Source: Escherichia phage APECc02
Strand: one strand, 5' to 3'
Sequence record: NC_041869.1
DNA length: 64,000 nucleotides
Shown: piece by piece, positions 1 through 64,000 of the stretch
Numbering within the stretch: position 1 is the first letter of the stretch
How the letters are laid out: every line of letters begins with the position of its first letter
Translations under genes and position numbers: made by a program
The notes under the pieces: model-generated
Told to the model about the DNA's origin: nothing
The model's input: the letters and a program-made list of their open reading frames with translations, nothing else
Databases searched by the model: none

Positions 1-501
1 GTGAAAATTAAGATCTTTGCTATTATTTTGAGCGCATTTTTATCGCTGCCTGTTGTTGCAGCACCAAAACAAAAAGTATATCATACTTGCAAGCCCTCAG
101 ATACTAAGGAAAACATTCTGGCATGCAATATCTACAGGGAGGCTAGAGGGGATGGCACGATGGGTATGCTGGCATCAGGATTTGCCACACTAAACAGGAA
201 ATCTCACCCCAAATACCCAGACACTATAAGAAAGATTGTCTACCAACCTAACCAGTTTTCGTGGACAAACCACGGCAAAACTTTTAAGGTGACAGAAAAA
301 GATTCATGGGATCACGCTAAAAGTCTTGCAAAGATGCTTCTAAAGGTCTATAATAACAACCATGTTGCATACATGGCTATGGACATAACAGGTGGAGCAA
401 CACACTACCATACAACCAAAGTACGACCGAAATGGGCAAAAAAGATGCAGAGGACAGCTCAATTCGGGAGCCATATCTACTACAAGGAGCGCAATAAATG
501 A
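1..501 (+). CDS. SleB-like cell-wall hydrolase with signal peptide
   Basis: GTG-initiated ORF at window edge (could extend upstream); N-terminal hydrophobic signal peptide MKIKIFAIILSAFLSLPVVAAP; motifs NIYREARG, LNRKSHPKYPDTI, QPNQFSW typical of SleB/Hydrolase_2; stop overlaps next ATG. Confidence 0.6.
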   Translation: MKIKIFAIILSAFLSLPVVAAPKQKVYHTCKPSDTKENILACNIYREARGDGTMGMLASGFATLNRKSHPKYPDTIRKIVYQPNQFSWTNHGKTFKVTEKDSWDHAKSLAKMLLKVYNNNHVAYMAMDITGGATHYHTTKVRPKWAKKMQRTAQFGSHIYYKERNK

Positions 502-2480
502 TCGTAAACAGTAATGAAACTAAAGCGGTACTAACCGGGAATATGGAGGTCACCAGGGGCTCAATTTCTCTGAACAAAGAGACTTTTGGGCTAATCATTA
601 AAGGGATTTACGAAGATAAGGTGCTGGCAAGCTGCCGTGAACCAATCTTCAATGCCGTGGACTCCCATGTTGAGTCTGGACGGGGTGATGTACCGATCAT
701 TATTCACTCTCCTACAGACCTTGAACCATACTTCTTTGTGCAGGACGTTGGATTGGGCATGTCAGAAGAGATGGTCCGCAACACTTTCATGAACCTCGGG
801 GAGTCAACCAAGCGCAACAGCAACGCTCTGGTAGGTAATAAAGGTGTTGGTTCAAAGGCTCCGTTCAGCATGGTGGACACTTTCGATGTTATCAGTGTGC
901 ACAATGGTGTTGAAAGCACATATCTATTGTTCTTGGATCAGGGTATCCCAAACGTTACCAAGATCCGCGAGCGGAAGACTGAAGAGCACAACGGGGTAAA
1001 AGTTCAGTTCCATGTTAAGAAAGAGCATGTCCTGAAATATCGCACTGCTATTGCATCGTGCTTACGCTATGCGAAGTTTCCGTTCATCGTCACCGATCCT
1101 ATGACCAGTAAGATGTTAGAAGGTGACAAGGTTGAGGCACAGTATCATTACGAGAAGGATGGCTGGAAAATGACCATCCTGAAAGGTTATACCAGTTCTG
1201 ATGAGAGCCGTGTTGTGATGGGTCACCAACCTTACCGCTCCAAGTTCCTGGAGACATTGACCGATTACCCTGCAATCTGCGTGGAAATTCCTATTGGGGA
1301 TTGCAATATTAACCCTGGGCGTGAATGGACCATAGAGGGCCATGACGACGGTGGATTCCAGGATCGCCTGGAGGCCTTTGTCAAAGAAGGTATACGTCTT
1401 CGCGGGGCAGAAGTTATTGCAGAACTGGAGACGGCAAAAACCTCCGCAGAAGCACGTGAAATGATGAAGAATAGTGGAGTGTTCGGACACATCTTCGGCA
1501 AAAACTTTATGTGGAACCGTTGGGAAGAAACAGGGCTTGGCGACTTAGGCGATTGTGAAATTTTCGCTGGCGGCTTAAATAAAGGCCGCATAGGCTATGC
1601 TCGTTACGGAAAGTCGGAGTTCTTACGAGGTGTATACCTTGTATTTAACGACGGAGATGGTAAATATAACCGAAATAAGTGTAACTACTTAAGCGAAATC
1701 ACCGGACGCAACGTTTTCTATTGCCGGAACACGGATCTGGTGAAAGAGTTTAAAGAGGCGGCACACCATCCGTTCTTTGCAGATACTGTCAAATTGTTAT
1801 CAGAGCTCCCTCGCCGACCTGCGAAGAAAGGTGAAACAAAAACTCATTACGAGCCAGGTTATTGGGTTAAAAAGCTTGAGAAGGATGGTTACTTCCGTCG
1901 TGAACGTATTACTAAGGCAGAGTTCAAGAAGATTAAGCACTGCATTCCTTATGAGGGTGATATCCAACGTGGAAGTTGTTGGCTGGGACAGCTGAGTAAC
2001 ATCTACCAGCAAAATTATGACCGTGTGCGTGCTGCACTCCAGATTCCTGAAGGTGAAGATCTGTACTTGGTATCAGAATCTCGTCTGCTTTGGACTGATC
2101 CTGATTGCCAGTATGTTACAGAGAAGAATGTGGAACATTTGTTGAAAGAGGATGCTTGGAAATTCTTACTGACTCGCGCAGCAAATGAAACTTCATATGA
2201 CAGCTTGTATAGACAATTAGGGAAAATTATCCCCATGCAGGATTTTGGAAATTATCGGCCACATTTCCACAAGTGGGAAGGTAACACCGCGTGGAAGCAC
2301 AGTGAGCTAAATCATCGTGCCAAAATCTTAATCGCCAACCGGGTTAAGTGCGGGAAGGCCTATATTGCAAGATTGGAAAAGAAATATCCACTTTTGAAGC
2401 ATGTGGGCTTGAAATATTGGGACACCCCTGCTATGATTGAATACCGTGAGCTGATCGATACAAAGAATAACATCAAATAA
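498..2480 (+). CDS. GHKL-family ATPase (MORC/Hsp90-like Bergerat fold), 660 aa
   Basis: N-box EPIFNAVDS, G1-box DVGLGM, G2-box GNKGVGSKAPFS in the first 150 residues; RBS AAGGAG upstream; remainder of protein unassigned. Confidence 0.6.
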   Translation: MIVNSNETKAVLTGNMEVTRGSISLNKETFGLIIKGIYEDKVLASCREPIFNAVDSHVESGRGDVPIIIHSPTDLEPYFFVQDVGLGMSEEMVRNTFMNLGESTKRNSNALVGNKGVGSKAPFSMVDTFDVISVHNGVESTYLLFLDQGIPNVTKIRERKTEEHNGVKVQFHVKKEHVLKYRTAIASCLRYAKFPFIVTDPMTSKMLEGDKVEAQYHYEKDGWKMTILKGYTSSDESRVVMGHQPYRSKFLETLTDYPAICVEIPIGDCNINPGREWTIEGHDDGGFQDRLEAFVKEGIRLRGAEVIAELETAKTSAEAREMMKNSGVFGHIFGKNFMWNRWEETGLGDLGDCEIFAGGLNKGRIGYARYGKSEFLRGVYLVFNDGDGKYNRNKCNYLSEITGRNVFYCRNTDLVKEFKEAAHHPFFADTVKLLSELPRRPAKKGETKTHYEPGYWVKKLEKDGYFRRERITKAEFKKIKHCIPYEGDIQRGSCWLGQLSNIYQQNYDRVRAALQIPEGEDLYLVSESRLLWTDPDCQYVTEKNVEHLLKEDAWKFLLTRAANETSYDSLYRQLGKIIPMQDFGNYRPHFHKWEGNTAWKHSELNHRAKILIANRVKCGKAYIARLEKKYPLLKHVGLKYWDTPAMIEYRELIDTKNNIK

Positions 2481-2490
2481 GGAGACCAAG

Positions 2491-3699
2491 ATGATTTTCA
2501 TCTACGAACATTTCAAAACCCGTAAAGAAGCACGAGACCGCCGTGCAGAACTTGAGAAGAAGGGTTTCACATGTGCCATTGAGAAAGGCGACACAACCTG
2601 GACACTGGCAGTTGGTGCCCCAGAGTTGTTCGATCCTGACCGTGACAGCGTCTGCTACACCCGTGAGGATTTTGAAACCCGCGAAGAGGCCCGTTTATTT
2701 CGATACGGTCTGGAAGATAACGGTAAGTACGCTATGATCTTAGATTTAGGCGAAGGTTCCGTTAAACGTTGGGGCGTGGTATACCCACTGTGTGTTGTTC
2801 ACGGTGTGGGGTTCACTGGAGTAGCAATCAAGTCAGAAGAACCTTTAGTAGAAGTCAAAGATCCGGTGCTGGAAGTGGTGAGTAGTGTGTCTCAGCAACA
2901 GACTCGAAGCATCGAACCTTTGGTAGTTATTTGCGGGGAACTCCTCCAGATCACCTGCAACGAAGGCATTTTTGAAATTCGCCGCAGCGAAAGTGAGGAA
3001 GTTTACCAGAAAGTCTTCGACCATATCTCTGTTCAGGAATATGATGAGGCAATTGGTGAAATCCTTGTCTGGCTGGAACGCAAGAATGAGTTCACCACAC
3101 TTGCAGACAACCTGATCATGAAAGATGGTAAGCTCTACTACTACGGTGTAGAGATGCGATCCACCATTGCAAAGAAAATTGAGAAAGATTATGCAGACGG
3201 AACACTGGATGACCGCTATGTGAAATTCCTCGTTCGCCTGCTACGCAATCCTTCTGCAAAATCTGTAAACATGCTCTACGACTTTATGCAGGCCAACGAT
3301 ATCCAGATTGCAGAAGATGGTCGAATCATTTGCTACAAAGGGGTTCAGTTTAACGGCAGCAAGTGGGTGGATTGGCACAGTGGTAAAGTCCCACAATACC
3401 AAGGTGCTTTTGTATCCATGCCTCGTAACTTTGTAGAGGATGATCCTGAAGCTGCGTGCTCCTATGGCTTACACTGCGCCAGCAAAGAGTATGCAAAGAG
3501 CTACGGCACTGTAATGACTGTTATGGTTGACCCTGCAGATGTGGTTAGTGTGCCATACCAACACAATAGCGCTAAGTGCCGTGCATGCCGCTATGAGATT
3601 GTGGTAGCTCCTCCGGAAGCACGCAAAGATGGAGACCCTATTGAATATGTAGTTGATCGTGACGGTAACACTATCGACATTCTTTACGAGGAGGCGTAA
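2491..3699 (+). CDS. hypothetical protein, 402 aa; two N-terminal SPOR/RRM-like repeats and Cys/His-rich C-terminus (tentative)
   Basis: ATG 11 nt after GHKL gene with AAGGAGA RBS; internal duplication of F.TR.EAR...L...G...W motif; C-terminal CSYGLHCASKEY and KCRACRY; function not assignable. Confidence 0.55.
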   Translation: MIFIYEHFKTRKEARDRRAELEKKGFTCAIEKGDTTWTLAVGAPELFDPDRDSVCYTREDFETREEARLFRYGLEDNGKYAMILDLGEGSVKRWGVVYPLCVVHGVGFTGVAIKSEEPLVEVKDPVLEVVSSVSQQQTRSIEPLVVICGELLQITCNEGIFEIRRSESEEVYQKVFDHISVQEYDEAIGEILVWLERKNEFTTLADNLIMKDGKLYYYGVEMRSTIAKKIEKDYADGTLDDRYVKFLVRLLRNPSAKSVNMLYDFMQANDIQIAEDGRIICYKGVQFNGSKWVDWHSGKVPQYQGAFVSMPRNFVEDDPEAACSYGLHCASKEYAKSYGTVMTVMVDPADVVSVPYQHNSAKCRACRYEIVVAPPEARKDGDPIEYVVDRDGNTIDILYEEA

Positions 3700-5069
3700 T
3701 GGAAAAAGGGCAGTATGATGTAGGCACAGATGCTGCCCTCGTTGCAATCATGAGTGGTGAGAATGTCTTCGTTTCAGGACCCGCAGGTTGTGGGAAGACG
3801 TACCTCATCAACATGATCCAGTCAATGTATGGAGACTCTTGCATAACGGTTGCCCCGACAGGGGTAGCCGCTTTAAACGTTAATGGAGCAACAGCACACC
3901 GAACCTTCGATCTTGCAGCAGGTGTGAGCATGGAGTCAGACTGGACCGCAATAAGGGCAAAAACAGCAAAGCCTTTGAAAAGCAAGGCATTTACCATCCT
4001 AATTATCGATGAAATCTCTATGATCCGTGCTGATAAGTTTATAGAGATGGATAGGAAACTCCGCTTCCTTCGAAAAAATGACAAACCTTTCGGAGGCATA
4101 CAGGTCATATTGTTTGGCGATTTTTACCAGGCCCCTCCTGTTGTCTCTTCTATGGAGAAGGAGGCCTATTTCAACTTCTACCATACGGACCTGTGTTGCT
4201 ATACCGAATCTTGGAAAGAGCTTGACCTCCACAACATAGCCCTAATAGATCAGTTCCGACAGGAGTCTATTCGATTTGCCACAATGCTCAACTGTGTTCG
4301 TGAGGGTCGTCGCATAAAAGAGGTTGTAGCAGAACTTAATGCTCGCTGTTACAAAGGAGGTGTACCAACAGACGCTCTCACAATTTGCGCCACCAACAAA
4401 CAAGCAGAGGAAGTGAACAGAAGGTTCTATGATGCCATCAACGCCCCAGAGAAGGTATACACTGGTGAAATGAAGGGTAAGTTTCCCTCCACCTTGCCAG
4501 TTGAGCAGGAGATGAAGTTGAAAATTGGCATGAAAGTTATGATAACCGCCAACGATGTTGACCCGACGCACAAAGTACCTTATTATGTTAACGGAACACG
4601 TGCCACAATTGTTAAATTTAAGAACAAGGCAGTGGTGGTAGAGCTTGAAGATGGAACACAGGTTGACATAGAGCAAAGGTTGTGGGAGAATAACGAGTAT
4701 AAGCCATCTCAGAGATACAACATTGCAGAAAGGAAGATGGAGAAGTTTATAGAGAGGGTAGTGATTGGGTCATACAGGCAACTTCCTCTGAAATCTGGGT
4801 ATGCCGTAACATCTCATAAAAGTCAAGGACTTACGCTAGATTGTTACAACCTGGACCTTGGAAAGAACGGAGCTTTCTCTCCTGGGATGACGTATGTTGC
4901 TTTGAGTCGGGTTAAGACAATACAAGGAATAAACTTGTTGCGTCCACTAAGAGAAGTTGACATTATTGTTGACCCGCGAGTCGTAGAGTTTTACAATACA
5001 ACATTCCCTGACTTAGACAAAATTGTCAGGAAAGATTTTGAAACCAGAGCCGAAGAGGGGGACGTATGA
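3699..5069 (+). CDS. SF1B DNA helicase, Dda/Pif1/RecD-like
   Basis: Walker A GPAGCGKT near N-terminus, C-terminal VTSHKSQGLTLD motif, size and motif order as T4 Dda; start overlaps upstream stop (TAATG). Confidence 0.75.
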   Translation: MEKGQYDVGTDAALVAIMSGENVFVSGPAGCGKTYLINMIQSMYGDSCITVAPTGVAALNVNGATAHRTFDLAAGVSMESDWTAIRAKTAKPLKSKAFTILIIDEISMIRADKFIEMDRKLRFLRKNDKPFGGIQVILFGDFYQAPPVVSSMEKEAYFNFYHTDLCCYTESWKELDLHNIALIDQFRQESIRFATMLNCVREGRRIKEVVAELNARCYKGGVPTDALTICATNKQAEEVNRRFYDAINAPEKVYTGEMKGKFPSTLPVEQEMKLKIGMKVMITANDVDPTHKVPYYVNGTRATIVKFKNKAVVVELEDGTQVDIEQRLWENNEYKPSQRYNIAERKMEKFIERVVIGSYRQLPLKSGYAVTSHKSQGLTLDCYNLDLGKNGAFSPGMTYVALSRVKTIQGINLLRPLREVDIIVDPRVVEFYNTTFPDLDKIVRKDFETRAEEGDV

Positions 5070-5407
5070 GTTTGTGGAGAAATATAGTTAACTACGTGTG
5101 TGGCAATCCAACTCCTGAAGAGAAGGATGTTGTGATTCACGATTTTACTAAAAGATCCCGTGAAAAAGATCTACTGTTAACAAAGGTGACTGATAAAGAC
5201 CCTGCAGTAGGGGACTGGGCAGGTTTTGCGTTTACATCGGACAAATACACCTTTAACAAAGGTGACTACCTTGTTGTGGATTTTAACGAAGACATTGAGG
5301 GTGCTGAACCTTACTATCAGACCCTTATTGTTGCAGGGTGTGTTAATCTATCTGCAGGCATGCACAGTTTGATTCTTTTTGAGCTTGACTCTGAAGACCT
5401 TGAGTAG
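5066..5407 (+). CDS. hypothetical protein
   Basis: 113-aa ORF, ATGA overlap with helicase stop; no recognisable motif. Confidence 0.5.
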   Translation: MSLWRNIVNYVCGNPTPEEKDVVIHDFTKRSREKDLLLTKVTDKDPAVGDWAGFAFTSDKYTFNKGDYLVVDFNEDIEGAEPYYQTLIVAGCVNLSAGMHSLILFELDSEDLE

Positions 5408-5413
5408 TAAGAT
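5385..5413 (+). promoter_or_regulatory. putative sigma70-like promoter TTGACT-N17-TAAGAT
   Basis: -35 TTGACT at 5385-5390 inside end of upstream ORF, 17-nt spacer, weak -10; would drive MTase gene. Confidence 0.3.
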
Positions 5414-5424
5414 GTGAGTATAAA

Positions 5425-5441
5425 GGGGAGGCCTCCTCCCC
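5425..5441 (+). promoter_or_regulatory. 5' UTR stem-loop GGGGAGG/CCTCCCC
   Basis: 7-bp GC stem with 3-nt loop followed by CA-rich leader and SD AAGGAGA before ATG 5469; same architecture as the early-gene leaders downstream. Confidence 0.4.
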
Positions 5442-5468
5442 ACAAAAAACTAAGGAGAGCACCAAACG

Positions 5469-6794
5469 ATGAGCAAAACCAAATTAGAACTTACCTGGAT
5501 AGGTAAAAACGAGCGCAAAAAGTTAGAGCCACACATTTTGTTAGAAGATTCTAGCAAATCTTACCACAGCCAGAAAGTGACCGAAAACGATATTTTTGAT
5601 AATAAACTGATTTTTGGAGATAACTTATTAGCATTGAAGGCGCTAGAGCAAGAGTATGCAGGCAAAGTGAAGTGTGTTTACATAGACCCACCATTCAATA
5701 CCGGGAGGGCTTTTGAGCATTACGATGATAGCCTGGAGCATTCCATTTGGCTGGGCTTAATGAGGGATAGGTTAGAAATAATTCGTAATCTTCTAAGTGA
5801 TGATGGGGTAATATTCGTTCACTTAGATGATTGCGAAATGGCGTATTTAAAAGTTTTGATGGACGAGATTTTTGGTCGTGCAAATCAGTTAAATACTATA
5901 TCGATGACCACAAATTCCCCTTCGGGATTTAAGGCAACAGGAGCCACAGTTTTCTCCACAGCAAACTTTTTGCTTGTATATGCAAAAGATCGCACCCAGA
6001 AACCGCTTAACAAAATCTATATACCTAAAGGGTATGATACAGGATATAACAAATACCTATTAAACCCGGATGACCATTATAAAAATTGGACGTGGTGCGG
6101 TATTGCCGATGCGTTTGCAAAGGCCAATGGCTATAAAGATGCAAAAGAAGCCAAGAAAAAACTGCCTGATACATTCGATGATGAATTAGCACAATTCGCA
6201 ATTGATAATGCAGAACGTGTATTTCAATCTGTTGCAATTGGTGGTGGTGCTAAAATAAAGAGAAAAGAAACTATCGAGAAGTCAAAGAAAGATAGGGATA
6301 AGGTTTATGTACATCCAAATGAGGATGTTGAAGGATTTTATATCGCAAATGGTAGGCAAATGGTCTTTTACTCCAATAGGCTTTTGGAAATTGACGGTGA
6401 GATGCAACCTGCGGAACTAATAACTGATGTTTGGACAGACATTAGTTGGAATGGAATAGCAAATGAAGGCGGCGTTAGTTTCAAAAATGGGAAAAAACCA
6501 GAAGCGCTTTTGAAGCGGATTTTCGAAATGTGCACGCGAGAAGGCGATTTGGTATTGGATTCATTCGGTGGTTCGGGAACTACTGCTGCTGTAGCTCATA
6601 AGATGAAAAGACGCTGGATCTCAATCGAGCTAGGTGATCATTGTCATACCCATATTATTCCGCGCTTGGAAAAAGTGATCGATGGCGAAGATCAAGGTGG
6701 TATTTCTAAGTCTGTAAACTGGCAAGGTGGTGGTGGCTTCCGTTATTACAAACTTGCCCCGGCCTTAGTTGCGAAAGATAAGTCTGATCAATAA
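5469..6794 (+). CDS. DNA methyltransferase, beta-class amino-MTase (N6-adenine or N4-cytosine)
   Basis: motif IV DPPFNTG precedes motif I DSFGGSGTT (circular permutation typical of beta class / Mod-like MTases). Confidence 0.75.
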   Translation: MSKTKLELTWIGKNERKKLEPHILLEDSSKSYHSQKVTENDIFDNKLIFGDNLLALKALEQEYAGKVKCVYIDPPFNTGRAFEHYDDSLEHSIWLGLMRDRLEIIRNLLSDDGVIFVHLDDCEMAYLKVLMDEIFGRANQLNTISMTTNSPSGFKATGATVFSTANFLLVYAKDRTQKPLNKIYIPKGYDTGYNKYLLNPDDHYKNWTWCGIADAFAKANGYKDAKEAKKKLPDTFDDELAQFAIDNAERVFQSVAIGGGAKIKRKETIEKSKKDRDKVYVHPNEDVEGFYIANGRQMVFYSNRLLEIDGEMQPAELITDVWTDISWNGIANEGGVSFKNGKKPEALLKRIFEMCTREGDLVLDSFGGSGTTAAVAHKMKRRWISIELGDHCHTHIIPRLEKVIDGEDQGGISKSVNWQGGGGFRYYKLAPALVAKDKSDQ

Positions 6795-6807
6795 AGAGTA
6801 CAATCAA

Positions 6808-7113
6808 ATGATGAAACGTTATAAACCATACACTTTTGAAATCGATTTTGAACTTGACGATATGTTCACTGTGGAAGCTCAGGCAGTTGTCCAGTTGCCA
6901 GACCCAGAGTGTCGTGATTCTGATGTTGACTATTATGGATTTAGACAGATCACTGATGTGCATGTTTACCACAACGGTGAAGAGGTGGACTTCCACAAAC
7001 TGCCAAACGATATGCGCCACTCAATTTACAAACGTGCAGCCCGTGAACTAGAGTCCTATCTTGATGCAGCGACGACAGCAGCTGCATTTGCCGAAGAAGT
7101 GGGAGGTTTCTGA
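6808..7113 (+). CDS. hypothetical protein
   Basis: ORF track 6769..7113; start moved to first ATG after MTase stop (in frame). Confidence 0.45.
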   Translation: MMKRYKPYTFEIDFELDDMFTVEAQAVVQLPDPECRDSDVDYYGFRQITDVHVYHNGEEVDFHKLPNDMRHSIYKRAARELESYLDAATTAAAFAEEVGGF

Positions 7114-7508
7114 TGATTACAGATGTGAAGATTGTCCAATACCACTTAACCAAGTTGGAAGATGCTGAGAAAGAGCTTGCAGAAGTTCTGAATAGTGGAT
7201 ATACTTTGCTATCATGCGCCTGCTCAGACACCTACGCTGTGTGGACACTTATCAGGAAGGAAGAGCCTGCAGGGATCTTGGTGCCAAACCCTAAGATTAT
7301 TAGTGAGGTGGATGACTACCCCCAGGACGGCCTGCCAGAAGGCTGGGAAGTATGGGAAGGTGGTGAAAACCCTGCACCAGGTAAGTGGGTAAAATACAAA
7401 CTACGTAGTGGTGCACAGTACGCTGACTACTCTGATGACCTAGACTGGAGTCATTCTTCACCAGGATCATCTGCAAGTTCATATGATATCGTTGCTTTTC
7501 AGGAATAA
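7113..7508 (+). CDS. hypothetical protein
   Basis: 131-aa ORF, GGGAGG RBS, ATGA overlap with upstream stop. Confidence 0.5.
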   Translation: MITDVKIVQYHLTKLEDAEKELAEVLNSGYTLLSCACSDTYAVWTLIRKEEPAGILVPNPKIISEVDDYPQDGLPEGWEVWEGGENPAPGKWVKYKLRSGAQYADYSDDLDWSHSSPGSSASSYDIVAFQE

Positions 7509-7520
7509 GGAGAGGGTGTT

Positions 7521-8003
7521 ATGTCAGATTTTATGTGGAAAGTAGGCTATGCCACTCCTGAAATGTGCGAGGCTTGCTTTGTGAAAATAGGCCGCGAGGA
7601 TATCGACAAAGTGATCCTTAAGTTTCGTGATGTGGCTGTGATCGGCAACCGAGTGCTTAAGCACTTAAAGAATCTGAAGCTCACCAAAAAGAAGTTCTTC
7701 GGGCTTTTCGAAGAGAAAGTTGATGCTTGGACCCATTGCATTCAGGAAGCTAAATCTCACTACAGTGCTATCGTTACTCCAGAACGGGTAGCTAAGATGG
7801 AAGGATTCATTAACAGCACAGAATTTGAGTGTCTGAAAGCTGCACTCGATAGTTATCCGAAATGCCTTAAGCACTTGGACAAGTATGCAGAAAAGGATGG
7901 GGAAATGTATCTAACCCTGGACGCATATTATGAGATGCAAGAAATTTTAAATTTAGATTTGACATTGGTATCCACCGAGTATACAATAGGTATCCGGGTT
8001 TAA
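7521..8003 (+). CDS. hypothetical protein
   Basis: 160-aa ORF with GGAGAGGG RBS; followed by terminator. Confidence 0.5.
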   Translation: MSDFMWKVGYATPEMCEACFVKIGREDIDKVILKFRDVAVIGNRVLKHLKNLKLTKKKFFGLFEEKVDAWTHCIQEAKSHYSAIVTPERVAKMEGFINSTEFECLKAALDSYPKCLKHLDKYAEKDGEMYLTLDAYYEMQEILNLDLTLVSTEYTIGIRV

Positions 8004-8010
8004 CACTAGG

Positions 8011-8036
8011 CCCTGCCCGAAAGGGTGGGGCTTTTT
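8011..8036 (+). terminator. rho-independent terminator
   Basis: hairpin CCCTGCCC-GAAA-GGGTGGGG followed by CTTTTT; near-identical copy at 19032. Confidence 0.65.
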
Positions 8037-8054
8037 GCATTAGGAGACAGCAAA

Positions 8055-8819
8055 TTGAAATTTATCTACAAAGAACACTACCACAAAGGTGTTGTGTGGA
8101 GTCTATTTGACGGGTCTGGTGGTGCAGTCATTGACTGGGCAAAAGCTGGGTACCTGTGCCTGTGCTTTAATGCAGAAGGCGCTGATCACGGCAGTTATGC
8201 AGAGGTGATCACCGATCATCCCAACATTCACTATGTGGACTATTGGATTGACCCGTGGTTCCCTCAGGAAACTTTTTGCATGTATCCGGCTCCAGATTTT
8301 ATTCTTGCATTTCCTCCGTGCACGCATTTAGCGGTATCAGGTGCTGCACATTTTAAGAAAAAACTGGCTAAGGACCCCATGATCCAAATTAATGCTGTAA
8401 AGGATGCTCGGGTTGCGGAAGAGCTGGGAGAGATTTACGATTGCCCGTGGCATGTAGAGAATCCTGTGGGTGTTATGTCCACACTGTGGCGCAAACCTGA
8501 TTACCGTTTTCACCCTTCGGATTATGGCGGGTATTTACCGGAAGATGATGTAAACCCATGGTTTCCTGAATTTATAGCTCCACGTGATGCCTATCCAAAA
8601 ATAACTTGCGGCTGGATAGGTAATGGATTTATAATCCCAGCCACAAAACCTGTCCCGCAAATAGTTGACGCGGTTAGCGGGTATTCCATGCAACACGCCA
8701 AGCTGGGTGGGAAGAGTGCAAGAACGAAGATGATCCGAAGCCTCACACCACGTGGCTGGGCAAAAGCTGTATTCTTAGCAAACGAGCCTGTAGTAAGGAG
8801 CAGAATTAATGGGAAGTAA
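8055..8819 (+). CDS. DNA (cytosine-5) methyltransferase
   Basis: motif I LFDGSGG, PC motif FPPCTHLAVSG, ENV motif HVENPVG; likely TTG start at 8055 after GGAGA (track start 8025 is a GTG inside the terminator hairpin). Confidence 0.6.
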   Translation: MKFIYKEHYHKGVVWSLFDGSGGAVIDWAKAGYLCLCFNAEGADHGSYAEVITDHPNIHYVDYWIDPWFPQETFCMYPAPDFILAFPPCTHLAVSGAAHFKKKLAKDPMIQINAVKDARVAEELGEIYDCPWHVENPVGVMSTLWRKPDYRFHPSDYGGYLPEDDVNPWFPEFIAPRDAYPKITCGWIGNGFIIPATKPVPQIVDAVSGYSMQHAKLGGKSARTKMIRSLTPRGWAKAVFLANEPVVRSRINGK

Positions 8820-10887
8820 ATTTATGGCATCTGCATACAACCGTTTCGGTGAGCCAAACCCGAAAGCAACTAAGTATAAAAGTGGGGGAAGTGTGAAACG
8901 AGACTATCGTGATGAAAAAGAAGTTGAAACTGTAGAGACTGTTTTAGAAAATACTAAAATTGTCCCTGTCCCACAACAAAATATCGGTCTGATGGCTGCA
9001 CAATATTTTGGTGTGCGATCAGCATTGTCCCAAGAAGACGGTGTGACAGTCACTGCAACATATTTCCCATATTACGACCGCTACGGAAATCTGTCCGGTT
9101 TCAAAAAGCGCGACTGGACGATTCCTAAAGAGCAAAGGGGCCATTTCTCCGTTGTTGGCATCGTAAAGGCTAACTCCCAGATGTTTGGTCAAAAGCTGTG
9201 TGCATCTTCCAACAACCGTAAGCAGATTAACGTTTGCGAGGGAGAAGGTGATGTTATTGCAGCATGGCAGGCTGCATATCAGATACAAGTAAAAGGGATT
9301 CTCACCAACGCTAAAGCCCCGGCAAAGGTGAAGCAGTGGGCTAAAGAGGTACAGGACGGGATCGATGCAGTTATCAACGGTGGTGATCTGGCAGGAAAAC
9401 CCTGCCTACCTTTTGTTGGAATTAACTGCGGATGTGCAAACGCAGTAGATACTTTTGCAAACAATGAGAAGTTTATCCGTAGCTATGGAACAGTTGTGCT
9501 GGCAATGGATAACGATGCAGCTAACGAGGTAGAGAAGCAAAAACACGTCATTAAAGGTGTTGAGGCTACGCACAATATCGCAGCATTTTTGATGGCTGAT
9601 AACGTTTACCACGTAGAGTACCCTGGTGAAGTAAACGATCCTGACGGTGTAAAAGATATCCGTGACATGCTGAAGGCTAAAAAGCTGGAAGATATTGTAA
9701 ACATGTTCCGGCATCCTGTTAAGTATGTACCGGATGCTGTATCGGATTTAGAAGACTTCTCTATCGAATCTTTGCGGAAAAAGACTTCCAACGGGGTAGA
9801 TATCAGCGCAGAGTTCCCAAAACTGCAAAAAATGCTAAAAGGCTTGCACAAAGGGACACTCGTAATGCTTACAGGTCCATCAGGAGGCGGTAAAACAACT
9901 GTAGCTAAAAAACTGGAACACTGTATTGCAAGATACCTAATGGACCCGACATGTCCAAAGGCTGATGATTACGAAGAGGATGATCGTCTATGCATGATTC
10001 ATCTTGAGGAGGACCCAGAGGAAGCAATTAACTCCTTGTATGCAAACCAGTTAGGGTTTGATGTTAAAGAGTTTGTTGAAGATCCTAGCCAGTTTTTAAC
10101 TGATCAAGAACACGCAGAGATTCACCAATCATGGGCAAAAGCTGGAAAAATCAAAGTGTTCAAACATTTCGGGTCTATTCCAGTGGACGAGTTGATTACC
10201 AAGCTTAAGCAAATGGTTTGCCTGTACCATTGTCGTTATATTGTGCTGGATCACCTGTCCATGGTAATTTCAGGGCTTAATGTTAAGGATGAGCGAAAAG
10301 AACTGGACATGGCTATGACCCAACTGGCTGCGTTTTGTAAGCAGTTTAACGTGTTTATCTTGGTGATCGCTCACCTCAAACGTACAGAGATTGTGCCCCC
10401 TAAGGACAAGGATGGTAACCCATTACCTTTCTGGTATCCTGTGCGAAAAGAGAATTTGCGAGGATCGGCGGGGCTTGAACAGTTGAGTTGGGTAGTCATA
10501 GGTGTCGAGGCCGAAGAAATGGTGGATCGTTCTCGTGGACGTGTCCGTCTGGTAGGTCTTAAAAACCGTCCAGCAAAAACTCTAGGTATTGCTGACACTT
10601 TGGTTATGGACCCGCACACAGGTAAGTTCCATGATGCCAGTAATTGGTACTGGGACAAAGAAATGCAAATGTTTACAGACGGAGAAGGTGGGGAGGTTGT
10701 TTGGAGACCTCAGGCTATGTTTGAGGATCAGGAGCATGCAGTTGTAGAAACACCTATGGGCAAGGTTGTGGCTGATAAGGTTGTAACTCCTACTGTTAAG
10801 CCTGTTGACACGCAGGAAGACCTCCAGTACGATGATCCATCCTCTGACCCGGTCCCTGGTTTTGAGGATGATGAAACGCCTTTTTAA
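8809..10887 (+). CDS. bifunctional primase-helicase (TOPRIM primase + DnaB-family helicase, T7 gp4-like)
   Basis: acidic TOPRIM-like motifs EGEGD and MDNDAAN in N-terminal half; Walker A LTGPSGGGKTT and helicase C-terminal half; acidic tail ending EDDETPF; RBS AAGGAG; start overlaps MTase stop. Confidence 0.75.
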   Translation: MGSKFMASAYNRFGEPNPKATKYKSGGSVKRDYRDEKEVETVETVLENTKIVPVPQQNIGLMAAQYFGVRSALSQEDGVTVTATYFPYYDRYGNLSGFKKRDWTIPKEQRGHFSVVGIVKANSQMFGQKLCASSNNRKQINVCEGEGDVIAAWQAAYQIQVKGILTNAKAPAKVKQWAKEVQDGIDAVINGGDLAGKPCLPFVGINCGCANAVDTFANNEKFIRSYGTVVLAMDNDAANEVEKQKHVIKGVEATHNIAAFLMADNVYHVEYPGEVNDPDGVKDIRDMLKAKKLEDIVNMFRHPVKYVPDAVSDLEDFSIESLRKKTSNGVDISAEFPKLQKMLKGLHKGTLVMLTGPSGGGKTTVAKKLEHCIARYLMDPTCPKADDYEEDDRLCMIHLEEDPEEAINSLYANQLGFDVKEFVEDPSQFLTDQEHAEIHQSWAKAGKIKVFKHFGSIPVDELITKLKQMVCLYHCRYIVLDHLSMVISGLNVKDERKELDMAMTQLAAFCKQFNVFILVIAHLKRTEIVPPKDKDGNPLPFWYPVRKENLRGSAGLEQLSWVVIGVEAEEMVDRSRGRVRLVGLKNRPAKTLGIADTLVMDPHTGKFHDASNWYWDKEMQMFTDGEGGEVVWRPQAMFEDQEHAVVETPMGKVVADKVVTPTVKPVDTQEDLQYDDPSSDPVPGFEDDETPF

Positions 10888-10945
10888 TGTTTAACAAAGA
10901 GTGGGAGGGGTAGTACAACCGCCTCCCCTTTAAGGAGAACTGTAT

Positions 10946-13369
10946 ATGAGTATGTGGTCTTTCGATTTTGAGTCATCCGGTTTGCTGGAAGACCCAGATC
11001 TTTATTATCACTGCGGTCTGTTTAAAGAGCTGAATAAGAACCGTTTTATGCTGTTCCTTCCTCTAAATGACCGCACACACTACTCCGAGGAGGATATAGA
11101 AAAGGCTAAGAACTTCATTCTGGCAAAGAAAACTCTTTATAAAGATTTTGAAGTTCGCATAGCAGATTTTTCGGAGTTGGAAGGTTGGCTTACAGGCAAT
11201 TCTGACTGGTCACCAACAGCTTTGAACTGCCATAACTGCTACAGTTATGACTTTATGCTAATGGAAAGATTATCCGGTATTCATTTTGATATGTTCCGTG
11301 ATCCTAAATGCATGGGGACTATCAACGACCACCAGGTTAATCTGTTTGATACGTTGGCTATGAGCCGAATATTGTGGCCTGATCGCCCTTTACCAAAAGG
11401 TTGTCCGGACGCTGTATTCAACCCGGTTACTAAGAAAATGCAACCTGTTGGTCCTCACGGCCTTATGGCATGGGGCTACGCCCTTGGTAACCAGAAAGTT
11501 CAAATTGATGACTGGCGCGATCTTCCGCTGTGGAAATATGTGGATCGTGTGTTCGAGGACGTTATCATCCAGGAGTTGCTCTGGAAAGAGCTGGTAGCGG
11601 AATCAAAAGGTGTATTCTACGGCAAATCTGACATGCAGAACTTTATGTACGATCCAGCCAAAGAGAAGCCGAAAGGGTTCAAGAAAATCACCTGGAAGAA
11701 CGCATTACGCCGAGGCATGCTGCAGCACTTCCTGATGGAGCTGCAGGCCCGTCAGGGTGTGTATTTCGACATAGATGGGGCTATTGCTTTACGTGACCGT
11801 TGCGATGCGTGGATGAAAGAGATCGCTGATCGTGTTGAACCTCAACTTCCTTTAAAAGAGTTGTCAATGTCTCAGCGGCCCAAGTTCCCTGAAAAGCCGT
11901 TTAACCAAGACGGGACAATCTCCAATAATGGTTGGAAATGGTTAAAAGATAAGCTTGGCTATCCTGTAGACATGAGCGCTTTAGAATTCAAAGCCCCGCC
12001 TAAGCGAGCATTTACCTCCACAGGAGATGTCAGCAAGATGGGGATAAAATGGTGCGAAGAGATGGGCTGCAAAGACCCCGACAAGATGGCTGATTTCTTG
12101 AGAGGTTATATTAAGGGCACCTCCACACCACAACCTTTACCTAAAGAGCTGATGGATCAGGCAATAAGTGATCTGCAGCAGAAGCGAATGCCTGACTGCA
12201 AGATACCTATGAAAATCAGCAATCAGGACGACATTAAGCGATACCTGATCAGTGCTGGTTGGCTTCCGACAATGTGGAGAACTAAGGATGTAACTAAGGA
12301 CAGCAAGAAGAAAGCTCTACCTGATGCAGATGTTGATGCACGAGTATATGCATACATGGACGAGCTTTTAGAGTCAGAGTATTGTGACCTAATTATCAAC
12401 TTCTGGAACAAAACTGATGCTAAGTTTCAGACAACAGTGCACAAGTTCCGAAGCTTTCCTAACTCCGAAAGGATTAAAAAGGAAGTGTTCGGGAAAATAC
12501 GCAGAAAAGCCAGGGCACTTATTACTTCTCCGCAACTGAAAGATACGTTTGGACACCTATGTCCGAATCTTGAAAAATTGAACGGAGAGATGGCTAAAGA
12601 TATCGTCTTGTGGTTATCATTGCGAAACCGCAGATCGGTCCTTGATCCAATCAAGGAGGATAAGGTTGATACTGGTCTTCTTAATCACCCACGTTTGAAG
12701 ATTGACCATAAGCTTCCTGCTAAAAGCTCTGGATTAACAAACACTTCCCGACAGAAACACAGTATTTGTGCAAACATGCCTAAACCATCTCCTAAAGTGG
12801 TTATGGGTAAAGAGATGCGTAGCTTGTGGGGTGTTCCTCCTGGATACTTTGAGATCGGTATTGACGGGTCCAACTTGGAGCAGCTTATCGGGGCTTGGGG
12901 TGCCTTTGAGTTCGACAACGGCTTGTACTATGATGTTGTAAGTAACGGGGACGCACACCAAAACAATGCTGAGGCATATACAAAAGTAGCAGGCAGAGAG
13001 GTGTCTCGTAACGACGGTAAACCTATCACGTATGGGGTTATGTACGGGGCACAAAAAGATAAAGTTGCAGATATGCTGGATATCTCCCCAGAGTTGGGGC
13101 AAAGGGTGATCGATGCACTTTGGGATGCCAACCCCGGTCTTAAGGGGCGCAAAGAGGATCTGGAGAAATTCTGGGAAGCAACAGGTAAGAAGTTTATCTA
13201 CTCTTTTGATGGTCATGCTATCTGGACCCGATCTAAACACTCTTTACTTAATGCATACCAACAAAATGGTGGTGCATCGCTGTGTGACTTAGTTGGGATA
13301 CTCATGCACCACCAAATGGTGAAGCGTGGGTGGTACGATGAAGGTGTCCGTCGTATTATCTATTACCAT
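10946..13369 (+). CDS. DNA polymerase family A, exon 1 (3'-5' exonuclease and polymerase motifs A and B)
   Basis: Exo I FDFESSG at N-terminus, motif A GIDGSNLEQ, motif B KPITYGVMYGAQ; RBS AAGGAG; track ORF runs 6 nt further to an in-frame TAA that I place inside the intron. Confidence 0.8.
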
Positions 13370-14211
13370 AAATAACATTGTGGCTTCGTGCAGTGATGCA
13401 CGTCGAAAACCTCTTTAATTGACGGGAAGGCTAAGTTGACTTTTACACCTGAACATGGTAAAAGCTCAATATGCTAATCCGCAGCGAAGACTAAAGGGGT
13501 GTAGTTAAAATGGCTAGATCAGCTGATTATCACGGGTATACCGTGTTTGATGATGGAACAATACCTTTATCGAAACGTGATCATACAACAATGTTTTGTT
13601 TTGATAATGGTAGAGGTTACCTTTGCGTAACCATGCTCATCGAGGGGAAGCAGTGCACAAAAGGTGTCCACCACTTGGTTGCTGAATGCTTTGTACCGAA
13701 CCCTGATCCTGAAAAGCTCACATGGGTGAACCATAAGGATGGAAATAAGTACAACAATGCACACTGGAACCTGGAATGGACTACCCCTGGTGGAAATATC
13801 AAACACGCCTACGATAATGAACTCAGAGTAAGGCCAGTCGGTGAGTATAATGCCAACGCTGTGCTGACCGAGGATGAGGTAACGGAGATTTGCGAACTGT
13901 TGCAGAGTGGTCTACGACAATGCGAGATTAGGGATCTTGGGTATCCTTATGAGACGGTCAGAGCCATAAAGCAAAGAAGACAGTGGAAACATATCTCTAA
14001 AAACTACACCTGGTAGTAACGTTCAGAGACTATCGAAAGCATAGCTCCAACATAGTTTGGTGTGAAGAAGCGAGTAGAGTAGGCCAGCAAGTGCGGTCGA
14101 AATGAGAGGTGCCTTGGTAACAAGGTAATGAGATAGTCCGATCCATACAGGAAACCGTATGGCTGTGCACGTAATGGTGCGGGGTAGCTTAACGACCTAC
14201 CTGAACTATTG
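13370..14211 (+). mobile_element. group I self-splicing intron with embedded HNH homing endonuclease ORF
   Basis: P1 pairing CCAU(13366-13369)/GUGG(13380-13383) with U.G at 5' splice site; conserved P-like AATTGACGGGAAGG (13417-13430), Q AATCCGCAGC (13476-13485), R GTTCAGAGACTA (14021-14032), S AGATAGTCCG (14131-14140); terminal G at 14211. Confidence 0.7.
13510..14016 (+). CDS. HNH homing endonuclease (intron-encoded)
   Basis: motifs VHHLVAECF and VNHKDGNKYNNAHWNLEW; lies between intron Q and R elements. Confidence 0.75.
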   Translation: MARSADYHGYTVFDDGTIPLSKRDHTTMFCFDNGRGYLCVTMLIEGKQCTKGVHHLVAECFVPNPDPEKLTWVNHKDGNKYNNAHWNLEWTTPGGNIKHAYDNELRVRPVGEYNANAVLTEDEVTEICELLQSGLRQCEIRDLGYPYETVRAIKQRRQWKHISKNYTW

Positions 14212-14565
14212 GATGAGTACCAACTTCAGGTCCCTGACACGCCTAAGTATAAGACTGTGTACACCTTCGACACAATTGAAGAGCTGGAAGCATTTAAGGC
14301 AGAGCAGGAAGCCAAACTTCATGTGTTCGACGGTCATAAGTACAAAAAGGCACGCAAGGATGAAGACGGAAACGAAGTGGTTGACAGAGACGGAAACACG
14401 GTGTACGATCCTATCCTGAACGATGACGGAAAGCTTGAACTTATCTGGAGCCCTGTGGGTGAAATGGTGGTGCATTGCTTCTGGCAAGCTTCTAAAATGA
14501 TGGGCGTCCCGTTCCAGATCACAGGTGAATACCTGTGTGGTCGTAATTGGGGTGATTGTCACTAA
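14212..14565 (+). CDS. DNA polymerase family A, exon 2 (motif C and C-terminus)
   Basis: predicted splice junction gives ...IIYYH|DEYQLQV, restoring the HDE motif C; C-terminus GRNWGDCH matches the PolA terminal NW...H; track ORF begins at in-frame TTG 14209. Confidence 0.7.
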   Translation, partial: DEYQLQVPDTPKYKTVYTFDTIEELEAFKAEQEAKLHVFDGHKYKKARKDEDGNEVVDRDGNTVYDPILNDDGKLELIWSPVGEMVVHCFWQASKMMGVPFQITGEYLCGRNWGDCH

Positions 14566-14614
14566 TGTAAACTATCAACACATGGAAGTGTTGTTGAGCA
14601 AAGAGGAGACTTTT

Positions 14615-14932
14615 ATGGTAGTAGAACCAACAAAAACATTTACATCCATGACTATCCCTGTTATTATGCAGGTGGAGTGTGTTCAGGTATCTCAAGTGTG
14701 GCCAGGCACTAAAATCCCAACAGGGCCTGATTTCTTTCAGGTTGGGAAAGTGTACAATGTCTGGAAGGCACCAGATTGTCACCCTTTCATTAAAGAGAAG
14801 GCACCAAATTGCTACCCTTTCATCAAAGATGACCGTGGAATGCTGTGGTATCTTGGAAATGATTTGACACTGCACCTTGGGAATGCTATTATTGCAGTAT
14901 TCAGACTTAACAAGAAGGAGACTGATCAATGA
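14615..14932 (+). CDS. hypothetical protein
   Basis: ATG with AGAGGAG RBS just after polymerase stop; track ORF 14525..14932 trimmed to this start. Confidence 0.5.
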   Translation: MVVEPTKTFTSMTIPVIMQVECVQVSQVWPGTKIPTGPDFFQVGKVYNVWKAPDCHPFIKEKAPNCYPFIKDDRGMLWYLGNDLTLHLGNAIIAVFRLNKKETDQ

Positions 14933-15156
14933 CGACTTTGGTTAAAGCTACCTTTGTAGAAGAAAAGATGACAGACCTGTCATTCTTTAAAGAAGGAAAG
15001 ACCTACGAGGTTTATTACGATAAAGCTCGTGCAAACAAGATGATTAAAGACGAGGAAGGGATTGCCTGGTTTATCTCCCATCTGGCAAACGGTGAGTATC
15101 ATATCTACGGAACCACCCTGCTTGCCAAGTTTGTAGCTGTTGAAGAGGACCTATGA
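14929..15156 (+). CDS. hypothetical protein
   Basis: 75-aa ORF, AAGGAG RBS, overlapping stop/start. Confidence 0.5.
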   Translation: MTTLVKATFVEEKMTDLSFFKEGKTYEVYYDKARANKMIKDEEGIAWFISHLANGEYHIYGTTLLAKFVAVEEDL

Positions 15157-15347
15157 AAGTAAAGTATCTGGCTGAGGGTATGAGTAGGTATTTTACCCTT
15201 GGGGAAGAATATTGGCCCTTTACAAACAACGGTGATGTCTACGTGAAAGATAATTTCGGCACGCCGTGGTTTCTGCACTCTAATGGGCTGGGATACTCCA
15301 TTTACTGCGGTGCAGTGAACAACACAACTCTTGCAGAGTTCGTTTAG
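15153..15347 (+). CDS. hypothetical protein
   Basis: 64-aa ORF, ATGA overlap, GAAGAGGA upstream. Confidence 0.45.
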   Translation: MKVKYLAEGMSRYFTLGEEYWPFTNNGDVYVKDNFGTPWFLHSNGLGYSIYCGAVNNTTLAEFV

Positions 15348-15357
15348 AGGAGGTAGG

Positions 15358-15729
15358 ATGTTAGTAAAAGGTACCCACACAGTCAAACAACGTATTGAAG
15401 TTGAGATTGATGATTGTGAGCTGAAGCATATTTTACGGTCATGCTCCAACGTTTTGCTCCTTAGTATTCTTCAGGAGCGAGCGGAGAACGAGTTCTTAAA
15501 TGCATTGGCAGGCCGTCCCGGTGACTTCTGTGTGCGTAAGCGTGGTGACAACAAGTCATGGCTGTGGGAGATAGACGCAGAATGGGATTACCACAAAAAT
15601 GAGGGTATAGATGAACCTATTCGTGAATTGACGGACAACGAGGTTCAGATGTACAATGAAGTTTGTCAGTGGGCAAAAAGTCAACAAACTTATCTTGATC
15701 CTTGGTGGATGATCGAAAATAGTCGTTGA
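15358..15729 (+). CDS. hypothetical protein
   Basis: ATG after GAGGAGG RBS; track ORF 15331..15729 trimmed. Confidence 0.5.
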   Translation: MLVKGTHTVKQRIEVEIDDCELKHILRSCSNVLLLSILQERAENEFLNALAGRPGDFCVRKRGDNKSWLWEIDAEWDYHKNEGIDEPIRELTDNEVQMYNEVCQWAKSQQTYLDPWWMIENSR

Positions 15730-15805
15730 CAGGAAGTAAGATTAGATATAAGATGCTTCACACAAACAGAGCGTTGATTGTTTAACACTTAAGGAGACCG
15801 CTAAG

Positions 15806-16060
15806 ATGAAAATTACTCTGAAGCCAGAATGCGTTGAAAATGACCGAGCTTTTAAAGATTGCACAATCGGTGCGATTTATGAAGCAGAGTTTTGTGAGAA
15901 CCCTTTGGTAAAAGCCCTTTTGGAAGAAGGAGCTCCTCTATCACAGGAAGAGCTTGATGAGTTGGAAAACTCAGCACAGTGCCTTACCTTTAAAGATGAT
16001 GAAGGAGACTCTGTCTGGTGCACTGTTAATGAAGTAGTTTTTGTAAAACCTGAACATTAA
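15806..16060 (+). CDS. hypothetical protein (paralog of 16124..16396)
   Basis: shares KP.x.EKD.AF.DCT ... KDD.GD.V.CT motif with the next gene; RBS AAGGAGA. Confidence 0.55.
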   Translation: MKITLKPECVENDRAFKDCTIGAIYEAEFCENPLVKALLEEGAPLSQEELDELENSAQCLTFKDDEGDSVWCTVNEVVFVKPEH

Positions 16061-16063
16061 TGC

Positions 16064-16092
16064 TTGACAACAGTCATAGGGCCTACTATAAT
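16064..16092 (+). promoter_or_regulatory. consensus sigma70 promoter TTGACA-N17-TATAAT
   Basis: perfect -35 and -10 hexamers with 17-nt spacer between the two paralogous genes. Confidence 0.7.
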
Positions 16093-16123
16093 GGCCCTAT
16101 CAAAACGAAAGGGGACCACAGCA

Positions 16124-16396
16124 ATGACCAAACAATATCAACGAATTAAAGCCAAGGTTAAGCCAGACTATCTGGAGAAGGACTCTGCTTTTCGGGACTG
16201 CACAGCTGACAAAGTTTACACAGGGGCCGTCCTGTTGAACGATGAACTTGAAGTAGATATTCTGGGTAAAGAGGCCACTATTAAGGACGACCAAGGCGAT
16301 TATGTTTGCTGCACCACACGTGAGCTAGAAATCTTAGAATACTTCGGTGAAATCTTCACCTCTCTTGATGATTACTTAGATGATGAGGAAGCGTGA
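16124..16396 (+). CDS. hypothetical protein (paralog of 15806..16060)
   Basis: ATG downstream of consensus promoter with AAAGGGGA RBS; track ORF starts at TTG 16064 inside the promoter. Confidence 0.55.
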   Translation: MTKQYQRIKAKVKPDYLEKDSAFRDCTADKVYTGAVLLNDELEVDILGKEATIKDDQGDYVCCTTRELEILEYFGEIFTSLDDYLDDEEA

Positions 16397-16785
16397 TGAA
16401 AAATATTTGGGATATCGATATCTTTGAAGCCTCTAAGCTTGATGGTGCTGATGGAGTGATTATGGTGTCTGATAGCAAGGCAACACTAACTTCTGGAGAT
16501 ATCATCTATGCCTTGGACGAGCTGGCGCTTCTGAAATCTACCGGTAACACTTTGGAGGAGCGTCTCCAAGGCTTCGCTTTCAAAGAAGGTACAAATACCG
16601 CCATGATGTGCACCACACGGACAGTTCAGGTTGGTAACGGTGTCTATATGATCATTGCGGTGTGTCCTAAATTCAGCAACGTCAACAAAGATGATGCTGA
16701 CGCTGTCAACGATGTGGTTGTTCTCTTCGTAGGTGACGCTATGGCAGATCTGATGAATGCAGGAGAAGCAGCAAATGAAGACTGA
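16393..16785 (+). CDS. hypothetical protein
   Basis: 130-aa ORF overlapping upstream stop. Confidence 0.5.
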   Translation: MMKNIWDIDIFEASKLDGADGVIMVSDSKATLTSGDIIYALDELALLKSTGNTLEERLQGFAFKEGTNTAMMCTTRTVQVGNGVYMIIAVCPKFSNVNKDDADAVNDVVVLFVGDAMADLMNAGEAANED

Positions 16786-17077
16786 AAACATCACCCCCAC
16801 AGGGTTCTTAAAAGTATACCGTGAACTGCTATACACTACAGAGGACAGTGTTCTAGAGTATCCAGAATATCTTTTGCTGTATAAGTATATGCAGGAGGCT
16901 GGTGAAAATCTACCAGTTAGTGCAGAAGGTGGTCCGAACTGGATATACAGCGCATGGAGAAAGGTTGACATTCTCCCAGATCCAGGTAAAGATATGGTAG
17001 TTTGGCAGCTTATCAACAACATTGGGATTCCAATCTTTGATGAAGCTGTTAAAATCTATTTTGAACTTGACGATTAA
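16775..17077 (+). CDS. hypothetical protein
   Basis: ATG 8 nt after AGGAGA; track ORF 16757..17077 trimmed. Confidence 0.45.
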   Translation: MKTENITPTGFLKVYRELLYTTEDSVLEYPEYLLLYKYMQEAGENLPVSAEGGPNWIYSAWRKVDILPDPGKDMVVWQLINNIGIPIFDEAVKIYFELDD

Positions 17078-17094
17078 TATCAGGAGACCTTAAG

Positions 17095-17340
17095 ATGACT
17101 GAAGTAGTTGCTCGCGCAGGACAGAAAGTACGTTGTGTTGAAGTAGGTTTTGGTGGCAAAGGGTGTCAAAACTTGACTCAAGGTAAGGAATACGCTGTTA
17201 TTTCTGGTGGTGGCGACGAAAGTATTGTGTTCGAGGGCCACATCCTGGATGCTGAAAACTTTGAAATCTTTGACGACGATGGGGATCCGATCACCTGCCT
17301 GCTGGACGGGAATTGGGGAACTTTCGAAGTGATTGGCTAA
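17095..17340 (+). CDS. hypothetical protein
   Basis: 81-aa ORF with AGGAGA RBS. Confidence 0.5.
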   Translation: MTEVVARAGQKVRCVEVGFGGKGCQNLTQGKEYAVISGGGDESIVFEGHILDAENFEIFDDDGDPITCLLDGNWGTFEVIG

Positions 17341-17423
17341 CAAATACCTATTGTAATTTGCAGAAGGGGATGCTAAAATAGTGTCTCCTTCTATGTTGTT
17401 CAAATAAAATCGGAGATTCCATA

Positions 17424-17789
17424 ATGGAACAAATGAACGATCAAGCGTCGGTTGCGATGAACGAGCAAGAACAACCTCAAGAATTTTTCTTAGGGTTAAG
17501 TAAAGATCAAGTGTCTCTTCTGCTAGTGCTTTCTTCTTTCATGGGAAGACTTCAGGAGCTCACACAACAACCAGAGGCTGAACAATTATTTCAAGCTCTG
17601 CGTGAAGAAGAAAAATATCGTCGTTTGGACTATGCCTTAGGTTGGGTAGCTCAACAACGAGATATGCTGATGGCCCTCTCTGGGACCACAAGTTTTGCAA
17701 TGGGGCTGTTGGCTCAAGTTCAGGACAAATTAATTCAAGCAGGGTTTGCACACACGGCAAACACTAACGAAGAACAAGGAGACAAATAA
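17424..17789 (+). CDS. hypothetical protein
   Basis: 121-aa ORF, CGGAGA RBS. Confidence 0.5.
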   Translation: MEQMNDQASVAMNEQEQPQEFFLGLSKDQVSLLLVLSSFMGRLQELTQQPEAEQLFQALREEEKYRRLDYALGWVAQQRDMLMALSGTTSFAMGLLAQVQDKLIQAGFAHTANTNEEQGDK

Positions 17790-19015
17790 TGAGCGTTATT
17801 CAACAATTCGCTAACCCGATGAATCCGCGTGAAACTGTTTTACTGGCTCACGGCATGATTAAACGTGTCAGCATCAAGCCTATCAAAGGTGCTGATCCTA
17901 CAACAGGTATTAAAACCACTGTGTGGCAAGGTAAGAAAATTGAATCCAGCCACACCATCTCTTTACTGATTTCTGAACTGGATTCCTCTGATAACCTGCT
18001 TCAAGGTGGTGAAGAAGTTTGGATCAGCATGGGTGATAAGCTGCTTAAACCTGGTCATCAAGACTCTGTCTCTGTTAAAATTGATGACAAGTGGGAAACC
18101 GTAACGCCGGGATGGATCGTAAATATCCCTTTGAAGGCAAACGAGCATAACGGTAAGACCTATTACAAAGGCTCACTGGCTAAGATGGTCAAGCTGGGTG
18201 CAGGAGAGGCTCCAGCAGCGACTCAGCAGCAAAAACAGCAACAAGGTGCACAATCACAAGGCCAGAAGCAGAAACCTCAGCAGAATGCCAATCAGGACGT
18301 TTTACGCATCTATGGCGATGTGACTCAGATTGTTGGCAACGTGGTTACTGTTAATGACCACAAGATTGGCGAAGGTGCTATGGTTGTAACTGATGAGCAG
18401 CTTAAAGACCTGGTGGTAGGTGGTCGTGTTGCAGCCATTGTTGACAAAGACACCGGAAACATTATCAGTGGTTTCAAAGCCTATCCCCCTAAGGCAGAGA
18501 ACGGCACTCAAGGCTCCGGTGGCAAGCGTAAATCCTCTTACGACCCTATCGGTGTGGAAACGGGGCATAGCATCAATGCGTTGCAGATCATCCTGGATCG
18601 CGGGTTTAAGGTAGACGACCCACTGGGCGTGGCTAAAACACTGCACGTAGTCACCATTGAGCTTAAGAAAGAGTATGCTCAAGCCACCAACCGAACTGAA
18701 GATGAAGTAGGTGCCAGTGTCGGTAATGCGGTGTTGAACGCTTGTCGCCGTATTGACAAGAAAACGAAAGTTGATGATTTTGCAGCGGCAATTACTGCAG
18801 AAGCAAAAGATGTCTTGACTAATCTGGCTGAACCGTTGTACGATTGGATCAAGAACGGTGCTGGGTCAACTGACTATCAAGAACCCCAGGCTGCCAAACA
18901 GGAAGCAGCTCCACAGCAAAACACTGTAGACGCTCCTCCTGTAAATGATGAGGAAGATGACCCAATGGATCAGAATCCAGCACAGTATACCTTTGATGAT
19001 GACATCCCTTTTTAA
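17789..19015 (+). CDS. single-stranded DNA-binding protein-like, acidic C-terminal tip DDDIPF
   Basis: 408 aa; Gln/Gly-rich linker QQQKQQQGAQSQGQKQKPQQ; last residues FDDDIPF have the form of the bacterial SSB tail; sits in replication module. Confidence 0.55.
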   Translation: MSVIQQFANPMNPRETVLLAHGMIKRVSIKPIKGADPTTGIKTTVWQGKKIESSHTISLLISELDSSDNLLQGGEEVWISMGDKLLKPGHQDSVSVKIDDKWETVTPGWIVNIPLKANEHNGKTYYKGSLAKMVKLGAGEAPAATQQQKQQQGAQSQGQKQKPQQNANQDVLRIYGDVTQIVGNVVTVNDHKIGEGAMVVTDEQLKDLVVGGRVAAIVDKDTGNIISGFKAYPPKAENGTQGSGGKRKSSYDPIGVETGHSINALQIILDRGFKVDDPLGVAKTLHVVTIELKKEYAQATNRTEDEVGASVGNAVLNACRRIDKKTKVDDFAAAITAEAKDVLTNLAEPLYDWIKNGAGSTDYQEPQAAKQEAAPQQNTVDAPPVNDEEDDPMDQNPAQYTFDDDIPF

Positions 19016-19031
19016 CATCTAGTTAACATAG

Positions 19032-19058
19032 CCCTGCCCGAAAGGGTGGGGCATTTTT
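19032..19058 (+). terminator. rho-independent terminator
   Basis: same CCCTGCCC-GAAA-GGGTGGGG hairpin as at 8011, followed by T-run. Confidence 0.65.
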
Positions 19059-19077
19059 GTATAAGGAGATCTGAAAA

Positions 19078-19494
19078 ATGACATTAGAAGATATCATTGT
19101 TAAGCCTGAGAACTATGACCAATACAACCTGTCAACTCAATCTGTAGACCTTGGATGCGCCACGGTCAGTGCGTGGCTGCTTAACGGAAAAGAGCTGGAT
19201 AAATGCTTAGAAGCTCACATGTCTATTAACAAGTTTCTGGATGAAAATACTCACTGGCTTGAGGGTGCAGGCGTATATGCTTCATGGTTGGAGAGTATGG
19301 GATTCGACTACCAATCTGAAGAGGGGTGGTGGAGCTATTTAGCTATCTGTCCAGAGACGCTACAATGCTTCATGAAATATTCTGAAGATTTGGAGTACCG
19401 GGCGGTGGTTGATAGTGCTATTGCCCGTTATAGCCGTAAACCTTTTTCCCACGACATTAAAACTGTGGAAGAATTTGTTGAAGTTTTCTGTTGA
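19078..19494 (+). CDS. hypothetical protein
   Basis: 138-aa ORF with AAGGAGA RBS. Confidence 0.5.
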   Translation: MTLEDIIVKPENYDQYNLSTQSVDLGCATVSAWLLNGKELDKCLEAHMSINKFLDENTHWLEGAGVYASWLESMGFDYQSEEGWWSYLAICPETLQCFMKYSEDLEYRAVVDSAIARYSRKPFSHDIKTVEEFVEVFC

Positions 19495-19590
19495 CACAGA
19501 TTGAAAGGTGTGCAATTATAACTTCATAGAACGGGAGGACGTGATGAACGAAGAAAACTGGGATGTATAACTAACAGGAGGCCACTGCCC

Positions 19591-19788
19591 ATGATTTATC
19601 GAATCCGTGTAAGAGAAGATGCACCAGGCTGTTACTTTGACTGGCGTGGGTGGTGGTTTATCCACCCAATGGATGGACTCACAGATAGAATGCTGGATGC
19701 TGCCCTTTACACAGATACCGACATAGAATATAATCTCTATCTGAAGGACGGTATAGATAACGGCCTGTTTGAAGCAATTCCTGTGTAA
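19591..19788 (+). CDS. hypothetical protein
   Basis: 65-aa ORF with AGGAGG RBS. Confidence 0.45.
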   Translation: MIYRIRVREDAPGCYFDWRGWWFIHPMDGLTDRMLDAALYTDTDIEYNLYLKDGIDNGLFEAIPV

Positions 19789-19856
19789 GAGACTGTGATA
19801 GCTATGTTTTATGATCTTCCTGTAGCGCCACCACCTGTTGAACCAGGAGAACTAAG

Positions 19857-20282
19857 ATGATCTATGAAATGCCAAAACTGATTCGTGACGATGCCCAAAA
19901 CGCTCACACCATTATTATGGGCAAACGCATGGATATTATTTGTCATAAAGATTTCTGGGAAGGAAGTTACTTCACAGAGTATTTTGGTAAACTGGACAAT
20001 GGTCTGCTGATCCAGTTCTACACCGATGCGGAAAACAACATTCCCTGGGAGTTCGAAACTGAAGATGTCCATAAACTTTTCACCTTCCTCGGTATTAAGG
20101 TTAAGGCCAAGTTTGAAGAAGGTGAGTGCGACGATTGTGGATTTTATGAGGTAACAGATTTCTACCTTCCTAGCGGTAAGAACCTTTACTATGAAAGCCA
20201 CTTCGGTAACTCCAATATGCCACAGTGCTGGACTGAGTTTTTTGAAATTGCGGAAGAGGAGCTGGCTTACCGTGATTATTGA
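19857..20282 (+). CDS. hypothetical protein
   Basis: 141-aa ORF with AGGAGA RBS. Confidence 0.5.
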   Translation: MIYEMPKLIRDDAQNAHTIIMGKRMDIICHKDFWEGSYFTEYFGKLDNGLLIQFYTDAENNIPWEFETEDVHKLFTFLGIKVKAKFEEGECDDCGFYEVTDFYLPSGKNLYYESHFGNSNMPQCWTEFFEIAEEELAYRDY

Positions 20283-20730
20283 TACTGTAGAGGGAGATTT
20301 AATCTCCCTTTTTAAGAGCGGTGCTGGTCACCTGATCCACGGTTGTAACTGCTTCCACACAATGGGCAAGGGTATAGCAAAACAGATTGCCCGTGAGTTT
20401 CCTCAAGCACTGTCAGCCGACAAAGAGACTAGATACGGTTGCCTAAGTAAACTGGGTGCGTTATCCCGATGGGAGCACTTATCTCCGATAGGTATTGTCT
20501 ACGGAATCAATCTATATACCCAGTTCTACCCAGGACCTAATGCTGAGTATTTCTCAATCCTGAAAGGCTTTGAGCTAGTCAATGAAGTATTCAGCGGATC
20601 GACTTTACCATTCTACATCCCTAAGATCGGGTGCGGCATAGGCGGTTTGAAGTGGGAACACGTAGAGGACGTTATTAACCTTGCCACTTTCGACATAGAT
20701 ATTGTCGTGGTGGAGTACAAAAAGTGTTGA
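20272..20730 (+). CDS. macro-domain protein (putative ADP-ribose binding/hydrolase)
   Basis: motifs GDLISLF, HLIHGCNCFHTMGKGIAKQIAREF and IPKIGCGIGGL fit the macro-domain signature; probable GTG start at 20272 with GAGGAG 10 nt upstream (track ORF 20191..20730). Confidence 0.6.
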   Translation: MIIDTVEGDLISLFKSGAGHLIHGCNCFHTMGKGIAKQIAREFPQALSADKETRYGCLSKLGALSRWEHLSPIGIVYGINLYTQFYPGPNAEYFSILKGFELVNEVFSGSTLPFYIPKIGCGIGGLKWEHVEDVINLATFDIDIVVVEYKKC

Positions 20731-20981
20731 CGACCATCTTCTGAGGTGATATAGTTTCCACGACAACTAAGAGAGGAGAGCACTGTGGAGACTAAAATCT
20801 TAATTCTTGCTGTGGTAGATACAACCGAAGGAGCTATATTCGAATCTGCAGGAGGGTATTTCTACCTACCATACGGAAAAAGAACTTCCGAGCCAAGTAA
20901 AGATTCAATCCTCAAAGTGTTCCCGTGTGCTTTCTGGCTGGAGATTTTGGTATAAGATTGCAGAGGATTTGGGAGAGAATT

Positions 20982-21176
20982 ATGAGAAACAAGAAAGAAC
21001 TTTACTCCGGTGAGTGGATCAACGATCAACAGGTGGGAGAGGTAACCTGCTTCCGATGTTTTACCAGGTACAATCTTAAAACTGCACCAAAAAGTGTTCC
21101 AAAGACTGACGGTTACTACATAAAAGAACCTCATTGCCCAAAATGTAAATGCCGATTGTACTGGAGCAATCTGTAA
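20982..21176 (+). CDS. small zinc-ribbon protein
   Basis: CFRCF and CPKCKC pairs; ATG after GGGAGAGAA; track ORF 20925..21176 trimmed. Confidence 0.45.
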   Translation: MRNKKELYSGEWINDQQVGEVTCFRCFTRYNLKTAPKSVPKTDGYYIKEPHCPKCKCRLYWSNL

Positions 21177-21180
21177 GAGG

Positions 21181-21209
21181 TTGACATCTGAAAACTGCAG
21201 TGTATAATA
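21181..21209 (+). promoter_or_regulatory. sigma70-like promoter TTGACA-N17-ATAATA
   Basis: -35 TTGACA directly after upstream stop, 17-nt spacer, TATAAT-like -10. Confidence 0.65.
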
Positions 21210-21239
21210 TACGCATAAACTAACAGAGGGTGATGTATT

Positions 21240-21431
21240 ATGGTAATTTTTAACCGGGATGGTATCATAGTTAGACAGCACCCGTTCCTTGAATACTATC
21301 AAATTGAGCAATGGTGCTACGGGGATTGCAGTCACTCCTATGGGCAAAGTTGGGGATATCGTACAGTTTTTGAATCCACAGACCTTGACAAAGTAAAACA
21401 GAAAGTTTTAGAACTTCTTAACAACAAGTGA
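21240..21431 (+). CDS. hypothetical protein
   Basis: 63-aa ORF downstream of promoter, AGAGGG RBS. Confidence 0.45.
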   Translation: MVIFNRDGIIVRQHPFLEYYQIEQWCYGDCSHSYGQSWGYRTVFESTDLDKVKQKVLELLNNK

Positions 21432-21441
21432 GTATCGTGCC

Positions 21442-21774
21442 ATGGTAACATTGGAAAGACGTAAAGCTATTGCCGCCACACTGGCAGACATCTTTTGGGA
21501 TTGTAATTTAAAATCTACCCGAAATTGTGGTGCATCTGTAGATGTATTATTCCCACGGCCTACTATTGTTGCAATGGGCAACCTGCTCGATGTGGTATAT
21601 GGAGCATGGGACAAGGAAGGTGGATTCTATATCTGGCAACCTGACTACGGGACTTGGAAAGAGGTTAGTGGTTCTTCGGACTTCACTCCTGCAGTGGCTA
21701 AAATGGATGGCTGGAAAATCTATGTCGGTAACGACATGGAACTGAAAGGCGAAATTGTTTACTGGTTACCTTAA
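21442..21774 (+). CDS. hypothetical protein
   Basis: 110-aa ORF in co-directional array. Confidence 0.5.
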   Translation: MVTLERRKAIAATLADIFWDCNLKSTRNCGASVDVLFPRPTIVAMGNLLDVVYGAWDKEGGFYIWQPDYGTWKEVSGSSDFTPAVAKMDGWKIYVGNDMELKGEIVYWLP

Positions 21775-21795
21775 GAAAGTCCAGGAGATAAAGTT

Positions 21796-22041
21796 ATGAA
21801 CAAAGGGTGGACATTTGTAGACGGCGTTAAAAACATGCCTCTAGGAAAGTATATTGTAGCCATGGCAGATGAGAATGGCAAGGTTGATTTCGGAGTTTGC
21901 GAGGTTGTTCTTGCAGGATCTGGTGACTATGCTCACAAAACTGGGATAATTAACGGTCATTTCTACTTTGATTACAACCCTGTTGTGGCGTATATGGCTA
22001 TGCCAGAGTTCGAGCTCCCAAAGGAAGGTGCAGATGTTTAA
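21796..22041 (+). CDS. hypothetical protein
   Basis: 81-aa ORF with CAGGAGA RBS. Confidence 0.5.
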   Translation: MNKGWTFVDGVKNMPLGKYIVAMADENGKVDFGVCEVVLAGSGDYAHKTGIINGHFYFDYNPVVAYMAMPEFELPKEGADV

Positions 22042-22231
22042 GCTTAAATCTGCATGGAACATCGCTGTGGGGGACGAGATCCGTATCCCAGGTGGAAAGA
22101 CCATTATGAAAATATCTCGTATCGAGTACGAAGGTGATCGTGTATTTCATATCTTTGCAGAAGATGGTCGAGAAATTTATATACAGGCAGGCTCTCACAT
22201 CTATATTCGTAAGAAAGGGGAGGACAAATGA
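22034..22231 (+). CDS. hypothetical protein
   Basis: ATG overlapping upstream stop with AAGGAAGG RBS; track ORF 21968..22231 trimmed. Confidence 0.45.
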   Translation: MFKLKSAWNIAVGDEIRIPGGKTIMKISRIEYEGDRVFHIFAEDGREIYIQAGSHIYIRKKGEDK

Positions 22232-22557
22232 CAGAGATCATCATTTCAACTGCAGGGTATGTATTCCTGACAATCATTGCGCTGGCTATTCTGGTGGCGG
22301 TGTATGGATTTGTTATCCTTCCTATCCTTGAGACATTTAGTTTGTGTCGGTGTTGGAGAAAAGCTTACGGTCCACAACCATGGAAGGACTGGCCCCACCT
22401 GGTGCGCTTAGCGTTCTCTTATGCTTACGATCACTCCAGTAGTGCATGCATAACCGGATACCACGCCCACAACTGGAGCTGGGAAGGGTTGAGGAAATGG
22501 AATGTTACAAAGACCATACCTCTGCGCATGTACAAACCTAAAAACAAAGACAGCTGA
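22228..22557 (+). CDS. hypothetical membrane protein
   Basis: N-terminal hydrophobic helix YVFLTIIALAILVAVYGFVILPIL; GGGGAGGA RBS. Confidence 0.5.
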   Translation: MTEIIISTAGYVFLTIIALAILVAVYGFVILPILETFSLCRCWRKAYGPQPWKDWPHLVRLAFSYAYDHSSSACITGYHAHNWSWEGLRKWNVTKTIPLRMYKPKNKDS

Positions 22558-22869
22558 TACTTGAAAATTCCTGGCATATCAAGTGTAAGGGGGATTTCTA
22601 AAATGGATTTCCTCCTTTTGATATTTCACCAGGCTGGATATTTTAAAATTCTTAGAAAATCAGAAAATGGATCGAAAACTAAAATGGATTTTTCAGAGTA
22701 GGCGCGACAAGCTGAATAACTCATCCTATCGTTTGCACCATATTCCAGGCCACCATTATAGATTTCCCACACATGCTAACCTCCCTCTACTAGAACTTCC
22801 TCCACTTGCCCTTGACCTTCTATGGTAACAATCTAACCACTATCTTGAAGTTGCGGTGCAGCTTTCCAG

Positions 22870-22980
22870 GTACTCGATCTACTTTTCATTTCAGGGCTTG
22901 GATTTTCTGAAAATTTTTCTCGATAAATTTCTCAGTACTCGATCTGTTTTTCGTTTTCTGAATCGGATTTTCTGGAAATC
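22870..22980. repeat. about 65-bp imperfect tandem duplication in AT-rich ORF-free region
   Basis: GTACTCGATCT at 22870 and 22935; GGATTTTCTG(A/G)AAAT at 22900 and 22965; AAATGGAT repeated at 22601, 22665, 22682, 23035. Confidence 0.6.
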
Positions 22981-23165
22981 GTTCCGGATCTCGACCTGAA
23001 ATTTTTGGGGACGAAATCGATTTTTCGTTTTCAGAAATGGATTTTTAAAATTTCTATATGGGAATATTTTATGGGATACTGTTTTATAGGAAATTGTTAC
23101 GGAGGGTAATTAGCATGCTAACTAAATTTATGAAATGCGAAAAGTTCTCATTTAGAATTTTGAAT

Positions 23166-23352
23166 GATAATCATTCTCGTTTGCAGAATAACGGGCACCC
23201 CCGGTGATTGTCTCCCGGCCCCTACTGCCCCAGCTTGTTATTATAGTAACACACAGGACAAAGAAAGCAAGAAGTTTTTGCATAAATTTTTAGACGATAA
23301 TGATAATCGTTCTCATTTTATGCAGCGCCCATCCCCGGTGGTTGTCTCCCCC
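23166..23352. repeat. two copies of about 55-bp direct repeat
   Basis: GATAATC.TTCTC.TTT..GCAG...CCCCGGTG.TTGTCTCCC at 23166 and 23302. Confidence 0.55.
23278..23307 (+). promoter_or_regulatory. sigma70-like promoter TTGCAT-N17/18-GATAAT
   Basis: good -35/-10 pair reading into the second direct repeat; no ORF with RBS follows for about 250 nt. Confidence 0.4.
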
Positions 23353-23572
23353 GTCACCGGTGCCTGCCGTCCTTTCGATAGGTATATTGTGCCACCTGGC
23401 GTGGCCGCTGTCAACACTTTTCAAAAAATTTTTCTAACCTGATGCGCTAACCGCTGCAACCTGGCGGGGCCAGCCTGGCAGGACCTAACTGACCAGGTAG
23501 GAGAGAATGAAGGCTTATAATCTGGTGGGCCTATGCTATAGGATAGGTAACAATTGAAGAGGAGGTACAAAA

Positions 23573-23695
23573 ATGAAAGGTAATATGATCCCCCTGGAAA
23601 ATGTAGCGATTAATGACGCTGAGGCTATCGCCATGGTTGAAAGGCTATGGCGGGAGCGTTGGAACATAAAGAAGAGTACGAAAAATGGTGGTTAA
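23573..23695 (+). CDS. small protein, 40 aa (below ORF-track cutoff)
   Basis: ATG 8 nt after strong RBS GAAGAGGAGG; MKGNMIPLENVAINDAEAIAMVERLWRERW... Confidence 0.35.
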   Translation: MKGNMIPLENVAINDAEAIAMVERLWRERWNIKKSTKNGG

Positions 23696-23832
23696 CCTGG
23701 CGGGGGCGGCGGCTGGAGAATTCTGCCCAAAAAATAATTTTAACTAATGGTTGACAGCTCGGACAGTTCTTGTTATTCTTATCCTCGCAAGGTGAACAAC
23801 ACCAAACTAATTAACAGAGAGGATAAAAAATC

Positions 23833-24030
23833 ATGAACGCCTACGGAATCAAAGTACGTCGCAGCACTCGCCAGGTGGTCACCGATCAAATGGTTTGCCA
23901 GGTGGACGTAACCATCAACAACGGGCAAGGCCTTTATAAATTTCGTCGCGGTCATAGCTATACCCTGCAACAGCTTAATCGTTGCGCCCTGACAAAAGGT
24001 CAGATCAACCACTGGTTTAATAAAAAATAA
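23833..24030 (+). CDS. hypothetical protein
   Basis: 65-aa ORF with AGAGAGGA RBS. Confidence 0.5.
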   Translation: MNAYGIKVRRSTRQVVTDQMVCQVDVTINNGQGLYKFRRGHSYTLQQLNRCALTKGQINHWFNKK

Positions 24031-24033
24031 GTA

Positions 24034-24062
24034 TTGACATACAGTCTGAAACAAAATATACT
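24034..24062 (+). promoter_or_regulatory. sigma70-like promoter TTGACA-N17-TATACT
   Basis: -35 begins 4 nt after upstream stop; ATG 24095 lies 32 nt past -10. Confidence 0.65.
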
Positions 24063-24094
24063 GAAAGCACAAAAGACGCTAAGAGGATAAAATC

Positions 24095-24493
24095 ATGAAA
24101 ACCACAACCTTTAATTTTAATAATGCTGACTTCTCTTTTTCTGATGTTAAAAGCTGCCGCCGTGATCGCGGATTCTACAAGGCCTATAATCTGGTGGGCC
24201 TGGACGATGACAATAATTTGCACGAAGTAGCTGAGATCCGGTATTATGCCGCCGCCAGCGGTAACACTCATTACTGTGTATTTTGGATTCACGACAACAA
24301 GAACAATAAGTACGGTTATACTGGCGGCAAGGCGAGCGGTCACGGTTATGATAAAGCTAACGCAGCACTTGAGAGCGCATTAAATGCTATGGGGATCACT
24401 GCCGACGGCTGGATCTACGAAGAAGAGTTTTTGTCGGCACTTGCTGACCACCTAGGCTATAAAAAGCACATTGTAACATGCGCCCACGAATAA
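24095..24493 (+). CDS. hypothetical protein
   Basis: 132-aa ORF with AAGAGGA RBS. Confidence 0.5.
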   Translation: MKTTTFNFNNADFSFSDVKSCRRDRGFYKAYNLVGLDDDNNLHEVAEIRYYAAASGNTHYCVFWIHDNKNNKYGYTGGKASGHGYDKANAALESALNAMGITADGWIYEEEFLSALADHLGYKKHIVTCAHE

Positions 24494-24575
24494 AAATCAT
24501 TGACACGCTGCAAAATTTAAGTAAACTAGACACAAAAGGCGGGAATGTTTCCCGCCAGCACAAAGGAAAAAGATC

Positions 24576-24980
24576 ATGAATAAGAACGTACGCCGCATCA
24601 TGAACGAGTTGGCAAACGATGAAAAAATTATTGACATGCATTTGATCAACATTTGCCGCCGTTGTGTAACATATAACAACCGCGCCGCAAAAGCGCGTGA
24701 GATGAACGCAAAAGGCACCTTAAAGCCATTCCAGGTGGTGGTAAAGGCCATTAAAGATGTAACTAATACGGCAAACCAGGTACAGGGGAACACCAACGAG
24801 AGTACCAATATTGATCCGGCTTACATCATGAAACGGATCCGGACCTGCAAGAACAAAGAGCAAGTGTATAATGTCATAGACTGGTTGGATTCTATGGGAG
24901 ATGTGGTTTACAACAGGTTTTCTGCAGCTATCGAGATCCAGCTTGACAGGTTGGACGGTAAAGTACTGAAAACTTACTAA
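24576..24980 (+). CDS. hypothetical protein
   Basis: 134-aa ORF; upstream TTGACA, GGCGGGAA/TTCCCGCC 5' hairpin, AAAGGA RBS. Confidence 0.5.
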   Translation: MNKNVRRIMNELANDEKIIDMHLINICRRCVTYNNRAAKAREMNAKGTLKPFQVVVKAIKDVTNTANQVQGNTNESTNIDPAYIMKRIRTCKNKEQVYNVIDWLDSMGDVVYNRFSAAIEIQLDRLDGKVLKTY

Positions 24981-24982
24981 GT

Positions 24983-25028
24983 TTATTTTTAGATGGCCTT
25001 GACTTCAGGGCCATCAATAAAGTAAACT
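24983..25028. repeat. conserved palindromic intergenic element, copy 1
   Basis: TTATTTTTAGATGGCC-TTGACTTCAG-GGCCATCAATAAAGTAAACT; 7-bp arms GATGGCC/GGCCATC with TTGACT in loop; directly after stop codon. Confidence 0.7.
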
Positions 25029-25061
25029 AATCTCAACTAAGCGAAAAAGGGGGGCTTTAAG

Positions 25062-25181
25062 ATGAGCACTACACGCCAATACACAAAGGTAACTATTATC
25101 GTTTGCGTTGTCGGTTACATCCTGGCGCAAATGTTAATGAGTAGCGCTAACAGTTTTGCAAAATTTTTCTTAAATTTTTAA
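25062..25181 (+). CDS. small hydrophobic peptide, 39 aa (below ORF-track cutoff)
   Basis: ATG after AAAGGGGGG; MSTTRQYTKVTIIVCVVGYILAQMLMSSANSFAKFFLNF, one predicted TM helix. Confidence 0.35.
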   Translation: MSTTRQYTKVTIIVCVVGYILAQMLMSSANSFAKFFLNF

Positions 25182-25209
25182 TTGACAAACTAACTTAGAT
25201 CGATATACT
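25182..25209 (+). promoter_or_regulatory. sigma70-like promoter TTGACA-N16-TATACT
   Basis: followed by GGGAA/TTCCC hairpin, CA-rich leader, AAGGAGA SD and ATG 25261. Confidence 0.6.
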
Positions 25210-25260
25210 TAAACACGTAAACGGGAAAACTTCCCAGAGCACACAAAAGGAGAAAACACC

Positions 25261-25602
25261 ATGACTACTATGACCGCCGCAGAAAAAGCTATGCAGATCG
25301 CCGCGCTGAAAAAACAGATCGCAGACCTTGAGAACAAGATCGATAACTTTGAAATCGACGAGGACAAGTACGACGAAAACTATGATGAATGGTTAGACGA
25401 GATCTACGGCGAAATTATGATCGGAAACATTTCTTTTCTTCCGTCGCGTATCCTCAAGGAGCTAGATCCTATCGCTTACCGCTGCGGATTTAGCGACTAC
25501 ATCGACAGCCTGGATATTGAGGACGATGAAGAATACCAGGAACTACAGACAGAGTTAGAAGAAGCAAAAGAAGAGCTTGCGGAGCTGGAAGAAAACGAGT
25601 AA
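25261..25602 (+). CDS. hypothetical highly acidic protein
   Basis: 113 aa, Asp/Glu-rich second half (DIEDDEEYQELQTELEEAKEELAELEENE). Confidence 0.55.
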   Translation: MTTMTAAEKAMQIAALKKQIADLENKIDNFEIDEDKYDENYDEWLDEIYGEIMIGNISFLPSRILKELDPIAYRCGFSDYIDSLDIEDDEEYQELQTELEEAKEELAELEENE

Positions 25603-25604
25603 GA

Positions 25605-25650
25605 TTATTTTTAGATGGCCTTGACTTCAGGGCCATCAATAAAGTAAACT
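25605..25650. repeat. conserved palindromic intergenic element, copy 2
   Basis: identical to copy 1 over about 46 bp; directly after stop codon. Confidence 0.7.
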
Positions 25651-25691
25651 TTATACCGTTAACACTGAACTAATACAGAGGAGTTAAAACC

Positions 25692-25937
25692 ATGGCAGCA
25701 CTAATCACCAAATATTATGCCCCTACCAACACCAAAAGCGCCCGTATCATGGTAAAAGGCTTCGGACGTAAAAAGGTTTACACCTGGGATTATTCCCTAG
25801 ACATGGAAGACAACTACACCAACGCAATGACCGATTTTATTAATGAATTAAATAAGCAGATCTTGACAAGTTATAAAGTGACAGATATTGCTTATATAGG
25901 TGAAGGCGGGATCTGTTTTGTAGGCATTGTGAAATAG
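25692..25937 (+). CDS. hypothetical protein
   Basis: 81-aa ORF with AGAGGAG RBS. Confidence 0.5.
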   Translation: MAALITKYYAPTNTKSARIMVKGFGRKKVYTWDYSLDMEDNYTNAMTDFINELNKQILTSYKVTDIAYIGEGGICFVGIVK

Positions 25938-25985
25938 TTATTTTTTCGGTGGTCCTGGCTGCAGGGCCATCTATAAAGATAATTT
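25938..25985. repeat. diverged variant of the palindromic intergenic element
   Basis: TTATTTTTTCGGTGGTCCTGGCTGCAGGGCCATCTATAAAGATAATTTA; same position after stop codon, same flanks. Confidence 0.45.
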
Positions 25986-26011
25986 ATTAACACCATGAAA
26001 GGAGAAAGTAC

Positions 26012-26359
26012 ATGATCAGCGGGGCTAGTTTTATTATTGGCGCTATTGCTACGACTTTAATTGTAAACAAGATCCAATCTAAAAACGAAAAAGATAGCAA
26101 CGCGCTCACAGAATACCCATTTTGGGTATTCAACGACAACGAAGACTACATAATCAAGTACAAAGATGAGAGAGGCGACCAGGTAACACCGCGACCGATC
26201 CCAGCTTACAAGATGCAAGAAACACTCTACCGCCTAAAGGCCGGAGGCGCAAAGATCGTAGACTTTTGGGGATATGATTGCAAGGATCAGGAGGTCATAA
26301 AACGTCGTATCCGGGCGATTCAGGCAAATATTGAAATTAGTAAAGGGGGAAATTTATGA
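26012..26359 (+). CDS. hypothetical protein with N-terminal TM helix
   Basis: 115-aa ORF; AAAGGAGAAA RBS. Confidence 0.5.
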   Translation: MISGASFIIGAIATTLIVNKIQSKNEKDSNALTEYPFWVFNDNEDYIIKYKDERGDQVTPRPIPAYKMQETLYRLKAGGAKIVDFWGYDCKDQEVIKRRIRAIQANIEISKGGNL

Positions 26360-26553
26360 AAATTAATTTCGAAAAAATTGTAAAGCGCCGCCGCGATTCC
26401 GAAGAGCTGCCGGAACGCCGCCAGCGTAACAATAAACTGAATAAACCGAAAAGGTTCGGGAAGATCTGGAGGAATCACTATGATCGCAAATTACCGGGCC
26501 TGCTTTTGGAACGTGAACGACAGGCGGAACGATACCGCCACAAAGGCAAATAA
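26356..26553 (+). CDS. hypothetical small basic protein
   Basis: 65 aa, Arg/Lys-rich; ATGA overlap. Confidence 0.5.
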   Translation: MKINFEKIVKRRRDSEELPERRQRNNKLNKPKRFGKIWRNHYDRKLPGLLLERERQAERYRHKGK

Positions 26554-26561
26554 CAACCAAC

Positions 26562-26590
26562 GCCCCGCCATTGTGCGGGGCTTTTTATTT
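26562..26590 (+). terminator. rho-independent terminator
   Basis: hairpin GCCCCGC-CATTGT-GCGGGGC followed by TTTTTATTT. Confidence 0.65.
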
Positions 26591-26734
26591 CTATCCCGCC
26601 GATAGCGCCCCTGGTTGGCCCTACAAGCGCCATAAAGGCCCCTACCTATGCAATCCCCTTTCTTAACCTGAAAACAGCGTCTAGGGCCGTTTTATGGCGT
26701 TAAAAATATTATTGACAGTGATTCTATTTAAAGC

Positions 26735-26763
26735 TTGACACCTTGGGATAGTCCGGATATACT
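26735..26763 (+). promoter_or_regulatory. sigma70-like promoter TTGACA-N17-TATACT
   Basis: second of two tandem TTGACA boxes (first at about 26713). Confidence 0.6.
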
Positions 26764-26798
26764 AACCACATCAAAGCAAGAAGGAAGGAGTAAACGCC

Positions 26799-27059
26799 AT
26801 GCGTAAATTAAAAAATTTTGATAAAGTCGATGTTGTCCTGAATAATTTTTACTACTGCAATAATAAAGCCGTTTGGTGGCGTGATAGTTCCACCGATAAA
26901 GTTAAAGCGCGCTTTCTCCAAGGGCACTGGCAAGGCCGTCCAGTGATTAAAATCCTTGGGCAATTGGTAGCGTTTAAAAATTGCCGCCGTGTTGATGACG
27001 TTGAAGAGATTCTAAACATTTTACGCCACAATAATTTAAAAAATAGTGTTGACAAGTAA
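26799..27059 (+). CDS. hypothetical protein
   Basis: 86-aa ORF with GGAAGGAG RBS. Confidence 0.5.
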   Translation: MRKLKNFDKVDVVLNNFYYCNNKAVWWRDSSTDKVKARFLQGHWQGRPVIKILGQLVAFKNCRRVDDVEEILNILRHNNLKNSVDK

Positions 27060-27076
27060 GTCTCAATAAGTATACT
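27049..27076 (+). promoter_or_regulatory. sigma70-like promoter TTGACA-N16-TATACT
   Basis: -35 overlaps end of upstream ORF; followed by GGCGGGAA/TTCCCGCC hairpin and CA-rich leader. Confidence 0.6.
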
Positions 27077-27133
27077 TAAACACACAGGCGGGAAGTTTTC
27101 CCGCCACTAACAAAGAAAATAGGAGAAAATATC

Positions 27134-27757
27134 ATGACCACCGTTAACATTACTACAGGTTACAATTTATCTTTCGACGTGCTGACCGACGAACAAAAAG
27201 AAAAAGCTGTTGAAATGGTCCGCGAAAGAGAAGAACACAGCGGGGATAACTTTTTTGCAGAAAGTGTAATTGAGTACTATAAAGAATATGTTTTTCCAGA
27301 GTATGGCCTTGAAGATACCGAAATACATTGGTCCGGCTTTTGGTGTCAAGGCGACGGCGCATCAATTAGCGCTGAAAATGTAAACTTAGAAAAATTCTTG
27401 CGTAAAGTAAAGGCCCTGACCAAGTTCCGATCAATTCGTCACTTGTTCGGCACAATGCACGATGGCGAGTTATCAGCCAGTGTTGAACGCGACAAGTACA
27501 GCCATTATAGCCATGAAAACACTGTAAGCGGATACATTGATACCACCTGGCTAGATCTGACCGCCAAACAAGAAAACAAAGTGGAAGACCTGGAAGAGCT
27601 GATCACCGAGACGGTACGGGAGCTATCCCGCAAGGTTTACGTAGACCTGGAGGAGGCCTATCTTGAACAGTTTACTACCGAAAACCTGATCGGCCTTATT
27701 GAGGCCAATGATTGGCGGTTTGATGTGGATGAATATGGCGAGATGACTTTTTCATAA
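27134..27757 (+). CDS. hypothetical acidic protein
   Basis: 207-aa ORF; conserved-looking WSGFWCQGDGA segment; no confident family assignment. Confidence 0.55.
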   Translation: MTTVNITTGYNLSFDVLTDEQKEKAVEMVREREEHSGDNFFAESVIEYYKEYVFPEYGLEDTEIHWSGFWCQGDGASISAENVNLEKFLRKVKALTKFRSIRHLFGTMHDGELSASVERDKYSHYSHENTVSGYIDTTWLDLTAKQENKVEDLEELITETVRELSRKVYVDLEEAYLEQFTTENLIGLIEANDWRFDVDEYGEMTFS

Positions 27758-27765
27758 ATAAAGTG

Positions 27766-27793
27766 TTGCAATAACCTAAAAACCTGCTATATT
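27766..27793 (+). promoter_or_regulatory. sigma70-like promoter TTGCAA-N16-TATATT
   Basis: followed by GGGGCAA/TTGCCCC hairpin, CACAAAACAAAGAGGAA leader. Confidence 0.55.
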
Positions 27794-27846
27794 AAAACTC
27801 AAGGGGGCAAGACGTTTGCCCCACACAAAACAAAGAGGAAAACATT

Positions 27847-28227
27847 ATGAAAAACACTACCAAGGCTATTGACACCGTTATGTTTAACCTGGTTACCTTT
27901 CGCGAGGATATGAAAGATCTTCCACGTGAAACAGTGTGCGATCACATTGAAAACTATCGCAAACTAATCAAAGAGTTGCCCCTAAAACGTGACCAGTACG
28001 CGGCTAATGCTATGCTTAATGCCATGATCAAAAAGATGATTCAGTGTGATTTAACTCTGGCCTATGATTATGCAGGCGGTCGTTTTGCAGTATACAATCA
28101 GCCCGTGCCCGGTATGGGCACCACCGAAGAATTGCACGCGCTTAATCTAAAACAAGACGTATGGGATAACATGCCCCGCGTGGTGGTGTGGGCAGAAAGC
28201 GGAAAGATTTACGGCGATAATTTTTAA
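27847..28227 (+). CDS. hypothetical protein
   Basis: 126-aa ORF. Confidence 0.5.
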   Translation: MKNTTKAIDTVMFNLVTFREDMKDLPRETVCDHIENYRKLIKELPLKRDQYAANAMLNAMIKKMIQCDLTLAYDYAGGRFAVYNQPVPGMGTTEELHALNLKQDVWDNMPRVVVWAESGKIYGDNF

Positions 28228-28291
28228 TCAGGTAACAGGCGGCATATTTGCCGCCTTATTGTTAAACAGAACTGCAAAAGAGGTACATAGA

Positions 28292-28663
28292 ATGGAATTT
28301 ATTATTTTGGCTGTAGTAGTTGCCTTGTTCAACGCCTGGATCGCTGGCAAGATGGGTAGATCCGCCTTTTTATGGTTTATTATATCTATTTTCCTGGGGG
28401 TGGTTGCAACTATTGTACTTGTTATCCTTGCAATTGTTGACAAGGGGAATAATAGAAAGGGTAAAGTATTTTCAGACCTGTACGACGCTCAAACGTTTGT
28501 CAACGCCTATTATAGTGATCTTCCAGTCTCCCTACGCTGCAGCCTGGCACAACAGGTTTTTGATGAGGCTAAAACCAGAGATCAAGCCCATGAGATATGT
28601 TTAACTGAGGCGGATCGCCTATTTGAGAGGAATAGAAAATATGTGGGCCAACCGTTTAAATAA
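28292..28663 (+). CDS. hypothetical membrane protein
   Basis: two hydrophobic helices; ATG after AAAGAGG (track ORF 28259..28663 trimmed). Confidence 0.5.
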   Translation: MEFIILAVVVALFNAWIAGKMGRSAFLWFIISIFLGVVATIVLVILAIVDKGNNRKGKVFSDLYDAQTFVNAYYSDLPVSLRCSLAQQVFDEAKTRDQAHEICLTEADRLFERNRKYVGQPFK

Positions 28664-28886
28664 TGCCACGTTAATTAATCCCTTTAGTGAAGATTTGAAG
28701 CCAGCCGCCTGGCGTGACGGATTCAATAACGAACGCTTTATTTTCAAGCCTGATCTTGAGGAATTTTATAACAATGGATCGAACAACAGCGGAGATAATT
28801 TTTCTTGGGATGTGCGTGGTGATGGTACTCCTGGGGGCCATTGTAAACCACGTCACTACTACCAGGAGGAAAGGGGGAGACGATGA
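28641..28886 (+). CDS. hypothetical protein
   Basis: ATG after GAGAGGAA overlapping upstream gene end; track ORF 28623..28886. Confidence 0.4.
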   Translation: MWANRLNNATLINPFSEDLKPAAWRDGFNNERFIFKPDLEEFYNNGSNNSGDNFSWDVRGDGTPGGHCKPRHYYQEERGRR

Positions 28887-29002
28887 CAACCAAGGATAAG
28901 CCCCGTACCGATAAGGCGCGCCGGGTTATGGTATGGCTTGAGATCATCGCCCTTGAAATATTGCTAGGCGTAGGGATGTACTTTATCGCTGTAAGTAACT
29001 AA
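28883..29002 (+). CDS. small membrane peptide, 39 aa (below ORF-track cutoff)
   Basis: ATGA overlap with upstream stop; hydrophobic core VMVWLEIIALEILLGVGMYFIAV; followed by terminator. Confidence 0.3.
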   Translation: MTTKDKPRTDKARRVMVWLEIIALEILLGVGMYFIAVSN

Positions 29003-29006
29003 GAAC

Positions 29007-29034
29007 GGCCCCCGATCATGGGGGCCTATCTTTT
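29007..29034 (+). terminator. rho-independent terminator
   Basis: hairpin GGCCCCC-GATCAT-GGGGGCC followed by TATCTTTT then a 12-A run. Confidence 0.65.
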
Positions 29035-29060
29035 AAAAAAAAAAAATTTCTTCCGGGGTG

Positions 29061-29089
29061 TTGCAATCCGGTCCGGAATGTGGATAATA
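29061..29089 (+). promoter_or_regulatory. sigma70-like promoter TTGCAA-N17-ATAATA
   Basis: spacer contains TGTGGATAA (DnaA-box-like 9-mer); followed by GGGGA/TCCCC hairpin and leader. Confidence 0.6.
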
Positions 29090-29144
29090 ACAATCAACGG
29101 GGAGCTAATCCCCACCACCACAAAAACCAGAAAGGAGAAACAAA

Positions 29145-29345
29145 ATGAGCAACAATATCCGCGTTATTAACTTCAAAAAAGAAGAAAAAATTGCCGTGCT
29201 GATTGACGGTCAAGAAATCTTCAAGGGCGACTATGAAGATCATCAAACGGCGATTAGTATCACTCGCGTGATTGGTTACCATAATTTTTACCCCCAAGGC
29301 GCTGAGGCAGCGGTTAAACGAATCAAAGAGATTGTAGGCCTGTAA
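29145..29345 (+). CDS. hypothetical protein
   Basis: 66-aa ORF with AAAGGAGAAA RBS. Confidence 0.5.
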   Translation: MSNNIRVINFKKEEKIAVLIDGQEIFKGDYEDHQTAISITRVIGYHNFYPQGAEAAVKRIKEIVGL

Positions 29346-29348
29346 AAT

Positions 29349-29393
29349 TTATTTTTAGATGGCCTTGACTCCAGGGCCATCAATAAAGTAAAT
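29349..29393. repeat. conserved palindromic intergenic element, copy 3
   Basis: as copies 1 and 2 with one loop substitution (TTGACTCCAG) and AAAT end. Confidence 0.7.
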
Positions 29394-29439
29394 TTAAACC
29401 CTGTTAAAAATACCACGCAGTTAACAAGGAGTGATAGAC

Positions 29440-29739
29440 ATGTTTATCCAGGCTAATAATCTTTATTTCTTTGATGGTCAGATCGTAGACGGTGTGGAAG
29501 TGGAGATCACCGGGTGCCCTGGCGGTCAGGCTATGACTTTTCGGAATAATGCCTTTGATGATTCTCATATCGTTATGAGAATGGAAGTTACGAAGCTGGA
29601 CGACAAGAAAACACTTATTGACTATTCTGTGAAAGATCATCCAGACTACCGCATGATCCATGGCGATTTGTGCATTGTTGACCGTGACAAGGTGGGCGGC
29701 ATTGTGATCGCTATTGTGAACGATGTTTTCTCAAACTAA
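29440..29739 (+). CDS. hypothetical protein
   Basis: ATG 8 nt after AAGGAG; track ORF 29431..29739. Confidence 0.5.
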   Translation: MFIQANNLYFFDGQIVDGVEVEITGCPGGQAMTFRNNAFDDSHIVMRMEVTKLDDKKTLIDYSVKDHPDYRMIHGDLCIVDRDKVGGIVIAIVNDVFSN

Positions 29740-29756
29740 TTTCAGCAGGTGATTTT

Positions 29757-30107
29757 ATGAAAGTCAAACTATATTACCTTAATGAGCTTAACCCCCTTGC
29801 CCAGGTCCGCGCCCTGGCTAATACCTTGATTTGTGAGAAATCTGCATATTGTGTTGAGCTTAACGCCATGCGTGAACGTCTCAAAGGGGGTTACTTTGAC
29901 ATCCATGCTGCAATCAACGGCCTGAATATGGAATTTATACGCTTACGTAACAGCCGCCGGAATCTGGCAAGAATGGAACAAGATCCGGCCCACCTTCGTA
30001 AGCTGGTTATTGAAAATCATCTGATGTTTAATGCCGAGGGTGATTATTACCATTTTCACCGCAAACGCTGGTACCGTGGCGGCAATACAGGCAAGAATGC
30101 AAAATAA
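29757..30107 (+). CDS. hypothetical protein
   Basis: 116-aa ORF. Confidence 0.5.
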   Translation: MKVKLYYLNELNPLAQVRALANTLICEKSAYCVELNAMRERLKGGYFDIHAAINGLNMEFIRLRNSRRNLARMEQDPAHLRKLVIENHLMFNAEGDYYHFHRKRWYRGGNTGKNAK

Positions 30108-30142
30108 GGCCCCAGGCAGGGCCTGCAGCGATATAATCACAT

Positions 30143-30176
30143 AAAGGCTATGCGGTTGCATGGCCTTTATTATTTT
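30143..30176 (+). terminator. rho-independent terminator
   Basis: imperfect hairpin AAAGGC(T)ATGC-GGTT-GCATGGCCTTT followed by TTTATTATTTT. Confidence 0.5.
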
Positions 30177-30223
30177 AGCGTTACAGCGGCCCCAAGGCGC
30201 TTAAAAAATTTTTAAAGAAGTAC

Positions 30224-30252
30224 TTGCATCAAGTCCTACAATATGGATAATA
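30224..30252 (+). promoter_or_regulatory. sigma70-like promoter TTGCAT-N17-ATAATA
   Basis: followed by GGGGGC/GCCCCC hairpin and leader before ATG 30309. Confidence 0.55.
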
Positions 30253-30308
30253 GGACGTGTCAGGGGGGCGGCCCCCAATCATTAACCGGATAGATAGGAG
30301 TTAAAATC

Positions 30309-30593
30309 ATGGCTATTGTCACCGTTGGCGATGTAGTGGAAATGGAAGCAAAATACTTAAAAGCGGGTATGCATATCCTACGGAATGATCAAGAATTGTT
30401 ATTAACGATGGTAGACTATAATCCCGGCCAGGATTATCCAAGCATCGACTACTTTTTTGAGTATGTTGATGAAGAATTGAAAGAGGATGAGGCTTATCGG
30501 GGTGAATTCTGCAATTTCTTTTGCCCTGATGAGGTTGTAAAAGTTATCTATCAACCTGGAGTACCTTTCCCGCTGCACGCTATCAATAAATAA
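30309..30593 (+). CDS. hypothetical protein
   Basis: 94-aa ORF with ATAGGAG RBS. Confidence 0.5.
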   Translation: MAIVTVGDVVEMEAKYLKAGMHILRNDQELLLTMVDYNPGQDYPSIDYFFEYVDEELKEDEAYRGEFCNFFCPDEVVKVIYQPGVPFPLHAINK

Positions 30594-30647
30594 ACCTGGT
30601 GGGGCCGAAAAGGCCCCAATTATGAAAATAAAGAGAGGTAAATCATC

Positions 30648-30881
30648 ATGATGGAACAAATTAAACGCGCTGAGGCTATTAATGGCAATGTGATCTATTT
30701 TGTCAGCAAAAACGAAAAAGGCGTACCATATGCGGCGGTAATAGTACAACCTGACGGCGATTATTGGTTTACTGTATACGGATCTTATTCTTTCGGGCGT
30801 CCGGTTCATGATAGAATTTTGAAAGTAGCAAATCCGACCGGGAAAAATATCACAGCAGAAAAATTTTTTGAAAATAGTTGA
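30648..30881 (+). CDS. hypothetical protein
   Basis: 77-aa ORF with AGAGAGG RBS. Confidence 0.5.
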   Translation: MMEQIKRAEAINGNVIYFVSKNEKGVPYAAVIVQPDGDYWFTVYGSYSFGRPVHDRILKVANPTGKNITAEKFFENS

Positions 30882-30905
30882 CATGACCATATAAGACTGT
30901 AATAT
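30878..30905 (+). promoter_or_regulatory. sigma70-like promoter TTGACA-N16-TAATAT
   Basis: -35 overlaps upstream stop codon; followed by GGGGC/GCCCC hairpin and CACAAAGAGGA leader. Confidence 0.6.
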
Positions 30906-30957
30906 ATAAATCAAAGAGGGGCAACAAGCCCCACCAACCACAAAGAGGATAAAAATC

Positions 30958-31137
30958 ATGGCTATTATTGCAAAGACTGAGATCGTAGGCTTAGATTCTA
31001 TTCTCCTCGCATATGAGGAAGCTATAGAAATGTATGTGGTTTCCTATGGTGAGTATATTCGTGAATATAAATCTATTGATCTGGCTTTTGAATGTTATAT
31101 TCGCCAGGTAAATAAAGCATATGATGATTATCGTTAA
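30958..31137 (+). CDS. small protein, 59 aa (below ORF-track cutoff)
   Basis: full promoter-hairpin-leader-SD architecture upstream; MAIIAKTEIVGLDSILLAYEEAIEMYVVSYGEYIREYKSIDLAFECYIRQVNKAYDDYR. Confidence 0.45.
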   Translation: MAIIAKTEIVGLDSILLAYEEAIEMYVVSYGEYIREYKSIDLAFECYIRQVNKAYDDYR

Positions 31138-31143
31138 AATAGT

Positions 31144-31171
31144 TTGACAACAATTACAAATCGGGTAGAAT
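31144..31171 (+). promoter_or_regulatory. sigma70-like promoter TTGACA-N16-TAGAAT
   Basis: 6 nt after upstream stop. Confidence 0.6.
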
Positions 31172-31223
31172 GTATTTCGTAGGGCGGGGCAATAAGGCAA
31201 CGCCCATTAATGAGGGTAGAATC

Positions 31224-31328
31224 ATGTTAGAGAAAATTTTCACGGTTGTAGTAGTTGGCCTGGCATTATCGGTTGGATGGGTTGCAACTATGGCTAACAT
31301 GATCCTATCTTCCCACGGTATCGGTTAA
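31224..31328 (+). CDS. small membrane peptide, 34 aa (below ORF-track cutoff)
   Basis: ATG after GAGGGTAGAA; MLEKIFTVVVVGLALSVGWVATMANMILSSHGIG. Confidence 0.3.
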   Translation: MLEKIFTVVVVGLALSVGWVATMANMILSSHGIG

Positions 31329-31338
31329 GGTGAATCAA

Positions 31339-31554
31339 ATGATCACGAATAAAACAGGTAAAACGGAATTCTTGCGCGGCTTGCAGGTCGGCAAGCCTGA
31401 GATCTGGCATTGCACTAAAACACCACGTGACGAAATGAAAGACTTCACCGCCACGCTGCAACGGGTAAAGATATCCATCACGCAGAAAAAGGCCTTGATA
31501 GTGGTGGAAGGTGAGATCCCTCAAACCGTTGTTATAGTTGAGCGTACAGCATAG
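31339..31554 (+). CDS. hypothetical protein
   Basis: ATG after AAGGTGA; track ORF starts at GTG 31330. Confidence 0.45.
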   Translation: MITNKTGKTEFLRGLQVGKPEIWHCTKTPRDEMKDFTATLQRVKISITQKKALIVVEGEIPQTVVIVERTA

Positions 31555-31645
31555 TTTAATTTATACCGATACCCGAAAATTAACCAACAAAGCATAAACA
31601 GGCGGTTACCGCCGCCTTAAACGTAGCAGAAAGAGGATAGACACA

Positions 31646-31930
31646 ATGAAAAAGATGATCGCAGTGGTTGCCCTGGTTGTTGGACTTAATGCGCCTGTAA
31701 TGGCTAAAGAGCTGGCAAAAGAGGTTAATCTAACGGATATTCATGCCGTCAATCAAATCGGGGTTACTTATCGCTTATGCCTTGCCGCTAAAACTTTTAA
31801 TGACGGCACAACAGAGTACTACGGATTCGAGGGTATCCGGTGCGGTGAGCTTGCTCGCGACCTTAAGGAAGATCCAGACCTGGAAGATCTGCCCATCACC
31901 GTAAACGGTAAAGCTTACGTAAACCGTTAA
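31646..31930 (+). CDS. hypothetical secreted or periplasmic small protein
   Basis: signal peptide MKKMIAVVALVVGLNAPVMA; AAAGAGGA RBS. Confidence 0.55.
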   Translation: MKKMIAVVALVVGLNAPVMAKELAKEVNLTDIHAVNQIGVTYRLCLAAKTFNDGTTEYYGFEGIRCGELARDLKEDPDLEDLPITVNGKAYVNR

Positions 31931-31932
31931 CC

Positions 31933-32067
31933 ATGAGAAAGATAATCATCACCTTGGGGATTGTGGCGGGATCGCTGGCGCTCTTTCCCCTTATGGTTAG
32001 GCATGTGCTGATCAGTATTGTCCTGATGGTCAGTGATCTATTGGAAACGGTTGGCACCTTGTTTTAA
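31933..32067 (+). CDS. small membrane peptide, 44 aa (below ORF-track cutoff)
   Basis: ATG 2 nt after upstream stop; MRKIIITLGIVAGSLALFPLMVRHVLISIVLMVSDLLETVGTLF. Confidence 0.3.
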   Translation: MRKIIITLGIVAGSLALFPLMVRHVLISIVLMVSDLLETVGTLF

Positions 32068-32079
32068 AGAGCGGTAAAA

Positions 32080-32271
32080 ATGAATATCGAACAAGTTAGA
32101 AAGGTATTAGCGGTACTGCGTTACCATAATCATAGAAAGGTCATAGACGATCCTGATTATGTTGATTCAAGCCTGGAAGGGGATACACTACAAGCCATAA
32201 GTAACATGCAAGAATTGCTAAAGCGCATGACAGAGAAAAACCGACCGGACTACATAGGCGAAAAAATATAA
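32080..32271 (+). CDS. hypothetical protein
   Basis: 63-aa ORF with AGAGCGG RBS. Confidence 0.45.
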   Translation: MNIEQVRKVLAVLRYHNHRKVIDDPDYVDSSLEGDTLQAISNMQELLKRMTEKNRPDYIGEKI

Positions 32272-32288
32272 TCCTTATTGACTAGAAA

Positions 32289-32315
32289 ACAGGGCTTGCA
32301 ATGGTCCTGTTTTTT
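32289..32315 (+). terminator. putative rho-independent terminator
   Basis: stem ACAGG/CCTGT around TTGCAATGGT loop followed by TTTTTT. Confidence 0.4.
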
Positions 32316-32399
32316 GTTATACTTATTCCACGGCAGGCACCTGGTGACGGGGGGAGACAACCACCGGGCCTGCCTGTCATATAAGAACTATAAAAACCG

Positions 32400-32428
32400 T
32401 TGACATCTGCCAGGGGGTGGGGTAACAT
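32400..32428 (+). promoter_or_regulatory. sigma70-like promoter TTGACA-N17-TAACAT
   Basis: followed by GGGCA/TGCCC hairpin and CACACAACAACCAGAAGAGAGGAAAA leader. Confidence 0.5.
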
Positions 32429-32482
32429 TTATCTTGAAGGGGCAAAAGTGCCCACACAACAACCAGAAGAGAGGAAAACATT

Positions 32483-32755
32483 ATGTCAAGCTGGATTAAT
32501 CAAGAAGTCGAATCACGTTTTAATGCTATTTGGGATCTCATCGAAAAAGAAGACGGCACATCAAGCCCCTACCTCAACAATTTGGAATTCCATTTTGTGG
32601 AAGCGATGAACGCAGAACATGATCACGAAGGTGGCGCGGATGAGTTCGCTAAAGGTTATGGCTTTAACAATGCCAACGAAATGATCGAGGCGGTAGTACT
32701 CCAGGCTGAGGAAGATTATCAATTAAAAACGCTTGAATTCTGCCGCCGCAAGTAA
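32483..32755 (+). CDS. hypothetical acidic protein
   Basis: 90-aa ORF. Confidence 0.5.
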   Translation: MSSWINQEVESRFNAIWDLIEKEDGTSSPYLNNLEFHFVEAMNAEHDHEGGADEFAKGYGFNNANEMIEAVVLQAEEDYQLKTLEFCRRK

Positions 32756-32815
32756 TAAGATAATGACACGGGCCAAAAGGCCCACTAATCAGAACCACAC
32801 AAAGAGAGAAAGAAA

Positions 32816-33034
32816 ATGACAACCCGTAAAATTAAAGTTGTTTGCATTGAATCGACTGGGGGCGCTTTTGTAGTTGGTCAGGAATATAATGCGGTTTTAA
32901 TGGGTACGGATTGGAAGGTTAAAGGCCTTAATGGTTACGAGTACGGCACTACTTGCGGCTTGCGTGGTCGAATCGGATACGTGAGTTTAGACAATAAAGA
33001 AAAATTTGTTTTCGACACCGTTGTGAGTAAATAG
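32816..33034 (+). CDS. hypothetical protein
   Basis: 72-aa ORF; GGGCC/GGCCC hairpin and CACACAAAGAGAGAAAGAAA leader upstream. Confidence 0.5.
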   Translation: MTTRKIKVVCIESTGGAFVVGQEYNAVLMGTDWKVKGLNGYEYGTTCGLRGRIGYVSLDNKEKFVFDTVVSK

Positions 33035-33111
33035 CATGAATTGCTAAAGACTGATCTGCGAACTGCTGTATTATCAACTAATCAAAACGAACCACATAAA
33101 GAGGAAACATC

Positions 33112-33375
33112 ATGAAACGTCTGGATCAGCTTAAATTAGTTCAGTACATGGCCTACAGAATTCTTGAAGTCCAGAAAGGTAGCAAAAAAGAGGTTTGCGA
33201 GAAAGCTTATAAGATCTTCACTCGTAAAAAAGATGATTGGATGTTACGCCAGACCAAAAAGGCTGACATCTTGGGGTACCTGGAAGAAGAGATCCGCCTT
33301 GAAGAGCAAGAAGAGATCCGCCGTAGTGAGGCAGATTATCAGGCAGCTTGGGAAAACTGGATGAGCAACAAATAA
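33112..33375 (+). CDS. hypothetical protein
   Basis: 87-aa ORF with AAAGAGGAAA RBS; last plus-strand gene of the block. Confidence 0.5.
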   Translation: MKRLDQLKLVQYMAYRILEVQKGSKKEVCEKAYKIFTRKKDDWMLRQTKKADILGYLEEEIRLEEQEEIRRSEADYQAAWENWMSNK

Positions 33376-33394
33376 TACAACAAGGTGCACGGTC

Positions 33395-33420
33395 AGGGGC
33401 TTAAAGCCCCTTTCTTTTTG
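33395..33420 (+). terminator. rho-independent terminator
   Basis: hairpin AGGGGC-TTAAA-GCCCCT followed by TTCTTTTTG. Confidence 0.65.
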
Positions 33421-34028
33421 TCTCCTCTTTTCCTACCACAAATGGCCCCGCCTGGCAAATGGAATAATCAACAAGCCAGCAATTAACCCCACTGTACAAA
33501 CATACATATAAAATAACTATTGCATAATTTTTCATTGTGTGGTAGCAGGGCCATTTTTACACGTTTTTCCTTCCAAAATTGCACGTAATGCAGCATTTGC
33601 ACAAAATTTAACCTGATGCATATCTTCAATAGCTTGTCAACAACTAAAAATCTTTATAAGTCATACACTTACATAACTACAAAAGCGTTTTCTACGTGAA
33701 AAATCGAGTATAACTATAGCCGCCAGATCTCAGAATTTACGTACGCTCGCCATTCTATAGCCTGCTAAGCATTTATTCCAACCATAGAATAACGGAATAG
33801 TCAATACCTGCATAAAATAATTATTCGTGTAAACTGCATAACATAAATCGGCCCAGGTGTCAACATTTTTCGTAAACAGTCTGGAATTGTCACGTTAGGT
33901 TACCATAAGCAGAGAAATCTTTAGTCGTCTAATGTTTACTGTACGTTACTATACTAACTGAAATCATTAGATGACTAATAGAAAGATAAGAAATAATTAA
34001 CAATACAATTATTTTATCTGTAACAATA

Positions 34029-34205
34029 AGGCAACTATGCAAACGAATGGCATGGCGCGACGGAGTCGCGACATAATATAAAAGCAGTAACCATCACCCC
34101 CGTGATAGTTTGTCTGCAAACTATTAATCAGATCATAGTTGCCTTGTATTTAGTTAATCATGACATAACAAGCAAGGCAACTATAGATCTGCTAATAGTT
34201 GCCCT
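34029..34205. repeat. four copies of 11-mer AAGGCAACTAT in alternating orientation (candidate protein-binding sites)
   Basis: plus-orientation at 34029 and 34174, inverted at 34136 and 34195; 34135-34146/34173-34184 form a 12-bp perfect inverted repeat 26 bp apart. Confidence 0.6.
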
Positions 34206-34317
34206 GCTTTTATATTATGTCATAGAAACACCCGAAGGGGTGACCAAAGGTTACCTGGCATAGCCAGTGAAAGATTATTAACTTGCTAATCTTTATCATG
34301 CAAACGAATGGCATGGC
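34037..34317. repeat. 20-bp perfect direct repeat ATGCAAACGAATGGCATGGC
   Basis: copies at 34037-34056 and 34298-34317. Confidence 0.65.
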
Positions 34318-34338
34318 TTATCATTTCTGTGTAAATAG

Positions 34339-34390
34339 TCTATGCGTAAACTGTCAAGGCGTAAACAATCTATGCGTGAACAGTGAAACA
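34339..34390. repeat. short direct repeats TCTATGCGT(A/G)AAC and GCGTAAAC
   Basis: TCTATGCGTAAAC at 34339, GGCGTAAACA at 34359, TCTATGCGTGAAC at 34369. Confidence 0.5.
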
Positions 34391-34423
34391 TGAAATAATA
34401 ACAGTTGTTATTGTGTCATATTG

Positions 34424-34505
34424 TGCTGCAGCGTGTTGAGTATGTTTAAGGTGCCCAGTATGTCACCATTATGTCACTATTGTGTCATAGTGTCATAGTA
34501 TGTCA
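34424..34505. repeat. iteron-like array of TGTCA(C/T) pentamers at about 10-11 bp phasing
   Basis: TGTCA at 34424, 34461, 34472, 34483, 34491, 34501 (plus 34362, 34525). Confidence 0.6.
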
Positions 34506-35083
34506 GACAAGTTTTTCCCCTCTTTGTCAAGTGCTGCATGAAAAAATTTACAAGCTGGTATGGTAGCATTTTTGCGGCCTTGTTTACATTCAGTAATGTA
34601 TGTATAACCCTTGATGTGTGGGCGTTTAGACGTCTAGACGGTCAGAAGTCTGCAGGTCAATATCTAATCTATTGGCTGCTAACTATATCCCCCACAAATA
34701 ATAAGAAATATAATTGTTATGTGCGTAAACAGTAACTCATGTTATCAATCCCTGTATGGATCGCCAGTGGTGCGCATAATGGGTATTATGTTAAATTGCC
34801 CGTAATGATAACTATTCTCACAATGATAGGTATTCTCATTCACCCCCACAAGATAGGTTGCAAATGTTGTGCCACTGTGTGAACGGCCTAGCCTATTAAT
34901 TTGCCTCACTGCCTTGATATTTGAGAATTGTTATAAGAATGAGAAGTATTCCCATTTCGTCCGCCTGGCAGCACTCCTGTAGGTCCTGCAAGGACTCTAG
35001 CTGAAAGCTAGACCCTTCGGGCCTCCCTGTAGGTCAGGTCAAAATCGTGGTAGAATTGGGCCTGTTCAGATATTTCTGGCTGA

Positions 35084-35643
35084 CTCTTCAGGTCTGTGTG
35101 GGAAAAGCCAACCTCTCCGGCGGGGCAGGGGGTCATGACGGGAAAATTGCAGGTCAATTAAAAAATTTACGTGGTGTATGAAGCGCTCTTCAGGTAAGGC
35201 ATGTATTATGGGATGAAACCCTCTTCAGGCAATGATATTTGTGGGTGTGATATTTGCTGGAAAGCCAGATATGACGGGACTCCCGGCGGGGCAGGGGTAG
35301 TACAGACAGGGAAAATATGAGAATGTAGTTGGGGAAATTGATCAGACAGGTAGAGTATGGAATATGTTACAAGTATGTTAAATATGGAGGTTGAATATCT
35401 GTAGGATTTGTGTGTAAAATCAAAGACTTAAGGGGTGTTGTGGTATTTTCTATAAATAATTCAAGTTTAATAGGCAATATTTGTCTCTATCCGCTTTGTG
35501 TGGTAAACAGATTCAGATTAGATTGGTTTACAAGTGTATACATAATATACAAATTAAAGATACAAGAAACCCCCCTCCCCCCTTCGGCTACCATTCACCT
35601 TTTCCTCTGACTGGTACTTAAACACTTATTCAGACTCTTCAGG
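35084..35643. repeat. dispersed direct repeats CTCTTCAGG (x4), CCGGCGGGGCAGGGG (x2), CCTGTAGGTC (x2)
   Basis: CTCTTCAGG at 35084, 35186, 35221, 35635; CCGGCGGGGCAGGGG at 35117 and 35283, each followed by G-rich GGGAAAAT. Confidence 0.55.
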
Positions 35644-35993
35644 TTATCACCCATATATCATATGGCAGTGACTGGTGTCCTCCGGCCCCTCTTTCGTCAC
35701 CCGTCCGCTTCGCCATGCTAATGCCATAGCTAATGGTTCGGTTGTTCACCCTGTTCACTCAGGTGTATCTCTATACCCCTTCAAACCGAAGAGAACAGAA
35801 AACCCGAATTACTCGGTAAAAGAAAAGAGAAGAACTTAATTTTATCAGGATAGGCAAGAATGTCAAGGCATGACTGCTCACTAAACAAGCAAACAGTCAT
35901 GTGTGGGAGGTAAGTGATTGTGGTGGTAGGAAATTTAGTTGAAAGATGTGTTATAGGTGCTTCCAGCACTTTAGCCGGGCAGCTAATTGTGTG

Positions 35994-36209
35994 TCAGTCC
36001 AGCGGTTCATCCTCTACTTCACTGAAATCAATGTTCATGGTCTCTTCCCAACCATCGATCTCAGCACAAGAGTGGAGTTCTTTAGGGTTTACTCCCAAAG
36101 CCTCAGCAACAGAGTCTATATTTAACACCTCTGGCAGGTATGATTCATCGAATTCAAGGTAAATCAGGCCACGAGTGTTGTCAGCTCCACCAAATATCTC
36201 TATCTTCAT
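35994..36209 (-). CDS. hypothetical small acidic protein
   Basis: 71-aa ORF, last gene of minus-strand block. Confidence 0.5.
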   Translation of the reverse strand: MKIEIFGGADNTRGLIYLEFDESYLPEVLNIDSVAEALGVNPKELHSCAEIDGWEETMNIDFSEVEDEPLD

Positions 36210-36330
36210 AAAATCTCCTCTGGGAATGAAAGTGTGAACAGGGTTTTATACGTTCTAATGCACAGGAATTATACACGTTTGCCTCTTCAGGCCATGCTTC
36301 AGCATGAGGAACCTGTGTGGGCTCGGTGCT

Positions 36331-36744
36331 TCATAGTCTACCACCCCTGAACTCTTCGTGCTCAGGCATAATAGAGAACCAGATATCTACGATGTCTTCC
36401 CACGTCAGGTCATCAGCCTCAGGATCTACCTGGAGCGAAGATGAAGAATCTTCAGAATCGAAGTTTTCCTCTTGCACTGGCTCAGTCAAGGGACATATAG
36501 TCACTCCTTTGGATGTCTCTTCAGATGCATGTGTGTTTATCATGTTCCACCCGTGAGTATTCCGGCAACAGCCACTATGGACGTAATGATCATCAGGATC
36601 ACCACCAAAACCTCTGACAATGTTTTCATTGTGTATCCCATATTCTCCAAACGATGTGTGGATACTATCACTGGATCGGTAATGTGTCAACAGAAACGCC
36701 GCGAGGGTTTGGTTAAAATCCGAGCGTATGGTGATTTGGGTCAA
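36331..36744 (-). CDS. hypothetical acidic protein
   Basis: 137-aa ORF co-directional with neighbours; overlaps plus-strand shadow ORFs. Confidence 0.4.
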   Translation of the reverse strand: MTQITIRSDFNQTLAAFLLTHYRSSDSIHTSFGEYGIHNENIVRGFGGDPDDHYVHSGCCRNTHGWNMINTHASEETSKGVTICPLTEPVQEENFDSEDSSSSLQVDPEADDLTWEDIVDIWFSIMPEHEEFRGGRL

Positions 36745-36903
36745 AACGGACGTGCGTTCTCGCTACGCTCGAAATATGGAGTTGTTTGTAGGGAGCTCTT
36801 AAACGCTCTGTAATGAAATTAACTACCCAAGGTATGCAATCGTGCACCAGACAAAGAAAAGGACGCCACAGAGCGTCCTAGGTGTCTTAAATTTGATATT
36901 TTG

Positions 36904-37203
36904 CTATACCCACGAGGGCTTATCAAGGTTGGAGTAGCTGAAAGGTGTCAAAAGGTGACTGTCAAAATCTCTCAAACTATCCAAATCTTTTTCCTCGTCC
37001 TGACACCATCTGTGCCTACATTTGTTGTTGTAGTGCATGGAATGCATAGCGTTCTGCAACTTAACAGGCACAAGTGATTCAGGAGTAGATAGTATTGTTG
37101 GGTATGCCAGAACCACCTCAAACAGTGGAAACACATCGAAACTAAAGTCTACCTCTGCAGAGGTTGATGGCATATAGGAGTATTTAGCCGCCTTTGTAGA
37201 CAT
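36904..37203 (-). CDS. hypothetical protein
   Basis: ATG with GAGGTGG RBS; track ORF 36904..37215 trimmed. Confidence 0.45.
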   Translation of the reverse strand: MSTKAAKYSYMPSTSAEVDFSFDVFPLFEVVLAYPTILSTPESLVPVKLQNAMHSMHYNNKCRHRWCQDEEKDLDSLRDFDSHLLTPFSYSNLDKPSWV

Positions 37204-37211
37204 AATCCACC

Positions 37212-37544
37212 TCACACAGGTTTGATAATACCTTCACCGAATAGCTCTTCGTATCTAATCTTGTCCGGATCCCACTCCTGTATAATTTCGAAGACAATAT
37301 CCAACCCAGGAACAATCACTTCTCCAGTGTCAAGCTTAGCAAGAACAAAACCGGAAGGTTGAATGGTTTCCCAGTTACGGCGATCAGAATAAAATACTTC
37401 GAAAATATCACCAACCTCAATCCGTTTCTGTTGCTCAAGATGCTGAAGGTTCTCTTTCATACGGATGCAGCGTATTTTTCGTGCAGGCCATAGACCACCT
37501 GCATCACGTTCATTCAATTCTTTTACAGTGATCGGTATACCCAT
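37212..37544 (-). CDS. hypothetical protein
   Basis: 110-aa ORF with GAAGGAGA RBS. Confidence 0.5.
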   Translation of the reverse strand: MGIPITVKELNERDAGGLWPARKIRCIRMKENLQHLEQQKRIEVGDIFEVFYSDRRNWETIQPSGFVLAKLDTGEVIVPGLDIVFEIIQEWDPDKIRYEELFGEGIIKPV

Positions 37545-37561
37545 CTCAAGTCTCCTTCATG

Positions 37562-37595
37562 GATAGTAAAAAGAGGGGCCTAAGCCCCCCCTCTT
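37562..37595 (-). terminator. putative rho-independent terminator (minus strand)
   Basis: 8-bp stem AAGAGGGG/CCCCTCTT followed on the minus strand by TTTACTAT. Confidence 0.45.
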
Positions 37596-37600
37596 TGTCA

Positions 37601-37906
37601 TTATTCTACAGAGCGTTTGAACAGAATGTCTGCCTCAGACATGTGCTCAACCTCTTCTTCGATTTTAGCTCGACGTTTTTCAGCCTCATATCGAATATCG
37701 AACTCGGTAGCCACCAGAGATTTGATGAATTTAGGAGAATACAGATGATCCTGCTTCTCAACAAGAATGATATCCTTGATGGCATCTTTCAAATCTTTAA
37801 TCTGAAGCTGGAGTTCCACCAGTTCTTCAATTGTTTTGCGAAGGCGATCACGTTCTGCAGTGTCAGAAGGAAGAGAGGTGAACAGTTCAACTTTAGATTT
37901 AGCCAT
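37601..37906 (-). CDS. hypothetical coiled-coil protein
   Basis: 101 aa, heptad-like charged sequence. Confidence 0.5.
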   Translation of the reverse strand: MAKSKVELFTSLPSDTAERDRLRKTIEELVELQLQIKDLKDAIKDIILVEKQDHLYSPKFIKSLVATEFDIRYEAEKRRAKIEEEVEHMSEADILFKRSVE

Positions 37907-37934
37907 AGTAAGAGTCTCCTTATGTTGTTTTAAA

Positions 37935-38186
37935 TTAACGTTCTACAAAAATACCGTTCAGTTCAATAACCAGGAATTTCTGGTCTTCACTATCGTCTCG
38001 TGCCAGCACCTCACAGACGTATCGGTCATCCCCATCATCATCGCAGTCAAATACAAGACTGAGGACTTTATCATGATAAACCTTCGCCACTACCGCCTCG
38101 TAAGTATTGCCGATTGTGAATCCAAGATAATCTCCAATGCATTTGACAACAACATGATCACCAGCATTCAAGTCAATCTTCGTCAT
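37935..38186 (-). CDS. hypothetical acidic protein
   Basis: ATG after AAGGAG; track ORF 37935..38252 trimmed. Confidence 0.5.
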   Translation of the reverse strand: MTKIDLNAGDHVVVKCIGDYLGFTIGNTYEAVVAKVYHDKVLSLVFDCDDDGDDRYVCEVLARDDSEDQKFLVIELNGIFVER

Positions 38187-38341
38187 TACTGCGCTCCTTG
38201 GGTAATAATACTGTATGTAAAACTTTAACCAGAGATGTGAATAACGCCCCAAAACACACCGATAGCGCTAAAACAGACAAGGCCATCATTAAAGCTTCAG
38301 TAAAATCAGTCACTCCTCACCTCTTGTTAGTCACTATACTG

Positions 38342-38605
38342 TCATTTATCCTTGCCGTCAAGAACTTTTTTAAATCTTTCAGGGATATCGCCTGTTCTTA
38401 GATAGCTCATGACCTCACAAGGTTCCCACTTGAATTTCTTACAAAGCAGGGCGGCTGAGATTGTTTCATTGCGAAAAGAAAGGATATTAATATCCCATTC
38501 TGAGAATCCCAACTTCCGAAGGGTAGCTACAGAAATCCTCACCGCAACCCAGCAGCAAAAACATGCAACAAACGCCACTGCTATAACCCACATCAGGATG
38601 TTCAT
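38342..38605 (-). CDS. hypothetical membrane protein
   Basis: N-terminal TM helix MNILMWVIAVAFVACFCCWVAV. Confidence 0.5.
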   Translation of the reverse strand: MNILMWVIAVAFVACFCCWVAVRISVATLRKLGFSEWDINILSFRNETISAALLCKKFKWEPCEVMSYLRTGDIPERFKKVLDGKDK

Positions 38606-38694
38606 ACAAGCACCTCACTGAAATACAAGACACAGTGTTAAGGTTACAGACCAGCAAATAATTAACAGTGCCGTTGCAACCTTGGCAAGATTTA

Positions 38695-38982
38695 TCATAG
38701 TGCCTCTAAGATTTCATATCCTTCGGGTCGGAATACAAGCCACTCCGTGGCTCCGTTTGGTCGATACGCTTTATACAGAACAACCTGATCTCGGCACATG
38801 CACATAGCTACATAGTTTTCATCCACACCTGCAGCCTGCATTGCAGCTTCTTCTCCGGCAACTGCTTTGCTTACAACCTCCTTAGTAGGCAAGTGTGCGA
38901 TCAGCTCGTCACCATCCTTAATTCCAAAATGGCTGAGTTCTCCATTGGTATCTTTAATCTTAATCTTAACCAAATCTTTCAT
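38695..38982 (-). CDS. hypothetical protein
   Basis: 95-aa ORF. Confidence 0.5.
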   Translation of the reverse strand: MKDLVKIKIKDTNGELSHFGIKDGDELIAHLPTKEVVSKAVAGEEAAMQAAGVDENYVAMCMCRDQVVLYKAYRPNGATEWLVFRPEGYEILEAL

Positions 38983-39311
38983 TAGTCTTCCTCCAGGTTC
39001 AAAGGTCCTAAGATTTCATATGCCAGATTAGAAGTTACCAGAGGGTCTTCTGCATCTTTAGTATTATACCACCCGTGAATAACCAGAGTCCCACTTTGTT
39101 TCATGTCCAACTGTAACTCTTCTGCCGTTTCCTCATCCAGCTCCAAGATTTCCATAAGGTATTTGATGTTAGGAAGGTATGCAGCTGTTACAGTTCCCTC
39201 CACCAAACCTTCGGGCCAACCTACATCTGGATGACAAGTAGGAACCAGGTTGGTCAGCTTAATGGTGTACGCTTTTTCTGCACGAGCCTTCAGTAACGGG
39301 TCAATCTTCAT
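38982..39311 (-). CDS. hypothetical acidic protein
   Basis: 109-aa ORF, overlapping stop/start. Confidence 0.5.
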   Translation of the reverse strand: MKIDPLLKARAEKAYTIKLTNLVPTCHPDVGWPEGLVEGTVTAAYLPNIKYLMEILELDEETAEELQLDMKQSGTLVIHGWYNTKDAEDPLVTSNLAYEILGPLNLEED

Positions 39312-39661
39312 TATTCGTCCTCCTCTTCGGTGCCTGCTTCCAGTAATAAGTTAAGAATATCTTCTGCACAAGGCTCATAGAACTCTTGGCCTTCATTATC
39401 GATGATTTTGTAGTCATCTCCGCGAATAATCAGAGGATCACTCTCAAAATTATCGAGACCTTTAACAACGACAACACGATCGATTGCCATCATTGTAAGA
39501 ACTTTATCGACATCTTCCTCTGCTACACCATACTGCAGCAGAATGTCTTTGGTAGGAGGAACAGCATCCACCACAACACCGTTACCAAAACCTTCCGGTA
39601 AGTTAGCTAAAATATCTTCCGGAACCACACTAACATCAAAACCAGTAATTTCTACTTTCAT
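39311..39661 (-). CDS. hypothetical acidic protein
   Basis: 116 aa, C-terminal EAGTEEEDE. Confidence 0.5.
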   Translation of the reverse strand: MKVEITGFDVSVVPEDILANLPEGFGNGVVVDAVPPTKDILLQYGVAEEDVDKVLTMMAIDRVVVVKGLDNFESDPLIIRGDDYKIIDNEGQEFYEPCAEDILNLLLEAGTEEEDE

Positions 39662-39922
39662 TTACAGCACCTCTTCGTCAACTACTTCATAAAAATGGCC
39701 TGGGATTGCAATAGCGTTCTCACCTTCACCTACAAACACAGTTCCGTCAAGAATCAACATCATAAGAGTTTCTGGAATATCCTCTTCCTGAACGTTGCCA
39801 AAACCTTTAATCAGCTCGTAGGTTGGAAGATTTACCTCTAAGATGTCACCATCTTTAGAGCGGAAATCAACACCATCCTGAATCTCTGCCATTTCAAGGT
39901 TTTTCAGTTTAATCTTCATCAA
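39662..39922 (-). CDS. hypothetical acidic protein
   Basis: 86 aa, MMKIKL N-terminus, acidic C-terminus. Confidence 0.5.
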   Translation of the reverse strand: MMKIKLKNLEMAEIQDGVDFRSKDGDILEVNLPTYELIKGFGNVQEEDIPETLMMLILDGTVFVGEGENAIAIPGHFYEVVDEEVL

Positions 39923-39998
39923 TCAGTCTCCCGTCTTGTTAAGATGAAGGTATTATTTCACACAGGGTTGGTGTTGTCAACACCTGTGTGCAAGAAAA

Positions 39999-40394
39999 TT
40001 ACTGAAACAGTGCGGATAAATTACCTTCTGGTGGGAACTTATCTGCCAAAAACGGTGTTAGCACAGTAGCCTTCTGAAGATCTGGGGTCCACTCGTTGTT
40101 CAGAACATCCCAGTAGTACGCAATGTTGCTGTGTGGGTGCCGCATTACGAACTTTTTCCCTTCGTAGTCATCTGAAACCTCTACAGAAGAAATAACAACA
40201 GAATCTTCAAGGGTTTCTTCATAGAAAGATCCGCCTTCAAATTTCCAACGAGATGCAAGAGCCCCTGCCTTGAACGCTGCAGATAACGGACTGTCGGCAA
40301 GAACATACATTTCTTGCACTCTGTCGCTGCGATCTTTGCTTCTTACGTTGTATACAGTATCTGAGCTATACTCAACACGGTATAGGCTTACCAT
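39999..40394 (-). CDS. hypothetical protein (paralog of 42202..42612)
   Basis: shares V..HP.S....YW......WTP motif with 42202..42612. Confidence 0.55.
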   Translation of the reverse strand: MVSLYRVEYSSDTVYNVRSKDRSDRVQEMYVLADSPLSAAFKAGALASRWKFEGGSFYEETLEDSVVISSVEVSDDYEGKKFVMRHPHSNIAYYWDVLNNEWTPDLQKATVLTPFLADKFPPEGNLSALFQ

Positions 40395-40726
40395 TACCGC
40401 ACCTCCTCAATAACTTCCACATCTGAACCCACCACAAATGCAAAAGGACAGGTTTCATGAAAGACATCCGGATCGCCGCCAAGCTTGCTAACAATTTCTC
40501 CACCACTAATAAACACAAGCTCACCGATATTCATCAGATTGCTGAAATAGTATCCATAATGATTAAAGAATGCAGCAGGGTCAGGTAGACTAGTGGCCTC
40601 AAGCACTACATCGGTTGAGGTTACTTTCTTATCATAGCCTCTCGCCTTCTGAGATGCAAGATCTGCAGAATCCTCAGGCGACCGGAGATGCACAGGAATT
40701 GTTTCACCAATAAAGCGTACTTTCAT
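40394..40726 (-). CDS. hypothetical acidic protein, MKVK-family paralog
   Basis: likely ATG start giving MKVRFIGE (track start 40753 is TTG); VGSDVEVIEE tail. Confidence 0.5.
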   Translation of the reverse strand: MKVRFIGETIPVHLRSPEDSADLASQKARGYDKKVTSTDVVLEATSLPDPAAFFNHYGYYFSNLMNIGELVFISGGEIVSKLGGDPDVFHETCPFAFVVGSDVEVIEEVR

Positions 40727-40730
40727 ATTA

Positions 40731-40994
40731 TCACCCAACAACCATAGCTTCAAAAGGGGTCATGAACGAATAAACGGCATCATCATCTGCTTCAGGGAAT
40801 GCTCCCAAAGACTTCATGTCTGAGCCCTTGACAAATACAAGGTTTTGATCAAAGGCTTCTTGGGGGTCAATCCGATACATATCTCGTAGGATATCACTTA
40901 CCTCCTCATCAAGAGGTGAGTATGCTGTGCACGTTTTTCCGATCAAGCTTTGAGAATCAGGGTATCCACCTGAAGTTTTAAAATAAACAATCAT
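40731..40994 (-). CDS. hypothetical acidic protein, MKVK-family-related
   Basis: VFVKGSDMKSLGA resembles the G.DL(I/L)AAGA core of the family. Confidence 0.5.
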   Translation of the reverse strand: MIVYFKTSGGYPDSQSLIGKTCTAYSPLDEEVSDILRDMYRIDPQEAFDQNLVFVKGSDMKSLGAFPEADDDAVYSFMTPFEAMVVG

Positions 40995-41085
40995 ATAGTA
41001 TCACCTCTGGTAAGAGATTGGGATTCCTTTCCCACAAATAATTACAAACCTTCCTTGTCGAGGAAGTATGCTAATCCAAGCAGGA

Positions 41086-41355
41086 TTATTCCTCTACAAT
41101 CTCATACACATCCGGAGTTACAATCAACTCTTCTCCGTTACCCGGTGCAACAAACACCACCATTCCTTCAGGTGTGTGCTTTTTAGCCATCTCGATAACA
41201 TCTTCTCGCAGAGCTGGCTCCATCAGATCAAAACCTTCACCAAGGGCATCACGAACCACCTTCATATAGTCAACTGGTTGTGCTTCGACAATCATGCCTT
41301 CAACCAGTCCACAATTTTTGTCTGCCAGCTCAGTTTGGAATAATTTAATTTTCAT
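41086..41355 (-). CDS. hypothetical acidic protein
   Basis: MKIKLF start, YEIVEE end. Confidence 0.5.
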   Translation of the reverse strand: MKIKLFQTELADKNCGLVEGMIVEAQPVDYMKVVRDALGEGFDLMEPALREDVIEMAKKHTPEGMVVFVAPGNGEELIVTPDVYEIVEE

Positions 41356-41505
41356 TTAGAGGTCTCCTCAATTATTTGATATTAATAGCCGTAACCTAAC
41401 ACATTAACTACAACTGCGATTGCAAACATAATTTCAAAGCATGCAATCTCTACATTTGGGACTAATTTCTTAATCACACCCATTGTAGCACCTCATTCTC
41501 CAAAG

Positions 41506-41811
41506 TCAATCTTTACTTTGCCTCTCCCCCTTACCTTTCTTTCTACCGCACTTAGCCAGTTGACGTGCTGCAACATCTACCATACGGTCAGTTGCCTCGT
41601 AAGCATCACTGCCTTTAGCTTTGGCAATAACTTCTTTTCCAGAATTGTCAAAAATGAACGCCATAACTTCCTGGTGATCATTTTCAACTTTTACACTCAC
41701 ACGTGCATAGTTGGCAGAGGGGTGCAAACGCTCCAGCTTAGACATTTTGTTGGAAATGAAAGACACCATACCTTCAGTGATTTCTACGTTGCCAGTGATT
41801 TCAATTTGCAT
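41506..41811 (-). CDS. ribosome hibernation promoting factor / RaiA (YfiA) family protein
   Basis: MQIEITGNVEITEGMVSFISNKMSKLERL ... VSVKVEN ... NSGKEVIAKAKGSDAYEATDRMVDVAARQLAK aligns along its length with bacterial HPF (MQLNITG.NVEITEAL...KL...VKVEK...G.E..A.A.G.DMY.A.D...DKLARQL.K). Confidence 0.7.
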   Translation of the reverse strand: MQIEITGNVEITEGMVSFISNKMSKLERLHPSANYARVSVKVENDHQEVMAFIFDNSGKEVIAKAKGSDAYEATDRMVDVAARQLAKCGRKKGKGERQSKD

Positions 41812-41893
41812 AACGTGTTCCTTTTAAAGAAGAGGGGACCAAACCCTCTTTGAAAACAATGATACTAAATCTGAAGCGTTGTGTCAACAGTTT

Positions 41894-42184
41894 TTACAGA
41901 TTGTTGTCGATAGTTTTTAAAATATCCACAGCAAGATCTGCCATTTTTCGAACATACTCTGCAAACTCAACAGGATCCTTGATCAAAGAATTCACAGGGT
42001 CGTACCCTAGAGCGTTCAAAATGGTTGCAGCATCTACAACCTTCTCATCATTTGCGAAGATCTCTCCGTCAAACTTGTAGGTCCATTTTGAGTCAACCTT
42101 AGCAGAGCAGGGTTTGTCCATGCTTGTTACACCATCGTCTTTAAACTCTCCTGCGTTATCAATATTCAGAACTAAATCCATCAT
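41894..42184 (-). CDS. hypothetical acidic protein
   Basis: 96-aa ORF. Confidence 0.5.
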   Translation of the reverse strand: MMDLVLNIDNAGEFKDDGVTSMDKPCSAKVDSKWTYKFDGEIFANDEKVVDAATILNALGYDPVNSLIKDPVEFAEYVRKMADLAVDILKTIDNNL

Positions 42185-42201
42185 AGTGGCACCTCACTGT
42201 T

Positions 42202-42612
42202 TCAGTTTAGCTTTTCTTCAACAACCCCATAACTTGGGGCAGAGTCAAGAGCTTTCTGGTTTAAAAGTGGTGTAGCAGAATCTGCAAACGGTGTCCAAGT
42301 TTTTGTTCTGGCATTCCAGTAATGCTTCACTCTAGAATCTGGGTGCACTATAACAAAAACTTTTTCACTTGTCAACACATTAATTTCTTCCACACCTTTG
42401 CTGATAATTTCTCCGTCATATCCCCCGGTCTGGTATCCTTCGTACCAGGTTCTTGCATAGGCATAGCCAGCCTGCCAGCATGCAGCCTCCTCCGAGGTGG
42501 AGACTACGTAGAAGTCTTTCTCAAATTCTGGGATACGCCCTTGCTTTACGCTCCAAGCTCCGCGAATTTTCATTGTAACTTTGAACAGTTTATTTTTCAC
42601 AACGGTTACCAA
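42202..42612 (-). CDS. hypothetical protein (paralog of 39999..40394)
   Basis: VIVHPDSRVKHYWNARTKTWTP motif shared with 39999..40394. Confidence 0.55.
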   Translation of the reverse strand: MVTVVKNKLFKVTMKIRGAWSVKQGRIPEFEKDFYVVSTSEEAACWQAGYAYARTWYEGYQTGGYDGEIISKGVEEINVLTSEKVFVIVHPDSRVKHYWNARTKTWTPFADSATPLLNQKALDSAPSYGVVEEKLN

Positions 42613-42867
42613 TCACAGCTCTACAATATCTGCATCTGACCCTGCCCCAAAGGCATAATAGGACTCTTCCCCGAAATAATATTCCGGTGCACCAGCAGCG
42701 ATCAGGTCTGATCCCAAGATAAACACCACGTTGTGGCCTACATAACTGTGATGTTGCCGCACAGGATCATCCCACGGCAACCCTTCAAAGTATACCGCAG
42801 GAACGACCTTTCCCTTCAGGAAGGATTGTCCCAAGTAGACGTTAGAATCAAGAATTTTAACCTTCAT
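42613..42867 (-). CDS. hypothetical acidic protein, MKVK-family paralog
   Basis: MKVKILD ... GSDLIAAGA ... DADIVEL. Confidence 0.55.
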   Translation of the reverse strand: MKVKILDSNVYLGQSFLKGKVVPAVYFEGLPWDDPVRQHHSYVGHNVVFILGSDLIAAGAPEYYFGEESYYAFGAGSDADIVEL

Positions 42868-43084
42868 GATCGTCCTCCACTATCTCTACATCCTCACCAA
42901 GGGCAAAGTTGTAGGTCCACTGACTGTCAAAGCAGTCCTGAGATGCACCAGCGGCAATAAGATCTGCACCTTTTATTTTTAAAAGGTCAGGATAATCTTC
43001 GTTAGGGATAGCGGTAAACACTTTCCCCACTAAGGGCTCCTGACCAATATAGAAGCTTGAATCTAAAACTTTAACTTTCATCAA
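42857..43084 (-). CDS. hypothetical acidic protein, MKVK-family paralog
   Basis: MMKVKVLD ... GADLIAAGA ... EDVEIVEDD. Confidence 0.55.
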   Translation of the reverse strand: MMKVKVLDSSFYIGQEPLVGKVFTAIPNEDYPDLLKIKGADLIAAGASQDCFDSQWTYNFALGEDVEIVEDDHEG

Positions 43085-43368
43085 CGGTCTCCCTCAGGCG
43101 GTTGTGGGACGTAAACACTGTTACGAATATCGTCAGCAGTGTAGTAATAAGTGGTTCCAACCCTGTCTCGGGCTGCAATGTACTCTGCTATACCAATAAG
43201 TGCCATTGATTTGGTGGCGTATCTTCCCAACTCGTTAGCTCCCCAGTAGAATTTAGACCAGTAGGGAATAAGACCGAACAAATATACCTTTTGACGAACT
43301 TCCCAGTAAGTGCCTTTTCCGACAAGTTTAAACTCTACTTCACTACTGTTAATCTTTTTCATTATCAA
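43081..43368 (-). CDS. hypothetical protein
   Basis: 95-aa ORF. Confidence 0.5.
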   Translation of the reverse strand: MIMKKINSSEVEFKLVGKGTYWEVRQKVYLFGLIPYWSKFYWGANELGRYATKSMALIGIAEYIAARDRVGTTYYYTADDIRNSVYVPQPPEGDR

Positions 43369-43661
43369 TCTCCCTCTACCGTGGTCGGATTGTCAGTAAG
43401 AAATTGAGCATTGGCTGGAGGCACGCCTGACATTTTCCACACAACCATAAGTTTGTAACCAGGCACTCTATTAAGTGCAGATCGAGTAGAGTTTGTGCAC
43501 GTATACTTTCGCTTTCCAAACCCGTTCTCCATCATAATCCAGTACCCAGTATCTTTGTCACCAGGTATCGGTAGACCACCTTCATCAACCCACTGAATGG
43601 ACCACGGCACGATGGCTACAGCTTTATATTTAAACTTTTTAAACCACTCAAAAAGTTTCAT
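43365..43661 (-). CDS. hypothetical protein
   Basis: 98-aa ORF. Confidence 0.5.
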   Translation of the reverse strand: MKLFEWFKKFKYKAVAIVPWSIQWVDEGGLPIPGDKDTGYWIMMENGFGKRKYTCTNSTRSALNRVPGYKLMVVWKMSGVPPANAQFLTDNPTTVEGD

Positions 43662-43756
43662 AATTCAGCCTCGCATAGACATAATCACTATAAACAGGCA
43701 AACAATGAATCCGAATGCCACGCCACCCATAAACGTTAATATTGATGCAATCATAG

Positions 43757-43942
43757 TCAATCAGCCTCGCTTGGCAACTCTTCTACCTTAACATGCCGAA
43801 AAGTGTTACCGTAATGGTTGATCCATGACATCAGCTCGCTTTCTTGCTCTTCCTCTGGGATGAACTCTCGAATGCTGACAAGTTTTAAGAAAACCCAATC
43901 ACAATCTGCACCCATTCTACCAGACAGGCAATAGTGCTTCAT
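43757..43942 (-). CDS. hypothetical protein
   Basis: 61-aa ORF. Confidence 0.4.
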   Translation of the reverse strand: MKHYCLSGRMGADCDWVFLKLVSIREFIPEEEQESELMSWINHYGNTFRHVKVEELPSEAD

Positions 43943-43960
43943 AAAACCCTCCCGCCTGGT

Positions 43961-44155
43961 TTAGAATATTGCTTCTTCCATTGCGCCTGAGAGCAACAAA
44001 GAGGTGATCTGGCTAACATTCATCTCAGACTCTACTTCCTCCCCTTTGAAAGGTTCGCGGCAGAATAGGACTGTTTCAGGACTTTTACTTCGAACAATAT
44101 AATACAAATCATTCAATGTGTTGTAGTAATAAGTGTTAAAACGTAAGTTTTTCAT
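43961..44155 (-). CDS. hypothetical protein
   Basis: 64-aa ORF. Confidence 0.45.
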   Translation of the reverse strand: MKNLRFNTYYYNTLNDLYYIVRSKSPETVLFCREPFKGEEVESEMNVSQITSLLLSGAMEEAIF

Positions 44156-44439
44156 TTTCTAGTCCTCTTCTTAGATTTTTGGGGAGAAACGCTTTCTGCA
44201 ATACGAGACAGACGTTCTTCTGAAGCCTTACCTACTCCAGGTTTTTTGAGTGGATTATCTTTATGACCACAATCCAACTGGATATTGGATACCTCTCCAA
44301 CTTTGTAAGTCAATTCTAGCAAAAGGTTGTCGTCCTTGTCAAATGTTTTTACGATAAATTTTTTATCGTTCTCCTGAACTTCATATCTGGTACCTGCAGT
44401 ATACAGCATGGTGCCATCAGCATAGGATATCCAGATCAT
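44152..44439 (-). CDS. hypothetical protein
   Basis: 95-aa ORF with basic C-terminus. Confidence 0.5.
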   Translation of the reverse strand: MIWISYADGTMLYTAGTRYEVQENDKKFIVKTFDKDDNLLLELTYKVGEVSNIQLDCGHKDNPLKKPGVGKASEERLSRIAESVSPQKSKKRTRK

Positions 44440-44783
44440 TGAGCCTCCTTTTGCTGCAACAGCATTAACTCTTTGTTAGAGATCTTTACTGCTGTTTTTA
44501 TTGTTCCATCTTCACGAAACCACGACCAGAACTCTACAGTGTCACCACTATCAAGTAAAGCATGCCCATGGTAAAAATCTTTGTCCTTAGACAGTTTCTC
44601 ATCTATATCTGCATCAACACATTCGTGATCCATAGCATTTTGCCTGAACGCATCGGTTATGCCAATGCACGCCTTGCTCTCAAGACTGGTATATCCGATA
44701 TCTTTTAATTCAGTTTCCCAAGTCCAGTACCCTATAAAAGCTAAAACAGCTACCCACAGTAATAACGTTTTAATCTTTGGCAT
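44436..44783 (-). CDS. hypothetical protein with N-terminal signal/anchor
   Basis: N-terminal hydrophobic segment LLLWVAVLAFIGYWTW. Confidence 0.5.
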   Translation of the reverse strand: MPKIKTLLLWVAVLAFIGYWTWETELKDIGYTSLESKACIGITDAFRQNAMDHECVDADIDEKLSKDKDFYHGHALLDSGDTVEFWSWFREDGTIKTAVKISNKELMLLQQKEAQ

Positions 44784-44845
44784 TCTCTCTACCTCTTTCT
44801 TAGTTTATTTCACTATGGCACATCCTTTGTGCCATATCTCAACTA

Positions 44846-45316
44846 CTACTTAAATAGTAGTTCAAAATAGTGCAAAATTAACAGAAGTTGAACTACACCT
44901 AGTGCAACGGCAAGTATGTTAATCTTAGAATCGAAAAACTTCTTAACTTTTACTCTAAAAGGTTCCTTAATGTCCTTTACGATCCTATCTATAGATGACC
45001 TCATATCTCTGATTACCATCCTGAACATTAAAGACGGATGCTCCCCCATCTCTGTAACGGAATCGAAAACATACTCTCTTCGGTCATAAGGGCCGCCAGC
45101 TCTGCGTATTAACCTCTCCACAGAGACCTCGAACGTCACACCTGTAACGTAATCATCTATAACAAGTCGTGACGGGTCTTTACCTTTACTATCAAGAGGT
45201 ATCAAAGTTATCTTTCCAGATTTTGTTAAAATTTCCCCTTTTTCAAGCAAGGTGTACCAATGCTCTCTGCCAAGACTGTTGAGGCACGTTTTTACATATT
45301 TAACAAACATCGTCAC
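44846..45316 (-). CDS. hypothetical protein with C-terminal TM helix
   Basis: 156 aa; C-terminal ILAVALGVVQLLLILHYF. Confidence 0.5.
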   Translation of the reverse strand: MTMFVKYVKTCLNSLGREHWYTLLEKGEILTKSGKITLIPLDSKGKDPSRLVIDDYVTGVTFEVSVERLIRRAGGPYDRREYVFDSVTEMGEHPSLMFRMVIRDMRSSIDRIVKDIKEPFRVKVKKFFDSKINILAVALGVVQLLLILHYFELLFK

Positions 45317-45718
45317 CCCTCATCGCACGTCTGATATAACCACTCTATAAAATCTTGATACCATTCGCCCTCTGAGCGCTCCGTAGGCCAATAATCTTCA
45401 CCCTCTCGTGCATTAAAATCTGAGTATTCAACTTTCCACTCCTTTACCAGCTCGTGGAGAAGGTTTTCAGCCTGCTCTAAAGATTTATTTTTTTACCATT
45501 GCTGTCTCCTTTTTCAAGATAGTTATACATCAGAACTGCACCACCTAAGATGGCTACCAGTAACAATACCCCAGATAGCATCTCAATAAACATGGCTTGA
45601 AACACTGGAAGGCCTCCCTAAATTAACGCACCATTTTAAATACATGCTCTTTTCCCATAAAGGTGCCTGGCTAAGATCTGCGTAGAACGCAATCTCTTTA
45701 AGAACAGTATAAACAGTT

Positions 45719-45955
45719 TTAGGTGCGGTCTCCATCCCTACCCTCCTTTTTCTCCTTACGGATATTCTTGTAGTAATCAACCAAGCACATTATCACGATG
45801 AAGATAACAACAGGCCAAAAAGGTGCAGCAGTGATGATGGTGATAAAATCATCAAACTTCACCCTTCGTCTGGACACGATGCATACACCTGTCAAGAATA
45901 CCGCTGTTATAACGGACATTACCAGGTAACCTATTAGCACAACATTTATACTCAT
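45719..45955 (-). CDS. hypothetical membrane protein
   Basis: 78 aa, two hydrophobic helices. Confidence 0.45.
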   Translation of the reverse strand: MSINVVLIGYLVMSVITAVFLTGVCIVSRRRVKFDDFITIITAAPFWPVVIFIVIMCLVDYYKNIRKEKKEGRDGDRT

Positions 45956-45985
45956 TGGTCCTCCCTTTGTAGGTTAAATTGTATA

Positions 45986-46519
45986 CTACAAATGGTCGCT
46001 GAGGGTGTCAAGAAAATTATCCCGTTCTTTCTCAGAGTTTTCATGTGTGTAGCTGAAAAACATATCGAGAATAACCTTATTGATATATTCCAGCTCCTCT
46101 GTGTTCAGATGCTTAGCAGGATCTACAATGACATCCCAAATATCATACAGACCGCACTCATGATACCCATAACGCCACTCAATTGTCAAGCTGAGCGGCA
46201 AATCTTTACCTTCACAAACAACCTTCCATCTACATATGTTGGTATCTGGTCGTACCTGTGCACGGTACACCTGCACAAAATCCAATTTGAATTTGAGGTA
46301 CTCGTCATACAATTTAAGCACAAAGCTCTCGATTTGTGGAGACACTTTTGCAGCAAACTGTGCGTATTTGTACTTGCACTGGATGATCTTTCTGCGTTTT
46401 GCAGTTAAATTTTTTGCCGCCAGTTGTTCTTCAGTGTATCTCCACCTACGATCAACAAACGCAACAGGGTCTTTGTCCCCATAGAGGTCTTCCCAGTTAA
46501 TCAGAAGCATACCTGTCAC
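45986..46519 (-). CDS. hypothetical protein
   Basis: 177-aa ORF. Confidence 0.55.
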   Translation of the reverse strand: MTGMLLINWEDLYGDKDPVAFVDRRWRYTEEQLAAKNLTAKRRKIIQCKYKYAQFAAKVSPQIESFVLKLYDEYLKFKLDFVQVYRAQVRPDTNICRWKVVCEGKDLPLSLTIEWRYGYHECGLYDIWDVIVDPAKHLNTEELEYINKVILDMFFSYTHENSEKERDNFLDTLSDHL

Positions 46520-46749
46520 TCCTCCACAACTTCAAGGCCTTTACCGCCTCGCTCTGGCAGATTACTTAAAGATAGGTAATACATATAATCAGGAGAGATC
46601 CTGCCAGACTCTGCACCTGCAGCTAGTAAATCCTTCCCTTTAACCAGGACAACATTCTCGTTTGCAGATAGCCGTTTTGCTTCCACAATTTTACCAACAC
46701 AGTCAACCAAGGAAGGGTACCCTAAATCTGTAAGAAATTTAACTTTCAT
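46516..46749 (-). CDS. hypothetical acidic protein, MKVK-family paralog
   Basis: MKVKFLTD ... GKDLLAAGA ... GLEVVEE. Confidence 0.55.
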   Translation of the reverse strand: MKVKFLTDLGYPSLVDCVGKIVEAKRLSANENVVLVKGKDLLAAGAESGRISPDYMYYLSLSNLPERGGKGLEVVEE

Positions 46750-46786
46750 GCTACCTCCTACCTACCATCCCTGGTAAGATAAATTA

Positions 46787-47185
46787 TTACTGAACAGAGC
46801 GCGGTGCTGGGAAGGATAACTCTTCTAAAGAGAAGATTTCATTTCCTACCACCCAAGTTGCTGGGTCATCTGGATCAACAGGTTGGATAATCATTACCTC
46901 ATCCGCCTCGCACACACGTTTCCCACCCATAGTAGCGTCAGCCACTAACATACGCGGCTCTTCAGAAATGCACAGGTAGCCACCTCGGCCCACTGTTCCT
47001 TCCACGGGATCCTGCCCTTTGACCACAATGAATACCTTCTCTCCTGTGGCGATATTACTTTTCACACTAACAGTTTGACCAACTTTAGATGTACCGATCT
47101 TGGTGGCTTCAAACATTAAATCCCGAATTACTGTTGCATAGTTGCCGGACACTTTCTTACCTTCTTTAGTAATCTCAATCTTCAT
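46787..47185 (-). CDS. hypothetical protein
   Basis: 132-aa ORF, MKIEIT start. Confidence 0.5.
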   Translation of the reverse strand: MKIEITKEGKKVSGNYATVIRDLMFEATKIGTSKVGQTVSVKSNIATGEKVFIVVKGQDPVEGTVGRGGYLCISEEPRMLVADATMGGKRVCEADEVMIIQPVDPDDPATWVVGNEIFSLEELSFPAPRSVQ

Positions 47186-47457
47186 AATCTAGGCTCCTTA
47201 AATGAATCTATGTAATCAATTAAATCCCAAGCATCGCGATGGGCTGTCAGAGGGTATACTTCTCCGAGAGGGATCATAGCAATAAGTCTATCAAAAACCC
47301 AGTCTGGACGCAACATTTTATGGTGATATTCCCACTCACCTTCCACAGATTTTTTCTGAGTTATCAGGATCTCTGTGTAGTGTTTCTCCTGTCTTGAGTA
47401 GATTGAAAATGACTTGTACATAAATGACCCCCTCTTGTTGAAAACAACAATACACAA
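47182..47457 (-). CDS. hypothetical protein
   Basis: 91-aa ORF. Confidence 0.5.
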   Translation of the reverse strand: MCIVVFNKRGSFMYKSFSIYSRQEKHYTEILITQKKSVEGEWEYHHKMLRPDWVFDRLIAMIPLGEVYPLTAHRDAWDLIDYIDSFKEPRL

Positions 47458-47742
47458 CTACCAGGTTACTGTCAAGTAGGCAACCGTATTATTTTTCTCT
47501 GGGGAGATGCCAACAACATCTACCTGCAGACCTCCTGCCCTTAAATCTCCAACAATGTGAGGGAAGTAATCTGAGAGATGCGAGGGTAGATTTATCGAAA
47601 ATCCGCACCCCAGAAAGCCTGCTAACGCTTTATTTTGTATCTCCCCCACAATCGCATCATAAATGGAGTTAAGCTCGTCAGGGAGCGTTACAGGACGTTT
47701 TAGCGCTAACTGGTGTAATTTGTCCTTAGCACTCATTTTCAT
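47458..47742 (-). CDS. hypothetical protein
   Basis: ATGA overlap with MTase stop; track ORF 47458..47772 trimmed. Confidence 0.45.
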   Translation of the reverse strand: MKMSAKDKLHQLALKRPVTLPDELNSIYDAIVGEIQNKALAGFLGCGFSINLPSHLSDYFPHIVGDLRAGGLQVDVVGISPEKNNTVAYLTVTW

Positions 47743-48272
47743 TTCAGGTCTACCTCTGGAGGTGCCAACCACATAAACGGCGGCAAGTCTAAACGGTTTT
47801 TCTTATCCCACACAAAATATGCATATGCTTGCCCGTCAGTTCTGCCGTTTGATTGAAATGATGGACGCTTAGATATTGTGATCACAGTAGTAGGTGCATT
47901 ATCAAGCCACCATTCAAATCTGGCTTTGCTTTCCAGAAAATTAAGACGCAAAAGCATAATAACTACGTCAGCATCTTTCAACGCCTTGTCTACAAACTCA
48001 CGAGCCAGGCTGTATGGTGGGTTGGTGATAATACAGTCAACATGGTTGTATTCTGTATTCAGATAGTCAACACCTTCTTGTATTTCTCCCCATGCAGATC
48101 CTAACGGCATACGGGAGTAGAACACACCTGAGGCACTATTCCTGCAAGGCTCTAAGTAGGTCCAGTCTTCTGGGAACGGAATAAGGTCATACAGCCCTTC
48201 TGCACACCACTCCGGTGTCACATACTCATCGTAGGCGTTACGTTGTTCATCAGGTTTTCGAGCACAAGTCAT
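47739..48272 (-). CDS. small DNA N6-adenine methyltransferase (phage T1 Dam-like)
   Basis: catalytic motif DCIITNPPYS; 177 aa, size typical of phage stand-alone Dam-type MTases. Confidence 0.6.
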   Translation of the reverse strand: MTCARKPDEQRNAYDEYVTPEWCAEGLYDLIPFPEDWTYLEPCRNSASGVFYSRMPLGSAWGEIQEGVDYLNTEYNHVDCIITNPPYSLAREFVDKALKDADVVIMLLRLNFLESKARFEWWLDNAPTTVITISKRPSFQSNGRTDGQAYAYFVWDKKNRLDLPPFMWLAPPEVDLK

Positions 48273-48282
48273 GCAAATCTCC

Positions 48283-48312
48283 AGATCATAAAAGCCCTCC
48301 GAAGAGGGCTTT
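48283..48312 (-). terminator. putative rho-independent terminator (minus strand)
   Basis: hairpin AAAGCCCTC-CGAAG-AGGGCTTT followed on minus strand by TTTTAT. Confidence 0.5.
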
Positions 48313-48323
48313 AGAATTAATGT

Positions 48324-49373
48324 TTAAGCTTCTTCGACAATTCCTGCACCCAGGATTTTTTCATTGAGCTCTTTTGCTGTTTTAATAATATTGTCCACCA
48401 GACGCTTGCGAGTCTTATCTTTTACCTTAACCTCTTCACCGCCGTTTAGGGTTGTCTTCAATTGGGACAAAATGTCTTGAAGTTCAACGACAGAGAATCG
48501 CTGCAGATCTTCTGAGGTAATCTCACCTAAGGCAATCTTAACGGTCTCACCACTTTCCATCTGCAGGTTCAGGAACACAGTGTGAACATCACCTTTCGAA
48601 CCACCAGCTTTTGCAGATTCAACAGCATGAACTAACTCATCTAAAGAGGTACACTGGTGAATCTCCGGGAGACCTGCTTCACCTAACACACCTTCTTCAT
48701 CACCTTTTGCCAGAAGCTTTTTCGGTTTTTGTCCGTTCTGGATGCGTTGTATGTTACCTTCATCCAGAATGATAGCTCCAGTTCGAGCTGCCAGCTCCTC
48801 TCCGTCCAACCACACTTCACCACCAGCTGTGATGGATGCGATCTCATCTTCTGTCAGCACCCAACCGTAGTATTTTTCGATCAGGCGTTCGAAACGCTTT
48901 TTCCAGTAGCTGACCTGAGTATTCATGTTCACACCGTTACCATAAGTGCCACCTTGATAGTAGTGGAACATAAATTCTGTGTCCGGAGCCACAGTACGTT
49001 CTTTGCAACCCAGCCATAAGATTGTTCCCGCAGAGCAGCACATCCCTTCCGCATGTGCAACAACGCTTGCCTGAGACTCGCGGAATGCCTGCAGATAAGC
49101 CATCGCAATGTGCACGCAACCACCAGGGCTGTTAATGATCACTCGAATGCTTTCTTCAGGCTGAGCCATACGGATCGTCTGCAGGCGAGACATATGATCC
49201 TGCAGGTCTTCCAAATCGTCGATATAAAGAACGTGGTCAACAACAGGTGTTGGGTAGCTGTATGTCTCCATAATACCACCCGGCATACCGAACATTTTAT
49301 TACTCATAGGTTCGAAACCGTTCTGTTTTTCTTTCATGCCGTGTACCATGGTGCTGCGAGGTGTTAAATTCAT
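48324..49373 (-). CDS. ClpP-like serine protease with C-terminal extension of about 120 aa
   Basis: INSPGG motif, catalytic-Ser context GMCCSAGT, His context FMFHYYQGG, as in ClpP/S14 peptidases. Confidence 0.65.
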   Translation of the reverse strand: MNLTPRSTMVHGMKEKQNGFEPMSNKMFGMPGGIMETYSYPTPVVDHVLYIDDLEDLQDHMSRLQTIRMAQPEESIRVIINSPGGCVHIAMAYLQAFRESQASVVAHAEGMCCSAGTILWLGCKERTVAPDTEFMFHYYQGGTYGNGVNMNTQVSYWKKRFERLIEKYYGWVLTEDEIASITAGGEVWLDGEELAARTGAIILDEGNIQRIQNGQKPKKLLAKGDEEGVLGEAGLPEIHQCTSLDELVHAVESAKAGGSKGDVHTVFLNLQMESGETVKIALGEITSEDLQRFSVVELQDILSQLKTTLNGGEEVKVKDKTRKRLVDNIIKTAKELNEKILGAGIVEEA

Positions 49374-49433
49374 GAGAAATCCTTAATATTGGAAGTTGAA
49401 AGCTATTTATTTAAACCTGATTCACATTTACCT

Positions 49434-49745
49434 TTATTTAGCAATCACTAGTGAATACTTACGATTGTCAGAAGCATCACAGCTCAATGATTGCCAGTCT
49501 ACCACATACCACGTATCATTGTCAACAATTACTTTATCGCCTGTTCTGTAGCAGGTACTGCTTTCAATAATCCGAGACTCGATAAAGAATCTGTGTCGGC
49601 GCTCACGTAGCAACGCTAAGTTGATTATATTACCACCGCTGTCCTTGATCCACACATTCTTGGATCCTTTATTTGCCAAAATTGTCTCGCCGTTGTAGAC
49701 AAACAGGCAGTATATTTTATTCAGTTTCTCTTGTATTGTAGCCAT
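49434..49745 (-). CDS. hypothetical protein
   Basis: 103-aa ORF downstream of minus-strand promoter. Confidence 0.5.
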   Translation of the reverse strand: MATIQEKLNKIYCLFVYNGETILANKGSKNVWIKDSGGNIINLALLRERRHRFFIESRIIESSTCYRTGDKVIVDNDTWYVVDWQSLSCDASDNRKYSLVIAK

Positions 49746-49773
49746 ACTGTCCTTCTCTCTGTTTTGTCCGATA

Positions 49774-49802
49774 ATAATATCTAAAGCTTACCTATTTGTC
49801 AA
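49774..49802 (-). promoter_or_regulatory. sigma70-like promoter (minus strand) TTGACA-N17-TATTAT
   Basis: read on minus strand; -35 at 49802-49797, -10 at 49779-49774; hairpin GGGTGG/CCACCC at 49821-49841 just upstream. Confidence 0.55.
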
Positions 49803-49846
49803 CAACTGTTTTAGATATTTAAGGGTGGAATAACCACCCTTCTGTA

Positions 49847-50635
49847 TTACTCGGAAACAGGGGTCCAAATATGATTTGCACGATCCTCAATAAGATTGAG
49901 TGCGATCTGACGACCCAACCCGGAACGAACGACATCGTCTGGACTATCAAAGCTGATCATTCCAACCTCAGGATCTGGATGACGAGTAAAGAAATCCGTC
50001 ACCCATGCAAGGCCAGATTTACCAGGGATGTCACGTTGGCTATTATCACCCATAATTACAAGGGTGGCCTGATCAGAGATCCTTGTGATAATTGACAACA
50101 TTTCTTCAGGGTTAGTTTGCTGTGCCTCGTCAATCAGGACAAAGCATCGCTCATCGAAACTACGACCACGAATGCTTTCAACTTCACAAATCTCGATACG
50201 ACTGTTCTGACCGTCTCCCAGCATTGCGGCAAAAGCACCTTTGCCAACACGACGACAAATCGTGTCCATCATGCTTCGAAGATAGGGCCACAGTTTCTGC
50301 ATTGCATTTCCGGGTTTAAATCCTGAAGTCTTTCCTGTCTGGACGTAAGGACGTGCAACAATGATCTTATCAATCTCGTTCTTACGCAGAAGATCACCTG
50401 CATATGCAGATGCCATAAATGTCTTACCGGATCCAAACACACCGTTTACAATAATAATCTTACGTGACCCCAGATAATCAAGATACTTTTGCTGCTTCTT
50501 ATTCATTGGTCGGAGAGCTGGAGCGGTGTGCTCTCTTTCGTCAGCAAATTTCTCAGCAGCCTTACGCAGGCGATCAGATTTGCGAGCCTCTCTAGCTTCA
50601 TCACGCATGCGTTTTGTTTCTTTAGCTCGACCCAT
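49847..50635 (-). CDS. phoH: PhoH-like ATPase
   Basis: Walker A GVFGSGKT, Walker B VLIDEAQ, PhoH-family length and motif spacing. Confidence 0.8.
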   Translation of the reverse strand: MGRAKETKRMRDEAREARKSDRLRKAAEKFADEREHTAPALRPMNKKQQKYLDYLGSRKIIIVNGVFGSGKTFMASAYAGDLLRKNEIDKIIVARPYVQTGKTSGFKPGNAMQKLWPYLRSMMDTICRRVGKGAFAAMLGDGQNSRIEICEVESIRGRSFDERCFVLIDEAQQTNPEEMLSIITRISDQATLVIMGDNSQRDIPGKSGLAWVTDFFTRHPDPEVGMISFDSPDDVVRSGLGRQIALNLIEDRANHIWTPVSE

Positions 50636-50673
50636 GTTGGGACTCCTTTCAGATTGAGATGTGCCAAGTACTT

Positions 50674-51024
50674 TTACTGCAACAGTTTTTCAATAGCCGC
50701 TTCCATGCTGCTTGCAACAGCCTGAACTCGGATATTCATCTCTTCTTGGTGGATCAGCTCCTTAAGCTCTTTAATGGTAAATTCTTTAGAGAAACCTTCC
50801 ACCATAATCTTGTGCAAGGCTTCTTGCGTGTCTACTTGCAAGAACTTTTCCAGTTTGTTGGCAGAGGCTTCTAAATCAGCCCGAATACGAGGGTCATCTG
50901 TGCGATTCAGCATTAGGCGTAAGCCATCAAGATTAGTAGAAATAGCATCTGCATGTTGAGTAACTAACCGTGGCAAAATGAGGTCTACAAACTTATTAGC
51001 CAAATCGATACGTTCTTGTGTCAC
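50674..51024 (-). CDS. hypothetical protein
   Basis: 116-aa ORF with GTG start overlapping upstream stop (GTGA). Confidence 0.45.
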   Translation of the reverse strand: MTQERIDLANKFVDLILPRLVTQHADAISTNLDGLRLMLNRTDDPRIRADLEASANKLEKFLQVDTQEALHKIMVEGFSKEFTIKELKELIHQEEMNIRVQAVASSMEAAIEKLLQ

Positions 51025-51134
51025 TGTTGCACCCCCTCTTCATCTTCATGATGTTTCTTTTCACGCTTGTGTTTTTTCTTAAGCTCAAGCGCAATCTCTT
51101 TCTTGTACGCCTTCTTCAAGGCTTTTTTAGCCAT
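51021..51134 (-). CDS. small Lys-rich basic peptide, 37 aa (below ORF-track cutoff)
   Basis: ATG 6 nt after AGGAGG, downstream of a minus-strand consensus-like promoter; MAKKALKKAYKKEIALELKKKHKREKKHHEDEEGVQQ. Confidence 0.45.
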   Translation of the reverse strand: MAKKALKKAYKKEIALELKKKHKREKKHHEDEEGVQQ

Positions 51135-51163
51135 TTGGCACCTCCTCTGCTTTCATTACGCTA

Positions 51164-51204
51164 ATTATAACCAACTTAACAAAACTTTGTCAACAATTAG
51201 TCAA
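51164..51204 (-). promoter_or_regulatory. sigma70-like promoter (minus strand), tandem -35 boxes TTGACT/TTGACA and -10 TATAAT
   Basis: read on minus strand: TTGACTAATTGTTGACA-N18-TATAAT; overlaps 3' end of nrdG. Confidence 0.55.
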
Positions 51205-51670
51205 CCTGAACCCAACCACCTGCTGCCTTTTTAAACATTCTTTGGTTATCACTACCTCTGAAGGGTTTTTTGGTTGGGTTATCTTTTTCGTACTTACCAT
51301 CCATAATGTAATCGACACTATCTTTAATGTAATCGGGAACCTCTTCAAACAAATACCCTGTGTACACCCAGATAGTTTTTGTGTTGCCGAAGTGTTCACG
51401 GATAGCGCTAATGATCGAGTACATACCCTCAATATTGTAAGGCGCTAAAGGTTCGCCACCGCATAATGTAACGCCAGTAATGTGTTTCGGCTCTATAGAG
51501 TGAAGTATACTCTCAATAGTGTCATTTGTTAACGGTTCCCCTTTAGCTGGTGACCAAACACTTTTGTTTTGGCAACCGACGCAGTGATGTGGGCAACCAG
51601 AACAGAACACCGTTGTCCTAATGCCTGGGCCGTCAACCATGCTACACTCTATAATATTAACAACATTCAT
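51197..51670 (-). CDS. nrdG: anaerobic ribonucleotide reductase activating protein (radical SAM)
   Basis: radical-SAM cluster CSGCPHHCVGC; adjacent to nrdD. Confidence 0.8.
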   Translation of the reverse strand: MNVVNIIECSMVDGPGIRTTVFCSGCPHHCVGCQNKSVWSPAKGEPLTNDTIESILHSIEPKHITGVTLCGGEPLAPYNIEGMYSIISAIREHFGNTKTIWVYTGYLFEEVPDYIKDSVDYIMDGKYEKDNPTKKPFRGSDNQRMFKKAAGGWVQVD

Positions 51671-51903
51671 TCCTTATCCTCTTTTAGGTAAGGATATTCA
51701 GGCCCACAATAAGCTCTATCCAAGAAAACAGCTTCTTCCCCTCTGGAATCAGTAGATCTATAATACCCATCACCATGGTAACTAACGAACCAGTGGCACC
51801 CATCATCGCTTTCTACTGTTGTGGCTCTGTCCGAATGAAAGATAATTTCGTAATCCTTACCGAATGTAAACCATCTGTTAGCTTTTACACAGACACCTAT
51901 CAT
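51667..51903 (-). CDS. hypothetical protein
   Basis: 78-aa ORF between nrdD and nrdG. Confidence 0.45.
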   Translation of the reverse strand: MIGVCVKANRWFTFGKDYEIIFHSDRATTVESDDGCHWFVSYHGDGYYRSTDSRGEEAVFLDRAYCGPEYPYLKEDKE

Positions 51904-52235
51904 AAGGAACCTCTCTTCTGTGGTGTGCTTCTATTCAAGATAAACCTATAAAAGTCCATTTGATGAAGCCGTATAACTTTTTATACTTACGCTTCAGTGC
52001 TAACAATTTTATCTTGATTTTCTTGATAGATTCCCGCATTTCGACCCCTTATGCTTATAAGTACTCCGCATCGCATTCAGGGCAATGCCAAATAAAATCG
52101 TCCAGTGCCTTGCACCAACGAAGATTGCAACGACAACCACACTTGCAAATTTTATAAATACCTTTAGACATACTGTACCCCCCTAGCTCACTGTGTGTCA
52201 ATAATATGCCACATCCTTGTGGCTTTTGTCAAGTA

Positions 52236-54359
52236 TCAGCAACTACAACTTCCATAGTGCTTAACTCGCTCGATAACTTCCGCTTGCTTACCTTTATTGT
52301 AAGGACGGGAGTTAGGACTGGAAAGGTATCCAGACACACGTCGAATTACACTGATCGTTCCCTCTTCATGGTTTCCACACTCTGGGCATACAAAGCCTTT
52401 AGCTGTTGCACTGAACTCACCAGAGAAACCACACTTGAGACATTTATCCACAGGTTGGTTAATACCAAAATACATAATATGTTTATACCCGAAGTCAACA
52501 AGAGCCTCTAAAGCATCCAGGTTGTTTTTCAGGTTAGGTGTCTCTACGTATCCAATGTTGCCACCAGAGGAGATCATAGCAAAACCTTCCTCATACTCCC
52601 ACTTATCAAAAGGAGAGCTATTTATCCACACTGGCTGATGGAAACTGTTGGTGAGATATTCATGCTCGTGCTTTAACACTTCTGGATATTCACGATCCAG
52701 ACAGGTTGCAGCTTTATAGCATAGACTCTCAGAAGGAGTGCCGTACAAGCTAAATGCTAGTCTACTTTCCTTCTTGTATCGCTCACAAGCATCTCTCATG
52801 TGCTGAAGGATTCCAAGAGCTAAAGCCTTGTCACCTTCTCTGCCCAAAATCTGACAGGTTTCATACACACCAATATACCCAATACTGATGGAAGCGTACC
52901 CGTCATAGAAGAGTTTATCAATACTTTCTTCGGGATCCAGGCGAGCAAGAGCGCCTTCACACCACATGATGGGGTTCTGCCCTGCCTTTGTTCCTTTTAG
53001 ACGGTTAACCCTTACAAGGTGAGCCTCGTATGCAAGATCCAAGTATTCGTCAAGAACTGCAAAGAAATCAACACCTTCCGTCTTAGCTTTTGCCGCAATC
53101 ATTGGCAGGTTAAGGCTAACAACGCCTAAGTTAAATCTGCCAAGGTATTTCTCCTCGCCTGTTTCCAAGTCATTGTATTTACTAAGAAAACTCCTGCAAC
53201 CCATGCTAGTTACTTTGCCATCTGTCGAGCCTGTCACTTTTCTATTTAGTGGTACAGATACGAAGTCAGGATAGATACGTTCTGCACAGCATTCCAGAGC
53301 TAATCGTTTCAAATCATAGTTAGGATCCCCAGGGTTCATGTTGACACCCTCTTCCAGGAAGAACAGCACTTTAGGGAACACAGGTGTGATACGTTCTTCA
53401 CCAAGACCCATTTTGTGGACTTTCAAGTAGTTTTTGGTAATCATTCTACCAAAGACCGAGGTATCTAGTCCTAAACTTAATGTGATGAATGGAGTTTGCC
53501 CGTTGACAGAGGTTAACGTATTGATTTGATAGAGCAAAGTCTGCATGCTGTCAAATACATCTTTATCTGTCATTTGCATTGCAACAGTTTCAGCATCCGG
53601 CAACCAATGTTCCTGGCAAAATTTAAGGTTCTTCTCATAGGTTGCTTCAGCATACTGTGCCAGATAATGATCAATATGGCTCATAGTCTGACCACCATAT
53701 TGAGCACTAGCTACCGCGCTAGAGATTTGACTAAGGATTGTTGTTGCAACCCCTATTGACTTCGGCTTACTGACATGGGCGTTGCCAATGTTGAATCCGT
53801 TTTCCAACATATCTGGATAATTTACCAAACAACAGTTTGTTAACGGGCTGATCAAGTAGTCAAGATCATGCACATGGATGAAGCCTTTATTGTGCTCTTC
53901 TGAAACACGGTCTGGCAGGATCTGTGTTGATGCAAGGTGTTTGCTAAGGATGCCTGCAAGCAGGTCACGATGAGTGTGTACATGATTAGTGGGCTTATTT
54001 GCGTTTTCTTTTGTAAATTCATCACAAGTTCGATCCAAGAAGCCACTAATATCTGCAAGCAGTTTTCCACCTGCCTCTCTGTTATTATCTCTTGTCTGTC
54101 TATACTGGATGTATTCTCTGGCTGCACATTTTAAACCCATATCCATAAGAGCATCTTCAACAAGGATATGGATATTTTTTACAGAGATCGTGCACTGGTC
54201 GGTTGGCAGATTGTTAGCAACAACTTCATTAACCGCACAAGCGATCCGGTAAGCTTCTTCTTCAGTATGCCCAGACTCAAGTAAGGCGGACTCTGCCGCC
54301 TTGATCACCTTAATTCCGTTATAGAACTCTTCTCTACCGTCCCGTTTTACAACTTTCAC
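52236..54359 (-). CDS. nrdD: anaerobic ribonucleoside-triphosphate reductase
   Basis: 707 aa; glycyl-radical motif RVSGY near C-terminus; C-terminal Cys cluster CLKCG...CPECG. Confidence 0.85.
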   Translation of the reverse strand: MKVVKRDGREEFYNGIKVIKAAESALLESGHTEEEAYRIACAVNEVVANNLPTDQCTISVKNIHILVEDALMDMGLKCAAREYIQYRQTRDNNREAGGKLLADISGFLDRTCDEFTKENANKPTNHVHTHRDLLAGILSKHLASTQILPDRVSEEHNKGFIHVHDLDYLISPLTNCCLVNYPDMLENGFNIGNAHVSKPKSIGVATTILSQISSAVASAQYGGQTMSHIDHYLAQYAEATYEKNLKFCQEHWLPDAETVAMQMTDKDVFDSMQTLLYQINTLTSVNGQTPFITLSLGLDTSVFGRMITKNYLKVHKMGLGEERITPVFPKVLFFLEEGVNMNPGDPNYDLKRLALECCAERIYPDFVSVPLNRKVTGSTDGKVTSMGCRSFLSKYNDLETGEEKYLGRFNLGVVSLNLPMIAAKAKTEGVDFFAVLDEYLDLAYEAHLVRVNRLKGTKAGQNPIMWCEGALARLDPEESIDKLFYDGYASISIGYIGVYETCQILGREGDKALALGILQHMRDACERYKKESRLAFSLYGTPSESLCYKAATCLDREYPEVLKHEHEYLTNSFHQPVWINSSPFDKWEYEEGFAMISSGGNIGYVETPNLKNNLDALEALVDFGYKHIMYFGINQPVDKCLKCGFSGEFSATAKGFVCPECGNHEEGTISVIRRVSGYLSSPNSRPYNKGKQAEVIERVKHYGSCSC

Positions 54360-54634
54360 TTTTTCTCTCCAAAACCATTCTTAACAAAAGAGATGAAATC
54401 GTCGGCACCGCCTATATGGATACTGTCAAGATTGCTTTCTAAGAAGATTTGCGGCAACGTTCTGGGGACAATTGGACTACACTTCTCAATAAGCTCTTCT
54501 TTTGTGTAGCCCTCGCCAAGTGTCTTATATACAAAAGGCAGACCTTTGCTGATTGCAAATTCTTTTGCTCTGACACAATGTGGGCAGTTATCCTTACCGT
54601 AAATGATGATGAAAAAAGATTTTTCGCAGCTCAT
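54356..54634 (-). CDS. glutaredoxin-like protein
   Basis: active site CPHC, TLPQIF and GGADD motifs; located between nrdB and nrdD. Confidence 0.7.
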   Translation of the reverse strand: MSCEKSFFIIIYGKDNCPHCVRAKEFAISKGLPFVYKTLGEGYTKEELIEKCSPIVPRTLPQIFLESNLDSIHIGGADDFISFVKNGFGEKK

Positions 54635-54637
54635 ATA

Positions 54638-55726
54638 TTAAAACTCCCAAATTTCTTCTTCAGCGTCGTTAACAGTTGTGTTGACGCGGTAGTCAGTGTT
54701 CGACATTTCTTGGTTCGCCGTCTGTTGCAATGAAGGTTTCATCCACACCTGCATAAACGGTAGCGGGTCCTTTGCTGGCGGCACAAAGTCTTTGTCGATG
54801 TCGTAGTAATCATAAATTGGTGAGCAGTTATAGTCAACCCACTCTTTAAGCAACGGTGAGTTAAGACCTATAATCGCTCTTCCTTCGCTGAAAATATAGT
54901 CACTCCAACCGTACTCTTTGGTTCGTACTTCATCAAGAATCTCTTTTAACTCCCCCTTTATCTCAAGGAAGCTTTTCTCCCATGCGGGATCATTAAGCAG
55001 GATATCAATGATGGCAAAATCACCTTTCGAATGTAGCATTTCGTCAAGCATGATTTTTTGAACAAGCTGCGCCACCTGAACAAAGATACCCTGTTCAGCT
55101 ACTGCGAAAGTGCATGCAAAACTTGCAATAAACTCAATACTTTCCAGAGCTAAAAGTGCAAAAAGCGCTCTAAGAATGCATTTCCGCACAACATCTTCTT
55201 CAACACTAGAAGGATCCAGTCGGTATTTTGCACCAATAACCTCTAGCTCTTGCATGTATTTGACAATAACACCGGATCTGCTCAGAACGTTTTGGTTTTC
55301 CTGAATCTCTTCTATAATCTCACGGGCATTGGGGAGGCATTGTCTAACAATCTCTGAGTAAGTTAGTGCGTGAAGAACTTCAATCTCCGACTGTTTCATC
55401 AATAGAGTGAAAAGCTCACTATTAGTGATGAACGGTGAAAAGAGGCAGATGATCGATCTTGCCGCAACGCTATCAGCCTCCCATTGCCACATCAAGGTCT
55501 GTACCATCACGTCATAAGTTGACTTTGAGCATGTTACAAAATCTGAAATAGATTGCGACAAATCCACTTCATCCTCTGCCCAATCTTGTTCTTTTTGTTT
55601 TTTGTATAGTTCAAACAGTTGTGGATATTTTTTGTTGATAGAGTCGTACATACCCATTTGCTGTCCTAAAAACAGCGGATAGTCACCAGTTTTATGAGCG
55701 GTGTTCTCAGCATTAAATACAGCCAT
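54638..55726 (-). CDS. nrdB: ribonucleotide reductase class I beta subunit
   Basis: 362 aa, ferritin-like; immediately downstream of nrdA. Confidence 0.75.
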   Translation of the reverse strand: MAVFNAENTAHKTGDYPLFLGQQMGMYDSINKKYPQLFELYKKQKEQDWAEDEVDLSQSISDFVTCSKSTYDVMVQTLMWQWEADSVAARSIICLFSPFITNSELFTLLMKQSEIEVLHALTYSEIVRQCLPNAREIIEEIQENQNVLSRSGVIVKYMQELEVIGAKYRLDPSSVEEDVVRKCILRALFALLALESIEFIASFACTFAVAEQGIFVQVAQLVQKIMLDEMLHSKGDFAIIDILLNDPAWEKSFLEIKGELKEILDEVRTKEYGWSDYIFSEGRAIIGLNSPLLKEWVDYNCSPIYDYYDIDKDFVPPAKDPLPFMQVWMKPSLQQTANQEMSNTDYRVNTTVNDAEEEIWEF

Positions 55727-55765
55727 TATTCTAACCTCTAAAATGGGGCCGAAGCCCCTTTAAAA

Positions 55766-58081
55766 TTATAGTGCACAACTTTCGCAATACGGATCTTCAA
55801 CTGAACTATCTGCAATCAAAGGATAGTTCTTTCTGGTTTCATCTTCAGCCTGTTTCTTGGCATGAAGTTCCTCTGCCAAGGAGTCACCAGCACCAACCCT
55901 AGAGTTTAAATAATACCATGTCTTCATCCCGAATTTAGTGGCACGGATAAGGTACCCTAGCTGCTCCTTCATTGAAATTTTACCATCTTTCAACTTGGTG
56001 TAGTCTATGTATAAATCCGCGCTGATTGCCTGACCTGTGAATTTTTGAATCACGGCATACATATCGATCATGTCGTTAGTATCAACGTCCCAAGCCGAAG
56101 TGTAATACTCTTTCAACTCATCATAGTCAGGAACGATAAACAGCACCTGCCCTTGTGGCGACTTTTTAAAGATAATGTGCTCACGGACAGGATAAACCCC
56201 GTTAGTGGTGTTTGTTGCCAGCGAAGAGCTTTCATTAGGCATATATGCTTCAAGAACGCTATTACGTAGCCCACCATTCTCAATGATTTCTTTACGTAAC
56301 CCTTCCCAATCCTGTTTAAGAGAAGGATCTTTCACCACGCTATCGACCTCTTTGTTATAGGTGTCGATTGGTAACCAACCTTCTGGATATTTTGTTTTAT
56401 GCATCCACTCGCAGACACCACGCTCTTTTGCCAACCGTAAACTTGCCTTATGCAAGCTGTAGCTGTGAAGTTCTGCAAGATCGTGAACGAGCTGTTTACT
56501 TTCAGGAGACCCGTAAGTAACCTTGTGGCTGGCAATAAAATGTGCAACATTGGTAAGGCCAACCCCGATGGATCTGCGTTTTTTAACTGTGCTTTCCATA
56601 TTTTCATACGGATATGTCATGATTTCCATAACATTGTCAATCATAAGCACCGTATAGTATGCAACATCCTCATACTCCTCTGGAGTAACCCTCCCAGCTA
56701 CAAGAGATGACAGGAAGCACAATGCAACCTCTCCATCATCAGCATCGTACTTGAAGATATTACGCATATCTGAATAGCCTTTTGTCGGGAGGGCTATTTC
56801 TGCACACAGGTTGCTTGAATAGATCACATCTTTAAAAGGTGTATGTCTATTCATCTCATCTGTCCAGTATACGTACAGCCTTCCCACCTCAGTGCGCTGC
56901 GTGATCAGTTCAACAGCAAGATCTCTAGCTCGGATCCATGTTTTAGGAATACTGTCATCTTTAGCAATACGATCAACCTCTGCATCAAACTCCTCCATAG
57001 ACATGGTGAAGATACCCTCATGCAGTTGAGGCGCGTGCTTATAAGAAACAAGCATCCAATCTAAATTCTTAGCCACACGGTTGATAAACGACCTATTAAT
57101 ACCGATGGAGTAGTCCATGGTGTTGATTCTTTTTGAAGCAACAGTCATAGGGTTTCTCAAACGGATTAGCTCATCAATCTGCGGGTCCAGTGCAAGGAAT
57201 GATACTGTTGCAGAACCACCACGTGATTGTTGTCTGTTCTCCTTAACCCCAGCATCAATACCTCGATAATATGGAATCTTACCCATGTGTTTAATAGTGT
57301 TACCACGAACACCATCGCCTGCAGATCTTGAGGATAAGTAGTAGCCGATACCTGCTTGATTAACCGTCATTGTGTACGCAACTTCACGTGCCACACCAAT
57401 AGATTTTGCTGTATCGTCAGCTTTTATTACACAACAAGATGCATACCCTGTCTTACCTGTGCGCAGCCCGTTTAAGTACGGTGTCGGGGCATTGATCTTT
57501 AAGTCGGACAGATACGTGTATAATTTTACAACATCGTTGATACGACGTTCTTTCGGCATATTCTTCATGACAGCCATTGCTATCCCCATAAACATCATCT
57601 GGGGAGATTCAAACAAGGTGTCTTTAAGAGTATCCTTGATCCCATATTTGTCGCGAAACTGTTTAAGGACTGCATAGCCATAACCGAGATCTTTACTGTG
57701 GTCAATAACAGCGTCTAAAGTGTTTAGCTCGGTAAAGCTATAGCCCATATCCTCCCAATACCCTTTCTCAACCATGGTATTGTAAAATGATGGTAAGGAA
57801 GGGATCTTTGTAAACCCTCCAAAAGCCTCTTTATAAATCTGACCAATAAGAACACGACCAGCCATACGGGAATGTGCTTCGTCTTTACGGCTAACACAGG
57901 AGTCTATGATAGCTTGGTTAACTTCTTTGGTTGTACATCCATCATACAGTCGTTTGTATGCATCCAGTGCAATGTGTGACCAATTGCCGTTACCGTCGTC
58001 ACCGAAAATAGCTGCCTTATTTAAACGTTCTGGATCGAATGCCACTTCACATCCGTTGCTTTTAATTACCTTGGTGATCAA
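55766..58081 (-). CDS. nrdA: ribonucleotide reductase class I alpha subunit
   Basis: 771 aa; active-site NLCAEIALPT; C-terminal Cys pair YCESCAL. Confidence 0.85.
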   Translation of the reverse strand: MITKVIKSNGCEVAFDPERLNKAAIFGDDGNGNWSHIALDAYKRLYDGCTTKEVNQAIIDSCVSRKDEAHSRMAGRVLIGQIYKEAFGGFTKIPSLPSFYNTMVEKGYWEDMGYSFTELNTLDAVIDHSKDLGYGYAVLKQFRDKYGIKDTLKDTLFESPQMMFMGIAMAVMKNMPKERRINDVVKLYTYLSDLKINAPTPYLNGLRTGKTGYASCCVIKADDTAKSIGVAREVAYTMTVNQAGIGYYLSSRSAGDGVRGNTIKHMGKIPYYRGIDAGVKENRQQSRGGSATVSFLALDPQIDELIRLRNPMTVASKRINTMDYSIGINRSFINRVAKNLDWMLVSYKHAPQLHEGIFTMSMEEFDAEVDRIAKDDSIPKTWIRARDLAVELITQRTEVGRLYVYWTDEMNRHTPFKDVIYSSNLCAEIALPTKGYSDMRNIFKYDADDGEVALCFLSSLVAGRVTPEEYEDVAYYTVLMIDNVMEIMTYPYENMESTVKKRRSIGVGLTNVAHFIASHKVTYGSPESKQLVHDLAELHSYSLHKASLRLAKERGVCEWMHKTKYPEGWLPIDTYNKEVDSVVKDPSLKQDWEGLRKEIIENGGLRNSVLEAYMPNESSSLATNTTNGVYPVREHIIFKKSPQGQVLFIVPDYDELKEYYTSAWDVDTNDMIDMYAVIQKFTGQAISADLYIDYTKLKDGKISMKEQLGYLIRATKFGMKTWYYLNSRVGAGDSLAEELHAKKQAEDETRKNYPLIADSSVEDPYCESCAL

Positions 58082-58308
58082 TTTGCTTCCTCCACTTCAT
58101 TAACGTATTTATCAAGGCAGGTATCAGTATCTTGCTGGATAAAGGTATCCTCTTCTACAGAGATATTTATAATTTTACCTGTATACTCGTCATAATAAAC
58201 ATCATCATACATTTTAATATCGTTTGTCAGGCCGTTGAACCAAAGCCAACCAACATATTCTGCCCGACTTGCAAAACCAAGATCCTTCCACTTGGAGTTA
58301 TGACTCAT
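58078..58308 (-). CDS. hypothetical protein
   Basis: ATG after GGTGGTGA; track ORF 58078..58386 trimmed. Confidence 0.45.
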   Translation of the reverse strand: MSHNSKWKDLGFASRAEYVGWLWFNGLTNDIKMYDDVYYDEYTGKIINISVEEDTFIQQDTDTCLDKYVNEVEEAN

Positions 58309-58318
58309 CTTCACCACC

Positions 58319-58792
58319 TTAGCTTTCAATACCGAATAATTTTTCCAGGCGATGCAGATCTTCAAAATTGAAAGGTTCATCAACAATATGAATATCTTCA
58401 GCCTTTTCAGATTGTTTTGTATACTTTCTTACATTAACACGATCCTCTACGGGGATATCATACGGGAGATCTTGAACAAGCATTGCCTCACCAGGTGCTT
58501 TATCTACATCTAAAATATCTACACCGTTATACATTTGTGGGTATCTAAAGTCTGCACGCATGACACCAGCAAATACATCTGCCTTTCGATAATGTGTTGG
58601 CTTATTTTTGCATCGAACGTTTTTTCCACGAAGAACATCAATACTTTTTAAATCAAACCCTACGGCAAAGAGTGCAGCTCGGAGACCGTTTCGTGTGCGA
58701 ACGTTAAACCCGGGGACGGTAGATAGAAAATCTAAAGTAACTGAAATAAATGTCTTTTTAGGAATCATAACATTACTCATATCTGTCTCCAT
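58319..58792 (-). CDS. hypothetical protein
   Basis: track ORF 58319..58819; start moved downstream of the predicted transcription start of the promoter at 58821-58849. Confidence 0.45.
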   Translation of the reverse strand: METDMSNVMIPKKTFISVTLDFLSTVPGFNVRTRNGLRAALFAVGFDLKSIDVLRGKNVRCKNKPTHYRKADVFAGVMRADFRYPQMYNGVDILDVDKAPGEAMLVQDLPYDIPVEDRVNVRKYTKQSEKAEDIHIVDEPFNFEDLHRLEKLFGIES

Positions 58793-58820
58793 TTCTGGCT
58801 CACCAACAAAGTGAGCCATT

Positions 58821-58849
58821 ATTATAGATTATCTAATACTATTAGTCAA
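58821..58849 (-). promoter_or_regulatory. consensus sigma70 promoter (minus strand) TTGACT-N17-TATAAT
   Basis: read on minus strand: -35 at 58849-58844, -10 at 58826-58821; lies between thyX stop and next gene. Confidence 0.65.
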
Positions 58850-58878
58850 CACAAAAGTTACCTATCGCTGTGATAGGA

Positions 58879-59862
58879 TTAACCTTTCACGAAGTGGTTA
58901 TTAAGCAGTTGTCTGTGCTGAACCCACCCACAAAAGTTGGCAGACCAGAATTTACCATCACGGTCTTGATGGGTTACACCTTCCTGCCAAGTACTGATGT
59001 CTTGTGTGATTTCACATGAAGACAGGTAGTAGTTTAAACGTTCCATTGCGTTATCGTGATCCATAGGTGTTGCCTGGTGCTCGTAAGGGCTTGCATGAAT
59101 ACGATCCCCACCAATCAATTTTTTAGCCACACTATCTGCCTTTTCAAACGTGCTGTCAATATTTCGATAAGATACTTGTGCACAGCAACTAGCACTGATA
59201 GACAGAGCTTCTTTAGTATCGAGAATGCAGAGCTTTCCTTCTGTGTCACGTACAGCGTAGTTAAACTCTCCGTCCAAATAAACGTGCTCTACATATGGGG
59301 TGTGCCATTGACCCGGTTTAAGGATTTCAGGAGTGCTATTCTCAAGAGCCTCCCACATACAACTAGCTAACATCTGAATCGTAGGATCCGCATCGTGCCA
59401 GCAACGGAGGTGGAAAAAATTATTCCACTCGGTGCTTGTTACAACTGTTTTCATGCGCTGGAACGGCTCCACTAAGCGGTTACATACTTGCTTATGGTAA
59501 CCAGCAAGGGCGAACTTCTCTGCATGCCAAGCGGCGTTTTTTGCAGCTTCTTTCCAAAACTCTTCAGGAGTTAGCTCCATGTCAGTGTACTCTACACGGA
59601 TCTTTTGATCGTGTTCCCCACCATCTTCCATTCCTCGCTTATTTACACCGAAGCGAACTGGCATTGCCGGATTCTCCACAATCTGTTGCAGCATCTTGCC
59701 GACAGGTACTGCACGGGAAGACATGGCGTTTCGGCTGAACACTCGGTGCGTCATAAGCTCTGAGTGAATAATTCGAGGATACTCTAGTTCAAAAGTGGTG
59801 ATACGCTTACCTTTCTCGGAAATGCTGTCAGCAATAATCTTTGCAGTGCACAGTTTTAGCAT
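58879..59862 (-). CDS. thyX: flavin-dependent thymidylate synthase
   Basis: ThyX signature HRVFSRNAMSSR (RHR...S.R). Confidence 0.8.
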   Translation of the reverse strand: MLKLCTAKIIADSISEKGKRITTFELEYPRIIHSELMTHRVFSRNAMSSRAVPVGKMLQQIVENPAMPVRFGVNKRGMEDGGEHDQKIRVEYTDMELTPEEFWKEAAKNAAWHAEKFALAGYHKQVCNRLVEPFQRMKTVVTSTEWNNFFHLRCWHDADPTIQMLASCMWEALENSTPEILKPGQWHTPYVEHVYLDGEFNYAVRDTEGKLCILDTKEALSISASCCAQVSYRNIDSTFEKADSVAKKLIGGDRIHASPYEHQATPMDHDNAMERLNYYLSSCEITQDISTWQEGVTHQDRDGKFWSANFCGWVQHRQLLNNHFVKG

Positions 59863-60062
59863 TATTTAGCTCTCCTTGTTTTAATTTTGGAAATTTCGTC
59901 TGGGTTTATGTTGGCCTTAAATGCAAGGTATCTGTTGAACATGTCAGAGCACATATCTTGGGTGATCCTAGAGGCATACACTAGCTTACCTCCTAGATCA
60001 TACACCTCTAGCCAGTCACCGTATCTGACTACAGGATCGCCACCTTTAGAACATCTGCCCAT
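59862..60062 (-). CDS. hypothetical protein
   Basis: 66-aa ORF. Confidence 0.45.
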   Translation of the reverse strand: MGRCSKGGDPVVRYGDWLEVYDLGGKLVYASRITQDMCSDMFNRYLAFKANINPDEISKIKTRRAK

Positions 60063-60063
60063 T

Positions 60064-60657
60064 TCAAATACCTTCTAAAAATTTTCCTATTTTATACCAG
60101 CTATTAGCGGTATAGTCAACACTGACCTTTAACTCCTCGAATTGCTCATAAGGCGTATCTTTTAGGATTTTAATAACTTCAGGTCGTGAAGCGAATTGGT
60201 TCAGGTATTCATGCCTGTCATCAATTATAACATCTACAGCCACATTTCCTTTGAAATGTGTGGCGTAGAATCCGTGGCCCTGGGTGTGATCGTCCAGATC
60301 CATAAAATCACTGGTCCAACGCTTTAAGAACCTTGATTTAGATGCAAGGTGACCTTTCTTGCATACCGAGATAAATGCAAGCTTGTGACCACGAGCCACC
60401 AAATCTTTCATAACCTCAATAGCCCCCTCTTCAGGCTTAAGGAAGTCGTAGAGGAACGGATCACTCCAGAAATCAAAAGGTCCTATGATGTTTTCTTTGG
60501 GACGATCAGGCCAATACTTTGACAGATCGTAATACATTAGCCCATTAGAAGGTTTAGCTACTGTCTTACTGGCTGGACCATACAAACGCTCCAACCACTC
60601 CCACCATGCTGTTCCTGAATCTACCAGTGTCAGATCTACATCAATTCCGATTAACAT
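60064..60657 (-). CDS. HAD-family 5'-(deoxy)nucleotidase
   Basis: HAD motif I DVDLT at residues 6-10; nucleotide-metabolism neighbourhood. Confidence 0.6.
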   Translation of the reverse strand: MLIGIDVDLTLVDSGTAWWEWLERLYGPASKTVAKPSNGLMYYDLSKYWPDRPKENIIGPFDFWSDPFLYDFLKPEEGAIEVMKDLVARGHKLAFISVCKKGHLASKSRFLKRWTSDFMDLDDHTQGHGFYATHFKGNVAVDVIIDDRHEYLNQFASRPEVIKILKDTPYEQFEELKVSVDYTANSWYKIGKFLEGI

Positions 60658-61265
60658 TCTTCTTGGGCCTCTTTAGCATCAATATACTTGCACACAATCT
60701 CCGATGCACACTCCCAAGGTGCACCTTCAGGGTTTACAACATCAAACTCAACCCCTTTTATTCCGTTCTTTTCCAGACTTAGATAGGTTCTGGAATCATT
60801 TCCCCAGTCATATCCTACACGGTGAATACGGAACAACAACAGATCTCCACCTGTGCTGTATGCGTACTCGCTAAGGCATGCCAGCTCCTCTTTGAATCCC
60901 CCATCGGAGTAAACAATAACCCCTTTACCTTCAGGGAAATCTTTCTTCAAAGATGCGACTGCGGCTTTACCGAAAGCATCTTCACCAAAGATAGGTTTAA
61001 TCAGATTTTCACTACAATGGATCATCCATTCTCGCGGAGAAACATGCTTGCCGTCTATCATTAAGAAAGGGCAAGGCTCTTCTTTGTAGTGACGGTCATA
61101 AAGTGCATTCCAGAGTTGAGGAGTTACACCAGCTGCCTTAATTGCCACACTGAAGAGCATTTCCTTAACCTCGCGGTGGTGTGAGTTAGGAATAGCTTCC
61201 AACAAGAGATCTGCAATGTGATCCTTACCACTGCTGGGTGGGGCGTTAAGAACAATAATATCCAT
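60651..61265 (-). CDS. deoxynucleoside monophosphate kinase
   Basis: P-loop NAPPSSGKD at N-terminus as in T4 gp1-type dNMP kinases. Confidence 0.65.
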   Translation of the reverse strand: MDIIVLNAPPSSGKDHIADLLLEAIPNSHHREVKEMLFSVAIKAAGVTPQLWNALYDRHYKEEPCPFLMIDGKHVSPREWMIHCSENLIKPIFGEDAFGKAAVASLKKDFPEGKGVIVYSDGGFKEELACLSEYAYSTGGDLLLFRIHRVGYDWGNDSRTYLSLEKNGIKGVEFDVVNPEGAPWECASEIVCKYIDAKEAQEEC

Positions 61266-61468
61266 TAAAAACCTCCGTGGTATTCTTCAACTGCATCAAT
61301 AATACTTTTACACTTATCTACCAGCTCGTTAGCCACTACAGAATCGTCTTCCCAAACAGCCTCCTCAATCTGATCAAGCAATGATCGCATCTTACTCATC
61401 ATTTCTGGGATAAAGTTTTCTGAAAAGCTGTCTGGAATTGTTAACTCTAGTGTCATTTCGGTCTCCAA
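61265..61468 (-). CDS. hypothetical acidic protein
   Basis: 67-aa ORF. Confidence 0.45.
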   Translation of the reverse strand: METEMTLELTIPDSFSENFIPEMMSKMRSLLDQIEEAVWEDDSVVANELVDKCKSIIDAVEEYHGGF

Positions 61469-61483
61469 TCATACTATGCGTTA

Positions 61484-61942
61484 TTAGAAGTTTGTTTTTA
61501 CACGTCCCTTCTCATCAACCTCGTTGTTAGCTAAAAGCGTTACAAAGTCTGTGAAACGAACATGAAGAACCCTTTTCTTATCAAGGTATCCTAAAGCCAC
61601 CCCTGAGAAATTTAGCATCAAAGGGGCTAAAGAAGCTCTGGCACTGAAATGCTGTTGTTCTACCCTTCCAACACCCTTAGTGTAGGATGGGTTAAGATTG
61701 TAAGTTCTGAATCCCAGTTTTGTTGGAGCTTTAGAATTAAAAACGACTTTATAGCGTTTCTTACTCAACTTATGCTCCAGGATAAGCATTCCCTTATCAC
61801 CTTTGATAAGTTGAAAATCTGTAAAGTGCTCTTTTAAGACGAAAGGTAGTGCCAGTCCCATCGCCTGTCCTCTTTGTACCGCTGTCTCACCAAAAGCTTT
61901 TGCATCAGTAAGTTCTTTGGTCAAGTCTATGCTTTTGATCAT
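61484..61942 (-). CDS. hypothetical protein
   Basis: 152-aa ORF; start may be downstream of track start (overlaps MTase end by 38 nt). Confidence 0.45.
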   Translation of the reverse strand: MIKSIDLTKELTDAKAFGETAVQRGQAMGLALPFVLKEHFTDFQLIKGDKGMLILEHKLSKKRYKVVFNSKAPTKLGFRTYNLNPSYTKGVGRVEQQHFSARASLAPLMLNFSGVALGYLDKKRVLHVRFTDFVTLLANNEVDEKGRVKTNF

Positions 61943-62753
61943 ACCTGGTCTCCAAAATGTATTGTAGTTCTTTCTTACCTATACTCTTCATTCCAGCAGT
62001 CTTACCTGCTTCTTCTTGAAAAGAAGAATAGCATTCAGCAAACACTCTGTCAACACCGTTAACTAAAGATTTTATGAAATATGTTGATTCTTCAGATTTT
62101 GGGTCATCATCCCCCAATACTTTTCCAGCATTATACCCAACACGTCTTACACAGAAGTCGTAGTCATCTGGTGTGCTAAAAGAAAATAACTTATTCTCTC
62201 CAATCTCTACAGGATCCCTATTGCACGCCTTTTTCTCCCAAATTTGGAAAACACATGGCACGTCATAAGGTTTGCCATTAAGTAAAAACGAATTCTTAGG
62301 GCACCTTTCGCTGTAGACAAGGTGCATCGACATGTCCAGTTTGTTTGCAAAAAATATTTTTTCAAATGTCCGTGGCAAGATGAAGGCTATAGCCCCTCCA
62401 AGCTCTAGCAATGATGCACAATGGTTAAAGAATTTGCAAGCTAAGGATGAATTCTTGCCAAATGGTGGGTTACCTATGAAGACATCTGCCTTGGGATGCA
62501 CCTCCAAGAAGTTTGCCTGAATGCACGGTGTTGGTCCTTCAAATTCAGGATCTGGTACTAAATCGTACGACAGTATCTCTGAAAATAGTTTTGAAAAAGA
62601 ACCCCTTCCAGCAGAAGGCTCAACGTATGCACAATTCCCATACTTATCTTTTACTTTACCAACAAGATATTCTGCATACTCAGGGTTTGTGTAGTATTTG
62701 TCGTTGGACTCTTTCTTGCTCAAAGTGCCTCCAAAAGGAAAAGGGAGGCGCAA
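61905..62753 (-). CDS. DNA N6-adenine methyltransferase, gamma-class
   Basis: motif I VEPSAGRGSF precedes motif IV GNPPFG. Confidence 0.7.
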   Translation of the reverse strand: MRLPFPFGGTLSKKESNDKYYTNPEYAEYLVGKVKDKYGNCAYVEPSAGRGSFSKLFSEILSYDLVPDPEFEGPTPCIQANFLEVHPKADVFIGNPPFGKNSSLACKFFNHCASLLELGGAIAFILPRTFEKIFFANKLDMSMHLVYSERCPKNSFLLNGKPYDVPCVFQIWEKKACNRDPVEIGENKLFSFSTPDDYDFCVRRVGYNAGKVLGDDDPKSEESTYFIKSLVNGVDRVFAECYSSFQEEAGKTAGMKSIGKKELQYILETRYDQKHRLDQRTY

Positions 62754-62768
62754 GCCTCCCTATAATTG

Positions 62769-63752
62769 TTAGATTATCTGAATCAGGGTATTTTTCATTT
62801 CTTCTCTGGTTCGGATGTTGTTACGGTCACGAACAACAGATCCACAACCTTCGCAGCGGTATGTTTTAAATGCACTCAGTTGAGTATACGCCAAAGCTTC
62901 TTCCTCGTGAAGGTGTTCTCCACCACAGCGTGGGCAACGAACTTTTGGCTCCTCATCCTGGTAGTACAATGACATGTTGGGGTGCTGCTTAGCAAACGGG
63001 CGAGCCAGCAAATACAGGCCTTCCAGAGATAGGATATCGCCAACATTGTACTCCCGCATCTGTTTAAACGCCTCAAGATCACCGTGAACACACTTGATCC
63101 ACATTTCAAATGTGTGGTCAATCAGTTTCTGTCGGGCAAGTTGGAAGTATTTGCATGCATACTCCAAAGTGTTTGCATTCAAACGGAATGCCTTCTTGAT
63201 CATTTTAAGGGTGTCAACCTCTTTGTAGGGGCTTGTTGGAGGCAATCCGTGAAATGCAAATCGTTGGTTGGCCCACCCACAGTCAAAACCTGAATTGTGG
63301 GCTACTGCGATATCACATTTATCCAGATAATACCACAAATCCTGAATCAATTCGAGATCATTGTGAATATCCTCATCCCACATTTTGTAATCAGGAAGAG
63401 CGCAGTCAACCACACTAGGACTGTCTAACCACTTACCTGCGAAAGTTAGCATGTAGGGCATAATTTCAATACCGCAGGTTTGAATGTTGGTCTTATAGTG
63501 CCCAAAGAACCAGCCGTTTGTTGGAGATGTCTCTGTATCATACACCCAAACTTTAGCACCTTTGTGCTCTTCAAGGAAACGCTCCGTTGCTTCTCCTACA
63601 ATCTCTGACATATTCTCTTGTGCACGTTTAAGCTGTAGTCGGATCCAGCTCTCACGTGACTCACGGCCTAAAAATTCACGAGCAATTTGTCTATTAGTGT
63701 ATCCCTGTTGCTTTAGTGTTAAAATTTGCTCAAGAGTTAACTTTGTCATCAT
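62769..63752 (-). CDS. DnaQ-like (DEDD) 3'-5' exonuclease with N-terminal HTH and C-terminal zinc ribbon
   Basis: HTH-like YTNRQIAREF; Exo I VYDTETS, Exo II VAHNSGFDCGW, Exo III-like HGDLEAF; CPRCGG...CEGCG. Confidence 0.6.
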   Translation of the reverse strand: MMTKLTLEQILTLKQQGYTNRQIAREFLGRESRESWIRLQLKRAQENMSEIVGEATERFLEEHKGAKVWVYDTETSPTNGWFFGHYKTNIQTCGIEIMPYMLTFAGKWLDSPSVVDCALPDYKMWDEDIHNDLELIQDLWYYLDKCDIAVAHNSGFDCGWANQRFAFHGLPPTSPYKEVDTLKMIKKAFRLNANTLEYACKYFQLARQKLIDHTFEMWIKCVHGDLEAFKQMREYNVGDILSLEGLYLLARPFAKQHPNMSLYYQDEEPKVRCPRCGGEHLHEEEALAYTQLSAFKTYRCEGCGSVVRDRNNIRTREEMKNTLIQII

Positions 63753-63764
63753 CGTTAAGATTCC

Positions 63765-63986
63765 TTAGTAAAACTGAAGAATGTCTTTTAAAGCGAAGTC
63801 ACGATATTCGCCCTTGTCTACATCGAAGGCACGCATCAACCACTGCTCTTCTTTATGATACTCTGTAGAGCCAAACCATAAATTAGGCTCAGTAACGCAG
63901 CGATCTGCAACAACACCTTTCCAGTTACGGTATTTCATCCTGATCAGGACTGAGTCGCAAGGATTGAATACCTTTTTCATCCCCAT
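63765..63986 (-). CDS. hypothetical protein
   Basis: 73-aa ORF near window edge. Confidence 0.45.
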   Translation of the reverse strand: MGMKKVFNPCDSVLIRMKYRNWKGVVADRCVTEPNLWFGSTEYHKEEQWLMRAFDVDKGEYRDFALKDILQFY

Positions 63987-64000
63987 AGAAATCTCTCTCC

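What the first reader, a model, noticed from the sequence alone, without database searches (positions are those of the whole stretch)
20272..20730. Macro-domain protein in the replication module (possible counter to ADP-ribosylation-based defence)
The product has the macro-domain signature (GDL..LF, H.IHGCNCF..MGKGIA..IA..F, G.GIGG). Macro domains bind or remove ADP-ribose, so a phage copy is a plausible antagonist of DarT-like DNA ADP-ribosylation or of NAD-derived signalling, though a purely metabolic role cannot be excluded.
Basis: partly seen in the sequence, partly recalled or inferred. Interest (0 to 1): 0.55.

Follow-up and report, generated by a model that had tools for sequence, protein, structure and literature searches.

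The report
Phage macrodomain, likely anti-DarT2 enzyme
This rV5-like coliphage gene encodes a small ADP-ribose-handling (macro) enzyme that belongs to the same family as phage T4's Tk.4/AdfM, which was recently shown to protect T4 from the DNA-ADP-ribosylating DarTG2 defence, so it is a sound but unsurprising new member of a known counter-defence family.

Summary
Window 20272-20730 (+, GTG start) encodes a 152-aa stand-alone macrodomain: Pfam Macro is above its threshold, the AlphaFold2 model has pLDDT 96.5, and the best folds are TARG1, Poa1p and DarG. The window is a Vequintavirus (rV5-like coliphage), and near-identical GenBank genomes already call this gene "macro domain protein".

The protein shares PHROG 335 with T4 Tk.4 (39% identity over the full length). 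A 69%-identical copy occupies the vs–tk.4–tk slot of the T4-like phage GEC-3S. A 2025 preprint names Tk.4 AdfM and shows that T4 needs it to resist DarTG2.

The active site keeps DarG's Asn22 (here N26). It has an invariant Gln84 where DarG and TARG1 have the catalytic Lys. SCO6735, which cleaves thymidine-linked ADP-ribose from DNA, has the same substitution.

The main rival is Adpp, the ADPR-1''-phosphate phosphatase of NARP1-AP operons (35% identity). No Adps or Namat gene exists in the window or in a complete sister genome, which weakens this rival.

The MaxBurger (Bas54) orthologue is dispensable on E. coli K-12, and natural disrupted alleles exist, as expected for an accessory counter-defence gene.

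It is a new member of a known kind, of moderate-to-low interest.

The parts
20272..20730 (+). Gene for a 152-aa stand-alone macrodomain protein of the Tk.4/AdfM type (PHROG 335); GTG start, TGA stop.
   Evidence: ORF and sequence. Pfam Macro above its threshold. PHROG 335 at 4.8e-59. 39% identity to T4 Tk.4. 69% identity to GEC-3S Tk.4. AF2 pLDDT 96.5. Fold matches to TARG1, Poa1p and DarG. dN/dS about 0.1.
20347..20349 (+). Codon AAC for Asn26, in the motif HGCNCF. It is invariant in the family and aligns with DarG Asn22 and PhiKZ AdfM Asn23 (ADP-ribose site; mutating it reduces PhiKZ AdfM activity).
   Evidence: Invariant column. Alignment to the DarG chains. The role of N22/N23 is taken from PMC13309987.
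20521..20523 (+). Codon CAG for Gln84, in the motif NLYTQF. It is invariant in the family and occupies the position of the catalytic Lys80 of DarG and Lys84 of TARG1. This is the position of the essential Gln85 of SCO6735.
   Evidence: Invariant column. Profile alignments to DarG and TARG1. The equivalence and the Q85A loss of activity are taken from PMC9411070.
20629..20646 (+). Gly-rich loop GCGIGG (residues 120-125), the diphosphate-binding loop typical of macrodomains. Gly124 sits where TARG1 has the catalytic Asp125.
20256..20261 (+). GAGGAG Shine-Dalgarno-like sequence, 10 nt upstream of the GTG start and inside the end of the upstream ORF.
   Evidence: Read directly from the sequence.
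19857..20282 (+). Upstream 141-aa ORF of unknown function (PHROG 8157, no Pfam hit). Its stop overlaps the macro start by 11 nt, so the two are probably co-transcribed and translationally coupled. The linkage is not conserved in more distant relatives, so it is probably not a functional partner.
   Evidence: The gene order differs in L011 and L012.
19706..19734 (+). Sigma-70-like promoter match (TTTACA-17-TATAAT, 11 of 12), the nearest one upstream of the 19857/20272 gene pair. It is a consensus match only.
19031..19052 (+). Terminator-like GC-rich hairpin followed by a T-run. It separates this block of small genes from the genes nearer the DNA polymerase.
   Evidence: A terminator is annotated at the matching place in HdK5.

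Best explanation
The gene encodes an orphan, single-domain ADP-ribosyl glycohydrolase of the ALC1-like macrodomain class, an orthologue-level relative of phage T4 Tk.4 (AdfM).

Proposed mechanism:
- It is expressed from the block of small accessory genes downstream of the replication genes.
- It binds ADP-ribose attached to N3 of thymidine in single-stranded phage DNA. The host toxin DarT2 (DarTG2 system) puts that mark there.
- It hydrolyses the ribose C1''–base bond. This releases ADP-ribose and restores a template that the phage polymerase can copy, so DarTG2 no longer aborts replication.
- Catalysis probably does not use the Lys of DarG and TARG1. It probably uses the Gln-based, water-activating mechanism described for Streptomyces SCO6735 (Gln84 here), with Asn26 and the GCGIGG loop holding the ADP-ribose.

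Shown here: macrodomain identity, fold, family membership, active-site residue pattern, purifying selection, and absence of NARP1 partner genes.

Shown by others for homologues:
- The T4 protein is needed against DarTG2.
- A Gln-type macrodomain cleaves dT-ADP-ribose.
- The MaxBurger (Bas54) orthologue is dispensable on K-12.

Inferred: that this Vequintavirus protein has the same substrate and the same protective effect.
For: Identity as a macrodomain:
- Pfam Macro is above its gathering score.
- The model has pLDDT 96.5.
- The top solved folds are TARG1, Poa1p and the DarG macrodomains, all at probability 1.0.
- The best single-sequence PDB hit is the M. tuberculosis DarG macrodomain 5m3i (entry identity).
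- The DarG models of NCBIfam and PADLOC match over the macro part.

Relationship to T4 Tk.4:
- The window protein is in the same PHROG 335 as T4 Tk.4.
- It is 39% identical end to end (E 1e-40).
- GEC-3S, a T4-like Krischvirus, carries a 69%-identical copy exactly in the vs–tk.4–tk slot. The window protein therefore lies within the diversity of positional Tk.4 orthologues.
- 37 of the 80 nearest IMG/VR loci have T4 tk and/or vs homologues beside the macro gene.

Function of relatives:
- T4 Tk.4/AdfM was the single significant HIDEN-SEQ hit on a DarTG2 host, and its knockout sensitises T4 to DarTG2.
- Gln84 aligns with DarG K80 and TARG1 K84.
- SCO6735 has Gln85 at that position, cleaves thymidine-linked ADP-ribose on DNA, and loses all activity as Q85A.
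- Asn26 corresponds to the DarG N22 / PhiKZ AdfM N23 active-site residue.

Accessory-gene behaviour:
- dN/dS is about 0.1 between two deeply diverged allele classes.
- The MaxBurger orthologue bas54_0092 (82% identity) tolerated insertions at 31 of 31 sites on K-12.
- Natural truncated, frameshifted or fused alleles occur; two of them (P0017, P0051) are on ~135-kb contigs.

The target system exists in the host species: DarTG occurs in E. coli (EPEC; PMC7003065, listed).
Against: - No Vequintavirus has been tested against DarTG2, and I found no such data.
- The T4 result is genetic and comes from a preprint. No Tk.4-type protein has been assayed on ADP-ribosylated DNA.
- At 39% identity, substrate specificity can differ.
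- The same family contains Adpp, a biochemically proven ADPR-1''-phosphate phosphatase (35% identity to the window protein). The motif pattern (HxCNC, YxQ, GCGxxG) does not separate the two activities.
- The catalytic Lys that defines DarG and TARG1 chemistry is absent.
- Profile scores do not place the family nearer to DarG than to TARG1, BT1257, SCO6735 or Poa1p (56-67 bits for all).
- The protein lacks DarG's DarT-binding domain, so any neutralisation by binding the toxin would have to come from the macrodomain itself. (SCO6735 showed such an effect.)
Confidence: 0.6

Rival explanations
1. It is an Adpp-type ADP-ribose-1''-phosphate phosphatase. RES-domain defences (aRES) split NAD+ into nicotinamide and ADPR-1''-phosphate. 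The macrodomain would remove the 1''-phosphate so that ADPR can be recycled to NAD+, or so that a harmful metabolite is cleared.
For: - Vibrio phage Gary Adpp is a macrodomain that converts ADPR-1P to ADPR and is needed for NARP1-AP to beat aRES.
- Its 95%-identical orthologue in phage Pontus is 35% identical to the window protein (E about 1e-20). It shares the HxCNCF, YxQ and GCGxxG motifs.
- GenBank, CDD and PHROG label the family 'phosphatase / Poa1p-like'.
- The window protein matches yeast Poa1p, including His23.
Against: - Adpp works only as part of an Adps–Adpp–Namat operon.
- tblastn with Pontus Adps and Namat finds nothing in the window or in the complete genome of CarlMeissner, whose macro protein is 98.7% identical (best E 0.3). 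No such genes are annotated there.
- Only 1 of the 80 closest IMG/VR loci has Adps and Namat within 5 kb, and there they lie six genes away.
- The window protein scores higher to T4 Tk.4 (121 bits) than to Adpp (71 bits). It also lacks the 7-residue insertion after the YxQ motif seen in Adpp.
Confidence: 0.12
2. It reverses ADP-ribosylation of protein or RNA rather than DNA. Possible targets are marks written by other defence ADP-ribosyltransferases (such as the mRNA-modifying CmdTAC), by host enzymes, or by the phage's own NAD-using enzymes.
For: - The closest solved folds include TARG1, a protein (Glu/Asp) de-ADP-ribosylase.
- SCO6735 acts on both protein and DNA substrates.
- Defence by mRNA ADP-ribosylation exists (PMC11618068, listed).
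- Vequintaviruses encode a sirtuin-domain protein (bas48_0215) outside the window.
Against: - In T4, the only condition reported to make tk.4 required was DarTG2.
- T4 tk.4 was not reported among the genes conditionally required on the clinical isolates.
- There is no ADP-ribosyltransferase or sirtuin gene next to the macro gene, and the neighbours have no Pfam hits.
- Sirtuin-linked macrodomains belong to a different (Zn-Macro/MacroD) class according to PMC11490716 (listed; not read).
Confidence: 0.15
3. It is a non-catalytic binder (sponge) for ADP-ribose-derived molecules, such as Thoeris-type signals.
For: - Macrodomains bind ADP-ribose derivatives.
- The catalytic Lys and Asp of TARG1 are missing.
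Against: - The residues that are invariant across 63 homologues (N26, Q84, G-loops) are the ones needed for catalysis in SCO6735, DarG and PhiKZ AdfM.
- Related family members are proven enzymes.
- No known sponge belongs to this family.
Confidence: 0.04
4. It has a housekeeping metabolic role unrelated to defence. Examples are clearing O-acetyl-ADP-ribose or ADP-ribose-1''-phosphate produced by phage sirtuin or RNA-repair enzymes.
For: - Vequintaviruses encode a sirtuin-domain protein, an RNA ligase and a polynucleotide kinase.
- Some databases name relatives 'O-acetyl-ADP-ribose deacetylase'.
Against: - Those genes lie about 50 kb away and are not linked to the macro gene.
- The gene is fully dispensable on K-12 and is lost in some natural genomes.
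- T4-type RNA repair does not generate ADPR-1''-phosphate (established knowledge of the Pnkp/Rnl pathway; not tested here).
Confidence: 0.06

Closest known systems
Phage T4 Tk.4 = AdfM (anti-DarT factor Macrodomain; Humolli et al., bioRxiv 10.1101/2025.11.20.689424)
   Same: - Same PHROG 335, same length (152 vs 155 aa), and 39% identity end to end.
- Same motifs: HGCNCFHTMG, NLYTQF-PGPN-EY and IGxGIG, with Gln at the DarG-Lys position.
- Stand-alone macrodomain in a block of small non-essential genes.
- Dispensable on K-12.
- A 69%-identical copy sits in the tk.4 slot of the T4-like phage GEC-3S.

   Different: - Different phage family (Vequintavirinae vs Straboviridae) and different neighbours (no vs or tk genes).
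- 61% of residues differ.
- The window protein has Lys33 (MGKGIA, as in DarG) where T4 has Ser.
- Protection against DarTG2 is shown only for T4.
PhiKZ gp104 = AdfM of chimalliviruses (PMC13309987)
   Same: Orphan phage macrodomain of similar size, proposed to have the same job. It removes DarT2-made ADP-ribose from DNA, and the Asn of the active site is conserved.
   Different: - Only about 20% identity (pairwise E 7e-5).
- It keeps the DarG-type catalytic Lys (FPTK, K78) where the window protein has Gln84.
- It is imported into the phage nucleus.
- It is a separate lineage that happens to share the name AdfM.
Adpp, the ADPR-1''-phosphate phosphatase of NARP1-AP operons (Vibrio phage Gary; bioRxiv 10.64898/2026.01.28.702374)
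   Same: Homologous macrodomain, 35% identical to the Pontus orthologue, with the same HxCNCF / YxQ / GCGxxG pattern and the same 'phosphatase / Poa1p-like' database label.
   Different: - Adpp is embedded between Adps and Namat and works only with them. This phage has neither.
- Adpp has a 7-residue insertion after the YxQ motif.
- Its substrate is a small molecule, not DNA.
Streptomyces coelicolor SCO6735 (PDB 5e3b; PMC9411070)
   Same: - ALC1-like macrodomain lacking the Lys/Asp of TARG1 and the Lys of DarG, with an essential Gln at that position.
- Cleaves thymidine-linked ADP-ribose from DNA and protects against DarT.
- Detected by sequence (E 6.8e-5 single sequence, 3e-15 with the profile) and by fold.
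   Different: - Bacterial, DNA-damage-regulated protein.
- About 20% identity.
- It has a longer mobile loop with extra Lys residues.
DarG antitoxin of DarTG2 (T. aquaticus and M. tuberculosis; PDB 5m31/5m3e/5m3i)
   Same: Its macrodomain is the best sequence match among solved structures. It has the same fold and the same Asn.
   Different: - DarG is about 340 aa with a C-terminal DarT-binding domain, and it is encoded next to darT.
- The window protein is the macrodomain alone. It scores 47.6 against a cut-off of 250 on the DarG equivalog model.
- It has Gln instead of Lys80 and has no darT neighbour.

Membership tests
Macro domain superfamily (Pfam PF01661) | The profile HMM match reaches the curated gathering score. 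| tested here: met
   28 bits against a cut-off of 22, E 2.2e-6.
Macro domain superfamily (Pfam PF01661) | Three-layer alpha/beta/alpha macro fold. | tested here: met
   The AF2 model has pLDDT 96.5. Foldseek probability is 1.0 with TM 0.72-0.78 to TARG1, Poa1p and DarG.
Macro domain superfamily (Pfam PF01661) | Binds ADP-ribose. | not testable with these tools
   Only the conserved Asn26 and the Gly-rich loops are seen. A binding assay is needed.
ALC1-like class, Lys-type (TARG1, DarG) | Catalytic Lys (TARG1 K84 / DarG K80). | tested here: not met
   Gln84 aligns with that Lys and is invariant in 63 homologues. Gly124 aligns with TARG1 Asp125.
ALC1-like class, Gln-type (SCO6735-like) | Gln at the TARG1-K84 / DarG-K80 position, with neither Lys nor Asp of the dyad. 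| tested here: met
   One search gives the alignment. PMC9411070 states that Gln85 of SCO6735 is the equivalent position. The window protein was not aligned residue by residue to 5e3b, so the equivalence is transitive.
DarG antitoxin (NCBIfam NF048014 equivalog) | The full-length model score reaches the cut-off (250 bits), which requires the macro domain plus the DarT-binding C-terminal domain. | tested here: not met
   47.6 bits, aligned only to model positions 3-141 of 338. The protein is 152 aa.
DarG antitoxin (NCBIfam NF048014 equivalog) | Encoded in an operon with a darT toxin gene. | tested here: not met
   The neighbouring ORFs have no Pfam hits and belong to phage-only PHROGs of unknown function.
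AdfM, T4 Tk.4 type | Sequence membership in the same protein family as T4 Tk.4 over the full length. | tested here: met
   Both are in PHROG 335 at the same profile positions. Identity is 39%, E 1e-40. GEC-3S has a 69%-identical copy in the tk.4 slot.
AdfM, T4 Tk.4 type | Required for phage growth on DarTG2-expressing hosts and dispensable otherwise. | not testable with these tools
   Only the dispensability half is known: bas54_0092 (82% identical) is non-essential on K-12.
AdfM, PhiKZ gp104 type | Close sequence relationship and the DarG-like FPTK catalytic Lys. | tested here: not met
   20% identity, E 7e-5. Gln replaces the Lys.
Adpp of NARP1-AP | Homologous macrodomain. | tested here: met
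   35% identity to Pontus gp172, which is 95% identical to Gary Adpp.
Adpp of NARP1-AP | Encoded with Adps and Namat (within two genes of a NARP1 pair). | tested here: not met
   There is no Adps or Namat homologue in the window or in the complete CarlMeissner genome, and none is annotated.
Adpp of NARP1-AP | Hydrolyses ADPR-1''-phosphate to ADPR. | not testable with these tools
   An enzyme assay is needed. The sequence motifs do not exclude this activity.

The most novel reading that the evidence does not exclude
The Tk.4/PHROG-335 macrodomains, including this one, may be a distinct Gln-type enzyme class. One active site would cleave any good leaving group at the ribose C1'' position. That would cover both thymine in DarT2-modified DNA and phosphate in the ADPR-1''-phosphate made by RES-type NAD+ phosphorylases. 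A single 150-aa phage protein would then serve two otherwise unrelated counter-defence roles (AdfM and Adpp), using a water-activating mechanism unlike that of the DarG antitoxin it is said to mimic. On this view the family descends from stand-alone Poa1p/BT1257/SCO6735-like enzymes, not from a captured antitoxin.
Probability: 0.25. Interest if true: 0.55.

Novelty: new member of a known kind. Interest (0 to 1): 0.35.

Why it matters
If the assignment is right, rV5-like coliphages carry a ready-made answer to DarTG2. These phages are widely considered for therapy and for biocontrol of E. coli O157. The same would apply to the other phages that hold a homologue: 2,777 phage records in the collection searched had a tblastn match at E ≤ 1e-3. 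That helps predict which host defence systems will or will not restrict these phages.

The finding also exposes an open biochemical question. The two experimentally studied relatives in the family, T4 AdfM and Vibrio-phage Adpp, have been given different substrates. Yet they share one active-site pattern, built around a Gln where the DarG antitoxin has its catalytic Lys. The Vequintavirus protein has no NARP1 partners, so it is a clean test case for asking which activity, or both, the stand-alone enzymes have.

Tried and rejected
- **Captured DarG antitoxin.** Rejected as membership. Only the macro part matches (47.6 vs 250 bits), the catalytic Lys is replaced, and there is no darT neighbour.
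- **Same lineage as PhiKZ AdfM.** Rejected: 20% identity and a different catalytic residue.
- **NARP1-AP component.** Searched for Adps and Namat in the window, in a complete sister genome and in 80 related IMG/VR loci. They are absent, except for one loosely linked case.
- **Functional two-gene module with the overlapping upstream ORF 19857-20282.** Rejected. That ORF has no detectable domain, and the gene order is not kept in more distant Vequintavirinae-like contigs.
- **Discrimination between DarG-, TARG1-, SCO6735-, BT1257- and Poa1p-likeness by profile score.** Inconclusive: all score 56-67 bits.
- **Residue-level alignment to Poa1p around Gln84, sought through a second PDB search with Adpp.** Nothing useful came of it.
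- **Literature search for any DarTG2 test on Vequintavirinae.** None found.
- **Alternative start at ATG 20191.** Rejected: it overlaps the upstream ORF, and the homologues start at the GTG position.
Full report
**1. What is in the sequence**

Window 20272-20730 (+ strand) is an open reading frame of 152 codons. It starts with GTG and ends with TGA.

The GTG start is supported by four observations:
- A GAGGAG lies ten bases upstream.
- The start overlaps the stop of the upstream ORF 19857-20282 by 11 nt.
- The N-termini of homologues coincide with it (T4 Tk.4 starts MIVKYIKGDIV). The start codon is conserved as GTG or ATG in eight related alleles.
- GenBank annotates the same coordinates in relatives.

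**2. Where the window comes from**

The window is a Vequintavirus, an rV5-like myovirus of E. coli. It is 99.8% identical over 4 kb to Escherichia phages naswa and magaca, and 99.5% to HdK5 and CarlMeissner/Bas48.

Several of these records already call the gene "macro domain protein", "phosphatase" or "Poa1p-like family protein". Others leave it hypothetical.

The window opens with rIIA, rIIB, a helicase, methyltransferases, a primase-helicase and a DNA polymerase. The macro gene lies about 5.7 kb past the polymerase gene. It sits beyond a strong terminator-like hairpin at 19031-19052 and behind sigma-70-like promoter matches. It is one of roughly sixty small co-directional ORFs of unknown function. 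"In the replication module" is therefore only loosely true. The setting is the kind of accessory-gene array where phages keep counter-defence genes.

**3. Is it a real macrodomain?**

Yes, on every test:
- Pfam Macro scores above its gathering threshold.
- PHROG 335 matches at 4.8e-59.
- The DarG models of NCBIfam and PADLOC match the macro part at about 1e-12 to 1e-13.
- A profile of 63 homologues finds the DarG, BT1257, TARG1, SCO6735 and Poa1p macrodomains in the PDB at 1e-14 to 1e-17.
- AlphaFold2 with that alignment gives pLDDT 96.5 and pTM 0.91.
- Foldseek returns TARG1, Poa1p and DarG first, all at probability 1.0.
- Among viral models it finds a Marseillevirus SNF2-linked macrodomain and the Tk.4 protein of Acinetobacter phage 133.

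The gene is under purifying selection. Two allele classes within the genus differ at dS of about 1.1, yet dN/dS is about 0.1.

**4. Closest characterised relatives**

*a. T4 Tk.4.* It is in the same PHROG, at the same profile positions, and is 39% identical over the full length. The T4-like Krischvirus GEC-3S carries a copy 69% identical to the window protein, exactly between vs and tk, which is the tk.4 slot. 37 of the 80 nearest IMG/VR loci have T4 tk and/or vs homologues beside the macro gene. The window protein therefore falls within the diversity of positional Tk.4 orthologues, and the gene has evidently moved between the two phage groups.

A November 2025 preprint reports three things about tk.4. 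It was the only T4 gene depleted in a transposon library grown on a DarTG2 host. A clean knockout sensitises T4 to DarTG2. The gene is named adfM.

*b. PhiKZ gp104.* It is also named AdfM, and it removes DarT2-made ADP-ribose from DNA in vitro. It is only about 20% identical to the window protein and keeps the DarG-type Lys. It is a separate lineage.

*c. Adpp.* This is the macrodomain between Adps and Namat in NARP1-AP operons of Vibrio phages. It converts ADPR-1''-phosphate, the product of the RES-type defence aRES, into ADPR. The Pontus orthologue, 95% identical to the assayed Gary protein, is 35% identical to the window protein.

**5. Active site**

Across 63 homologues the invariant residues are G24, N26, G34, A36, N80, Q84, P117 and G120.
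- N26 aligns with DarG N22 and PhiKZ AdfM N23.
- Q84 aligns with the catalytic Lys of DarG (K80) and TARG1 (K84).
- G124 aligns with TARG1 D125.

The Lys-based chemistry of DarG and TARG1 is therefore not available. The same replacement is documented for Streptomyces SCO6735. Its Gln85 occupies that position, Q85A abolishes activity, and the enzyme cleaves thymidine-linked ADP-ribose on DNA and protects against DarT.

T4 Tk.4, GEC-3S Tk.4, Adpp and a NARP1-neighbouring homologue (L073) all share the Gln. One metagenomic variant (L013) has Lys there. The motif thus supports catalytic competence on C1''-linked substrates, but it does not tell the DNA role from the phosphatase role.

**6. Weighing the two roles**

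Adpp is useful only with Adps and Namat. tblastn with both proteins finds nothing in the window or in the complete genome of CarlMeissner (best E 0.3). None is annotated there. Only one of the 80 closest loci has them within 5 kb, and there they are six genes away.

The window protein is closer to Tk.4 (121 bits) than to Adpp (71 bits). It also lacks Adpp's 7-residue insertion after the YxQ motif.

The MaxBurger/Bas54 orthologue (82% identical) took insertions at 31 of 31 sites and was scored non-essential on E. coli K-12. Natural genomes carry a fusion-deletion, an internal deletion and frameshifted alleles; two of them lie on ~135-kb contigs. This is the behaviour of a conditionally useful accessory gene.

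I therefore put the anti-DarT2 glycohydrolase reading at about 0.6. I put the stand-alone Adpp reading at about 0.12. Action on protein or RNA ADP-ribosylation gets about 0.15. The remainder is split between a binder-only role and housekeeping roles.

**7. What is shown and what is inferred**

Shown here:
- gene, fold and family;
- residue pattern;
- purifying selection;
- lack of NARP1 partners;
- lack of a DarT-binding domain and of a darT neighbour.

Shown by others for relatives:
- the T4 phenotype;
- SCO6735 chemistry;
- PhiKZ AdfM chemistry;
- Adpp chemistry;
- dispensability of the Bas54 orthologue.

Inferred: that this protein removes ADP-ribose from thymidine in phage ssDNA and thereby defeats DarTG2.

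No test of DarTG2 on a Vequintavirus was found. According to PMC11825919, NADAR-type anti-DarTG1 proteins in the BASEL Vequintavirinae were found only in Bas60-62. This phage group would then have the macro-type factor but not the NADAR-type one.

**8. Novelty and score**

This is a new, untested member of a known counter-defence family, and near-identical public genomes already annotate it as a macrodomain. A specialist would not be surprised.

Some interest remains because AdfM and Adpp share one Gln-type active site that differs from DarG's. That leaves open a bifunctional or mechanistically distinct enzyme class.

Interest is 0.35. The novel reading has probability about 0.25 and would deserve interest of about 0.55 if true.

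Noticed in passing
window 10946-14562 (insert 13370-14211; HNH ORF 13510-14016): The DNA polymerase gene is split. Residues 1-808 are encoded at 10946-13369 and residues 809-925 at 14212-14562. An 842-bp insertion, absent from CarlMeissner, separates them. The insertion matches the Rfam group I intron model over its full length (41.1 bits, E 8.9e-9, below the gathering score of 50). It carries an HNH-type endonuclease ORF. It is probably a mobile group I intron in the polymerase gene.
   Followed up: partly
P0017, P0018, P0034 and P0051 (homologues found; P0017 and P0051 on ~135-kb contigs): Naturally disrupted alleles of the macro gene exist. One is a fusion of the N-terminus of the upstream ORF to the C-terminal half of the macrodomain (a deletion at a shared 'QFY'). 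One is an internal deletion, and two are frameshifts. The gene is evidently lost now and then in nature.
   Followed up: partly
window 20272-20730 compared with L090 (MaxBurger), L003 (bov10K2) and L010: Two deeply diverged allele classes of the macro gene circulate within Vequintavirus (82% protein identity, dS about 1.1). In the related contig L010 the macro gene and several adjacent small ORFs are more diverged (70-88% protein identity) than other flanking genes (94-97%). This points to allele exchange by recombination at this locus.
   Followed up: partly
L091 (GEC-3S, NC_025425.1 50402-50857) and L013: The T4-like Krischvirus GEC-3S carries an rV5-type macro allele (69% identity, against 39% for T4 Tk.4) in the vs–tk.4–tk slot. 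This implies horizontal exchange between Vequintavirinae and Straboviridae. The related metagenomic contig L013 has Lys instead of the otherwise invariant Gln84 (YTKF).
   Followed up: partly
window about 33500-36300: An ORF-poor region of about 2.5 kb lies where the + strand and − strand gene blocks converge. It is unannotated in CarlMeissner (91796-94281). GC drops to 0.33 at 33500-34000 and GC skew changes sign. Three tandem 15-nt GCGTAAAC-type repeats lie at 34331-34387, with a fourth copy at 34710, and there are several inverted repeats around 34020-34220. It could be a replication origin or a regulatory region. No tRNA gene is present anywhere in the window.
   Followed up: partly
window 1-25000 versus the GenBank phage records: Sixteen GenBank records named 'Campylobacter phage' (for example C12, A147, C5; host Campylobacter jejuni; no annotation) are about 95-96% identical to this E. 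coli Vequintavirus over 25 kb. They look like mislabelled or contaminant coliphage genomes.
   Followed up: no
window 20984-21176 (+): A small ORF of about 64 aa with two CxxC pairs (zinc-ribbon-like) lies two genes downstream of the macro gene. It has a 42%-identical homologue immediately downstream of the macro gene in the T4-like contig L013. It is the only neighbour that seems to travel with the macro gene. Function unknown.
   Followed up: no
CarlMeissner (MZ501054.1) 130351-133476, outside the window: The sister genome encodes a sirtuin-domain protein next to an RNA ligase, a polynucleotide kinase and a phosphoesterase. These are further NAD/ADP-ribose- and RNA-repair-related accessory genes that may interact functionally with the macrodomain or with host defences.
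   Followed up: no

Follow-up and report, generated by a model that had tools for sequence, protein, structure and literature searches.

The 64,000-nucleotide stretch of Escherichia phage APECc02 DNA analyzed here (NC_041869.1; the window) comes from a Vequintavirus, an rV5-like phage with a genome of approximately 137 kb, and contains between positions 22,560 and 23,560 a kilobase without genes. This kilobase is a conserved non-coding control hub of rV5-like phages, and its disruption is barely tolerated. The homologous gap lies in synteny and bears no annotation in Certrevirus, Seunavirus, Mydovirus, Henunavirus, Serratia phages, and Stephanstirmvirinae, where it contains the same modules in identical order, and the conservation spans 2 phage subfamilies. 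Within the genus, the region 22870–23480 is nearly invariant whereas the adjacent fast-evolving spacer (22700–22865) contains no conserved element and is visibly the most divergent part of the region (ten-genome alignment, judged by eye). At the right edge, a 48-nt segment (23484–23531) is dispensable because some close relatives lack it, and outside the genus nothing is conserved beyond 23440. The region had no match among 5,426 E. coli genomes that could indicate the host as its source, and no tRNA or tmRNA remnants were found when looked for. Scanning our sequence collection with TCTTTACNNNTCTTTAC returned chance matches only, and the scan with CCGGTGRTTGTCTCCC was swamped by a coincidental match within a lambdoid capsid gene, the relevant entries being only L189, L202, L236, and L251. 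The original prediction had described the kilobase as ORF-free, AT-rich, and bearing GATC clusters. We indeed found no conserved ORF in it, although mechanical ORFs of up to 92 amino acids exist and some are annotated in relatives. The high AT content applies to positions 22500–23250 (GC content 0.36–0.40) but not to 23250–23550 (0.44–0.49). The GATC clusters did not hold: the kilobase contains 4 GATC sites versus a window-wide mean of 5.3 per kb, and those present belong to the repeat unit. Because this count is not above the window mean, GATC (Dam or SeqA) clustering was discarded as an origin signal.

On the left of the hub is an intrinsic terminator that ends the upstream plus-strand operon (22587–22626, plus strand; stem AAGGGGGA / TCCTCCTT followed by TTGATATTT; −14.9 kcal/mol, z −1.9). 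In relatives this terminator has AAGGAGGA, which replaces a G·U pair by A-U. Its loop contains the first copy of the motif AAATGGAT, which is also part of the left motif block (22595–22700), composed of GATATTT repeats and AAATGGAT at 22601, 22665, and 22682. With a further copy at 23035, these are 4 of only 5 occurrences of AAATGGAT on both strands of the 64 kb, in agreement with the four-fold recurrence originally reported. Positions 22637–22697 are nearly invariant among Vequintaviruses, and in Henunavirus and Certrevirus the homologous gap likewise has GATATTT and AAAATGGATTTTC at its left edge. To the right of the spacer, the tandem unit of approximately 65 bp that had been noticed before is present at 22863–22924 and 22928–22989 (62 nt, 73% identical, spacing 65), and it is followed by a third, more degenerate unit that occupies 22999–23045 and continues beyond (spacing 74). 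The divergence between the copies is too high for the 65-bp unit to be picked up by Tandem Repeats Finder. Altogether, positions 22860–23072 comprise 3 tandem iteron-like units of 65, 74, and approximately 74 bp that are 70–74% identical to each other and nearly invariant in the genus. Each of them contains ACTCGATCT (a decayed CTCGATCGAG palindrome), TTTTTCGTTTTC, and GGATTTTCTGGAAAT, and CR3, PVP-SE1, BIS47, ABPH49/Kashira, and pEa55 likewise have 3 units with the same parts. Between the iteron-like units and the Fur boxes described below lies an AT-rich, easily melted stretch (23040–23130) that is a candidate DNA unwinding element. Its segment 23040–23099 is 78% AT and constitutes the third least stable 60-mer in the 64-kb window (top 0.07% of positions).

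The right part of the hub contains the repeat of approximately 55 bp that the original prediction had pointed out (23163–23216 versus 23299–23350; 2 repeat families, 90% identity each). This repeat is a duplicated minus-strand cassette consisting of a σ70 promoter, a structured RNA of approximately 52 nt that begins at the predicted +1, the sequence AUUCUG, and a canonical Fur box. The promoter of the first cassette, P1 (23243–23270, minus strand), was read from the sequence and has a −35 element TTGCTT (23270–23265), a spacer of 16 nt, and the extended −10 element TGT-TACTAT (23248–23243), with a predicted start near 23236. It was not listed by the consensus promoter scan because its −35 matches at only 3 of 6 positions. 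In other genera the same position is occupied by TTGCAA, TTGATC, or TTGACC, 16–17 nt, and TATATT, TATTAT, or TATTCT; the hexamers are thus kept across genera while the spacers differ. The promoter of the second cassette, P2 (23386–23414, minus strand), consists of TTGACA (23414–23409), 17 nt, and TG-n-CACAAT (23391–23386); it matches the consensus at 10 of 12 positions in the scan, has the TG motif, and is invariant in the genus.

To describe the RNA that follows these promoters we used a covariance model, R1, built from 12 non-Vequintavirus sequences. R1 matched RNA1 (23184–23236, minus strand, approximately 52 nt) over its full length (42.8 bits, E 3e-8). The RNA1 5′ end, located at the predicted +1, is base-paired with the 3′ end; GAGACAAUCACC forms the apical loop, and the RNA is followed by AUUCUG. 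In its paralogue RNA2 (approximately 23320–23379, minus strand), R1 matched the core at 23330–23355 only (16.1 bits, E 0.1). RNA2 forms an apical hairpin CCGGUG...CACCGG around GAGACAAC with the closing pairs GCAG/CUGC (−20.1 kcal/mol, z −2.1), and it is nearly identical to a third family member across ACGGCAGGCACC.GGUGACGGGGGAGACAACCACCGGG. This third member, RNA3, is located outside the hub (32330–32384, plus strand; R1 match at 32336–32378, 26.8 bits, E 3e-4; −25.6 kcal/mol, z −3.0), behind its own promoter (32296–32323, plus strand; TTGCAA, 16 nt, TATACT), the −35 of which sits in the loop of the terminator of the upstream gene (z −5.9). RNA3-like copies occur at the same relative place, on the strand opposite to the hub copy, in Mydovirus and in a Henunavirus-like contig, and each is followed by a Fur-like box. 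A search of the remaining 75 kb of the sister genome ECML-10 with R1 gave no match.

Across the 12 sequences, base pairing in the closing helix is possible in 70 of 72 cells when the minus strand is read and in 61 of 72 when the plus strand is read. Among the individual pairs, 5 sequences have GC, 4 have AU, and 1 has GU at 3-49; 7 have GU and 5 have GC at 4-48; and 8 have GC, 3 have GU, and 1 has AU at 6-46. These G·U pairs and compensatory changes assign the RNA to the minus strand. In all genera other than Vequintavirus, the helix begins at the predicted +1, and the window copy has a 2-nt bulge right after +1. RNA1 is approximately 40% G, with runs of GGGG, GGGG, GGG, and GGGGG, and its fold in the window does not exceed that of shuffled sequences in stability (z +0.1 to +0.7). 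No intrinsic terminator or U-run was found after the RNAs, in which the closing helix is followed by AUUCUG and the Fur box; they lack the 3′-terminal Rho-independent terminator and U-tail that characterize trans-acting sRNAs of the Hfq type. The window had no match in Rfam 15 at gathering thresholds, the matches in 22300–24000 at E values up to 10 were at chance level, and 4 homologous loci gave nothing at E values up to 1. A literature search on small RNAs of Vequintavirinae returned nothing relevant. RNA1, RNA2, and RNA3 are members of a previously undescribed RNA family with 3 copies per genome. A second RNA-like element that is conserved in other genera (CTACCGGCGAT...GGGGTGGCG) is absent from the window (nhmmer). 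The phage small RNA put forward in the original prediction thus holds in altered form, as a structured RNA backed by a covariance model and by a covarying helix, but this RNA is on the minus strand, behind P1 and P2, and does not originate from the plus-strand promoter at 23278 that had been proposed.

The palindromes that follow RNA1 and RNA2 match the canonical Fur-box consensus, which makes them putative Fur operators, and each is placed directly after its RNA at a fixed distance. Fur box 1 (23163–23181, AATGATAATCATTCTCGTT) has 2 mismatches to the 9-1-9 consensus AATGAGAATCATTCTCATT, as has Fur box 2 (23299–23317, AATGATAATCGTTCTCATT), and for each 0.04 such sites are expected in the window. 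In the E. coli 19-mer frame (23296–23314, GATAATGATAATCGTTCTC), Fur box 2 matches GATAATGATAATCATTATC at 17 of 19 positions (0.01 expected). The 9-1-9 consensus is that of the Xanthomonas Fur box (PMC1790865), and similar Fur boxes are present in A. baumannii (PMC3055841). A degenerate Fur-like box (AATGCGAAAAGTTCTCATT, 4 mismatches to the 9-1-9 consensus) is located at 23134–23152. Its center lies 29 bp from that of Fur box 1, a box-to-box spacing that is identical in 6 genera, and the homologous loci contain 1 to 4 Fur-like boxes each. As in the iron regulons of gamma-proteobacteria (GATAATGATAATCATTATC; 9-1-9 AATGAgAATcATTctCATT; PMC1790865, PMC3055841), the boxes are palindromic with 0–2 mismatches, occur in arrays, and overlap plus-strand promoter-like hexamers. 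In contrast to those of the regulons, they are found in a virulent phage, have an exact spacing of 29 bp, are not upstream of an iron-related gene, and directly follow a small RNA gene on the other strand. Our literature search found no report of Fur boxes in rV5, T5, or virulent phages. We also considered that the palindromes could act as RNA hairpins or terminators, which was rejected because changes in one half-site occur independently of the other and are not compensated, and because the palindromes are not followed by a U-run.

Fur box 2 covers the −10 element of the candidate plus-strand promoter that the original prediction had described as TTGCAT-N17-GATAAT (23278–23307). Both hexamers exist (TTGCAT at 23278–23283 and GATAAT at 23302–23307), but the spacer is 18 nt instead of 17, and a second GATAAT is present at 23296–23301. 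Fur box 1 fills the spacer of a similar sequence, TTGAAT-18-CAGAAT. Relative to the better-supported minus-strand promoters, the Fur boxes are at approximately +60. If real and active, the promoter at 23278 would be convergent with P2, its transcript would be antisense to RNA2, and it would be repressed by Fur. This promoter is kept in the genus, but the entire stretch is invariant there and its conservation is not discriminating. In cassette 1, the equivalent −10-like sequence (xxGAAT) lacks the key A in several genera (CGGAAT, CTGAAT).

The functional importance of the hub can be judged from published transposon data obtained by HIDEN-SEQ on the sister phage Bas54 (bioRxiv 10.1101/2025.11.20.689424, Extended Data Table 8). 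In that study, bas54_0101, which corresponds to positions 23005–23109 of the window, was hit at 0 of 11 TA sites and called "Essential", and bas54_0102 (23164–23437) was hit at 5 of 15 sites and assigned a "Strong fitness defect" (bioRxiv 10.1101/2025.11.20.689424). The 11 insertion-free TA sites map to 23046–23107, and the span of bas54_0102 includes both RNA1 and RNA2; polar effects of the inserted cassette on downstream early genes may contribute to its defect. In the stretch of the iteron-like units, bas54_0100 (22853–22999) was hit at 1 of 3 TA sites, and the RNA3 region was hit at 4 of 8, which indicates that insertions are tolerated there (bioRxiv 10.1101/2025.11.20.689424). Most of the flanking genes (bas54_0088-0099 and 0103-0109) were hit at 86%–100% of their sites, the exception being bas54_0095 with 73% and reduced fitness (bioRxiv 10.1101/2025.11.20.689424). 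The most insertion-intolerant part of the hub is thus located downstream of the RNAs, as expected of a cis-acting DNA element and not of a trans-acting RNA. Judged by synteny, the other insertion-free non-coding region of the window (33.4–36 kb) is the counterpart of the direct terminal repeat that has been mapped in phage KPP-1. The terminal-repeat region of KPP-1 has no nucleotide similarity to the window, so this assignment of the terminus rests on synteny. The terminal repeat of this related phage is 514 bp long and lies approximately 10.5 kb from the hub. With the region at 33.4–36 kb being the terminal repeat by synteny, it would not account for the origin.

Phage T7 initiates at a primary origin in which the tandem promoters 1.1A and 1.1B are followed by an AT-rich region, and the T4 origins ori(uvsY) and ori(34) combine a promoter with an unwinding element at which an R-loop serves as primer. 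Our preferred, though tentative, reading is that the hub is most likely a transcription-activated replication origin with Fur boxes, of this "promoter plus downstream unwinding element" kind. On the minus strand, from right to left, P2 and P1 are each followed by a G-rich leader RNA of approximately 52–60 nt and a Fur box, and then come the AT-rich stretch and the 3 iteron-like units. Both promoters are therefore aimed into the adjacent AT-rich segment at 23040–23099. According to this model, host RNA polymerase would fire leftwards from P2 and P1, and the transcript, or transcription itself, would open the AT-rich stretch or prime synthesis there. The iterons would bind a phage protein that organizes the site, and Fur, positioned between the promoters and the AT-rich stretch, would confer an iron response or block read-through. 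The anatomy of the hub, the strand and family membership of its RNAs, the agreement of the palindromes with the Fur-box consensus, the conservation, the low duplex stability, and the insertion intolerance in the sister phage are established by the present analysis or by earlier publications, and we infer the start and end points of the transcripts, the binding of Fur, and the initiation of replication at the hub. An origin-like locus had been among the original predictions. The GATC argument for it has fallen away, but the conserved iteron-like units, the destabilized AT-rich stretch, the promoters that point into it, and the intolerance to insertions argue in its favor. The likeness to the T7 and T4 origins lies in 2 tandem promoters directed at a short stretch that is very AT-rich and melts easily, in a G-rich transcript, and in a non-coding, insertion-intolerant element among early genes. 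Unlike in these origins, the promoters of the hub are of the host σ70 type, the transcripts start with a conserved, covarying structured RNA, Fur boxes separate the promoters from the AT-rich stretch, 3 long iteron-like units follow it, and initiation is predicted.

Iteron-type origins such as lambda ori and those of plasmids P1 and R6K, with iterons of approximately 20 bp, provide a second comparison. The hub shares with them direct repeats adjoining an AT-rich region, a presumed requirement for nearby transcription, and bent A/T tracts, but its units are 65–74 bp long, there are only 3 of them, and no recognizable initiator gene is adjacent. No Pfam domain was found in the neighboring ORFs, their PHROGs are of unknown function, and none of them is recognizable as an initiator gene. 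No DnaA box (TTWTNCACA) was found at 22400–23800 of the window, and a perfect one (TGTGGATAA) is present in the homologous gap of ABPH49 and Kashira; the hub thus lacks both a recognizable adjacent initiator gene and the DnaA boxes of an iteron-type origin. The cumulative GC skew shows a small dip over 22.5–23.0 kb and no sustained reversal.

An unlikely, although better supported than the remaining ones, alternative to the origin is that the hub is a module with regulatory functions only. The 3 RNAs (RNA1, RNA2, and RNA3) would act in trans or as cis-antisense sRNAs, with their synthesis tied to host iron via the adjacent Fur boxes, the iterons would be operators for a phage regulator, and the locus would have no role in replication. 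Fur might in this case repress the convergent plus-strand promoter or block read-through. As regards the RNAs themselves, promoter-proximal structured RNAs already known include the put antitermination RNAs of HK022 and, as a primer, RNA II of ColE1. Like these, the hub RNA is located at or near the +1 of an early promoter, has a conserved structure, and exists in several copies behind different promoters. It differs in having no sequence or Rfam relationship to them, in consisting of a single closed hairpin with an invariant loop where put has 2 stem-loops, and in that 2 of the 3 copies of the family have no downstream genes on their own strand. The regulatory module would explain why the promoter-RNA-AUUCUG-Fur box cassette recurs with fixed spacing at independent loci in several genera, and why the invariant loop GAGACAAnCACC resembles a recognition or seed sequence. 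However, no convincing target emerged: complements of this loop occur in the window at chance level (5 with 2 mismatches or fewer versus 2.2 expected), 3 of them being the genes of the RNAs. At 32.3 kb, RNA3 is not accompanied by iterons, which implies a function of the RNA family that is independent of an origin and counts against the origin reading. Against a regulatory module, insertions are tolerated in the RNA3 region. Fur boxes normally overlap promoters, and the plus-strand promoter-like sequences over boxes 2 and 1 would be in keeping with this, but the one in cassette 1 loses its key A in several genera, as described above. Finally, the strong fitness defect of bas54_0102 would fit a function of the 2 RNAs it contains, but the stretch in which none of the 11 TA sites was hit is outside and downstream of them, and the RNAs have no Rho-independent terminator or U-tail.

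Less probable still is that the hub serves as a docking site for host factors similar to the "injection stop" of T5, in which the phage DNA would be held during entry or replication by Fur boxes (in relatives also by DnaA and LexA boxes) arrayed on curved, AT-rich DNA, or as a decoy that would titrate Fur and de-repress host iron uptake for phage DNA synthesis. The sequence at 22918–22927 (TCGATAAATT), which we take to be an H-NS nucleation motif, would suit such a site. In T5, Repeat Region 3 of the first-step-transfer DNA is the "injection stop signal" region, and for more than 50 years the explanation of its repeats and palindromes has not gone beyond a descriptive model (Davison, bioRxiv 10.1101/866236). 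Like the hub, it is an untranslated region of approximately 1–1.6 kb packed with direct repeats and palindromes at approximately 10 kb from the genome end. A blastn search with the Fur-box array of CR3 had hits in T5-like phages, in the untranslated region where their terminal repeat ends on the inner side. Reading this region in chee24 revealed a perfect LexA box, 5–6 Fur-like boxes, the DnaA box TTATCCACA in 2 copies, and the shared module of palindrome, AUUCU, and G-rich hairpin. The distances also agree, the hub being approximately 10.5–12 kb from the probable genome end and the T5 region 9.2–10.4 kb from its own, and extra Fur-like boxes are present in the terminal non-coding region of the window (34804, 34822, and 34938) and in the terminal repeat region of KPP-1. 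The origins of T5 have been mapped near the middle of the genome (Davison, bioRxiv 10.1101/866236), and the presence of a homologous Fur-box/hairpin module in the injection-stop region of T5-like phages counts against the origin reading of the hub. The 2 regions differ, however, in several aspects: T5-like phages have approximately 9 copies of the iteron TGTCGGATTTGCACA, paired DnaA boxes, and a LexA box, their region is inside a 10-kb terminal repeat, and a nearby minus-strand promoter is not evident there. The window contains neither paired DnaA boxes nor DRD repeats nor a location in a long terminal repeat. The T5-like hairpin has no match to R1, and the T5 palindromes have not been described as Fur boxes. 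Moreover, two-step injection is not known for rV5-like phages, and the function of the T5 region is itself hypothesized. A decoy would not need fixed RNA spacing, 3 iterons, or covarying RNA helices, and would be unlikely to be essential in rich, iron-replete medium.

The possibility that the plus-strand promoter at 23278 drives a functional non-coding RNA of approximately 250 nt (23315–23560), as originally predicted, appears improbable to us. A promoter-like sequence does exist and is kept in the genus, no ORF with a ribosome-binding site follows until 23573, and the plus-strand fold of 23315–23385 is marginally better than that of shuffled sequences (z −1.3). However, its −35 matches at only 3 of 6 positions, and its −10 is part of a Fur box, so that the promoter would be repressed in iron-replete cells. 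The covarying helix needs G·U pairs that form on the minus strand only, the 23484–23531 part is missing from several close relatives, the sequence beyond 23440 is not conserved outside the genus, and Rfam offers no match. Least probable is that the annotated small ORFs (23005–23109, 34 amino acids; 23164–23442, 92 amino acids) encode proteins whose disruption causes the transposon growth defects: they are annotated in many records, a PHROG family exists, and they carry the "Essential" and "Strong fitness defect" calls of the transposon study (bioRxiv 10.1101/2025.11.20.689424), but frameshifting indels break the frames among genomes that are 92%–97% identical (a 1-nt deletion at 23348 in rV5_ev147, and an A-run at 23423–23434 of variable length), the 34-amino acid ORF has a TTG start, no ribosome-binding site, and in 6 relatives an in-frame TAG that shortens it, the annotation is inconsistent between records, and other genera have homologous sequence with 80%–90% nucleotide identity yet no ORF.

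The transcription-activated origin remains our preferred reading of the hub. Beyond it, it is possible, if less likely than not, that Vequintavirinae (rV5-like), Stephanstirmvirinae (phAPEC8-like), and Demerecviridae (T5-like) share conserved arrays of host Fur operators, coupled in the first 2 groups to the new structured RNA at +1. An essential early function, either origin firing or the early program, would then be wired to host iron, or Fur would be titrated during replication, and the injection-stop palindromes of T5 would be Fur boxes. To our knowledge, no replication start has been mapped in rV5-like phages. Because of their broad host range, these phages are in wide use as candidates for therapy and biocontrol, and the hub provides a small and concrete candidate for an essential cis-acting element. 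The results also offer a different interpretation, as non-coding DNA and RNA, of 2 entries that count as "essential hypothetical genes" in a published essentiality map, and link the rV5 hub to the injection-stop region of T5. Judged by sequence, genomes of virulent phages have canonical Fur operators as one of their conserved features. If Fur truly binds to them, rV5-like phages would be unusual among lytic phages in sensing the iron status of the host at an essential locus.

A megablast search with 22400-23800 matched 120 phage records, 102 of them with query coverage of 80% or more and identities of 85-97%; because all 102 are rV5-like myophages of ~137 kb (MaxTheCat, ECML-10, FFH2 and rV5 among them), we assigned the window to Vequintavirus. 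The gene-poor kilobase under study (the hub, ~22560-23560) belongs to an extended arm of small early genes on the plus strand, where its neighbours are a 109-aa ORF (22228-22557) on one side and a small ORF at 23573 on the other; in related records it is left blank or annotated with differing short 'hypothetical proteins'. Over the hub region, 16 GenBank records named 'Campylobacter phage' with C. jejuni as host (MG065635-MG065677) share 92-97% identity with E. coli rV5-like phages, probably a wrong host or name assignment, and 'Acinetobacter phage ABPH49' is near-identical to Serratia phage Kashira. Among the early genes, a 179-aa ORF (20191-20730) matches the Macro domain (PF01661, E 3.5e-6); its product may bind or hydrolyse ADP-ribose.

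As originally predicted, the hub lacks convincing ORFs. Comparing ten genomes (85-97% identical), we found a 92-aa ORF broken by a 1-nt deletion (23348) and an A-run of changing length (23423-23434), a 34-aa ORF broken by an acquired in-frame stop, and a 48-nt block (23484-23531) variably present or absent; judged by this comparison, the region is non-coding. The repeats described for it were also recovered: two copies of a 62-nt unit are spaced 65 bp apart and share 73% identity, AAATGGAT has four copies in the hub and just one more across the 64 kb (both strands counted), and the 55-bp repeat (23163-23216 versus 23299-23350) comprises two blocks at 90% identity. A third, more degenerate unit lies 74 bp beyond the second (three iteron-like units, 22860-23072). 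The proposed AT-richness holds for 22500-23250 but not from 23250 on, where GC is 0.44-0.49, and the proposed GATC clusters were not seen, the kilobase having 4 GATC sites without enrichment over the 5.3 per kb of the window. GATC is common across the entire window (339 sites, versus 3.9 per kb expected at equal base use). Several minor sequence features were also observed. AAGGCTTATAATCTGGTGGGCC (23508-23530, in the dispensable 48-nt block) is a near-repeat of AAGGCCTATAATCTGGTGGGCC (24178-24200, within gene 24095-24493) and looks like a gene-duplication scrap or recombination scar; ACCTGGCGGGGCC-type sequences are repeated at 23393, 23458 and 23694; and a 30-nt inverted repeat, 70% complementary, encloses the three tandem units (22772-22801 CATGCTAACCTCCCTC / 23088-23117 GAGGGTAATTAGCATG), its right arm resembling the TTAGCAGGCTAA inverted repeat of T5-like phages. 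TCGATAAATT (22918-22927), between iteron-like units 1 and 2 and kept across the genus, exactly matches the high-affinity H-NS nucleation motif.

Within the genus, 22870-23480 is nearly invariant whereas the adjoining 22700-22865 is visibly far more divergent, which indicates strong selection on non-coding sequence. Outside the genus, sensitive blastn recognised only ~23134-23209 (80-90% identity), in Klebsiella, Salmonella (PVP-SE1), Cronobacter (CR3), Pectobacterium, Serratia and Erwinia phages and in Stephanstirmvirinae, always inside an unannotated gap of 0.7-1 kb. All homologous gaps that were read have the same module order: short repeats of the GATATTT and AAATGG types; a variable spacer; three tandem units of 60-75 bp with a GATC-centred palindrome CTCGATCGAG, T-rich tracts and often GCGAAAAAATTTTTT; 1-4 palindromes AAATGAGAATCATTCTCATTT; a conserved G+C-rich stretch; and a minus-strand sigma-70 promoter directed back at these five modules. 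All genera except Vequintavirus also carry a second conserved element of ~100 nt, an RNA encoded on the minus strand and located between P1 (the promoter at 23243-23270, minus strand, in the window) and an additional minus-strand promoter. In homologous loci L003 to L006 it occupies plus-strand coordinates 2640-2800, 2620-2760, 2650-2790 and 2690-2800, respectively, with the layout ...ACGCCACCCCACGGCG..GGCGGGGCUAAC..[variable hairpin]..GGAAGGUGGAUCGCCGGUAG. In two lineages its hairpin loop CCCC and the downstream GGGG have become CCAA and UUGG together, a joint change that suggests a pseudoknot; the element had no Rfam match, and nhmmer did not find it in the window.

From their sequence, the hub palindromes are Fur boxes that would bind Fur. 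Positions 23296-23314 agree with the E. coli Fur consensus GATAATGATAATCATTATC at 17 of 19 positions, the sole site of such quality in 64 kb (0.01 expected). The 9-1-9 phage consensus AATGAGAATCATTCTCATT is identical letter by letter to the Xanthomonas campestris Fur box (PMC1790865) and also agrees with the Fur boxes listed for A. baumannii (PMC3055841) and Listeria; sites with at most three mismatches to it occur in the window at 23163 (Fur box 1), 23299 (Fur box 2) and 34938 (0.04 expected). Loci of the different genera hold 1-4 boxes each; in six genera the distance between successive boxes is exactly 29 bp, as it is for 23134/23163 of the window. The half-sites change independently, without compensation, as protein-binding sites do, and we therefore rejected RNA hairpins as an explanation of the palindromes.

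The conserved G+C-rich stretch corresponds to a small RNA encoded on the minus strand. Every non-Vequintavirus genus has a minus-strand promoter with its hexamers kept and a variable spacer (TTGCAA, TTGATC, TTGCTT or TTGACC; 16-17 nt; TATATT, TATTAT or TATTCT). A helix starts 6 nt past the -10, its first 6-8 nt pairing with the segment immediately before AUUCUG and the Fur box. In an alignment of 12 sequences, all from these other genera and none from Vequintavirus, closing-helix pair 3-49 is GC in 5, AU in 4 and GU in 1, pair 4-48 is GU in 7 and GC in 5, and pair 6-46 is GC in 8, GU in 3 and AU in 1. RNAalifold recovered this helix independently. Of 72 cells, 70 pair on the minus strand; on the plus strand G.U pairs turn into A.C, which lowers the count to 61. 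The covariation score was higher than in 494 of 500 shuffles and in all slid controls: a modest but consistent signal. The apical stem differs by genus (CCGG/CCGG, UCG/CGA, GCG/CGC, GGGG/CCCC) around an invariant loop GAGACAAnCACC; two Certrevirus sequences have an inner-stem T.G that favours the plus strand. A covariance model derived from the 12 sequences matched the window at RNA1 (23184-23236, minus strand, full length; 42.8 bits, E 3e-8), RNA3 (32336-32378, plus strand; 26.8 bits, E 3e-4) and the core of RNA2 in the second repeat copy (23330-23355, minus strand; 16.1 bits, E 0.1). Since it had no match in the remaining 75 kb of the ECML-10 genome, there are three members per genome; they belong to no Rfam family. 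RNA1 is thermodynamically unexceptional (z +0.1 to +0.7 versus shuffles). RNA2 has a good promoter, P2 (23414-23386, minus strand; TTGACA, 17 nt, TG-n-CACAAT), and no terminator was found downstream of the RNAs. RNA3 (32330-32384) folds strongly (z -3.0) and starts 7 nt past TATACT, the -35 of its promoter being located in the terminator loop of the preceding gene. Such compact terminator-promoter overlaps (32283-32323; L003 ~2590-2640 and homologues) take two forms, one with the next promoter's -35 hexamer within the preceding terminator's loop, the other with the promoter spacer filled by the terminator hairpin and the -10 also serving as U-tract. Mydovirus and a Henunavirus-like contig carry a second RNA copy 7-8 kb away from the hub; it is on the opposite strand and again has a Fur-like box after it. 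These recurring copies indicate that promoter, RNA, AUUCUG and Fur box form a conserved cassette, and what was described as the 55-bp repeat is a tandem pair of these cassettes. Covariation among homologues thus bears out a structured small RNA, but on the minus strand and not the plus strand.

For the sister phage Bas54/MaxBurger, which is 92% identical over the hub, a published transposon-insertion map treats the hub's dubious ORFs as genes (bioRxiv 10.1101/2025.11.20.689424); we transferred its gene coordinates to the window by mapping. In that study, insertions hit 1 of 3 TA sites in bas54_0100 (22853-22999; called NA), 0 of 11 in bas54_0101 (23005-23109; Essential) and 5 of 15 in bas54_0102 (23164-23437, containing RNA1 and RNA2; Strong fitness defect), the last with ~13 mean reads versus ~200 in its neighbours. 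Most of the 12 genes before and 7 after had 86-100% of TA sites hit (Non-essential or Intermediate), with bas54_0095 as the flank exception (73%, reduced fitness), and bas54_0130, in the RNA3 region at ~32.3 kb, had 4 of 8 (Intermediate). This intolerance shows that the hub is functionally important and, because the ORFs are not real, we assign the importance to DNA or RNA elements. It is greatest in the AT-rich stretch downstream of the RNAs; 23040-23099 is 78% AT and the third least stable 60-mer in the whole window. The comment of the map's authors is limited to another insertion-free region, ~2 kb between convergent genes, which corresponds to 33.4-36 kb of the window. There, 33400-35990 forms a second, larger ORF-free region (~2.5 kb) at the convergence of the plus- and minus-strand gene arms. 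The window's least stable DNA (33968, 35503) is found in this region, along with numerous short repeats (TGTCA, ATGTCA) and three Fur-like boxes (34804, 34822 and 34938). The direct terminal repeat of KPP-1 has been mapped (514 bp; PMC9862379), and in a Mydovirus contig it is separated by 3.2 kb from the second RNA copy and by 10.5 kb from the hub, distances that place its counterpart in the window at 33.4-36 kb. By this synteny 33400-35990 probably holds the genome termini, and the other essential non-coding region is accounted for.

Our best reading of the hub, held tentatively, is an origin activated by transcription, similar in kind to the T7 primary origin or T4 oriF/oriG, for which we infer initiation, Fur binding and transcript ends. 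Taken together, the promoters, the meltable stretch, the iteron-like units and the conserved order fit it better than any other reading. Two tandem promoters would fire into a G-rich leader, with the easily melted, insertion-intolerant stretch downstream of it and the three iteron-like units forming part of the origin; the module order is conserved across two subfamilies. However, an initiator gene is not evident, the window's own region has no DnaA box, RNA3 has no iterons beside it, and the related T5 module lies away from any mapped origin. The 'second origin-like locus' of the original prediction is retained in this form, without the GATC clusters. A purely regulatory small-RNA module linked to Fur is unlikely; the cassettes join RNA and Fur box, and the most insertion-intolerant DNA lies outside the RNAs.

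The Fur-box array of CR3 has matches in T5-like phages, in untranslated sequence where the left terminal repeat has its inner end. As read from sequence, the injection-stop region of T5-like chee24 (1860-3060 of its retrieved locus, L140) contains nine TGTCGGATTTGCACA repeats, 5-6 Fur-like boxes, two TTATCCACA boxes (known DnaA boxes), an adjoining perfect LexA box TACTGTATAAATATACAGTA (~2783), the inverted repeat TTAGCCTGCTAA / TTAGCAGGCTAA, which has its window counterpart ATTAGCATGCTAAC at 23109-23122, and a AAATGAGAATCATTCTCATTTGAGAATT-GGGGGC...GCCCCC module. Davison lists the palindromes and DnaA boxes of this region and leaves Fur and LexA sites unmentioned (bioRxiv 10.1101/866236). That the hub is likewise an injection-stop-like region, docking host factors or acting as a Fur decoy, we consider improbable.

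The plus-strand promoter proposed to drive a non-coding RNA exists as sequence (TTGCAT at 23278 and GATAAT), but its spacer is 18 nt and not 17, its -35 agrees at only 3 of 6 positions, and its -10 sits inside Fur box 2. If active, it would be subject to repression by Fur, would converge with P2 and would read antisense to RNA2. The analogous TTGAAT-18-CAGAAT at cassette 1 is not preserved as a promoter in other genera (CGGAAT, CTGAAT), so a plus-strand promoter is possible but is not the conserved feature. Upstream plus-strand transcription would stop at a predicted terminator (22587-22626), the stem of which is supported by a G.U to A-U change in relatives. A plus-strand RNA as the product of the hub is hence very doubtful, and real small proteins, annotated in some records and interrupted among the ten genomes, are scarcely credible.

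Our literature search found no description of Fur boxes in virulent phage genomes, of a small RNA of Vequintavirinae or of an origin for rV5-like phages. The parts of the hub are of known kinds: a Fur operator, a promoter-proximal structured RNA, iterons and an unwinding element. What is new is that these parts are combined and that they occur at a phage locus with so little tolerance of disruption.
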